The notes beneath the pieces are model-generated. The model did not search any database and was not told the DNA's origin. It worked only from the letters and a program-made list of their open reading frames with translations. Source: Microcoleaceae cyanobacterium (GTDB lineage: Bacteria; Cyanobacteriota; Cyanobacteriia; Cyanobacteriales; Microcoleaceae). Taken from it: a DNA stretch of 36,728 bases. The DNA lies in assembly GCA_051652765.1 (NCBI GenBank), contig JBOFUV010000084.1, forward strand, positions 1 to 36,728. The letters are read 5' to 3'. Shown here in pieces: positions 1 to 36,728 of the stretch; position 1 is the stretch's first letter, and the number at the start of each line of letters is the position of its first letter. The position numbers and the translations under genes are program-made.

Positions 1-2
1 TT

Positions 3-200
3 GCTATTGGCGGATCTTTGGCGGGTAAAAGCAAAAAGCTCAGAGCTGAAAACTTAAAGAGGCTTGATTTCTTCAGAGAAAAAGCTGAATCCATGACAAA
101 GGAAGAATTGGATCAAGCGATTGCTGAATTTGATAGAGAATTTGATGGCGATCCCCCAAAATCCCAAATCCTTATCCACATCAAAAAAAATAACGCCTGA
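3..200 (+). CDS. 3' end of a hypothetical protein, probably truncated by the window edge
   Basis: The frame is open from position 3 (AIGGSLAGKSKK...) to TGA at 198-200. The protein is charged and helical; no family recognised. Confidence 0.4.
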   Translation, partial: AIGGSLAGKSKKLRAENLKRLDFFREKAESMTKEELDQAIAEFDREFDGDPPKSQILIHIKKNNA

Positions 201-333
201 TGAATTCACCTCGTCGGTGAATCGCCCCCAGCGGGTTCGGCTGGTCGGTGGCTCTGAGGCAGAGCAGAAAGCCCACGCCTGGGCTAGCGGAGAAGGGCAG
301 CGCAGCCCTTCATCGCCTCTCCGAAAGGAGAGC

Positions 334-492
334 GAGATAGGGGCAAGGATGCATGGATTTTTTAGCAGAAATGGCGCTTAGCGCTTACTCCTTTCACGAG
401 TCCAGCTCCTTGTCTATCTATCTCTCCACAACAGGCTTTAAAGATGAATTGGTTATCACTTTGGGTGATTCGTGAGCCGTTTTAAGTGTGGA
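334..492 (+). ncRNA. Predicted IS110 bridge RNA with two stem/internal-loop/hairpin domains
   Basis: Domain 1: stem 334-360/398-424, internal loop 361-372 and 386-397, apical GGCGC-TTA-GCGCT. Domain 2: TCCACA 425-430/TGTGGA 487-492 enclosing ATCACT-TTG-GGTGAT. Loop segment 388-396 is the exact reverse complement of 2021-2029. The region lies directly upstream of an IS110 recombinase. Confidence 0.65.
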
Positions 493-522
493 AATAGCGT
501 AACCCTTTAATAGCTTAAAAAT

Positions 523-1959
523 ATGACACTTCGCATCATTGGTGGCGATGTGTGTCGGGGCTCCCTGGTTTGCTGGGAGCTGGGCACTGTGCCGAAAAAA
601 TTCAAGGAGCATTTCAAGGAAAACAAACGCAAGAGTACCAAGGCTAGCCCTGATCCGTTGCAGTTCCACTTGAATTCCCTGGGCGTAGCTGATTTTGTCA
701 GTTTCTTGGAAGGCTCCCATCCACTGACTGAGAACAAGGTTAAAGCAAATGCCTTGATCATGGAACCAACTGGAGTCCATTACTCATGGTTATTTGCGAA
801 AATCAGCGAGAGTCATGGAGTTCCGGTGCGGTGGGTAGGTCATCAAGAAGCGGTCTTTCTCCGTCGCCAGGAACGCCTACCCGATAAAAACGACCAGGCT
901 GATGCTCTAGCTCTAGCTTCCTACGCATTAAGCCATTGGGATAAAGGGGAATTCTTCCTCAATTTTTATCCCTTCCCGATAACAAGGATCAGGGAGTTGT
1001 TTCTACAGTTGCGATTCCTCAATCGGATACAGTCTCCGCTGATCAATCGGGGCAAACAGCAATTGTCTCGTGAATTCCCAGAAGCGGCCACCATGGAATC
1101 TCAACTTGCCTCAGATGGGCTTTCCCCCCTATGGGCTTGGTTAGCGGGGGAGAAACGAGAATTAAAAAGAGACCGTGACTACTATGGAAAGTTGTACAAA
1201 AAGTCGATTGCTGTAGAGTATGGCGTTGAGCTATGCAACTTTACCCGCACCGTTGCCGGGTTCTTGTGCAATATACACCGATGGGAACTAAAGCTAAAAA
1301 CAGAATTGTGTGAGCTGCTAGCCTATCCAGAGTTTGAGCCTTACATGAGGGTCTTTGATCGGTATGGATTTAAGCTCAAAGTTAAGGCGATTCTGCTGTC
1401 CCAAATTTATCCGATCAGTAGGTTTGATAATCTTGGCGGCTTCAAACGGCGACTGGGGTTTGGGCAAGTTGAGGAAAGTTCCGGGGACAAGAAAGGATTC
1501 AGGAAGGGAGGGGGTAGTCAGTTGTGTAAGGTGGAATTGAATTTGTGGGTTTACACTTGCATTGTTAGGCCAGAAAGACGGATATCGGCTGACAGAGTTC
1601 AGGAGATAGGGCGGTTTTACGATGAGCGCTTGGCTCGATTTACTTCCGATCCTCAGGTTGCCAAGATCAGAGCCATTGAGAAAATGTTTAAGGCTCAAGA
1701 GAAGCTAATTGAGTCCATGGAGAGACAGGCAAAAATCCAGGGAAGCTCCATGATGGAAGCCCAGGTCATGCTAATGAGGCAGAATCTAGATCTCACAAAG
1801 AAGACGATGGTTGAAGCTATCCGTCAGGGGGTGAATGTAAAAATTCCACAAGCAGAAGAGGAAAAGGCCGGGAAAAACTGCGGAATGTTAGTTGCTTGTC
1901 AGACTGCGGCATTCTCCCTCAGGCGCTTGTTTAAAGATCTCAAACAAACGGTTCTGTAA
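523..1959 (+). CDS. IS110-family transposase/recombinase (RuvC-like DEDD domain plus Tnp20-like Ser domain), divergent
   Basis: Motifs IIGGD, MEPTG, KNDQADALALA, GFGQVEESSG and GGSQLCKVEL, ending in FYDERL...GK...AFSLRRLF. Confidence 0.9.
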   Translation: MTLRIIGGDVCRGSLVCWELGTVPKKFKEHFKENKRKSTKASPDPLQFHLNSLGVADFVSFLEGSHPLTENKVKANALIMEPTGVHYSWLFAKISESHGVPVRWVGHQEAVFLRRQERLPDKNDQADALALASYALSHWDKGEFFLNFYPFPITRIRELFLQLRFLNRIQSPLINRGKQQLSREFPEAATMESQLASDGLSPLWAWLAGEKRELKRDRDYYGKLYKKSIAVEYGVELCNFTRTVAGFLCNIHRWELKLKTELCELLAYPEFEPYMRVFDRYGFKLKVKAILLSQIYPISRFDNLGGFKRRLGFGQVEESSGDKKGFRKGGGSQLCKVELNLWVYTCIVRPERRISADRVQEIGRFYDERLARFTSDPQVAKIRAIEKMFKAQEKLIESMERQAKIQGSSMMEAQVMLMRQNLDLTKKTMVEAIRQGVNVKIPQAEEEKAGKNCGMLVACQTAAFSLRRLFKDLKQTVL

Positions 1960-1964
1960 CTGTT

Positions 1965-1998
1965 AATTCCCCCAGCAATTATTGTTGGGGGAATTTTA
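1965..1998 (+). terminator. Strong hairpin / intrinsic terminator after the recombinase
   Basis: AATTCCCCCAGCAAT-T-ATTGTTGGGGGAATT, with one G-U pair on the + strand, ending in TTTT. Confidence 0.7.
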
Positions 1999-2084
1999 AG
2001 AGAGCGATATCGTCGTAAGATGAAAGGAGAGAAATTTAGCCGAGTCCAATCCATCCAGAACCTAGTGCATTGAGGGGATGAAAA

Positions 2085-2333
2085 ATGTGCATTTGTGTGA
2101 ACTGTGAGTATGTTGATCGCTGTCTGACCTACCATGCCGTTGAGGGACAGCACCAGGAACCCCATCTGACCGAATCTCCGGATTTTGAACCCATTGAACC
2201 AACGATAAACGTCAATATTCGCACCTGTGACGAGGAAATTCAGATGGAATGGGATGTGGTGGGTTGTAACAGTTTTAAACAAGAACTGGGTAAGTGGTCA
2301 AGGCTGCGTCCAGGGCAATTGGTTCCAACTTAA
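2085..2333 (+). CDS. ycf34: Ycf34 family Fe-S protein
   Basis: MCICVNCEYVDRCLTYHAVE...PDFEP...EWDVVGC.SF..E.GKWSRLRPG signature. Confidence 0.95.
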   Translation: MCICVNCEYVDRCLTYHAVEGQHQEPHLTESPDFEPIEPTINVNIRTCDEEIQMEWDVVGCNSFKQELGKWSRLRPGQLVPT

Positions 2334-2393
2334 AGTCTGCTTCCGGATGCAATCCTTGATAATTGCCATTAAATCTTGACAATTGCCATTGAG

Positions 2394-2514
2394 TACAGCC
2401 GTTTTTGTCTAGTGATAATTCAGAGTACTTCCCCAAGTGACTAACCTTTAAGTCTTCCTTGGAAAAGGGGACTTGAATAACTGAGATGTCTCTGATGATT
2501 CAAAAACTGCTGTA
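2394..2514. mobile_element. MITE-like repeat, copy 1
   Basis: Terminal inverted repeats TACAGCCGTTTTTG / CAAAAACTGCTGTA (13/14). The interior is homologous to the reverse complement of 12408-12550. Confidence 0.7.
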
Positions 2515-2550
2515 ACTAACAACAAGTGACTAACCTTAAGTGACTAACCT
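2435..2550 (+). repeat. Three copies of AAGTGACTAACCT
   Basis: Exact 13-mers at 2435-2447, 2524-2536 and 2538-2550, just upstream of the kinase ATG. Confidence 0.85.
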
Positions 2551-2553
2551 GAG

Positions 2554-4449
2554 ATGAGTTACTGCTTCAATCCTCGCTGCCAACACCCTCAAAATCCAGG
2601 TGATGCTCAGTTGTGCCAGAGTTGTGGCTCGGCGTTAGTCCTGAATTCGTTATCTGATGAATATTCGCCTGACTTCTTAACTGACGCATCAAACAGTTTA
2701 GACAGTGCCGCAACGCCTCAAATCACGTCTCAAGTAGAATCCCAGGATGCATCCCAATATCGCGGGATCAAGCTATTAGGTCAAGGTGGGTTTGGGAGAA
2801 CGTTTTTAGTGGTTGATCAAGTTCATCCTTGGCAGCCTCGTGCTGTTGTCAAGCAACTGTTTTCCCAGGAAGTGTTTTTCCAGGAAGTGTTTTCCCAGGA
2901 AGCAACCGGAGAGCGAACGGTAGATCGTTTTTATCAAGAAGCTCAGCAGTTAAATCTGTTGGGAAAACATCCTCAAATTCCGACCTTTATCTCCTGTTTT
3001 GAACAGGAGAGCTACTATTACTTGGTTCAGGAATTTATCGAAGGAGAAAACCTGGCTCAGGAGTTGTCTAGAAAAGAAACGTTTCGTGAATCTGAGATTC
3101 AACAGCTTCTCCAAGAACTCTTGCCTGTTCTAGAATTTGTTCATCGACACAAAATCATTCACCGCGATATTAAACCTGAGAATATTATCCGTCGCCCGGT
3201 GATGAGTTTAGGAGGGCGTAAAAGTTTAGTCCTTGTTGATTTTGGAGCAGCTAAACTAGTTACGACTGCTCAACAAAAGCAAGTGGGTACGGTGATTGGG
3301 AGTGCTGCCTACACCGCCCCTGAACAATTAATGGGAAAAGCAACCTTCGCTAGCGATCTTTACAGTTTAGGGGTAACTTGTATTCATTTATTGACCGGTT
3401 TACCTCCATTTGATCTATTTGATAGTCACAATGGCGTTTGGGCATGGCAGGATTATTTAAAAACACCCATTAGCCGTGAACTGACTCAGGTTCTAGATCA
3501 GATGTTAGAACATGCCGTCAATCGGCGTTTTCCCTCAGCAACTGCAGTGTTGCGATATATTAGGCCCCATTCTAAGTACATTGGGATGCTGCCTGGATTG
3601 AAGATTCAGAAACGTCTTCAACAACACCCTATTCAGTACTTTTCAGGGCAGAAAAGGATTCAAGCGTCACCTCAAACGTCACCTCAAAACCTTCAGATTC
3701 AAGCTCAGTTACACCCAGAACAGCTACAGATTGCAACAATTCAAGCCACTTTACAGAATGCCATTTTACAAAGCGCCACTTTACAAAATACCACTTTACA
3801 ATATGTTTTGGATGCCTATCAAATTGAGGTTCAGGTCAGTCAGGCCAAGAAAAACCAACTGACAATTGTGTTGAACCGCACCCCAGAAACAACCGCTCAA
3901 TATAGACAACTAGCTCAGATTATTAGCGATCAGTTAACTGTGTTGCAACTTAAAGCAATTCACCGGGTCAAAATTCTAGGCCGAGTCAAAACCCAAACCG
4001 TACCTGAGTGGCAAACTGTCCTAAAGTTAGATCGGGGTATCCAACTCAGAAATTATTTGATTCGTCTACAAAATCATCCTTGGTTTTTAGACTGTTTAAA
4101 ACTTAGATTAAAACTCAGAACTCAAGAGTTCTGGCTCTCTCAAATCCATCGTAAGGAATTTTGGATGGATGGTTTGATGGTCGGAATGATTGCGTTTATC
4201 TTTACTCGAAGTATTGTGGTTTTTACTCCTGTTCTAGGACTTCTCGTTGCCATCGGTTTTTGGGGAGTCAAGCGCCGCGTCAGCCAAACTACAGATTTAG
4301 ATATTAATGTCTTATTTGGCACTGTTACAACTCTGTTTATTGTCCTGGGAAGTTTAAATATCAGGGTTTGGACAGAGGGATCATTTGGTGTTATCCTAGC
4401 CGGATTATTCATCGCCATGCCAACTTTTTATGGGCGAGGAGAAAGTTAA
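2554..4449 (+). CDS. Hanks-type Ser/Thr protein kinase with N-terminal Cys4 motif and C-terminal membrane segments
   Basis: MSYCFNPRC...CQSCG, GQGGFG, VVK, HRDIKPEN, DFG, APE and DLYSLG; hydrophobic C-terminus. Confidence 0.93.
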   Translation: MSYCFNPRCQHPQNPGDAQLCQSCGSALVLNSLSDEYSPDFLTDASNSLDSAATPQITSQVESQDASQYRGIKLLGQGGFGRTFLVVDQVHPWQPRAVVKQLFSQEVFFQEVFSQEATGERTVDRFYQEAQQLNLLGKHPQIPTFISCFEQESYYYLVQEFIEGENLAQELSRKETFRESEIQQLLQELLPVLEFVHRHKIIHRDIKPENIIRRPVMSLGGRKSLVLVDFGAAKLVTTAQQKQVGTVIGSAAYTAPEQLMGKATFASDLYSLGVTCIHLLTGLPPFDLFDSHNGVWAWQDYLKTPISRELTQVLDQMLEHAVNRRFPSATAVLRYIRPHSKYIGMLPGLKIQKRLQQHPIQYFSGQKRIQASPQTSPQNLQIQAQLHPEQLQIATIQATLQNAILQSATLQNTTLQYVLDAYQIEVQVSQAKKNQLTIVLNRTPETTAQYRQLAQIISDQLTVLQLKAIHRVKILGRVKTQTVPEWQTVLKLDRGIQLRNYLIRLQNHPWFLDCLKLRLKLRTQEFWLSQIHRKEFWMDGLMVGMIAFIFTRSIVVFTPVLGLLVAIGFWGVKRRVSQTTDLDINVLFGTVTTLFIVLGSLNIRVWTEGSFGVILAGLFIAMPTFYGRGES

Positions 4450-4454
4450 ACCCA

Positions 4455-5159
4455 GTGTCAAGTTCATTCAATCCTATTCCCAATCTTGTTCATCGCTCTG
4501 CTCAAAATTACGCTCTGGCGTTGCATACTAGTAGCCCTGAACTGGGGTTGGCAATTCACACCATCACAGATGAATTTACAGATGAATTCACAGGCCAAAG
4601 TCGCTGTCAAACCTGGAATTTGGGACGGGATCTCTCGACTCAACTTCACCAACATTTAGCTGAATTTCTCCAGCCTCAAACTTGGTCAGACTTGGCTTGG
4701 ATTGCTGTTGCAGTTGGCCCTGGAAGCTTTACCGGAACTCGTATGGGAGTGGTCACCGCTAGAACCCTGGCCCAACAATTAAACATTCCATTATTCGGAA
4801 TTTCTACCCTAAAGGCTGCTGCCTGGTTTTACCTGACCCAGGAAAAAATAACCGCTGCTCATCCGGCGATCGCCCTTCAACTCGCCGCTCAGCGTGGAGA
4901 ATTATTGGTCGCCATCTATGCCCACAATTCAGAGAATGGCTTAACCGAATTGCTTGCAGATGCCCTCATGTCTGTTGAAACTTGGCAAGAAACGCTATCA
5001 AATTGGCCAACCCCTTATCACTTAATTCAGGTTGAAGGGGGTTTGGGAAAAGGAGCAGGCAGCTTACTTGAACTCGCCCGTTTGAATTGGCGGTGTGGGC
5101 AGTTGCCCCACTGGTCTGAAGTCGTGCCCTTTTATGGACAACATCCGGTTGAAATCTAA
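4455..5159 (+). CDS. tsaB: tRNA threonylcarbamoyladenosine biosynthesis protein TsaB
   Basis: LALHTSS, AVAVGPGSFTGTRMG...ARTLAQQL..PL.GISTL, C-terminal PFYG. The start is uncertain; an in-frame GTG at 4455 avoids overlap with the kinase. Confidence 0.92.
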   Translation: MSSSFNPIPNLVHRSAQNYALALHTSSPELGLAIHTITDEFTDEFTGQSRCQTWNLGRDLSTQLHQHLAEFLQPQTWSDLAWIAVAVGPGSFTGTRMGVVTARTLAQQLNIPLFGISTLKAAAWFYLTQEKITAAHPAIALQLAAQRGELLVAIYAHNSENGLTELLADALMSVETWQETLSNWPTPYHLIQVEGGLGKGAGSLLELARLNWRCGQLPHWSEVVPFYGQHPVEI

Positions 5160-5170
5160 GGAGTTGAAAT

Positions 5171-5240
5171 TTAATCCAATTCTATTAATTCAATCCTATT
5201 AATTCAATCCTAATTAATTTAATCCTAATTAATTCAATCC
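5171..5240. repeat. Five tandem 14-15-bp units TTAATTCAATCCTA(A) between convergent genes
   Basis: Units start at 5171, 5185, 5199, 5214 and 5229. The last unit is the GLN-stop tail of the GTPase gene. Confidence 0.85.
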
Positions 5241-7154
5241 GAACGAATCCGGGTTCAGGTAAAATTCAAATCTCTCTTGCAACTGCTGAACCGTTAACCC
5301 TTGAGTCCAGTGCTCAACTAGAGCATGACCCAAAGCCCAAGCATTCCGATCGGGTGTGCCAAAATTGTTTAGTAAAAGCGGCCAGAGGGCCATCAGCTCA
5401 AAGTTCAGGGGTTTTTCATCGGTTTCCTTTAGCAAGGAAAATAAGTCGTAAGCCATTTGGAGCTTGCCAATCACAACCGGCAACTGTTCCACCGGAATTT
5501 GTTCTGCCAACACATAAGCCAAGCTTGGTGACCCAGTTGTTAAGGTGGCAATAAATTGGAGGACTGGACTTTTGAGCAGAGCTGTCAACCCTTGGGTTGT
5601 CGCCATTTGAAAGGTGTAGTGATCAATAATTTTCGCAGCAGCCACGGTTCGAGCGTCCAGGTTTCGCAAAAATCGCGCCAATCTGAGTTGTTTGGCTGGG
5701 TTAATCGCTTCCACCAATACCACGGAGAGAACATCAATATTCCAGGCCAAGCGGCCTGTCTGTCCATCTGCGGTAACAATCGGCAAAATCCGGTCACAAA
5801 ATTCTCCAAGTTGCTCAGTCCGATAGGCCGTGGCAGCCTGAATCGCAATTTCTTTAGGGCGCTTCCCAAATTGCCAGTCGTAGGGCGGATTCCATTCCCG
5901 CAGCGGTCGTAACCGATCCACTTGGGTAACAACCGCGATCGCGGGTAAATCTCTTACCTCTGCTTTCATATCCCGAAGAAAGTCAGCATCCATCTGTAGT
6001 GCTGGGTCGAGGGCAGGAGTGACAAGCAACAACAGATCCGCAGTATTGGCATAGTCCAACACCAAGTCCCGCAGGTCAGTCCGGTTCACCTGTTCATACC
6101 CAGGAGTATCCCACAGCGTCAGGGTTTCGCCTGTGGTTCCTTGCCAATGATACTGTTTAACGTGATCTGTACTGGGCAACACATCTACCGCCGCCAAATC
6201 CATCTGGAACACCGTATTGATCAAACTACTCTTGCCTGCTCCAGTGCGCCCCACAAGCAAAATATTCACGGGTTTTTGTGCTACCACTTCCACAGGTTCC
6301 GCTTTTGCCAGAATCTCCTGGAGAGTTTTAGTTTTGGCTTTGGGTAGGGTCTGAGTAGAAACAGACGGCTCAACCGGCAAGGCTTTGCCACTGTAGAGCG
6401 CAATCGCTTGTTGGCAAAGGGTGCGTAAGGCGTTCTCTCGCAAGGCTTGACTCAGGTTGACCAATAGTTCTTGGGTGGCGCGATCGTTTGAGCGTTGGGT
6501 GGTTTGGCGAGCTAGGGCGGCGGCGGGGTTGATCAACCACTGGGCCCAACTCCAAACTTGCCAAAGTCGGCGAGCTGAAGGCTCTAACTGACGATAGACT
6601 TCATAGGCTTGATAAGCTTGTCCAACCGTGACCTGGTTTAAGGTTGGGGACAATTTTTGCATCCACCGATCAGTCTCGTCTACGGTTCCCCGGATGAGTC
6701 CGTAGGCTTGGGGAACATAAATATTCAGCAGGGGGTACTTGACTTCAGGATGATAGACCTGGGCAACTTCGACCACGACCGTTTGACAACGCTGCCAAAA
6801 TGTCCCCCAATCCTCCCAAACCGGAGGATCGTTGCGGGTCTCGTTCAAGATACCCTGCAACGCAATTTCTAGCTTGCTCACTGCTTCATGCTGAGGCAGG
6901 GCTGCCATCTCCAGGGTTTGGGCCTTGATCTCCTGATCTACCTCTGCCACCGCCGTTGCCAACTGAGCGGCTATCGGTTTTGTCCACTTCACCAATAGCC
7001 ACCGCCAACCGACAAGAACCAGGGTAAAGATTGCCCAAATCCAGCTCAGGCCCCACTCATGAATTTGCCAACCTGCTGCTCCCAAAAGGAACGCAACAAT
7101 GAAGCCGATGGGAAGGATTAACACTACCCATTGCCAAGGTTTGAGTCGCATCAT
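5229..7154 (-). CDS. Membrane-anchored P-loop GTPase (Era/MMR_HSR1-like domain with a YcjF/DUF697-like C-terminus)
   Basis: Two N-terminal TM helices, G1 GRTGAGKSS, G3 DTPG, G4 TQVD. Confidence 0.85.
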   Translation of the reverse strand: MMRLKPWQWVVLILPIGFIVAFLLGAAGWQIHEWGLSWIWAIFTLVLVGWRWLLVKWTKPIAAQLATAVAEVDQEIKAQTLEMAALPQHEAVSKLEIALQGILNETRNDPPVWEDWGTFWQRCQTVVVEVAQVYHPEVKYPLLNIYVPQAYGLIRGTVDETDRWMQKLSPTLNQVTVGQAYQAYEVYRQLEPSARRLWQVWSWAQWLINPAAALARQTTQRSNDRATQELLVNLSQALRENALRTLCQQAIALYSGKALPVEPSVSTQTLPKAKTKTLQEILAKAEPVEVVAQKPVNILLVGRTGAGKSSLINTVFQMDLAAVDVLPSTDHVKQYHWQGTTGETLTLWDTPGYEQVNRTDLRDLVLDYANTADLLLLVTPALDPALQMDADFLRDMKAEVRDLPAIAVVTQVDRLRPLREWNPPYDWQFGKRPKEIAIQAATAYRTEQLGEFCDRILPIVTADGQTGRLAWNIDVLSVVLVEAINPAKQLRLARFLRNLDARTVAAAKIIDHYTFQMATTQGLTALLKSPVLQFIATLTTGSPSLAYVLAEQIPVEQLPVVIGKLQMAYDLFSLLKETDEKPLNFELMALWPLLLNNFGTPDRNAWALGHALVEHWTQGLTVQQLQERFEFYLNPDSFGLN

Positions 7155-7234
7155 GCGTTTTGCCCCATTGATTCAAATCAATTCTAGCGCTGAACCTGTC
7201 TGGATTCTCTCCAGCGAACACTCTTTAAGATAAG

Positions 7235-7252
7235 GGTGCTAGATCTAGCACC
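7235..7252. terminator. Perfect 18-bp palindrome just after the queD-like stop; probable terminator or operator
   Basis: GGTGCTAGATCTAGCACC equals its own reverse complement. Confidence 0.5.
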
Positions 7253-7257
7253 AGGTT

Positions 7258-7716
7258 TTACGCCAGATCTGACGCAAGCTTTAAGATCGTTATGCGGTTG
7301 GGGGTCTCTGAAACACTGACCTTGAGCAGTTGCCCATGGGAATCTACGGGAATTTGAGCAAAGTAAAGGCAGATCTCCTCAGTTGTGCCGTGGGGACAGG
7401 CCGGATGTTGGTTAATCACTGCGGGTAATTGCTCAATCCAGAAGGCCAAGCGATTTTCCATTTCGACCATATCCAGTCCATACAGGTCTCCGGGTTGACA
7501 GATCGCCTGCAATTCCAGGGTAACTTCGAAGGTATGAACGTGCAGATCAAACCAGATGGGTGGGTTGCAATGCTGTCGGCGAAAGCTGCCTTTGATGCAG
7601 TACGTGAACGTGATCGCCCCCTGTTGATGCTGTTGATGGGGGGGGATGACATTTTGACAGGGAATCTGAACGCTATCTTGCCGGTGGGAAGGACAGTGGG
7701 AATGACTGTTGTGCAT
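7258..7716 (-). CDS. QueD/6-pyruvoyl-tetrahydropterin synthase-like T-fold protein, atypical
   Basis: F..QH...LHVHTFEV, GLDM, IN......GTTEEI and V.VSET follow the PTPS motif order. It starts 5 bp after the queE stop. Confidence 0.7.
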   Translation of the reverse strand: MHNSHSHCPSHRQDSVQIPCQNVIPPHQQHQQGAITFTYCIKGSFRRQHCNPPIWFDLHVHTFEVTLELQAICQPGDLYGLDMVEMENRLAFWIEQLPAVINQHPACPHGTTEEICLYFAQIPVDSHGQLLKVSVSETPNRITILKLASDLA

Positions 7717-7721
7717 GGGAC

Positions 7722-8351
7722 TTAGGGAACACCCAGATACTTATGGATCTGTAACGATAATCGATATTCCGGAAATTGTTGTAGGAGCTTTAAGGTGATC
7801 GGAATGGTGCGATCGCGGGTTGTCCATTCTGGTTGCAGGAAGATCGGAATTTGTCGGGGGGAAGGCAAGTATGCCCCATAGGATTTCAATTCGGTTCCTG
7901 TTTCGATCACCACCTTGATCTCATTGGCTCGCTGCCAGAGTTGTGGGAGCACCGGATATTTGGGACTGATATGTTCCTTAGGGCTGAGGGTGATCCAAGT
8001 TTCAGACACCACGTCTTGCCAAAAAGACCCTGAAGTTTCAATGGATACCTTGCGGCCTGTTGTCGCGATCGCCTGCACTAGAACAGGGAGGTGACCCTGA
8101 ATAAAAGGCTCTCCGCCAGAAATCACTACCCGAGGAGACTGGAGTTCTGCTAAGAGTTCCCCGACTGACCGCAGCGATCGCGGTAGACCTTGACCCCCCG
8201 TGCTATACCCGGTATCACAGTAATGGCATTGGACAGGACAGCCTGCGAGCCGAATAAAATCTACAGGTGTACCAACCCAGTAGCCTTCTCCCTGGACAGT
8301 ATTCTGAAATGTCTCATGAATTGGAAGCAGTTCATGGAGGTTCAAGTCCAT
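7722..8351 (-). CDS. queE: 7-carboxy-7-deazaguanine synthase (radical SAM)
   Basis: [27 protein letters not shown] (CxxxCxxC), ISGGEP, IETSG, LSPK, LQPE, LSLQIHK. Confidence 0.93.
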
Positions 8352-8677
8352 CTAAAGCTTGATGATTAACAACGAGTTCATTCTTAATTTTAACCTCTTC
8401 CTTCAATGTGTAATTTTAACGTGAATTCAAGATTCCTCTTGGCAGTGCTCCAGGATTAAAAGTTATGTCAAGAATTGTAAAATCCCGTTTAGGTAAGGTT
8501 TTTAACCTTGCCATTTTTCTACAATTAAGAATTATTGGTTTTCATCAGATTTTCCGCTGACAGTCCATTTATGCTTGCATGAAGCAAGAACCGCTGAAAT
8601 TTAGAGAAGGGATTAAGAATTTTGTCCGTCTCCATGGCCAACAGATACAATAGTGCTGAAGGTAGCAATTGTGACTC

Positions 8678-9859
8678 ATGAATGTTGTACAGGCTCCTAC
8701 AGCCCAATCCAACTTGCTTAGGCAGGTAGGAGTGATTGGGGGTGGACAACTGGCCCAGATGATGGCAGAGGCTGCAAAGTCCCTGAAGATTGAGCTGCTG
8801 ATTCAAACCCCTGATCCTTCAGACCCAGCAGTTGCTTTTGCTACAGATGTCATTTTGGGAGAGATTGTAGATGCCACTGCAACAGCTCAACTCGCGAAAC
8901 AATGTGAAGTCATCACGTTTGAGAATGAATTTGTTGATTTATCAGCCCTATCGATTCTTGCTGACCAAGGAGTTTGTTTTCGTCCGCGACTGGCAACGTT
9001 ATCAATCCTCTTGGACAAGTATGAGCAACTGTGTTGGCTGCAGACTCTAGGGTTGCCGATTCCTCGATTCAAGGCATTGACTCCAGGAGTTGATCTACTC
9101 AGCCAGATTGAAACCTGGGATTTCCCCTTGGTCTTGAAAGCTCGACGACATGGGTATGATGGTCAGGGAACCTGGGTGGTACAAGAGCAAGCTCATCTAG
9201 AAAGGGTGTTGACAACATTTGGGTCTGTGCCTTTGTTGTTACAGTCCTATGTTCCGTATGAGCGAGAGTTGGCTGTCATTGCGGCCCGCTCCGCAACTGG
9301 GGAAGTGGCAATTTATCCCATCGTAGAAACCTACCAACGCAACCAAGTGTGCCACTGGGCGATTGTTCCCGCCAATTTGCCGCTGGGTTTGCTGGACACG
9401 ATTGAGAACATGACTCGTCTGGTTTTGGATGGTCTACAGGCTGTAGGCATCTTTGCGATCGAACTTTTTCTCACGTCAGATGGCCAAGTCTTGATTAATG
9501 AAATTGCCCCACGCACCCATAACTCAGGTCATTTTAGTTTGGATGCTTGTCAAACCTCACAATTTGAGCAACACTTGCGGGCAGTGTGCAATTTTCCTTT
9601 GGGAGATCCAGCCTTAATCAGTGCTGGAGCAATTATGGTCAATTTATTAGGGTACGAGTATGCTCAGGATCACTACTTCGTAAAACGGCAACAGCTTGCT
9701 GAAATTCCAGGCGCAACGGTGCATTGGTATGGTAAAGCTGAGGCTCGACCGGGTCGCAAATTGGGTCACATAACGGTTTTACTACAAGAAACCTCACCTG
9801 AATCTCTACAGGCTGAGGCTTTGGCGATCGCCCAGCAGGTTGAGACCATTTGGTATTGA
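8678..9859 (+). CDS. purK: N5-carboxyaminoimidazole ribonucleotide synthase
   Basis: [49 protein letters not shown]...RPGRKLGH. Confidence 0.97.
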
Positions 9860-9891
9860 GACTAGATGCCTATCAAGAGTTGCTCACAGAA

Positions 9892-11724
9892 ATGGACTTA
9901 AATCCTCAGCTTCCCGACCCCGTAGACCCTGAGTTACAAATTGATCCAAAACCAATCGATATTTTGATTGTTGATGATCAAGCGACTAACCTGAGGCTAC
10001 TCACTAAAGTGCTTAATCGGGCAGGATATGAGGTACGACAGGCGATTAATGGAGAAATTGCTCTGCAGGCTATTCAAGCACGTCAGCCTGATTTAGTGAT
10101 GTTGGATATTATGATGCCAGAGGTGGATGGATACCAGGTCTGTACTAAGTTGAAATCCAATATAGAAACTGCTCATATTCCTGTGATTTTCCTGAGTGCC
10201 TTGGATGATGTGTTCGATAAGGTCAAAGCGTTTTCCCTGGGAGCGGTGGACTACATTGGCAAACCCTTTCAAGCTCAAGAGGTTTTGGCGCGTGTTCGAC
10301 ATCATTTGGCCCTACAGGAGACCAATCGTAAAATTACTCACCTCAATCTGCAACTAGAGCAACAGGTCAAAGATCGTACCCAACAACTCGAAGACATTCA
10401 CGCTCGCCTGCGGCAATTGGCGCTTTACGACGAGTTGACCGGGCTGCCGAATCGAGCTTTGTTTTTAGACCATTTGGAAACCGCCCTCAAGGCAGCTCAA
10501 TCCGACCCCAACTATCAATTTGCCGTCTTATTTTTGGACTGCGATCGCTTCAAAGTGATTAATGACTCCCTAGGCCACTCTGCGGGGGATGAGTTACTCA
10601 CAGTTGTGGCTGATCGATTACAGAGTACTTTGCCCAAAGTGAATGTCTTGGCCCGGTTAGGCGGCGACGAATTTGCCATTCTACTCACCCCTTTGTACCA
10701 AGTGGATGAGGCGATTACCATTGCCGCACAAATTGTACAGACTTTGACTCACCCCTTTCAGCTCAAAGGTTACGAGGTCTATGTTAGTGTGAGTATGGGC
10801 ATTGCGATTGGCAATAGTAGCTATACTCAACCCCTACAAATTCTACAGGACGCGGATACTGCCATGTATCGAGCCAAGGCAAGTGGCGACCCTTGCTATC
10901 AAGTCTTTGATCCTCAAATGCATCAGAAAGCGTTTCAGTTTTTGCAGATTGAAACAGACTTACGCAGGGCTATTTTTCACCAAGAACTTCATCTGAATTA
11001 CCAGCCCATTGTAGATTTAAATACCGAAAAGTTAGTTGGGTTTGAAACCCTGGCGCGGTGGCACCATCCTGAACGGGGGTTTATTCCGCCGGGGGATTTT
11101 ATTCCAGTGGCGGAGGAAACAGGTTTAATTGTGCCGTTGGGCAATTGGATTCTCTATACCGCCTGCAAACAGCTTCAAGCTTGGCAAGATCAGGAATTGC
11201 TGAATTTTGACTTGACCTTGAGTATCAATTTATCAGCAAAACAGTTTAACCAACGATACTTAGTTCAACAAATTGATCAGGTTGTAGGTGAGATGAAACT
11301 TAACCCTAAATTCCTCAAACTTGAAATTACAGAAAGTGTCATTCTTGAAAACCTAAAAATCGCACAATCTTTGCTGGAGGAGTTGCGCGATCGCCAAATT
11401 TCAATTTGTTTAGACGACTTTGGTACAGGCTATTCATCTTTAAATTATCTCCGCTGTTTTCCGATTGATACCCTCAAGATTGATCAATCTTTTATTCGCC
11501 GTTTAGATGGCAGTTCAGAAAAATTAGGATTGGTTCCTGTGATTATTAATATTGCTCAAACGATGAATATGACTGTTATTGCCGAAGGAATTGAGACATT
11601 AGATCAACTCAAGCAACTGAGAAGTTTAGATTGTCACTGTGGTCAGGGATATCTATTCTCTAAACCTGTGGATTCAGAGATAGCAACTCAAATGTTGATT
11701 GCTCAACAGACAGCCCGCTACTAA
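9892..11724 (+). CDS. Response regulator diguanylate cyclase/phosphodiesterase (REC-GGDEF-EAL)
   Basis: ILIVDD and [28 protein letters not shown] (ETL variant) and [11 protein letters not shown]. The ATG at 9892 is preferred over the TTG at 9850. Confidence 0.93.
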
Positions 11725-12308
11725 CTCTCTTTTGTCAGGACAAACACACTCCCAACGTTCCCTCTTCCAATCCGCATATCTTCATCTAGATACGTAATAT
11801 CTAGCCACCCCTGTTGACGGCCTTCTGCAAAGTTAAAATCAATGGCTGTAAATTTCTTTCCCGAATCAATTGCCTCAATCAGTTGATTTGGATTTTGATA
11901 TCCAATCATCCGTTGTAAACCTGTCACTAACCGACTAAAGTTGACCTGAACTCGACGTTCTGACAATGCTTCAAATCGAGCAGTAACGCTGACTAATGCT
12001 TCTAAATAGGGCAAGCCATAAACTTCTGCAATATTGTAAATTTGGCCTGTTTTTACCCGAATACATTGATAAATTTGGCCCAACTTATAGAGTGGAAAGC
12101 GATCAATTCCCAATAATTCTTCACTGCTGGTATACAGTAATCGCCAATTTCCATCGAGTAGGTGTTTGGCCTCTAGGGGTCGGGGGTTGGGATTGTAATC
12201 TTCAAGTTGGGCGATCGCCGACAGAATCACCTGTCGATCAGACTCAGTCGCCAGAATCCCTCGATTCTTACCTGCAATGCTTTCCAGGAGTGCTGCTTTT
12301 TTAATCAT
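11721..12308 (-). CDS. PAP/fibrillin family protein
   Basis: [50 protein letters not shown]. Confidence 0.93.
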
Positions 12309-12407
12309 TTTAGGAGTGAGTAGATTCAGCAAATTTAACAGGATTTTATCGGTTTAATCCGTTAGTACCTGCAACAGTCACTCTTCTTTTAGCACATCCT
12401 GAATATC

Positions 12408-12550
12408 TACAGCAGTTTTCAACTCAGTTTTCAGCACAGTTTTTAACTCAGTTTTCAACACAGTGAGGGACATCTCAGCCACTCCAGTCCCCCTTAGAAA
12501 AGGGGGATTTAGGGCGCGCTCTAAATCACATCTGGATGAAAACGGCTGTG
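12408..12550. mobile_element. MITE-like repeat, copy 2, in the opposite orientation
   Basis: Terminal inverted repeats TACAGCAGTTTTCA / TGAAAACGGCTGTG. Internal hairpins TCCCCCTT-AGAA-AAGGGGGA and GATTTAG..CTAAATC. Four tandem 12-mers CAGTTTTCAACW at 12413-12460. Confidence 0.72.
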
Positions 12551-12611
12551 GCATCATCCTATTGAGCCCTTCGTAACTATTTCTCTTGATTGATCAATCC
12601 CTCTATCCGCT

Positions 12612-13232
12612 TTATAGCTTGTAGAAGTAGGCAACACCGGGCAGAACATCAGTTGTTCCCTGGACTCGTTTCAAGCGCCATACTAGGGTGTCTGCTTCAG
12701 TCTTCAACTCCGCTTCAGCCAGTTCTAACCCCTGTTGGTTGAAAATCTCAAGATTAGCCACCTCCCCATCCACATCTCCCACGATACTCAATGCTCCGGA
12801 TTGGCTGCCGCTACCATAGTTCTCAGCAGTGATCACACCTCCGATTTTGCCCTGGCCTACTTGGGTAATTTCCAGATCCATCCGGTGGGTTGCACGCACG
12901 TCTCCTTCAGTACTCCAGTTACCAACAAAGCTAGTATCAATTTCGTTCGGTTTAGCTGGATCTGGTGTTCCCACCGGCGAGGAAGCAATCGGAGTTGGAG
13001 TTTCAGCAACGGGCGAAGCAATCGGAGTTGGAGTTTCCATAGTTGGGGAAGTAATTGGAGTTGGAGTTTGAACAACGGACGAAGCAACAGGAGCCTGGGT
13101 TTCAGCAACTCCTGGGGAGGAAGGAAAAATCTTTTCCCAATTTTGTAGCAGAGCAACTCCCACTGCACTGAACAAACCAATCAGAGCAATCATAACCTCT
13201 GCTCGCAAACCTTTACCGTTACCTTCTGCCAT
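12612..13232 (-). CDS. Hypothetical membrane-anchored protein with a Pro/Thr-rich repeat linker and a beta-rich C-terminal domain
   Basis: N-terminal hydrophobic helix, TPTPIASP repeats, and a FVGNWS-initiated C-terminal domain. Confidence 0.75.
   Translation of the reverse strand: MAEGNGKGLRAEVMIALIGLFSAVGVALLQNWEKIFPSSPGVAETQAPVASSVVQTPTPITSPTMETPTPIASPVAETPTPIASSPVGTPDPAKPNEIDTSFVGNWSTEGDVRATHRMDLEITQVGQGKIGGVITAENYGSGSQSGALSIVGDVDGEVANLEIFNQQGLELAEAELKTEADTLVWRLKRVQGTTDVLPGVAYFYKL
12982..13113. repeat. Four 33-bp coding tandem repeats
   Basis: GAAGCAATCGGAGTTGGAGTTT... units encode (E/Q)TPTPIASP-like peptides. Confidence 0.8.
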
Positions 13233-13627
13233 AGGAAAAAAGTAGAAACTAATAACTTTTCTTATAGTAATTCAAACATCGTTTAAGTCCTAGCCCGCTC
13301 CGAATCACAACTGTTGATGGGTCAAACTAGATCTCAAAGCGGGCTGAGGGCTTCACTACAAGTTTCACCAATTTTTCCTGATTGCCAGGGTGATCTTGAG
13401 TAGCCCTGAAATGAGAGTTCAACCTTTTGCGTTGAACTCCCATCAACAAAAACTACTGTTTTCAAAAGCTACTGACTTAAAAAACTGGTTTTTTAAAACT
13501 ACTATATCTATGGCAGTCCAAAATGACTAATGCAATGGGATAAAAAGTTGTTGTCTCTTCTGAGGGATTGTGTCTCCAAACCCCACTTTGGTTTTTTGCA
13601 ACTTTTTTTGCAACTTGCTTTTGTAAT

Positions 13628-15604
13628 TCATTTAGGATTGCTAGAATAACCCAAATAGGGAAATAATCTAGTGCCGCTTCTTCTATTTTTATTGATCAAA
13701 TCATTAACAGCACTATTTTGGATTTCCCTAACCAGTACTTCATACCCTCTTGCTGTTGGCAAATAAGAACGAGTTAAGATTGCAACTTGGGAATTTTCAT
13801 TGATATACTGAGGCTGGGGTGGTGTAACGTCCGGAATATCTGAGTTGATATAAATGAATCCTCCCAAAACTTCTGTTACTCCCTGATTTTTGGTTTCAAG
13901 AATAGTACCGGGCTTCTCAGTTTTAAGCCCTAAGATCCATAAGACTCCACCATCATTCAAGATTTTTGCCTCTGATTCTGATGGTATTGCTTCAACATTT
14001 AAACCTCTAGCCCAAACTTTCTGTTGATGGATTCTAATTAAGCCTGAAACAATATCTTCCAAGAAGACATCTCCCATCCCAGCATTGGTATTGCTATAGG
14101 ATTCAAGTGCTGAATGCTTAATCACCAGTTGACGTTTTGAGTTGTGTTCAATGCTAGCTCTTTCTAATCTTTCTAGTGAAACAATAGGTTCGTCTCCATC
14201 CTCAAAGCGAAAGGTAGGGATTGTTGAATTATTTGAAAATCGGGCTCCCATTCCGATAATCTTGCTGATACTTCCTCTGATTTGAATAGTTTTGTCAACG
14301 GTGTATACACGGTTGGGTAAAAATACAGTTTTTGCATTAGGAGTATCAATGGCAACTTGGATATCAGCTCCTGAACTTCCTTGAACTATAGAAATAGCAT
14401 CTAAATTGTGCTGAATATAAGGCGTTTCTTCAATGGGTAGATTCATCATCTTTGTTGCTGCTGAAAACCCAGTTAGAGGTTGACTACAAGTCCATTCTTC
14501 AATATTGCCTTGCAATGTTTCAAGTTGCCCAGTTTCACAATTATAAACTTTTGCAGTATCTCGGTATCCAGTCTGTTTGACATCCGATAAAAAGGTCTGA
14601 ATTGTACGTTTTTCGCCAGGAGTTCCAATTCCACTTTCTCGATATTGAGTTTCAATCGCTGTTGTGCTCTTACCATCAACTCCGGCTAATTCAGCATGAA
14701 TCAAAGCAAGGGTGGCGCGATGCCCTTCAACAAAAATAGCAGGAACACGATTGACACTTTTAAGGTTCCGAATAGTGACAACTTGCATGGCTTGTTCAAT
14801 CCCAAACTGCTTTTGATCTCGAACAGTCACATTTTCCATGTGGACTGAGTTGGTTGGGCCGCCGCCAACAAGAATACCTCGATCAAAGCCCGTGATTGTG
14901 ATATTTTTAATCAATATTGGGCCGATTTCTACTGCTGTTAGATCAAGACCACGGGAACCCTGACCATCACCAGAAACAATCGAAACATCAAAAACTCCTC
15001 CGCCATTATTAGAGTTAATCTTGATACCAATGGCATTGGAATTTCCAGATCCTGTATTGACCGTCAGGTTCTCAATGCGATTCCGAAATCCGTTCGCTCG
15101 ATTATGCCTGGTATCAATCACAGGTTTGCTTTCCCCATTGGAAAATCCAGGAGCATGATCTTGGAGTTTGATCATACTTTCTGTTTGACTTTCACCCATT
15201 AAAGTCGTTCGTTTATAGTAAAGCCCTCCATGAGCACCTTGAGGCCACTCAATAGTGTTGCTAACCAAATAAGTCCCTTTCGGTACATAGATAATTTTGT
15301 TACCATTCGCAATTTCATCTCGTGTCATCGCCAGTCTAAAGGCTTCGGTATCATCTGTTATCCCATCTCCTACAGCACCATAATTTTTGATATTAATAAC
15401 GCCTCCTTTTCCTTCTTCAAGCTCAGGAAAGACTTCATTGCGAGCAGAAGAAACAAGAGAATGGGGCTGGAAAGCAAAACTTTCCGAATTAGAAGAAAGT
15501 AGCTGCTGTTCAAATTCTGATAGGCGTTGAGGTAGAAAAATCTTAATTGCTAAGTAAGACGAAAGCGTCCCTAAAATTGCTAAAAATAGAATGATTTTAT
15601 GCAT
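13628..15604 (-). CDS. Secreted beta-helix glycanase (GH55 / pectate lyase superfamily)
   Basis: Signal/TM N-terminus; INIKNYGAVGDGITDDTEAF...IYVPKGTYLVS; second repeat IQVAID...VFLP...Y. Confidence 0.85.
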   Translation of the reverse strand: MHKIILFLAILGTLSSYLAIKIFLPQRLSEFEQQLLSSNSESFAFQPHSLVSSARNEVFPELEEGKGGVINIKNYGAVGDGITDDTEAFRLAMTRDEIANGNKIIYVPKGTYLVSNTIEWPQGAHGGLYYKRTTLMGESQTESMIKLQDHAPGFSNGESKPVIDTRHNRANGFRNRIENLTVNTGSGNSNAIGIKINSNNGGGVFDVSIVSGDGQGSRGLDLTAVEIGPILIKNITITGFDRGILVGGGPTNSVHMENVTVRDQKQFGIEQAMQVVTIRNLKSVNRVPAIFVEGHRATLALIHAELAGVDGKSTTAIETQYRESGIGTPGEKRTIQTFLSDVKQTGYRDTAKVYNCETGQLETLQGNIEEWTCSQPLTGFSAATKMMNLPIEETPYIQHNLDAISIVQGSSGADIQVAIDTPNAKTVFLPNRVYTVDKTIQIRGSISKIIGMGARFSNNSTIPTFRFEDGDEPIVSLERLERASIEHNSKRQLVIKHSALESYSNTNAGMGDVFLEDIVSGLIRIHQQKVWARGLNVEAIPSESEAKILNDGGVLWILGLKTEKPGTILETKNQGVTEVLGGFIYINSDIPDVTPPQPQYINENSQVAILTRSYLPTARGYEVLVREIQNSAVNDLINKNRRSGTRLFPYLGYSSNPK

Positions 15605-15658
15605 ATCAGTCCTGATTTTATAATGTCAAGTACTCTAAATGATAAACTCGAAACTGGA

Positions 15659-17095
15659 TTATTTAATGAGTAAAACAGCTTGAATCAAGGCTTTAATCGA
15701 CCTTGATCTCTCCTTCCTGATTGGGTTGATTTCATGAGTTGGAATCTCCCACTGATTACAATATTGCTCTTGCCATCGCAACCCCAGAATGCAAGCCAAA
15801 TAGAGCATATAGCCTGGTTCTTCCATTTGAGTAAATACCAGACCAAAAACGATTGGGGTGAGCGCCAAAAATTTAGAGACATCATCAAAACAAATCCTGC
15901 GCCAGACAACAAACCAGATATACAGAAAGGATGCGATTCCAAGCCATCCTAAATCTCCCCAAATTCCTGCCCATCCGAACAACGGAGAAAACATACTGGA
16001 TTGATCCCCTAACCAACTTTCCCCTACAGCCCCCCAAACTGCTACGCTTGCGGGATGTGTTGTTGAGCCTAAGGGCTTGAGCAAAAAATCGTACTGCCAC
16101 ACCATCCATCCTCCCAGTCGTCCAACGGTATGACCTGGGCCCAAGCCCAACCAGGGATTGAGGGGGGATTCATAGAACGTTGGGACAATTCGGAAAGCCG
16201 CTGTTTTCAGCAGTGTTGCTTCCCCTTCTGGGCCATACATATCAGGTCTCAACCAGGTTTGGAAGGCAGAAAAAGCTTCTATGTTTTCCACAGCCCAGTA
16301 GAAAACAATCGCTAACAGAACTCCACAAATAACATACTTTAGTGCTTCTACAATACTCTCGAATTTTGTAATCAGAAGTAATATTCCTGCGATTCCAAAA
16401 ACCAAAAGCACTTGTTTTGCATCAGCCAGATTCATGTGCCAAAACATCGCAAGAGCAACAATTGCTCGGAACCAAATTGGGAGATTTTTTGCCGCAGAAA
16501 AATAGTATATTCCAAAAGTTAAAGCCACAGAAGCGCCAACAACATGACCCGCGCCTCCTCCAATAAATACTCCCTTGATGTTATCTTTCAGCCCTTTGCG
16601 GAGATGTAGCTTGAATACATATCGTTGTACATAAGCAAACAATGTGTTTGTAAAGGATGAAAGTACAATATAGGCTCGAAACTGTGCAAGCTTTTCTGGT
16701 GTTAAGGGTAAACTAATAATTGATAGAAGTAGTAGAAAGTGTTCACATAAAAATAAAGTATTCAAAGCAGCATTAATTAAGCCTGCGCCATTGAGAAGGG
16801 CACTGGCAATGTTAACTCCTAAAAAGATGGCGATCGCAACAATAAGTTCCTGAACAATCACAATCTGTTTACGATCTCTAATCCGAGTTTTTAGTAGAAC
16901 GAAACCACAAACCCAAGTCACAACTCCATAATGCGCTAAGTTAATGATGGAAGGAAATTTTAATAGGGTGAGAATGCGAGGGAAAAAGGCAGAGCTAAAA
17001 GCAAATAGAACGAGAATGAGCAGTTGGACATATCCCTTCTTTTTTTTAGGGGTGATAAAATAGCCAGAGGGTTGAGTGCTGTAATCTATGCCCAA
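15659..17095 (-). CDS. Polytopic membrane protein, Wzy/O-antigen ligase-like polymerase
   Basis: About 11-12 hydrophobic segments, WLGLGPG loop and GDLGWLG motif, inside a glycosyltransferase cluster. Confidence 0.65.
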   Translation of the reverse strand: MGIDYSTQPSGYFITPKKKKGYVQLLILVLFAFSSAFFPRILTLLKFPSIINLAHYGVVTWVCGFVLLKTRIRDRKQIVIVQELIVAIAIFLGVNIASALLNGAGLINAALNTLFLCEHFLLLLSIISLPLTPEKLAQFRAYIVLSSFTNTLFAYVQRYVFKLHLRKGLKDNIKGVFIGGGAGHVVGASVALTFGIYYFSAAKNLPIWFRAIVALAMFWHMNLADAKQVLLVFGIAGILLLITKFESIVEALKYVICGVLLAIVFYWAVENIEAFSAFQTWLRPDMYGPEGEATLLKTAAFRIVPTFYESPLNPWLGLGPGHTVGRLGGWMVWQYDFLLKPLGSTTHPASVAVWGAVGESWLGDQSSMFSPLFGWAGIWGDLGWLGIASFLYIWFVVWRRICFDDVSKFLALTPIVFGLVFTQMEEPGYMLYLACILGLRWQEQYCNQWEIPTHEINPIRKERSRSIKALIQAVLLIK

Positions 17096-17132
17096 AGTTC
17101 TATATCTCCTAGATCATTAGGGGTATGCCAAT

Positions 17133-18305
17133 CTAAAATTTCTGATGTTCAAAGAGGACGGATTCATAGATTGTTTCTAGAATTTGAGTTTGTTTGGCCC
17201 GGTTAAAATGAGCTTCTACATGCTCTCGCCCTCGTTGACTAAAATACTGCCATAGCTCTGAGTTCTCCAGTAGTTGTGACAAACGATTTGCTAGTTCTGA
17301 GCAGTCTCGCTCAGGAGTTAAATATCCTGTTTCTCCATCAATGACAGCTTCAGGAATGCCAGCATGATAAGTACTAACAACCGGCAAAAGCATGGCTTGA
17401 GCTTCTAGAACCACATTGGGCAATCCTTCCGAATCTCCTTCAATTGAGGTGACACTCGGTGCTGCCAAGACCATTGCCTGATTCATCCAAGCGCGAACAA
17501 CTTCTGGAGATTGAAAGCCCAAAAATTCGTAGTGTTTTAGATGTTGAGCTGCTAGCTTTTCCAAGGTAGATCTCAACGGGCCATCCCCAATGATTACCAG
17601 CTTTGTTTCGGGTAAAGCTGATTGGACATGAGCCATTGCTTTAATTAAATATTCAACTCCTTTTTTCTCCGTGAATCGCCCTACAAACAAGACAACAGGT
17701 TCACGAGGAATTTTGATATCTGGACAGAATTGCTCAATATCTACGCCATGGTAGTGAACTCTAATCTTCTCTTGGGGAAAATTTTGCTCGATTAATTTGT
17801 CCCGAATAAATTTGGATACCGCGAGAAATAGATGAGCTTCCTGCTTAAGGGCTTCAAGACGACGGAAGTAGATCCAATGATTAAAAGAAGTGTATCGAGC
17901 AGATTCGGGCTTAACCGTTGCATCTGCTCCTCGATAATGCACTAAAAGCGGAATATTCAGCGATCTCATCCAAGGTAAAATTAAGGCACCACTGAGACCA
18001 AATTGAGCATGAACCAAAACGGGTTGAAGATTCTTGACCTGTTGATAAAGTTTTGGCGCAAACCCACCCAGCTTAAATAATTGTTCCTCAATCTTGCTCA
18101 AGGGACTATTACTATGATTAACGACCAAAGTACGCTCTGGGGGTAACGCCAGTCCCTGAACCCGCCTAGATCCAACATAGTATGCAGAAAATTTTTGCAG
18201 CTTTTCTGCAGGGTCTCGAATAAAGGTTTGGGATGGGGGGAGTAATAAGCTATTGAAAATTATCAAATTTGGCTTTCTTTCATGTTTCTCTGGATTGTTT
18301 TGCAT
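17133..18305 (-). CDS. GT4 glycosyltransferase (WcaL-like)
   Basis: PSQTFI, VHAQFG, FVGRFTEKKG, DSEGLPNVVLEAQA. Confidence 0.92.
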   Translation of the reverse strand: MQNNPEKHERKPNLIIFNSLLLPPSQTFIRDPAEKLQKFSAYYVGSRRVQGLALPPERTLVVNHSNSPLSKIEEQLFKLGGFAPKLYQQVKNLQPVLVHAQFGLSGALILPWMRSLNIPLLVHYRGADATVKPESARYTSFNHWIYFRRLEALKQEAHLFLAVSKFIRDKLIEQNFPQEKIRVHYHGVDIEQFCPDIKIPREPVVLFVGRFTEKKGVEYLIKAMAHVQSALPETKLVIIGDGPLRSTLEKLAAQHLKHYEFLGFQSPEVVRAWMNQAMVLAAPSVTSIEGDSEGLPNVVLEAQAMLLPVVSTYHAGIPEAVIDGETGYLTPERDCSELANRLSQLLENSELWQYFSQRGREHVEAHFNRAKQTQILETIYESVLFEHQKF

Positions 18306-18441
18306 CAATCTTAACTCCGCTAAAATAATTTTAAAATACTTGATTTTTGAGTTGAAAATTGTATTAATAACCGCTTACTCACAACATCTGATTTACAACA
18401 TTAATTCATTGATAAGTTACCAATTAAAGTTGTTGATAAAT

Positions 18442-19680
18442 TTATTCACCACAATTTTCAAGAATATTAATGTAAAGTTGGGCGAGCCGTTCTCCCTTGG
18501 TCTCCCAAGAAAATTCCTGCCTCACCAAGGCTTGACCTGCTCTTCCCATGTGTTCTCGTAGGGTTTTATCTTTCCCCAGATCTCGAATGGCGTTGGCCAA
18601 GTCTTGAATTGTTTGGTCAGGTGTTTTTGCAGGAATCTTTAAGCCTGTTTCAGATGTCACTTGAACTGCTGGGCCACCAAGGTCAAGACAAATCACGGGT
18701 CGTCCTGCGGCCATTGCTTCCAAACAAACCCATCCACCAGAATCGTGCAAACTAGGATGGATTAGAACATGAGAATGTCCTAACTTTTGCAGGGTTTCGT
18801 GGCGAGGCAGCCGTCCCCAAAATTTAACCTGACCTGAAACGCCTAGGTCTTCTGCCAATACTTGTAAAGAATTGCGTTCTGGCCCATCTCCTAAAATCCA
18901 GTACTCTGCATGGGCTAGATCCGCTTTTGCAAACGCACGGATGCTCAAATGTAGCCCTTTCCAGTGCAGTAGTCTTGCCATGCTAATAAATCGTAGCGTT
19001 GAATCTTCAGGTTGAGCAGTTTGAGCTAAGTGCTCAATTTCCGTGGACGAGAGAGCAGACTCAGAAAAAACCTCAATGTTTTTAGCCCCAATGTGGCGCA
19101 AGCGTTGAGCAGTATCGGATGTCGTAGCACGTACCCTGTGGCTTCGCTCTGCAGTCATCCGTACAAATGGATCAAGTTCTCCCATGCGATGGGCAAGACC
19201 GCGAGTCATTTCATAAACCTTCCCTCTTAGACTAAAATCTTTCCAGAACGGTCTAGGAGCCATTTCCCCTCCTCCAACTGGCCCCCAGACAAATGGAATC
19301 GGTAATAACGAGAGAAAACTAGGGGTTGAATAGCGTACATAAGTGACATGATGAACAACATCAAATTGAATTTCCGGATGGAGTTTATGAGCCATAAAGT
19401 AAGCTGCAACTTGCCAAAAATAGTAGTGCAAATGCACCAATCTCTGATTATTATTCAATGCTTGTAACCCTTTTGAAGGTTCACAATAAACAAAGTTAAG
19501 ATTGGGTAATGGATGCTGCTCTAGTTCATGCTCAATGTAACTCCGATTATTCTCCCGCGTGAATACCCAGACCTTGTGATACTTGGCAATTTCCTGAGCA
19601 ATATTCCATCCAACTCCAGGCTCCGAACCTTCTCCTGGCCTACAAGCATAAGCAGAAATTAAGACATTTAAACATCTCAT
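18442..19680 (-). CDS. GT4 glycosyltransferase
   Basis: SAYACRPGEGSEPGVGW, RLLHWKG, HDSGGWVCLEAMAAGRPV. Confidence 0.92.
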   Translation of the reverse strand: MRCLNVLISAYACRPGEGSEPGVGWNIAQEIAKYHKVWVFTRENNRSYIEHELEQHPLPNLNFVYCEPSKGLQALNNNQRLVHLHYYFWQVAAYFMAHKLHPEIQFDVVHHVTYVRYSTPSFLSLLPIPFVWGPVGGGEMAPRPFWKDFSLRGKVYEMTRGLAHRMGELDPFVRMTAERSHRVRATTSDTAQRLRHIGAKNIEVFSESALSSTEIEHLAQTAQPEDSTLRFISMARLLHWKGLHLSIRAFAKADLAHAEYWILGDGPERNSLQVLAEDLGVSGQVKFWGRLPRHETLQKLGHSHVLIHPSLHDSGGWVCLEAMAAGRPVICLDLGGPAVQVTSETGLKIPAKTPDQTIQDLANAIRDLGKDKTLREHMGRAGQALVRQEFSWETKGERLAQLYINILENCGE

Positions 19681-19697
19681 AATAGTGTTGAATAGTA

Positions 19698-20750
19698 TTA
19701 AATTTCAGTTGGTTCATCAGTGAGCCTTTGACGTTGTAAACTCATGGCAGCCCTGCTACAAGCTCGTAGATCTCGCCGATGATAGCGCCAATTATTTAAT
19801 TGCCTTGCCCCCCAGTATAGAACATTTCTAATCGGGTCAAATATCCATAGTTCTGATTGCTTAAATTGTAAATCGTACCCATATTTATGAAGATAAGGCG
19901 CACCCAAGACTTCAAAGAAAAACAATTCGGATTTCGACATCTCCTTGAGATATTTTTGACTATTTTTAGAGTCAATTCCTTTTTCAACTTTTGCATGGAT
20001 TGTTCTTCCATGGCTCTTTAAGACTAGCGCTTTATTGGCTTCTGATTGGTGATAGTTTTCGGGAATTTCAGGATCATATTGTAGCCCCAAAAACTCCATC
20101 AACTTTTCTAGTTCTTCTGCCGTATGTTCAAGTAAATCTTCATATTTCAGCTCATAAATATCTTTGCCATAATGCTGATTGAAGTCCTCAACTCTTCGCA
20201 AACCGTCGATCCAATACAACGAGCCTTGAAATACTCCTTTTGGGCCAAACTTGGCTTTGCCTTGTTCGGTTTGATGAACTTTTCGATAAGATAAGGTAAC
20301 ATCCCGTCCATCTCGAATCATATGAACAATTTTTGCCTCTGGGAATAGAGTCTTAATTCGATCTAAATTAGCAATTAAGACAGGCATCTTGATGCCCCAT
20401 CGAAGACTTTCAAACCCTTCTTGATCAAGATAGGCTTGATAAATTAGAGAGTTGATTTCAGATAAAGATTGAGGATTAGCTCTTTCTAGGTATGAAATCA
20501 GATAGTCTTCACTCATGCCCCATCCCCACTCTTGAGAGTTTCTAAAAAATATTCTGACCAGTAGTTTGTAATCTTCTTGGTTAAAATTTTCTTGCTGGTG
20601 AAACAGGGGATAAGTTCGAGCAATGAAGTCACTTTCATGGGGAATATAAAGCTGCTGACTTGCATTGAGTAGTCCTCGGAGCAGAGTAGTTCCTGATCGA
20701 CCAGAACTTACAATAAAAATAGGGGGATGCTTTATCATCATTTGACTCAT
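19698..20750 (-). CDS. PAPS-dependent sulfotransferase
   Basis: 5'-PSB FIVSSGRSGTTLL, WGIKMP, 3'-PB IRDGRDVTLS, LKYEDL. Confidence 0.92.
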   Translation of the reverse strand: MSQMMIKHPPIFIVSSGRSGTTLLRGLLNASQQLYIPHESDFIARTYPLFHQQENFNQEDYKLLVRIFFRNSQEWGWGMSEDYLISYLERANPQSLSEINSLIYQAYLDQEGFESLRWGIKMPVLIANLDRIKTLFPEAKIVHMIRDGRDVTLSYRKVHQTEQGKAKFGPKGVFQGSLYWIDGLRRVEDFNQHYGKDIYELKYEDLLEHTAEELEKLMEFLGLQYDPEIPENYHQSEANKALVLKSHGRTIHAKVEKGIDSKNSQKYLKEMSKSELFFFEVLGAPYLHKYGYDLQFKQSELWIFDPIRNVLYWGARQLNNWRYHRRDLRACSRAAMSLQRQRLTDEPTEI

Positions 20751-20798
20751 AGCGGCAAAATAGTAGACTGATTTTCACAAGTGTGTGGCAGAAGAAAA

Positions 20799-21938
20799 CT
20801 AGGGAGTCATGACAAATGTAGTGACTTGATCCAGAAACTTTGCGGATGCCTCTGGGGTATATTGCATCATCAACTGCTCCGATTTTCGACCCATCTCTGC
20901 AACATGTTCAGGGTTTTGGATGAAATTTTGCATCAATTCTGCCAATCGTTCAGGCGTGCGGGGATCAAATCGATACCCGTTTTCCGCCTCAACAATCAGT
21001 TCTGAGGCCCCTGCCCACTGAGAACATAAAACTGGTTTCCCTAGAATCATAGCCTCTAGTACCACCATGCCCCAGGTATCCTCCAGGGTGGGTAGAATAA
21101 ACACATCTGCTTGATCAAAGTAGAGACCGAGAGCACCATATTCAACTCGACCTGCCCAGTATACTCGGTGATCTAGATCGTGCTCTCGGCAAAACTGCTT
21201 GAGTTCTGCGCGTTGAGTCCCATCCCCAACCACCAAAACAGAATAGGTGTCGCACTTTTTTTGATGCAAAATTTTGCAGGCTTCTAGTAAAAATTGCAGT
21301 CCTTTTCTCTGGGAAATACTGCCAACAAAAAGGAATACAGGGGCTTGCAGAGCAGGGAGATCGGGTTGGTGTGCTTGAATGTTCATAGTCAACGCCTGAA
21401 CGGCTGGAACCTCATAGGGATGCACAAAAACATGATCTGCTTTAGCTTGAAGAATCTCGGTCAGATAGGCTTTTCCAGCTTGAGAATTGGTAATGCAAGC
21501 ATCTGCTGCCTGAACCATCGCCCGTCGAACGGTTAAGCGCAGCGGAGAGTTGCGATAGTCCACCCCAGGGGAACTGCCCTCATAGGCAATCACAACTCGC
21601 CAGCGGCCAATAGGTTTGAACAGGAGCGACAAAATCGTCCACATCCCAAAGGAATTTGAAAATATCAGTTGAGGCTTGAATTCTAACAGTCGGTTGACAA
21701 TGTTTAAGGGAAGATAGGTAAAGTTGTCTCCATAGCTTGCGGCAGATTTCTTCAAGGAAATCACCTTGCGATCGCCAACAATTTCAAACTCAAAAGAGTC
21801 CTCAAATCCAGGCGCATACCCTCGCCAATTCGTCACAAAGGCTTTGGTCTGAGGATAGAGTTTTGTAAAATTGGCCAACGTTGGATGCCAGTAATAAAAA
21901 GCAGAGGTGAGTAACCAAGCAACACGGAGATCGTTCAT
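20799..21938 (-). CDS. GT4 glycosyltransferase
   Basis: FLFVGSISQRKG, EDTWGMVVLEAMILGKPV. Confidence 0.92.
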   Translation of the reverse strand: MNDLRVAWLLTSAFYYWHPTLANFTKLYPQTKAFVTNWRGYAPGFEDSFEFEIVGDRKVISLKKSAASYGDNFTYLPLNIVNRLLEFKPQLIFSNSFGMWTILSLLFKPIGRWRVVIAYEGSSPGVDYRNSPLRLTVRRAMVQAADACITNSQAGKAYLTEILQAKADHVFVHPYEVPAVQALTMNIQAHQPDLPALQAPVFLFVGSISQRKGLQFLLEACKILHQKKCDTYSVLVVGDGTQRAELKQFCREHDLDHRVYWAGRVEYGALGLYFDQADVFILPTLEDTWGMVVLEAMILGKPVLCSQWAGASELIVEAENGYRFDPRTPERLAELMQNFIQNPEHVAEMGRKSEQLMMQYTPEASAKFLDQVTTFVMTP

Positions 21939-21968
21939 AGTCTGATTAACGAATAGTGAATAACTGGG

Positions 21969-22931
21969 TTAATGATTGGACAAATTGGAGTCGCGCCAAC
22001 CCCGGAGCGTTGTCAGGTAATGGTTAAGAAAAGGCAGTCCAGCAAGGGCCGGAATCAAATAGCGAGCGGTACAGAGGATTCCCAGTGCAGCAGCGGTTGT
22101 TGCATCAAAATAGGGTTGGTAAAGCAGAACTAACGCTGCATCCCGAGTCCCAATCCCAGCAAATGTCAACGGCAACAGCCCTGCCAGGATGGCGAGGGGA
22201 GCAAGGGCCAAATTGGCTAAAAATGGCACCCAAGCTTTGAGGGCGAGAATAAAGAACCAGATCTGCAATAGATGTAAGAACCAAATCAAGATAGACGTTA
22301 GGCTGACGTTTAGGAGTTGAATCCGATCACTCCAGAAGTAGTCATGCATTTCTGCCCAAGCAGACTGTAATTGCTGTAACTTAAGTCGCAACTTGTTTGG
22401 AACAATTTTTTGAACCATCCGAAAGAAAAAATCGGCAAATTTCTGAGAACTCAGGATCAGCAAGCCCAAGGTTCCACCCCCGATTACCCCTGCTGTCATG
22501 ATCCCAAAAAAGGGATCTTTCTTAGGATAAAGGATCAATCCAAAAGCACACCATAACAAGAGAGACAACATATCACAGGTTTTCTCAAAAACCACTAAAG
22601 AAAGGGCAAAAGATCCCGTCAAATGTCCTCGCTCTCGCATGAAATAAGCTTTGGCAATGTCTCCCATTTTGGAGGGTAAGACCATGTTCAAAACACTGGC
22701 TGCCAGAATCAGGCGGGTGGCTTCACTCAACTTTAATCTGACGCTTTGCGGGGCGAGTTGTTGGAGTCGCCAAGCCGTTAACCCCGTGAGCGGAATTACC
22801 ATTGCCAAACCCGTCACCATCCACTGGCGATCGCACTGCCGAAAAATTGTGATTAACTCTGCAATATTGATCCGGGAGTAAATCAGGGTGAGGATGAGAA
22901 TGCTAACTCCAATTGAAATCAGCCGTTTCAT
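21969..22931 (-). CDS. Lysylphosphatidylglycerol synthase TM domain (UPF0104) flippase-like protein
   Basis: AWR, NMVLPSKMGDIAK, VVFEK..D, PLTFAGIGTRD; the start overlaps the GT2 stop. Confidence 0.85.
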   Translation of the reverse strand: MKRLISIGVSILILTLIYSRINIAELITIFRQCDRQWMVTGLAMVIPLTGLTAWRLQQLAPQSVRLKLSEATRLILAASVLNMVLPSKMGDIAKAYFMRERGHLTGSFALSLVVFEKTCDMLSLLLWCAFGLILYPKKDPFFGIMTAGVIGGGTLGLLILSSQKFADFFFRMVQKIVPNKLRLKLQQLQSAWAEMHDYFWSDRIQLLNVSLTSILIWFLHLLQIWFFILALKAWVPFLANLALAPLAILAGLLPLTFAGIGTRDAALVLLYQPYFDATTAAALGILCTARYLIPALAGLPFLNHYLTTLRGWRDSNLSNH

Positions 22932-23929
22932 CAAAAATCCTCCTCAGACTTTTGAGCAGAACACCGTGAATTTTGATTATGGTCTTGATCTCTCAACTCC
23001 GCCCGTCGCAGCCTGAGCTGAATGTCTTCTAGAATCTTACGATTAACTGCCATCAGATCGGCGACCAAGCCAAACATCCAAAGTTGAAACCCAATCAGGA
23101 TTAAGATAGCGGCTAGAATCAGGCTGGGGGCCCGAGATCGAGTGGTATCCTCAAAGAAAAGAATGAGCCATCGCACACAAAGTAAAACCCCCAACGTAAA
23201 CGGCACACTCCCCAAAACGGCAAAGAACCGTAGGGGCCGGTAGGTCATGAAGATGCGTAAAATGGTGAACATTGAACGGCGCACATAGGCTGGGATGCTC
23301 TTTACCAGCCGGGATGGTCTTAAGTCCGGATTCGTCCTGACAGGAATGGAGGTAATTGCAATGCCTTTTTGCCCAGCCTGAATAATCGTTTCGAGGGTAT
23401 AGGTATATTCATTGAAGACATTGAATTGCATCGCGGCATTCCGGCTAAAGGCCCGAAACCCACTGGGAGCATCTGGAATATTGGTGTTGCTGACGAGGCG
23501 GACGATCCAACTCCCAAAATTTTGTAAAGCCTTCTTACTCGAAGAGAAGTGCTGAGTCTGACGAATTGGGCGGGCTCCCACAACTACCTCCGCCTGACCG
23601 AGCAAAATCGGCTCCACAAGCCGGGGAATGTCTTCAGCACAATATTGATTGTCAGCATCAGTGTTGACGATAATATCAGCTCCTGCCTTCAAGCTAGCCT
23701 CAATTCCGGCCATGAAAGCTTTTGCTAAGCCTTGATTGCGCTTGAAGCTAACAATGTGATCAACTCCCAAGCGGTCTGCAACTTCTGCTGTGCGATCCCA
23801 ACTACCGTCATTGACGACCAACCATTCGACACAATCGATCCCAGGTATCTGGCGCGGGAGTTGTCTCAGGGTAATTCCCAAGGTTTGTTCCTCGTTGTAG
23901 CAAGGGATTTGAATGATTAACTTAGTCAT
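22931..23929 (-). CDS. GT2 glycosyltransferase (polyprenyl-phosphate glycosyltransferase / DPM1-like)
   Basis: IQIPCYNEE, VVNDGS.D, NTDADNQY, DAPSGFRAFSR, two C-terminal TM helices. Confidence 0.92.
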   Translation of the reverse strand: MTKLIIQIPCYNEEQTLGITLRQLPRQIPGIDCVEWLVVNDGSWDRTAEVADRLGVDHIVSFKRNQGLAKAFMAGIEASLKAGADIIVNTDADNQYCAEDIPRLVEPILLGQAEVVVGARPIRQTQHFSSSKKALQNFGSWIVRLVSNTNIPDAPSGFRAFSRNAAMQFNVFNEYTYTLETIIQAGQKGIAITSIPVRTNPDLRPSRLVKSIPAYVRRSMFTILRIFMTYRPLRFFAVLGSVPFTLGVLLCVRWLILFFEDTTRSRAPSLILAAILILIGFQLWMFGLVADLMAVNRKILEDIQLRLRRAELRDQDHNQNSRCSAQKSEEDF

Positions 23930-25194
23930 CAGAGAGACTCAAAAATTGTCCTGGCAAAGGTTTCTGCCGAATTTTGTTCTGCAAAAGAGCGCATCTGTTG
24001 AGCATCACATAACGTGTTCCAATCCTCTGTTTGGAGAAACTGAGTCAATCCTTGGGCAATGTCCTCGGGCTGGGTTGAGTCAACGGTTATGCCCAGTTGA
24101 TGGCGTTGCACGATTTCCCCCATTAAACCATAGTTAGAACTGAGGACGGGCTTGCCTGCGACGGCGGCCAGCAATAAAATCCCGCTCATCCCAACATGCT
24201 TTTGATAAGGCGCAAGCACACCGTCTGTGAGTTGAAAATAGGTCTGAACCTCCGAATCCGAAACAAATTCATACCGTGGAATAATTTGTACAGGCTGAGT
24301 TTGACACAGTTGATCAATCACCGCATCTAGGGCAGATGCAATTCCACATTCTCCCACCAGTAATAGACAGAGTTGCTCACACAGGTGAGGAGGCAACTGA
24401 TGGATCGCTGCCAAGAGTTGATAGACTCCCTTGCGCTCCGTCAGTGCGCCAAACAATAGAAAGATCCGGCGACTCGGTTCAATTCCTAACTGCTTTTTCA
24501 GAGCATCTAGGGAAAGAGAAGGGCGATCGCCTACTTCAATGGGATCGGCCAAGGACACAATCTGAGCCGCAGTCTTAAATCGCTGCAAATGCTTGACGGC
24601 AAAAGGATCTAGGCAGAATAAATTCTTCAGTTGGGGATTTTTCAAAATTCGACCCAGGAATATTTTTTCACGGAACTGCTGGATTCGGTCTGCTCTTGTT
24701 GGCTGATAGTGCGTCAGTTCTAAAGGATAGTGAAAGGTCGGTCGGAAGTAAATTCCTGAAAATGGGCACGGTGATGTTACCCCCCAAGCTAGAGGCAACT
24801 CGCAGGTATCAAAATACAGAATCAAACAGTGAGTCGCTGTAAGTTCCTGGGCATATCGGCAGAGAATTTGCCACTCTTGAAAGTTGCGAAATGCTCGCTT
24901 AAAACGGGACTTTCGGGAATTGAGAGCCGTTTCTTCGTCTAGAGAAATAGGAATAAATTCTAAGCCTGGGCGGCTCAGATGACTTGCCCAATTGACAACA
25001 TCAGTATGCTCTTTCAAAAAACGAGGCGTAACCACGATCTTGAGCAAGCCAGGAATATGATGCTCATCCCAATATTGAATTAAGTGCTGAATATAGCTGG
25101 CATGATGCCCCCTAACAGACAAGTCAAATAGCATTAATCTTCTGGTCTGATTTGCTGCTCTTTCACTAGAGTAAATCAACCCTTGATCGATCAT
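23929..25194 (-). CDS. GT4 glycosyltransferase
   Basis: GHH, LLFGALTERKG, LAPY...GMSGILLLAAVAGKPV. Confidence 0.88.
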   Translation of the reverse strand: MIDQGLIYSSERAANQTRRLMLFDLSVRGHHASYIQHLIQYWDEHHIPGLLKIVVTPRFLKEHTDVVNWASHLSRPGLEFIPISLDEETALNSRKSRFKRAFRNFQEWQILCRYAQELTATHCLILYFDTCELPLAWGVTSPCPFSGIYFRPTFHYPLELTHYQPTRADRIQQFREKIFLGRILKNPQLKNLFCLDPFAVKHLQRFKTAAQIVSLADPIEVGDRPSLSLDALKKQLGIEPSRRIFLLFGALTERKGVYQLLAAIHQLPPHLCEQLCLLLVGECGIASALDAVIDQLCQTQPVQIIPRYEFVSDSEVQTYFQLTDGVLAPYQKHVGMSGILLLAAVAGKPVLSSNYGLMGEIVQRHQLGITVDSTQPEDIAQGLTQFLQTEDWNTLCDAQQMRSFAEQNSAETFARTIFESL

Positions 25195-25313
25195 GATTCA
25201 GTTACTCCGATATCTCAGGTTTTTAATCTATAGCAATCTGATTTAAAGTGGGAACACAGACCTCTCATCAATCATGACTGACTGCTACACTGAAAACTTT
25301 TTCTAACTTATTA

Positions 25314-26267
25314 TCAATCATTAACTGTATACCCAAGCTGGTGCATCATTGGTGTAATAACAGGCAGAATACTCTCAATTTCAGCTTGATTTTTTCGTTT
25401 CCATTTATCCTTTTCTGGGGCTGAAACAGTAGTACGACTTTTTGGTTTTGCCTGAATATATTGCAAACAGTCGTCTGAAATTACTAAATCACAAAAATCT
25501 GCAACCTGACTAATAATTTGGGCAGGATTCTCCAGAAAATCTTCATAACATACTCTCAAACACTTTTGAGAAAAGGTTTGATCTTGCTGCATTTTCTCAA
25601 CGATGTAGCGATTGTGCTCAACCCAACTCCAGGCACAAATTGTCTCCAGAGGCCGAGTCACAACTCCATCCCAACCCGGAGGCAACGCATAAGACCAGTG
25701 AGAAATCGTAGAATCGGGAGGGAAAGATAGACCTGCTCCCACCTTTACAAAAATATCCCATCCTTCCATCATGGAGGAAATCGTCGGTCGCCCATCTCGA
25801 ACGAGATGAATATAAACTGCATCCGGGAATAGCTGCTCTAACGCTTCGAGATGAAAACAGTTGGCAATGGTTTTTTCCATGTATCGAATGGGGTTTCGAG
25901 CCAACAGGTGAGTTGCAATCACTCTCAAATTAGGGCTTTTTTGATTGGGATCGTCCAGGCTAAAACCATGGGTAATTCCTTTTAGCAGAATGAAAGACTG
26001 AATAGCATGAGATGCTTTTTGAGTGCATTCTTCTGGACTCACATAGTCAGACTTTACGGCTAGTCTACTGTAGGGAAAAATTCTAATCCACATCGGCGTA
26101 TTTTCACGGCCAAATGAGAAGACCCCCTCCAATTTCCGAATGCAATGATAGAAATAGGTTGAACCTGATCGGGGAGCACTGATGATAAACACAGGCCGAT
26201 GAAACTTAGGGACTAAAAATCCCAACCCTGATAACAGAGAATTACTATCTGTATCATTCTTCAACAT
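25314..26267 (-). CDS. PAPS-dependent sulfotransferase
   Basis: FIISAPRSGST, MEKT, LVRDGR..ISS, VCYEDF, C-terminal KW. Confidence 0.92.
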   Translation of the reverse strand: MLKNDTDSNSLLSGLGFLVPKFHRPVFIISAPRSGSTYFYHCIRKLEGVFSFGRENTPMWIRIFPYSRLAVKSDYVSPEECTQKASHAIQSFILLKGITHGFSLDDPNQKSPNLRVIATHLLARNPIRYMEKTIANCFHLEALEQLFPDAVYIHLVRDGRPTISSMMEGWDIFVKVGAGLSFPPDSTISHWSYALPPGWDGVVTRPLETICAWSWVEHNRYIVEKMQQDQTFSQKCLRVCYEDFLENPAQIISQVADFCDLVISDDCLQYIQAKPKSRTTVSAPEKDKWKRKNQAEIESILPVITPMMHQLGYTVND

Positions 26268-26314
26268 GATCTTGTTTCTTAACGACTGTTAACTTTATTG
26301 CAAACTTCTACTGC

Positions 26315-26336
26315 GCGGGCAAGATGCCCACTCCAC
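26315..26336. repeat. Cyanobacterial REP-like palindromic unit
   Basis: GCGGGCAAGATGCCCACTCCAC, with a GGGCA-AGA-TGCCC stem and a CCAC foot. Confidence 0.6.
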
Positions 26337-26380
26337 GTTCCCGCTTCAAATCAGATCGCTGTATAGTAAAACGTTAAATC

Positions 26381-27244
26381 CTACTTTTCTCCAATGAGAG
26401 TCATTCCTCTAAACAACATGGGTGTGCTTGCGATCTTTCTTCTCGTCTGAAATGGCAACTGAGCAATACAATACTCTAAACTTTTAATCAGTGGAACTGT
26501 CATCAACCCTAATGGAATCTCAATATGGGTTTTCTCTTTACTCTTGACCCATTTTACTTTTGAAAAACCAGCTCGAAAGAACAGTTCACAAAGCTCGGAT
26601 ACCGTATATTCTTTCAAGTGAACTCCAGTTGATACTTCATCAAAATATTTAGAAATATCATGGGGGCCAGACAAGCGATTAGGGGTAATGCAGATATAAA
26701 TCCCACCCTGATTTAAAGCTCTACAAATATTCTGAAGTTGCTCCATCGCATCATCAGGATGAAGATGCTCCATAAGTTGATGACTGTAAGCAACATCAAT
26801 CGAGTTGTCAAGGACTGGAATACTACATCCATCAGACACAATGAGTTTGAAGTTCTCAGGAAAATCATCTCGCTTGGTCACTTCTGTAGAGACATCAATT
26901 GCGTAAACTTGTTTAACTCGCTTAGCAACTTCAAGGGACACAGAACAGTCACCAGGCCCAATTTCCATGAAAATCGTATTAGGACTCAAATAGCGCCCTA
27001 AGAGCTGCATTCTTTGGGTTACAATCCAACTAATAATTTCTGGACTCAGTTTACGAGTGAGCAAGTGATGATGAGGAACCCTTTGAAATAGCTCGTCATA
27101 CAAACTGGTATATAAAGTTTTTCGTTCTTCCTTGGTTGAATCTCGTAAAGTGTTGAACAACTCTTTTTCAATTTGATAGTGTTCTTCAACAAGCGCTAAT
27201 CCTCTTTTCCGATCTTCATCTGTTAGTGGAATTTGGGTAGACAT
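26381..27244 (-). CDS. Class I SAM-dependent methyltransferase
   Basis: MEIGPGD motif I, AIDVS, MEHLH, L.QGG....ITPN. The start may be 27244 or 27295. Confidence 0.88.
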   Translation of the reverse strand: MSTQIPLTDEDRKRGLALVEEHYQIEKELFNTLRDSTKEERKTLYTSLYDELFQRVPHHHLLTRKLSPEIISWIVTQRMQLLGRYLSPNTIFMEIGPGDCSVSLEVAKRVKQVYAIDVSTEVTKRDDFPENFKLIVSDGCSIPVLDNSIDVAYSHQLMEHLHPDDAMEQLQNICRALNQGGIYICITPNRLSGPHDISKYFDEVSTGVHLKEYTVSELCELFFRAGFSKVKWVKSKEKTHIEIPLGLMTVPLIKSLEYCIAQLPFQTRRKIASTPMLFRGMTLIGEK

Positions 27245-27319
27245 CTGACACCTCATTATCAGAAAATAACCGAACAAAATTTCTAGTCCGAACATGAACT
27301 TTATTATACCGCAATCCGA

Positions 27320-28564
27320 CTAAAGAACCTCCTGATAGATTTCCTGATAAATTGATAAATAGCGCTGTGCTTGTAATTTCAAGTTAAACTCTTGCTCTAA
27401 ATGAGAACGAGCATTAAAACGTAACTTATCATAACGATCACTCTCCTTTAAAATCCAAGCAATTCCTTGGGCTAGATCGTCAATATTAAAAGGTTTTGCG
27501 AGGTAGCCGTTCTGCTGATGCTGAACAATATCTTTGAGTCCAGTACACTCAAAAGCAACTACAGGCGTTCCACATGCCATCGCTTCAGAGGCTGTTTGTC
27601 CAAATGCTTCTTGAGTTGAAGGAACAACCATGACATTGGCTGCAGAATAGACAAGTGCCAGAGAAATATCATCATAAAATTGACCCAGGTAATAAGTTTT
27701 AAAGCCCAAATCAATTGGAGTTTCAGGTTGAATATCTCCAAAAATAACCAGTTCAAACTTATCTTTCCAGTCAGATTGGCTCAGACTTTGTAAGGCAGGT
27801 TTTAAATACTGAAAACCCTTGCGAGGACTGCTTGTTGTTCCAGGAGATGCTCCAAAAAGAACAAGATGCTTGTCTTGAGGCAAGTTTAATAACTCTCGTG
27901 CAACCTGTTGCTGAACAGGTTTATACTTCTCTAAATCAAGACCATGGGGAATCACTTCAATTCGTGTATTCTTGAACAAAGAACTTGACCTAGCGCAGTC
28001 AGCTAACCAATGACTCGGGCTAACAATTGTTAGGTTTAAGTCTTTCCACGCCTTGTGTTTCCGCTGCCACACCCAGTGCGATAAATCCCCACCTTTATGA
28101 CTGTTGAGTTGAGGGCAAGTTCCACAAACATCTGTATAGTTAAGACATTCATCAGCATAGTGACATCCACCTGTAAAAGGCCACATATCATGGAGTGTCC
28201 AAACCAAGGGTTTTTTAAATTTTGCCAAAGTTTCAACTTGTAAAAAACCGCTACAAATCCAGTGAAGATGAATGATATCTGAATCAAATTGTTTGACTTT
28301 TGTCGCAATTGTATCTGGAAGCCATTGAGATGAAAACATCCCAAGCTGTCGTTGAGGATATAGCTTCAGTGGAATACTTAAGGAGGGCGGGCCTAGCTTA
28401 GTTAAGATGGTTTTATCAGCAATTACAGTCTTGTCAATACTGGATTTGGCACGCACTAAAATCTTCGAGTTGACTCCAGCAGAACGCAAGCCACAGTGTA
28501 ATCGATAAGCCGCTCTGGCAGCTCCTCCTTCAATATCTGTACTGTTCAAATGTAAGATTTTCAT
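27320..28564 (-). CDS. GT4 glycosyltransferase (WcaC-like)
   Basis: GGAARAAYRLH, WTLHDMWPFTGGCHY, RKG, EAFGQTASEAMACGTPV. Confidence 0.93.
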   Translation of the reverse strand: MKILHLNSTDIEGGAARAAYRLHCGLRSAGVNSKILVRAKSSIDKTVIADKTILTKLGPPSLSIPLKLYPQRQLGMFSSQWLPDTIATKVKQFDSDIIHLHWICSGFLQVETLAKFKKPLVWTLHDMWPFTGGCHYADECLNYTDVCGTCPQLNSHKGGDLSHWVWQRKHKAWKDLNLTIVSPSHWLADCARSSSLFKNTRIEVIPHGLDLEKYKPVQQQVARELLNLPQDKHLVLFGASPGTTSSPRKGFQYLKPALQSLSQSDWKDKFELVIFGDIQPETPIDLGFKTYYLGQFYDDISLALVYSAANVMVVPSTQEAFGQTASEAMACGTPVVAFECTGLKDIVQHQQNGYLAKPFNIDDLAQGIAWILKESDRYDKLRFNARSHLEQEFNLKLQAQRYLSIYQEIYQEVL

Positions 28565-28606
28565 AGAATTTTTATAGAATTGCTTTACTTGTATTCACTC
28601 TAACTA

Positions 28607-29701
28607 TTAAGTTCCAAAGATTAACTTTGAGATTAATTTTTTCTGAACTAAAAAAGAGGTTACTGACCAGCTCATAATAAAAATTACCATAGCAATAAGT
28701 AGAAGAAATAAAGTTGATATATGAGTCGTATAGCTAGGATAGACTCTTTGGCAAATAATTTGAAACCCTTCAACAAACACTAGGTGCAATAGATAAATCC
28801 CAAAGGAACAAAGACCGAGACTTTTCAGGATAGGATGTTCTTGCAAATCCCTTGAAATTAAAAGTGCTAAAAGCAAAGCAGAGTAGCCCTGAAGAATTTC
28901 TACAATAGCAGCAGGAAAGAGTGTAACTCCCCAAAGATTCACGCCTAAAAATACGAGTAAAGCAATTACAATATGATCACTCTTGGCACTAGAAAAGTTG
29001 ACTTTATTGGAGGGATGATTCAAGATCATTGCTGCAAATATATAAGGTAAGCATCTGATAATCCAAGATAATGCCACCAGAACAATTCGAACGAGTGGAT
29101 TATTCACTAGATTTCCAGAAGGAGAGATTAGATCAGTCAATGACTCGAAAGCAACATTTTGATCATACTGAAAAGAGTTTCCAGTGGCTGAAATTAGTTG
29201 GTAAATTGCCAAACTTAAAATAAAAAAGCAGACTAGTAGAGTGAGTTTGACCTTTCTATAAATCAAGTATTCTGAGACCTTGAGCAGTAGAGTTCCTGTA
29301 GCAATAAGGGGTAAAAAATAAAGATGGAAAGCTGCTCCTCCAAAAAAAAGTATTGCAACTGGGTCTTGAAACACTGCTTGCAACTGATCTAGCTCACGAT
29401 TTAAAGAGTATTTAACCACTTTATACAGGAGATAAAAGAATGTCCAAAACAGATAAGGAATCAGCAACCGACTTAGCCTTGGCCTTAACTGATAAGGCTG
29501 ACTAGAAGTGTACAGTTTACTCGTTGCTAAGTAAAAAGAGGTTGCCAAGAAAAACGGAACGGCAAAAGCAAATAACAGTCGGATTTGCTCCCATCCAGGT
29601 GGGTAAACCCGTATATTTGCATCAACATGAAGAATGACTACTCCGTAGGTTGCTAATCCTCGGAAAAGGTCAATTCCTGTTAATCTTTGCTTTTCCTTCA
29701 T
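28607..29701 (-). CDS. Membrane acyltransferase (AT3 family)
   Basis: IDLFRGLA...VILH, AVPFF, RLLIPY, HLYFL, SFGIYLLH. Confidence 0.9.
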   Translation of the reverse strand: MKEKQRLTGIDLFRGLATYGVVILHVDANIRVYPPGWEQIRLLFAFAVPFFLATSFYLATSKLYTSSQPYQLRPRLSRLLIPYLFWTFFYLLYKVVKYSLNRELDQLQAVFQDPVAILFFGGAAFHLYFLPLIATGTLLLKVSEYLIYRKVKLTLLVCFFILSLAIYQLISATGNSFQYDQNVAFESLTDLISPSGNLVNNPLVRIVLVALSWIIRCLPYIFAAMILNHPSNKVNFSSAKSDHIVIALLVFLGVNLWGVTLFPAAIVEILQGYSALLLALLISRDLQEHPILKSLGLCSFGIYLLHLVFVEGFQIICQRVYPSYTTHISTLFLLLIAMVIFIMSWSVTSFLVQKKLISKLIFGT

Positions 29702-29741
29702 CACTTCAATCTCTACATTCTAAATTTAGATGATTTCTTCT

Positions 29742-30824
29742 CTAATAATGTAAGCACCACTGATAGACTTCGCGTGTTGCAGTTGCAACATAGTCCCAGT
29801 TCCAGGCTTGGGCAACCTCAAAGTTGTGTTGGCCTATTTCTGCTAAGACAAACCGTTGCTCTATTGCCAAGTTCATTGCATTTACTAAACCGCTCTTAGC
29901 ATCAGGATTGTAAAGAAACGCTCTCTGATCATCTAAAATCTCTTTGAAAAAGCCTGAGCAAGGTGCGATACAGACTTTACTATAAGACATCGCTAATACA
30001 GCTACCCCTGAAGTTGTAAATATTTTATATGGCAAAACTACACAATCACAAGCATTCATATAAACCTGTATTTGCTCGTCAGGAATTCCATCAGGTGGAG
30101 CTGTGAAAATAACATTTTCTTCACCCTCAATCTCCTGTAAAATTAAATTTCTTAGTTCGGCTTTTGAAACTTTACCAGCAACTATTAGGTGAAGATTTTC
30201 CTGGTTTAAATGCTTGAATGATTCAATTCCATCTAACGTTCCTTTACCTTTATGGATGCCACCAAACATTAGAAAAGCAAAGTTTTGATCAGGAATATTC
30301 AAGAGTTGTCGTGCTTCTGACCGCGAAATCTTGTTATCATAGGCTTCAACATAGTTGCCGTGGAATATAACGAAAACTTTCTCGCCATCTTTCAAATGGA
30401 GTGCTGTTATCATTTCCTGCCGCGTGCTTTCACAATGAGTGATAATAGCACTTAAAACTTTGCCAAGAATTAACGCTTGCAAAGGCAATATATTATGCTT
30501 AACTTCGGTTATTTTATCTGTCCACTCATGAACAGTCCATACCGTTTTTACACCGATCAACTTAAGGAATAAGAGCTGTGTAATAAATCCCAAGAACTTA
30601 ACCCAGCAATAGACTTTATTCCTGGAGACAAAAAAATCGTGGAGGGTTTGCAGATGCAGAATATCAGGTTTTCCTTTACTCAAAACTTTTGGGACGAAAA
30701 AGATACTTTGAAAATACTCTTCGGCATACACATTATGTTTACTTAAATACTGAATTAATAAATCCTTGTAAGGATTCTCAAACCAACTTGAAATTAGAGC
30801 AACATTCAAAGGTTTAGCGTTCAT
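29742..30824 (-). CDS. GT4 glycosyltransferase
   Basis: NPY, WTVHE, FGGIHKGKG, VLPY...TTSGVAVLAMSY. Confidence 0.88.
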   Translation of the reverse strand: MNAKPLNVALISSWFENPYKDLLIQYLSKHNVYAEEYFQSIFFVPKVLSKGKPDILHLQTLHDFFVSRNKVYCWVKFLGFITQLLFLKLIGVKTVWTVHEWTDKITEVKHNILPLQALILGKVLSAIITHCESTRQEMITALHLKDGEKVFVIFHGNYVEAYDNKISRSEARQLLNIPDQNFAFLMFGGIHKGKGTLDGIESFKHLNQENLHLIVAGKVSKAELRNLILQEIEGEENVIFTAPPDGIPDEQIQVYMNACDCVVLPYKIFTTSGVAVLAMSYSKVCIAPCSGFFKEILDDQRAFLYNPDAKSGLVNAMNLAIEQRFVLAEIGQHNFEVAQAWNWDYVATATREVYQWCLHY

Positions 30825-30845
30825 AATTTCTTGATAAGATGATAT

Positions 30846-31328
30846 CTAGATCAGGCTATAATCCAGCTTTTCCATAGCAAAACCATGGAGTTCCTGAATC
30901 AGGTTTAATTGCTGTGCAGTATAGTCTTTTTGAAAATCATCAACTTGTCTAGATCGATAGTACTTAGGGCTTTTCTGATGCAGCTCTTCAAAAGAGGGAA
31001 TTACTTGATCCGATTTATAGTCTAAGAAAGTTAAGTTTTTAATCTGCTCACAGATTTCTAGAAGATTGGAGGTACAATCCTCTAAAGAATACAGTTTTAA
31101 AACTTTTCGATTCAGCTTTTCCCACCACAATTTCAAGGCTGGCTTTTCTAGAGACAATATCTGCTGATTGTATCGCCAATTTCCAAAATACTCGGGAACG
31201 CCAGTCACCCGGTCTAACTGTTTTGTCACTACATCAACTTCAGTCCACGGCTGTTCAAAAAATATGTTGATGGTTTGCTGCATCAACGAGCTGCCAGAAC
31301 GTGGATAAGATGAAACGTAAATCAACAT
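30846..31328 (-). pseudogene. Short sulfotransferase-like ORF with an apparent in-frame internal deletion
   Basis: N-terminal SYPRSGSS 5'-PSB motif and a sulfotransferase-like tail (LED, YRSRQVDDF), but only 160 aa and no RDxRD 3'-PB motif. Confidence 0.6.
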
Positions 31329-31374
31329 TGTCTACCCTTCCCTCCTAAATATCAAATGAAGTCTAAGTCCAAGA

Positions 31375-32367
31375 TTAATATCCCAATCGCAGCAACCATT
31401 CGTCAGCTTCTTGTTCAAGTTGCTGCTGTTGCTCTTCTGACAATTCAACTTGCCAACGGCCAATAGAATCAACTTTTGCTTTTTTAGCAACAACCCCACA
31501 AAACTTAGCACGAGATTGAGGATTAGTGATTTCTAGAAAGTCTAATAGACGTTCTGATTCCAGTTGCGGATTTGTCACCAAATCTTCATATCGCAACTCA
31601 TGATACTGGTCAGTTGGCAACTGAGTAGATCCTGCTGAAGCCTCTTCTAAATATCTTCGCCACAGCCACATACAACGATGTAAATCGTTTGTCGTTTCAA
31701 ATTCTTCTACTCGGTCTGGTTCAACCCAGAAGCGAGCTTTAGGGCCAAATGGATATCCTCCTGGTTCTTTGGCACCTGACCCTTTCATATCGTTTCGATA
31801 CCAGGGTCTTTTCGCCAAAGAAATTGAGGTATCTCGTCCGTCCCGAATAATATGAATGAAGCGAGCATCAGGAAAGGCTTTGTATAGAAAGGGCAGAACA
31901 AAACAGTTCTGTGGCGTTTTTTCGGCAAAGCGCAAATCGCCATCAAGGTGAACTCGCATGAGCCAAGCATAAACGCCTTTGTAGAAGGCTTTAGCTTGAT
32001 TGTGATTCCATTGATTCGTATAGATATATCTGGCAGCCGCCTTGGTGAGTACGGGTTCGAAATGATAGCTGATCTCTGGTAACTCAGCAATACAAAGTCC
32101 TAAAAAGGTTGTGCCAGAACGTGGCGAACCAACAATAAAAATAGGCTTCTTTAAATTAGGAAATACGAAGTGTTTCCAGCGATCCGTTGAGATTGGTCGC
32201 TCTTTAGGTTGATAGTGCTCTAAGTCTTCATCAATTGTATATTTTATCCAAAATGGAAAGTTATACCACTGAATGGGTCTAACTTCCTCTCTCCAACTAT
32301 CACCAATAGTTTTTGATCGAGCTGTTTTAATGAAAGGCTTAAGTTGATTTTTCCAAAGGTTATTCAT
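31375..32367 (-). CDS. PAPS-dependent sulfotransferase
   Basis: FIVGSPRSGTT, AEKTPQN, IIRDGRDTSIS, LRYEDL, SIGRW. Confidence 0.94.
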   Translation of the reverse strand: MNNLWKNQLKPFIKTARSKTIGDSWREEVRPIQWYNFPFWIKYTIDEDLEHYQPKERPISTDRWKHFVFPNLKKPIFIVGSPRSGTTFLGLCIAELPEISYHFEPVLTKAAARYIYTNQWNHNQAKAFYKGVYAWLMRVHLDGDLRFAEKTPQNCFVLPFLYKAFPDARFIHIIRDGRDTSISLAKRPWYRNDMKGSGAKEPGGYPFGPKARFWVEPDRVEEFETTNDLHRCMWLWRRYLEEASAGSTQLPTDQYHELRYEDLVTNPQLESERLLDFLEITNPQSRAKFCGVVAKKAKVDSIGRWQVELSEEQQQQLEQEADEWLLRLGY

Positions 32368-32424
32368 GAGTTATTCGGCAATGCACCAAGGTCGAAATTT
32401 GATTAAGACTATGTTAGCCTATCT

Positions 32425-34374
32425 TTAAGAATTTTTCTCTATTGTGAGTAATTGATCTGCAGTTGGGGACTTAATTTTTTGAACTTGACCATCAGGCCAA
32501 GTCACAGTTAACAAATCGGGTTTTTGTTGTTTTCTTAATCCAAAGTAAAGACGATAGTGTCCCTGGGAGTAATAAGAATCTTCAGAACTACCCACGTATT
32601 GAACTTGAGTTCCATCTGCAGTTAGAAGCTCAACTTTGGCACCGATCGCTTGGGAGTTTCCAGAAGAACCTACTAACTTGAGTTCTAGCCAATGATGATC
32701 AGATTCCAAGTTTCGATAAAACCTAGATTGCCAAATTCGAGAGGTATCTTGCTTTAAGAGTTGATTCAGCAAACGCTCTTGTAAGGACGGAGTTTGCTGC
32801 AATACAGAAGGGGTTTGTTGAAAGGCGATTAACAAATCCCTTGTTCCATTATTGTCAGCATCAAACCAAGCACAACGAGCATCCCGTGTTTTAAACTTGG
32901 GAAATTTCATATCTAGAATTTGGGTTGCTCGAAACCGATGATTTGCAGTTTGACGGTACAAACCATGGGGCACAACATGTAGATCAAGCAGGCCATCGTT
33001 GTCATAATCCACCCAACTTGCTGTTACCCCATCTTCGGGCAAGCCAATAGAAACGGGGTTTTGCTTTAAATATTGACCCTCTGAATTGACCAAGAGAACG
33101 TTCTGACCGGTAGTCACAACATACAGATCCTGATCCCCATCCTGATCAAAGTCTGCAACGGCAAACTTCGTAATGGTTTTACCGAGATTTTCACTGAAGT
33201 CAGCCTTAAATTTCCCAGCTTGATTAACGTAACGTTGAAGTACCTCTTCCTGGGAAGAAATTAAATCCATATCTCCATCTCGATCCGTATCCAACCAAAG
33301 AGTATGTCCAGCTTGTGGTAAGTCCAGGCCCACTTCAGGAGCAATATTAACAAATGTCCCGTCAACCCTCTGCTGATAAAGTTGACTGGGATAAGGGGTC
33401 GGATCTTTTGAACGACCGCAGACCAAATACAGATCAAGTCGATCATCATTGTTGAAATCCACCCAAGTGGATTGCCTTCCTGGACAACCATTTTTCTCTA
33501 TGCCCAACGGTTCGGCTCGATCTTGAAACTCTGTAAGGCTCTGGCGGACAAATAATTCATCACTAAATCGTTCAGACAACTGAGCCATTTGCCCTCGAAC
33601 TGCGCCTCGACCCACAAAAATGTCTTTGTACCCATCTCGATTGAAATCTGCCCAAGCCATACTATGGCGATCTCTCCACATTAAATCAAAGCGATGAGCC
33701 GTTGGATTCAGCTTCTGAATTCCAACGTAGACTTGATTCAGGGGAATACCTTGATCCAAGTTGAAGGAATGTAAAATTTCAGGAAAACCCTGGAGTACAA
33801 GCCATCCACCCGTTTGAATGGAGAAATCTACAGTTGTTTGAGCTTTTCCTGAAGATAAATTTTGTTGGACTCTGGCATCAGACCGATGATGCTTCTTGAT
33901 CTGAACAGGCAAAGACAGCCTCAAGCTTCCTTTTATGGAATCTGAACTTTTAGAACCTGAATTTTTTAGCTGATGAGCCCGAAGATGGAGATCGAAATTT
34001 TGCCGATAAATATAAAGTCCAGGAGCATCAATTTTAGGTAAGGTATCTGTATCTTCTAGCTGAGGAAACCTTCGATCTTGATCTAAATTCCACTCAGATA
34101 AAACATCTGTAAACTTGTTAAAACCTGCACTCAAGATGAGATTCTGCCGCGCACTATGATTGAGTGTAAAGATATCTAGAAAGTCATCATTGTTGGCATC
34201 CACAATTCCTAGATCAAACAGATCATAAGTAGCAGTGAGTGGAGTTTTTTCCTGGGAGAAATAGCTTGCTGTTTTGATCATAGGAGCCCAGAGCCTCCAA
34301 GCTACTACAATGGCTAGAACCAATAAAAAAGTGACTAAAAAAAGCTTGGTGAGATGGACAAATTGCTTATTCAT
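32425..34374 (-). CDS. CRTAC1-like FG-GAP repeat / ASPIC-UnbV protein
   Basis: Repeated WxDFNxDGxxD motifs; C-terminal NSQAIGAKV...YYSQ...LYFGL...VTWPDG; N-terminal TM. Confidence 0.88.
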   Translation of the reverse strand: MNKQFVHLTKLFLVTFLLVLAIVVAWRLWAPMIKTASYFSQEKTPLTATYDLFDLGIVDANNDDFLDIFTLNHSARQNLILSAGFNKFTDVLSEWNLDQDRRFPQLEDTDTLPKIDAPGLYIYRQNFDLHLRAHQLKNSGSKSSDSIKGSLRLSLPVQIKKHHRSDARVQQNLSSGKAQTTVDFSIQTGGWLVLQGFPEILHSFNLDQGIPLNQVYVGIQKLNPTAHRFDLMWRDRHSMAWADFNRDGYKDIFVGRGAVRGQMAQLSERFSDELFVRQSLTEFQDRAEPLGIEKNGCPGRQSTWVDFNNDDRLDLYLVCGRSKDPTPYPSQLYQQRVDGTFVNIAPEVGLDLPQAGHTLWLDTDRDGDMDLISSQEEVLQRYVNQAGKFKADFSENLGKTITKFAVADFDQDGDQDLYVVTTGQNVLLVNSEGQYLKQNPVSIGLPEDGVTASWVDYDNDGLLDLHVVPHGLYRQTANHRFRATQILDMKFPKFKTRDARCAWFDADNNGTRDLLIAFQQTPSVLQQTPSLQERLLNQLLKQDTSRIWQSRFYRNLESDHHWLELKLVGSSGNSQAIGAKVELLTADGTQVQYVGSSEDSYYSQGHYRLYFGLRKQQKPDLLTVTWPDGQVQKIKSPTADQLLTIEKNS

Positions 34375-34419
34375 CGTTGGACTCAGGAGAATTTCCAATC
34401 TGCAATTTTCGGTTAATCC

Positions 34420-36258
34420 TTACTTCAACTCTGTCGTAACATTACTATCGCTTCCTAAAACAACTTCTTCATATCTGCCTGATCTGACTATCCGGCCTCG
34501 ATCCAGAACATAAACTCTGTCACAATGCTCAACTGTCGCGAGTCGGTGAGCAATGATTATCATCGTTTTCATTCCACTGAGAGAGTTGATTGCCTGAGTA
34601 ACCAGATTCTCTGTATCGGTATCGAGTGCTGCTGTTGCCTCATCCAACACTAGAACTTCCCTGCCATGGTAAAGCGCCCGTGCAATGCCTACGCGCTGTC
34701 GCTGGCCTCCAGATAGCAATACCCCACGCTCCCCAACCATAGTCTTCAAACCGCTCGGAAGATTGGCAATGACTTCTTCCAGCTGAGCAGCCTGAATTGC
34801 TTTTCCTAACCTTTCAGCATCAACTAAATGATCGGGTACGCCGAAAGCAATGTTCCTCTCAACAGTGTCGTCGATTAAGAAAATAGATTGAGGAATATAG
34901 CCAACCAGATCCTGCCATGCTCTTACTTTCCCGTCATAGATAGACTGCCCATCGACTTGAATATCTCCAGACTGGGGAATTAACAGCCCTAGAATCACAT
35001 CAACCAAGGTCGTTTTTCCTGCTCCCGATTTCCCAATCAAGGCAATGGATTGCCCTTTCTTCAAGGTTAATGAAATACCTTCCAGAGCATTGATTTCAGC
35101 ATCAGGATAGTGATACTTAATATCACTTAATGTAACCTCATACTCTAGTTCCAACCCTTCCGAGTACTGACTATTAATCGACCCATTTCTCTGGCCTGAT
35201 AGAGACGGCAAGTACATTAGAGCTTTGTCACTTTCTTGATCAAATCTATCAAACTCCTTCAAATCAGCGTAAAGCTTATTAACAGCATAACTTGAATTTT
35301 TCAGTGTACTGATTCCATTAGTAACATTGGTCATCGCTGGAATTAAACGAATTGAAACCAGGGCAAAAACACTGAGGGTCGGCATCAGCTTTTGAATATC
35401 CTGACCCAGCAGCAAAGAAACAACAATAAAACCCAGTAGAAAAACAACAATGATCGTTTCTATGAGGACACGAGGAGACAGCTTATAAGCATAAAACTTC
35501 GATGCAGCATCCGTAAAACGTTGCGCTTGTATCGCGACTTGAGATTCAAAATATGGCTCACAACCAATAACTTTCGTCTCCTTTATTCCCCCTAATCCAT
35601 GATTAATAATCCGAATAGTTTCCTGATCTGACTGAGAAGCTTCCTTGCCCCAGGCACTAATTTTATTCTTGAACAAGTTGAAAAATACAAGCAGTGGTAA
35701 CACAATCCCTAGAATCACCACTACAGCTAGGACATTCGTAACGACCAGCAAAATGGATAGAGACGCAGCAACAATGCAGTTCGAAGTCGAGTTCAGTAAA
35801 GGGATCAAAACACGCTCTGAAAACTGCTTTGTTTCCGTGATTAAGTTCTGAATAATATGAGAACTATTCTTACTGAGATGAAAAGCGTAAGGAGCGTTAA
35901 GATATGAGTGCATTAACTTCTTTGTCAAGTCACATTTGCGCCTGTAGGTGTATCTGAATATTGCTGTCTGAACACACCAACTCACAAAGGACTTAACACA
36001 GAATATCAGGATGATGACAACTCCCATCAGAGCCACAAAATCTCTTTCCTTTTGCAGTCCCAAAAGCTGATATAGCCATTCTAGAGCTGCTGCTTGATGA
36101 ATGATCTGGGGATTGGCAGATAGTGTCATGAATGGGCCAACAACTCCTAGCCCAAAGACTTCTAGTACTGAGACTCCTATAAATGAAAGAATCAGAAAAA
36201 TTAAACTGCTTTTCTTCCCTGGCAAAATATAGAGAACTTTTGAAAGATATCTAGCCAT
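34420..36258 (-). CDS. ABC exporter, fused TMD-NBD (HepA/PglK-like glycan flippase)
   Basis: TM domain, GKSGAGKTT, LSGGQRQR, VLDEATAALD, IAHRL. Confidence 0.93.
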   Translation of the reverse strand: MARYLSKVLYILPGKKSSLIFLILSFIGVSVLEVFGLGVVGPFMTLSANPQIIHQAAALEWLYQLLGLQKERDFVALMGVVIILIFCVKSFVSWCVQTAIFRYTYRRKCDLTKKLMHSYLNAPYAFHLSKNSSHIIQNLITETKQFSERVLIPLLNSTSNCIVAASLSILLVVTNVLAVVVILGIVLPLLVFFNLFKNKISAWGKEASQSDQETIRIINHGLGGIKETKVIGCEPYFESQVAIQAQRFTDAASKFYAYKLSPRVLIETIIVVFLLGFIVVSLLLGQDIQKLMPTLSVFALVSIRLIPAMTNVTNGISTLKNSSYAVNKLYADLKEFDRFDQESDKALMYLPSLSGQRNGSINSQYSEGLELEYEVTLSDIKYHYPDAEINALEGISLTLKKGQSIALIGKSGAGKTTLVDVILGLLIPQSGDIQVDGQSIYDGKVRAWQDLVGYIPQSIFLIDDTVERNIAFGVPDHLVDAERLGKAIQAAQLEEVIANLPSGLKTMVGERGVLLSGGQRQRVGIARALYHGREVLVLDEATAALDTDTENLVTQAINSLSGMKTMIIIAHRLATVEHCDRVYVLDRGRIVRSGRYEEVVLGSDSNVTTELK

Positions 36259-36587
36259 TTGACCTCATGCTAATAAACTCACCTTTGCATGATAAACAAG
36301 AATTTAAAAAGACTCAGTCTCTCAAGGATTTCAGTAAATGGCAGAGAAAAAACGTCATGACCAATTAATCTGAGGTCAGGATACAACTGAAAATTGAACG
36401 ATATCAGCTCCGTTGGGTTGATTACAATCAGTACACATGCCCTCGCTAGCAGGCAACATTCCTGAACTGCAACTACAGGTACTTCAGACCCGATACAACA
36501 GACCGCTAGATTAAGATAACTAACGGCCATCAATTGTTAATGAAAATCAAAAGTGCTTAGGCTAGACTGCTCAGAATCTTCTCCGAA

Positions 36588-36728
36588 TTATATCCCACCT
36601 AGATACTTCTGTTGTAGATAGTTTTCAACCTGCTGGCGCTCAGTTTCTGAGAGGGCCCGGTCAAATACCAAGATCTCAGCAACATCCATGTCCACAAAAG
36701 GACTGCCATCAATCTCTGCTCCCAGAAC
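36588..36728 (-). CDS. C-terminal end of a LamG/concanavalin-like domain protein (partial; absent from the ORF track)
   Basis: Manual translation: VLGAEIDGSPFVDMDVAEILVFDRALSETERQQVENYLQQKYLGGI-stop. Confidence 0.75.
   Translation of the reverse strand, partial: VLGAEIDGSPFVDMDVAEILVFDRALSETERQQVENYLQQKYLGGI

Follow-up and report, generated by a model that had tools for sequence, protein, structure and literature searches.

The window, the whole 36,728-nucleotide stretch of cyanobacterial DNA analysed here, opens with the 3′ end of a gene (1..193; ORF 3..200), followed by a structured region (194..478), an intact gene for a 478-amino-acid protein (523..1959), the putative right end of a mobile element (1960..2024) and ycf34 (2085-2333; assigned by Pfam PF10718, E 6e-39). 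All features described below lie on the + strand. An earlier note on this DNA had interpreted the locus as an IS110-family recombinase gene preceded by a bridge RNA. All of its sequences and coordinates agreed with the letters of the window, and its interpretation was partly supported, being right in kind and wrong in two details: the core with its register, and the size of the element.

The predicted recombinase and the predicted structured RNA upstream of its gene

The protein encoded at 523..1959 matched the NCBIfam model NF051857 'IS110 family transposase' with 348.8 bits against a cut-off of 180 (E 4e-104). With the IS621-like model NF033542 'IS110 family RNA-guided transposase' it scored 35.5 bits, below the cut-off of 140; it belongs to a sister clade rather than to the IS621 clade. 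Pfam DEDD_Tnp_IS110 was matched weakly and under its cut-off (E 0.004), and Transposase_20 gave no match. Residues D9, E81, D124, D127 and S320-G321 were invariant across 33 homologs; their putative counterparts in IS621 are D11/E60/D102/D105 and S241-G242 (PMC11208158). The AF2 model (pLDDT 86.7) matched the folds of IS621 and RuvC, and the top 10 Foldseek matches were all IS621/ISCro4-bRNA synaptic complexes (E 2e-7 to 4e-6, target-normalised TM 0.56-0.59). By sequence, neither the protein nor an 8-sequence profile matched a PDB chain. S320-G321 sits in the sole stretch of the model with pLDDT below 50; for IS621, the S241 loop is reported to be disordered in two of four protomers (PMC11208158). 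The NF051857 match, the conserved residues and the predicted fold identify the product as a predicted IS110-family DEDD/Ser recombinase, as had been proposed.

Structure in the region upstream of the gene was assessed with RNAalifold and pair counting. The minimum free energy (MFE) fold of 300-522 was more stable than shuffled sequences (z = -3.48), and across 36 homologous but non-identical RNA regions 95.1% of cells were paired in the four helices of the consensus, compared with 70.6% after shuffling. Indeed, none of 500 shuffles reached the observed value, slid controls gave 27-64%, and compensatory changes were found in 15 of the 19 consensus pairs. The predicted target-binding stem-loop (334..424) comprises consensus helices 1 and 2, both covarying. 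The fold described for it in the earlier note was borne out: the MFE structure has an apical hairpin at 373-385 and a two-sided internal loop in addition to the stem 334-360/398-424, which is conserved at 355-360/398-403. The predicted donor-binding stem-loop (434..478) comprises the covarying consensus helices 3 and 4, with a stem at 434-438/474-478 and a small hairpin at 451-453/458-460. Preceding both is a 5′ domain (domain 0, 194..333) that starts with the family-wide motif (C)CGCCTGATGA at 194-203, which opens the conserved region in all homologs. The consensus fold of domain 0 (23 sequences) showed compensatory changes in 8 of 14 pairs, and the domain was 84% identical to that of a second element, on contig C92. 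The RNA is thus predicted to be about 300 nt long and to consist of three domains: the 5′ structured domain, the loop for target binding and that for donor binding.

Searches of Rfam returned no matching family; nine weak matches all scored under the gathering score, and none was relevant. A search for sigma-70-like promoters gave one site in 2,100 nt (2.2 expected), which lies within the coding sequence, and none upstream of the RNA. Nor does the RNA sit beside the left terminus, where a promoter rebuilt at the right end/left end junction could transcribe it: it starts 13.6 kb from that terminus.

Guides, core and element ends

The left target guide (LTG), UUAGCAGAA at 362..370, carries the top-strand sequence of the left target (LT) plus the core. 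It matched the DNA to the left of the element's left end at all nine positions (G000:C94, …ACATTAGCAGAA/TCCCCACAG; slashes mark junctions). Among relatives, the agreement was 9/9 in L064 and L092, where the left target lies about 12 kb upstream on the same contig, and in L074 and L073, where it lies on another contig of the same genome; it was 8/9 in L091 and in L084, whose element is roughly 10 kb. The LTG therefore matched the far left junction in 7/7 elements examined (9/9 in five, 8/9 in two).

The right target guide (RTG), CUCCUUUCA at 388..396, was read in the earlier note as CTCCTTTCA, the exact reverse complement of TGAAAGGAG at 2021-2029, and this identity is present in the window. 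GAA+AGGAG is matched in reverse complement by positions 388-395. The next base, A396, is complementary not to the A in the target but to the T before GAA in the donor, and is thus handshake-like. The right target (RT) AGGAG (2025..2029), complementary to RTG 388-392, is host DNA and lies 55 nt upstream of ycf34. Covariation of loop and target among homologs had been proposed as a check on the bridge-RNA reading, and was found: in 24 non-redundant elements with a located right end, the RTG matched its own right flank over at least five consecutive positions in 16. The mean run was 4.1 compared with 0.63 after permutation, and none of 10,000 permutations reached the observed mean. Eight of the 24 gave no clean run; among these, one lies directly against a left end, another is truncated where its contig stops, and a third had a script-register problem.

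The left donor guide (LDG), AAGAUGAA at 441..448, repeats the sequence of the element's right end together with the core. The earlier note had seen AAGATG at 441-446 repeated at 2017-2022; the identity extends to eight nucleotides (AAGATGAA, 441-448 and 2017-2024). Across relatives the variants AAAGTGAA, AGAGTGAA, AGAGTAAA, AAAGTAAT and AAAATGAA were each present both in the loop and at the element's own right end. The right donor guide (RDG), GGGUGAUUC at 463..471 (reverse complement GAATCACCC), pairs with GAA+TC and then, past a single RNA base left unpaired, with CCCA, both in the sequence around the left end TCCCCACAG of contig C94. The same pattern of five pairs, a bulge and four pairs occurred in L091 (left end TCCCCAGAG) and in L084, in which a changed left end (TCTCTAGG) goes with a changed guide (GAATCCTCTAAAA in reverse complement). 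The pairing of RDG and right donor (RD) is short (5+4) and needs one unpaired base. A contig from Nostoc contains a right end/left end junction, AAAGTGAA/TCCCCAGAGAG, that is exactly the predicted donor.

In the window the guides thus matched at 9/9 (LTG), 8/8 plus one (RTG), 8/8 (LDG) and 5+4 positions with one bulge (RDG), and all four guide-DNA relations covary across relatives, with five variants behind LDG-LD and two behind RDG-RD. The roles given to 388-396 (right target guide), to 441-448 (left donor guide) and to the 5′ strand at about 362-370 (left target guide) in the earlier interpretation were retained, and helix covariation and guide-DNA matches bore out its placing of a target-binding and a donor-binding loop upstream of the gene. 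That the loop-flank matches are coincidental or reflect an mRNA leader structure, the region being merely the 5′ UTR of the recombinase gene, is scarcely credible: the absence of a matching Rfam family would fit such a leader, but it has to be set against the strong helix covariation, the covariation of all four guide-DNA relations, the RTG-RT mean that 0/10,000 permutations reached, and the use of the guides to resolve the assembly graph for two elements (see below).

In the right end of the element (1960..2024), a G+C hairpin (about 1966-1996) is followed by AAGAT, the left donor, at 2017-2021 and by GAA, the core, at 2022-2024. The right junction lies within 2017-2029, where it had been expected. 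Similarity among relatives stops directly after …GTGAA, and the empty site of L091 starts right after GAA. L091 measures 11,624 bp and has its two junctions on a single contig; its site was found uninterrupted in two genomes (…TAGAAAGAA/AGGGACG). Its insertion was precise: the occupied site reads …AAGAA/element/AGGGA and the empty site …AAGAA/AGGGA, with no other duplication.

These sites bear on the core. The earlier note correctly located AGCAGAAATG at 364-373 and concluded that the two target guides overlap on TG. This conclusion was wrong: the empty and occupied sites of L091 put the overlap on GAA, and the window's own left junction, TTAGCAGAA/TCCCC, likewise gives GAA. The target that had been proposed, AGCAGAAA-TG-AAAGGAG, is replaced by TTAGCAGAA/AGGAG, taken from the left junction on C94. 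As a 17-mer, AGCAGAAATGAAAGGAG, the former target had no exact match in the genome and 19 near-matches (at most three mismatches) compared with 14 for the control. LTG and RTG overlap on GAA, and the RNA that precedes this IS110-type recombinase gene of a cyanobacterium has the appearance of a true bridge RNA, with a GAA core.

The proposed 15.7-kb element, its cargo and its empty sites

The left junction, …TTAGCAGAA/TCCCCACAG, was located 13.8 kb upstream, on contig C94. In the assembly graph, window 1-99 forms a node common to C92, C94 and C87, with two in-edges and two out-edges, and the C94-C84 join rests on this 99-nt overlap, synteny and guide logic rather than on one contiguous assembly. 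The left target on C94 matched the window RNA, and that on C87 (ATTCAGAA/TCCCCACAGG) matched the RNA of the C92 element (GGATTCAGAAG); the guides thus pair C94 with the window and C87 with C92, and resolve the assembly graph correctly for two elements. By these joins the RNA and recombinase (194-2024) would form the right-hand 1.8 kb of a mobile element of 15,723 bp, and the gene end at 1..193 would lie inside this large element and not in flanking host DNA. Genes upstream of the module were homologous between loci, and right flanks were unrelated.

The left flank on C94 is a PolyA_pol-head gene whose orthologues lie directly before ycf34 in two related genomes (G005 and G001). The right flank of the window aligned to both genomes next to these orthologues, and the two flanks abut there within 3-4 nt, as at an empty site. 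The element very probably inserted between the CCA-adding-enzyme-like gene and ycf34. The earlier note had named an empty allele lacking AGCAGAAA before TGAAAGGAG as evidence against its model. G001 and G005 indeed lack it, and only the register is refuted thereby; the bridge-RNA idea stands.

A genome of the same genus, G002, was considered as an empty site and rejected. Before ycf34 it reads TCGTAAGATGAA/AGGAGA, which includes the element's own right tip, and the site is thus a remnant or another element. At that site G002 carries lepA and a small membrane-protein gene upstream. Other candidates were also set aside. A left target directly left of the CCGCCTGA motif was matched at no locus. 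The predicted junction TAGCAGAATCACCCAAAG occurred with two mismatches at C105:855, within what its translation indicates is an uninterrupted superoxide-dismutase-like coding sequence, and this match is attributed to chance. A loose left-end pattern search for L070 and L084 gave counts at the control level and was replaced by contig inspection.

These boundaries are at odds with the compact insertion sequence, bounded just upstream of the RNA, that had been proposed: the left end lies 13.8 kb away on another contig. Such an IS110 element of about 1.7-1.8 kb, having TG as its core and AGCAGAAA-TG-AAAGGAG as its target, would explain why homolog conservation begins sharply, in the manner of an element end, at the CCGCCTGA motif (window 194). 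AGCAGAAA also recurs at 263-270, and the 3′ strand of the donor loop is, in the subfamilies with a short recombinase, complementary to CGCCTGA. However, the DNA left of the motif never matched the LTG, which instead matched the far left junction in all seven elements; the genes left of the motif, as opposed to the right flanks, were homologous between loci; and the empty sites lack the entire 11.6-kb or 15.7-kb stretch. The copy at 263-270 falls in the conserved AGAAA…CACGCCTG hairpin region of domain 0, and the 17-mer was not enriched in the genome. A compact element is therefore highly improbable, and the 15,723-bp element is retained.

The cargo of this element comprises about 20 ORFs. Among their products, annotation was obtained for a peptidoglycan hydrolase encoded by the left end, for a repeat protein resembling tail fibres and for a small tyrosine recombinase. 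The last, a recombinase/invertase of 191 aa, matched Pfam PF00589 (E 6.5e-39), and NF007370 under its cut-off; with such an enzyme in the cargo, another enzyme than the bridge recombinase might move or rearrange the island. Two cargo proteins of 609 aa and 528 aa belonged to no Pfam, NCBIfam or PHROG family and gave no usable ESM Atlas match and no phage match. The source genome holds one copy of the element. Related elements of 10-16 kb were found at different guide-matched sites in different genomes. Comparison of the window cargo with that of L091, from Nostoc, by tblastx gave nothing at E 1e-6. The layout of the annotated cargo recurs in a Nostoc element without detectable common cargo sequence. 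Relatives of the recombinase were absent from IMG/VR viral contigs and from deposited phage genomes. Nostoc genomes contained 3-9 left-end motif matches each (pattern, at most one mismatch) and one module of the subfamily.

Some of these observations would suit a different history, in which the 15.7-kb unit would be a fossil: an ancestral element, once compact, grew by capturing neighbouring DNA in half-match or one-ended events, and at present only parts move, or nothing does, or the tyrosine recombinase moves the island. The single copy, the tyrosine recombinase in the cargo, and the several left-end motif matches beside one module in Nostoc all fit this history, the CCGCCTGA motif could be a relic of the old left end, and the preprint of Hu, Xie, Yang & Rubin (bioRxiv 10.64898/2026.08.14.744561) describes expansion by progressive additions, with whole-unit mobility declining with size and mobilisation of the larger systems mostly partial. 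Against it, LTG and RTG match both ends of the full-length unit in seven elements, and the last insertion would thus have involved the complete unit. In L084 the RDG and the far left end have co-varied, the related 10-16-kb elements occupy different guide-matched sites, and the window has an intact ORF and perfect guide matches. A fossil unit is accordingly considered unlikely.

Proposed mechanism, significance and comparison with known systems

In all probability, window 194-2024 is the recombination module of the 15,723-bp mobile element, with one RNA and one recombinase. This reading is supported by the covariation in the RNA, the four guide-DNA matches, both junctions, the empty sites and the recombinase fold. 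By analogy with IS621, the RNA would bridge target and donor DNA. The target TTAGCA-GAA-AGGAG, predicted in full as TTAGCAGAAAGGAG, would be read by the target loop through LTG 362-370 in top-strand sense and RTG 388-395 as reverse complement. Recombination at or within the shared GAA would insert the whole element, giving LT-GAA-left end … right end-GAA-RT with no other duplication. The predicted circle junction is AAGATGAA/TCCCCACAG, i.e. …CGTAAGATGAA/TCCCCACAG…. Transcription of the RNA, its binding by the recombinase, circularisation of the element and the exact cleavage positions are presumed in this scheme, and the whole 15.7 kb would still move as one unit.

A broader role can be proposed more tentatively. 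The module may serve as a programmable integrase for cyanobacterial integrative elements of 10-16 kb that form one coherent family, may be virus-like and move whole, although we hold this to be somewhat doubtful. Its members would share a layout: a left-end peptidoglycan hydrolase and a small tyrosine invertase, joined in the window's element by a tail-fibre-like protein. One RNA would then conceivably read donor ends 10-14 kb apart, and 4-6-nt guide variables per element might let several elements live side by side, each at a site of its own. Donor ends are related between divergent recombinase subfamilies (the window, C92 and C116 types, 35% identical): TCCCCACAG is the left end of both the window and the C92-linked elements, and right ends read (A/G)AG(A/T)TGAA; some cross-mobilisation is imaginable on this basis. 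The CCGCCTGA motif at the RNA start might, as a tentative suggestion, be a relic of a compact ancestor's left end.

Bridge recombinases are sought as programmable tools for inserting large DNA without double-strand breaks. Literature searches returned nothing on cyanobacterial bridge RNAs, and the clade is a natural, so far undescribed one that carries 10-16 kb of cargo, a GAA core, a three-domain RNA and an RNA distant from the donor junction. It bears on cargo size limits, on core flexibility and on RNA expression away from joined ends. Its members form a natural reprogramming series, in which the differences between closely similar RNAs are mainly confined to 4-6 bases of the loops and every RNA fits its own site, and a cyanobacteria-native system could serve genome engineering there. 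For annotation, the lesson is that element boundaries cannot be read from the start of conservation around a recombinase.

Siddiquee et al. reportedly described, in 2024, an IS1111-group seekRNA, or right-end bridge RNA. This group has RNA-guided DEDD recombinases of the same family as the one predicted in the window, but the IS1111 RNA lies downstream of the gene in the right end, and the window RNA lies upstream, as in the IS110 group. Mention of the IS1111 right-end RNA is also made in PMC11208160.

The IS621/IS110 group (Durrant et al. 2024, PMC11208160; Hiraizumi et al. 2024, PMC11208158; ISCro4 PDB 9T56) has a DEDD RuvC-like domain and a Tnp domain with a Ser-Gly loop; the window's recombinase has the same predicted fold, the DEDD RuvC-like domain and a putative Tnp domain with a conserved Ser-Gly. 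In both, the RNA lies upstream of the recombinase gene and has two internal loops, target first and donor second. For IS621, the 5′ guide strand is described as top-strand sense and the 3′ strand as complementary, both including the core (PMC11208160). As in the window, all four guides read the core, and the RTG base beside the core fits the donor, as a handshake guide. Several features differ. The guides overlap on CT in IS621 and on GAA here (AAA or AAT in sister subfamilies), and the window RNA is about 300 nt with an extra structured 5′ domain of about 140 nt. It lies 13.6 kb from the left end that it reads, and a promoter rebuilt at the joined ends would thus sit 13.6 kb off, unlike in IS621. 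The element is 15.7 kb long with about 20 cargo ORFs, the 478-aa recombinase is 16-18% identical to the solved ones and belongs to NF051857 and not NF033542, and the RDG pairs with a one-base bulge.

A further parallel is with the large cargo-bearing IS110 elements preprinted in 2026 by Hu et al. As described there, recombinase and bRNA lie inside a bounded element far above 1.5 kb, the outer flanks are complementary to LTG and RTG, and boundaries were taken from occupied and empty sites, all as in the window. The preprint takes as large elements those above 2 kb with an IS110 gene and with LTG/RTG matching the outer flanks, and the window's element, at 15,723 bp, is of this kind. For 1,474 of its 2,999 loci it records no other transposase or integrase; the window's element carries the 191-aa tyrosine recombinase/invertase. 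It also reports that whole-unit mobility falls as element size grows and that mobilisation of larger systems is mostly partial. The cargo described in the preprint is mostly plasmid-derived and rich in resistance genes, and a word search of its text found no cyanobacteria named, whereas the window's cargo is unannotatable save for the hydrolase, the tail-fibre-like protein and the tyrosine recombinase. Instead of ad hoc expansions, the window's family seems to consist of coherent units, 10-16 kb in size, whose left end is conserved, and the clade can be regarded as a cyanobacterial variant of the known large cargo-bearing IS110 elements.

A recombinase preceded by a conserved RNA

The recombinase of the window, an ORF of 478 aa at 523-1959, matched the NCBIfam model NF051857 'IS110 family transposase' (E 3.9e-104, 348.8 bits, cut-off 180) and remained below the cut-off of the IS621-type model NF033542 (35.5 bits, cut-off 140). 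Pfam searches returned a weak DEDD_Tnp_IS110 match and nothing else on the recombinase, and identified the neighbouring ycf34 at 2085-2333. Residues D9, E81, D124, D127 and S320-G321 were invariant in 33 homologs; those of IS621 are described as D11/E60/D102/D105 and S241-G242 (PMC11208158). Searching the PDB with the recombinase sequence gave no match. An AlphaFold2 model generated from the homolog alignment (mean pLDDT 86.7, pTM 0.68, only residues 318-324 below pLDDT 50) was compared with the PDB by Foldseek; all of the top ten matches were chains from IS621 or ISCro4 complexes that contain bridge RNA (E 2e-7 to 4e-6, target-normalised TM 0.56-0.59, 16-18% identity), and TIGR-Tas, Nop5/Nop56-type chains and RuvC ranked next. 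The genome contained the element in a single full copy. Recombinase homologs in related genomes were 43-55% identical in amino acid sequence, and the 44 loci found among one-genome-per-species contigs were all cyanobacterial (Nostoc, Anabaena, Calothrix, Okeania, Dapis and others).

Folding of 300-522 (-73.7 kcal/mol, z = -3.48) reproduced the structure described in an earlier note from the sequence alone, a long stem (334-360/398-424) carrying an apical hairpin above a two-sided internal loop, and predicted a second stem-loop after it. No relevant family was returned by an Rfam search of the window. For 36 non-identical homologous regions equivalent to window 326-490 (alignment A2), RNAalifold predicted a pair of stem-loops, both containing an internal loop and topped by a small apical hairpin, and compensatory changes at 15 of the 19 consensus pairs. 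By pair counting, 95.1% of cells were paired versus 70.6% in shuffled alignments (0/500 reached the observed value) and 27-64% in slid controls, and the covariation score was 0.684 versus 0.229 and 0.04-0.21, respectively. Across relatives the loop strands consisted of a fixed frame and a short variable window: UUUUA-N(4-5)-GAA-(A/G)UG for the 5′ strand of the first loop, (G/A)TGAA-N(5-6) for the reverse complement of its 3′ strand, UUUAA(A/G)AGUGAAUUG for the 5′ strand of the second loop (AAAGAUGAAUUG in the window), and GGGUGAUUCGUGA for its 3′ strand.

An extra RNA domain, window 194-333, was kept in all relatives and folded into helices, with compensatory changes at 8 of 14 pairs (23 sequences); a promoter scan upstream of it gave no promoter-like site. 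The conserved part of every element started with (C)CGCCTGA(T/C)GA, at window position 194, and the TGA inside CCGCCTGA was the stop of an upstream ORF in 16 of 42 motif-bearing loci, some of them duplicates. The motif CCGCCTGA(T/C)GA (window 194-203 and homologs) marked the start of the RNA region, and in short-recombinase subfamilies the 3′ donor-loop strand was complementary to CGCCTGA. The motif may be a left-end relic of a compact ancestor, or may serve as an RNA-RNA contact.

Element ends, guides and core

In the relatives, similarity between elements stopped directly after (A/G)AGTGAA, and the 5′ strand of the second loop was identical to the right end of its own element in five variants (AAGATGAA in the window; AAAGTGAA and AGAGTGAA, AGAGTAAA and AAAGTAAT in relatives; AAAATGAA in the relative L084). 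The 3′ strand of the first loop (right target guide, RTG) was the reverse complement of GAA and the next 5-6 bases of its own flank. Among 24 non-redundant elements with a placeable right end, 16 gave runs of at least 5 consecutive RTG-flank matches; the mean run was 4.13 versus 0.63 for permuted flanks (maximum 1.83), and 0 of 10,000 permutations reached the observed value. Among the remaining loci, L059 (run 0) has a left end as its 'flank', L083 matched at all 3 bases available before the contig end, L063 scored 0 by script and 5 by eye with the end moved one A earlier, and right-end placement at L085 is doubtful; L064 (3), L070 (3), L072 (2) and L067 (0) are without explanation.

In the window, the earlier note had pointed to AGCAGAAATG at 364-373, to CTCCTTTCA (388-396) as the exact reverse complement of TGAAAGGAG (2021-2029), and to AAGATG at 441-446, repeated at 2017-2022. 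All were present, and the last identity extends to AAGATGAA (441-448 = 2017-2024). The guide roles it gave to 388-396 and 441-446 agree with the right-flank matches and right-end identity in relatives. A perfect G+C hairpin at 1966-1996 (AATTCCCCCA…TGGGGGAATT) lies inside the right end, just past the recombinase stop codon; it was not called by a terminator scan, and its Rfam NsiR1 match was weak and sub-threshold (E 2.5).

The left boundary was not at the 194 motif: the first-loop 5′ strand (left target guide, LTG) did not match the DNA left of the motif in any locus. Genes left of the motif were homologous between loci and right flanks were unrelated, except in two orthologous pairs, so that the mobile unit must be larger than a compact element. 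The right flank of the Nostoc element L091 was uninterrupted in two other Nostoc genomes (…CCCTCTAGAAAGAA/AGGGACGATG…, the slash marking the junction), and in the L091 genome the left half of that site lay 11.6 kb farther upstream within the one contig (…TAGAAAGAA/TCCCCAGAGAGTTAGAC…), giving an element of 11,624 bp. Its 5′ loop strand UUAGACAGAAAUG matched the left target TAGAAAGAA at 8/9 positions and ended on GAA, and its 3′ loop strand read GAA+AGGGA. The LTG and RTG thus overlap on GAA, and the TG core proposed in the earlier note was not borne out by the empty and occupied sites.

A genome search for the window LTG followed by GAA and TC led to contig C94, minus strand (…GTGTAAGTTACATTAGCAGAA/TCCCCACAGTTTTTC…), where TTAGCAGAA at the junction was identical to window 362-370 (9/9). 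The first 99 bases of C94 repeat window 1-99 in reverse complement. Left of the junction lies a PolyA_pol-head (CCA-adding-enzyme-like) gene, whose orthologue stands directly upstream of ycf34 in the related genome G005 and the same-genus genome G001, and by local alignment the gap between the two flanks was 4 nt in G005 and 3 nt in G001. C94 and the window were linked because of this overlap, the flanking gene, its orthologue before ycf34 and the near-abutting flanks. The empty sites read …CTACATTAACAGAAAGGGCATTGAGG… in G001 and …TACATTAGCTAATAAAGGAC… in G005. The element is 15,723 bp long, with TTAGCA-GAA-AGGAG as its target.

A further in-edge of this 99-nt node comes from contig C87, and a further out-edge leads to C92. 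Two more IS110-like modules of this genome lie on C92 and C116 (L003/L028), with recombinases 35-36% identical to that of the window (35% for C92). They have in common with the window module a CCGCCTGATGAAT start and domain 0 (84% identity between window 194-333 and its counterpart in the C92 element), and the rest of their RNA is laid out differently, in the order RTG-like, left-donor-guide-like, LTG-like. The C92 module (1-1860; L002/L034) has its left junction 21.5 kb upstream on C87, …GAATTCAGAA/TCCCCACAGG (also given as ATTCAGAA/TCCCCACAGG). Its RNA contains GGAUUCAGAAG, and its guides fit the C87 left junction; it also contains CAAUAUUUUC, fitting its own right junction AGAGTGAA/AATATTAC. 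Since the guides of both elements fit, the four contigs are paired consistently, which was taken as an independent check. Overall, the RNA is most probably a true bridge RNA, in which the earlier note had the guide strands right and the core register and element size wrong.

Several other sites resembled parts of the element. On contig C131, at ~97753 (minus strand), 16 nt were identical to the left junction (TAGCAGAATCCCCACA) inside a gene that, by translation reading alone, appears to be an intact chlorophyll-binding (CP43/IsiA-like) gene; no similarity to C94 extended beyond the 16 nt, and the match is either chance or a half-site. In the same-genus genome G002 (L036, C163, ~1445-1475), TCGTAAGATGAA/AGGAGA before ycf34 equals the last 12 bases of the window element and the right target. 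This site is without a large element and is preceded by lepA and by a small membrane-protein gene that tblastn did not detect in the window's genome; the sequence is probably what is left of an element. A short dispersed repeat of ~50 nt that has nothing to do with the element lies downstream of ycf34 (~2462-2515), with copies of 75-86% identity on 10 further contigs of this genome.

Left junctions and donor ends in relatives

LTG and left target matched at 9/9 positions in the window (junction on C94, 13.8 kb upstream), L064 and L092 (same contig, ~12 kb upstream), and L074 and L073 (another contig of the same genome), and at 8/9 in L084 (same contig, element ~10.0 kb), as in L091; ~4 of the 9 positions discriminate, and non-cognate junctions reach 6-8/9 since T, A and GAA do not vary. 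Both L084 junctions lie on one contig, GAGTGGAA/TCTCTAGGA… and …AAAATGAA/ATGCT.

The 3′ strand of the second loop pairs with GAA+TC, leaves one RNA base unpaired and then pairs with another four left-end bases. Its reverse complement is GAATCACCCA in the window and GAATCTCCCA in L091, both with core and left end GAA+TCCCCA, and GAATCCTCTA in L084, with GAA+TCTCTA; in L084, donor guide and left end were altered together. The predicted donor junction, AAAGTGAA/TCCCCAGAGAG, was found where a right end runs straight into a left end, in a Nostoc contig of 8.8 kb (L169, G072:C90, index 4761 in element orientation; L059 ~2653), the ends of which do not overlap, so that tandem copies and circle-derived reads are not separable. 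In the L092 element (L139, G068:C83, ~35384-35412) the left end opens with a 15-nt tandem duplication, GAATCCCCAGAGAAT twice, and so offers two possible donor sites.

The left-end motif AATCCCCAGAGAGT (at most 1 mismatch) occurred 3-9 times per genome in five Nostoc genomes (L111-L140) versus 0-1 in the control, and several matches were …GAA/TCCCCAGAGAG junctions with differing left targets. Each of these genomes held one RNA-recombinase module of the window's subfamily by blastn. The surplus left ends may derive from other recombinase subfamilies, or from decayed or non-autonomous elements.

Cargo and comparison with known systems

The C94 part of the element holds ~20 ORFs. They include an endolysin-like C39-type cysteine peptidase adjoining the left end (Pfam E 1.9e-11; PHROG 'endolysin' E 2e-54), a tail-fibre-like repeat protein (PHROGs E 6e-30) and a mid-element tyrosine recombinase/invertase of 191 aa (Pfam E 6.5e-39); the other ORFs scanned, including proteins of 609 and 528 aa, gave no match. 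L091 carries a peptidoglycan hydrolase (GH108 and PG-binding domain) adjoining its left end and a small mid-element tyrosine recombinase. This arrangement occurs in both elements despite no detectable common cargo sequence. Hydrolase and tyrosine recombinase are at 13197-13763 and 3329-3901 of C94 (L110), and at 10629-11408 and 6965-7588 of locus L109 for the L091 element. Searches of IMG/VR and of phage records for relatives of the recombinase were negative, and a virus-like nature is thus only hinted at.

Large IS110 elements with cargo, up to ~100 kb in size, are the subject of an August 2026 preprint (10.64898/2026.08.14.744561), the text of which does not mention cyanobacteria. Literature on bridge RNA and IS110, including cyanobacteria, held no description of this clade among the matches listed. 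As described for IS621 (PMC11208160), the first loop would read the target and the second the donor, the 5′ strands are in top-strand sense and the 3′ strands complementary, and all four guides would read the core. The RTG base beside the core, A396, is complementary to the T of …GAT/GAA, fitting donor and not target, and would by analogy resemble the handshake guides of IS621 (PMC11208158). The window system differs from IS621 in its guide overlap of three bases (GAA), its RNA of ~300 nt with three domains placed 13.6 kb from the left terminus, its element size of 15.7 kb, and its recombinase from a divergent clade.
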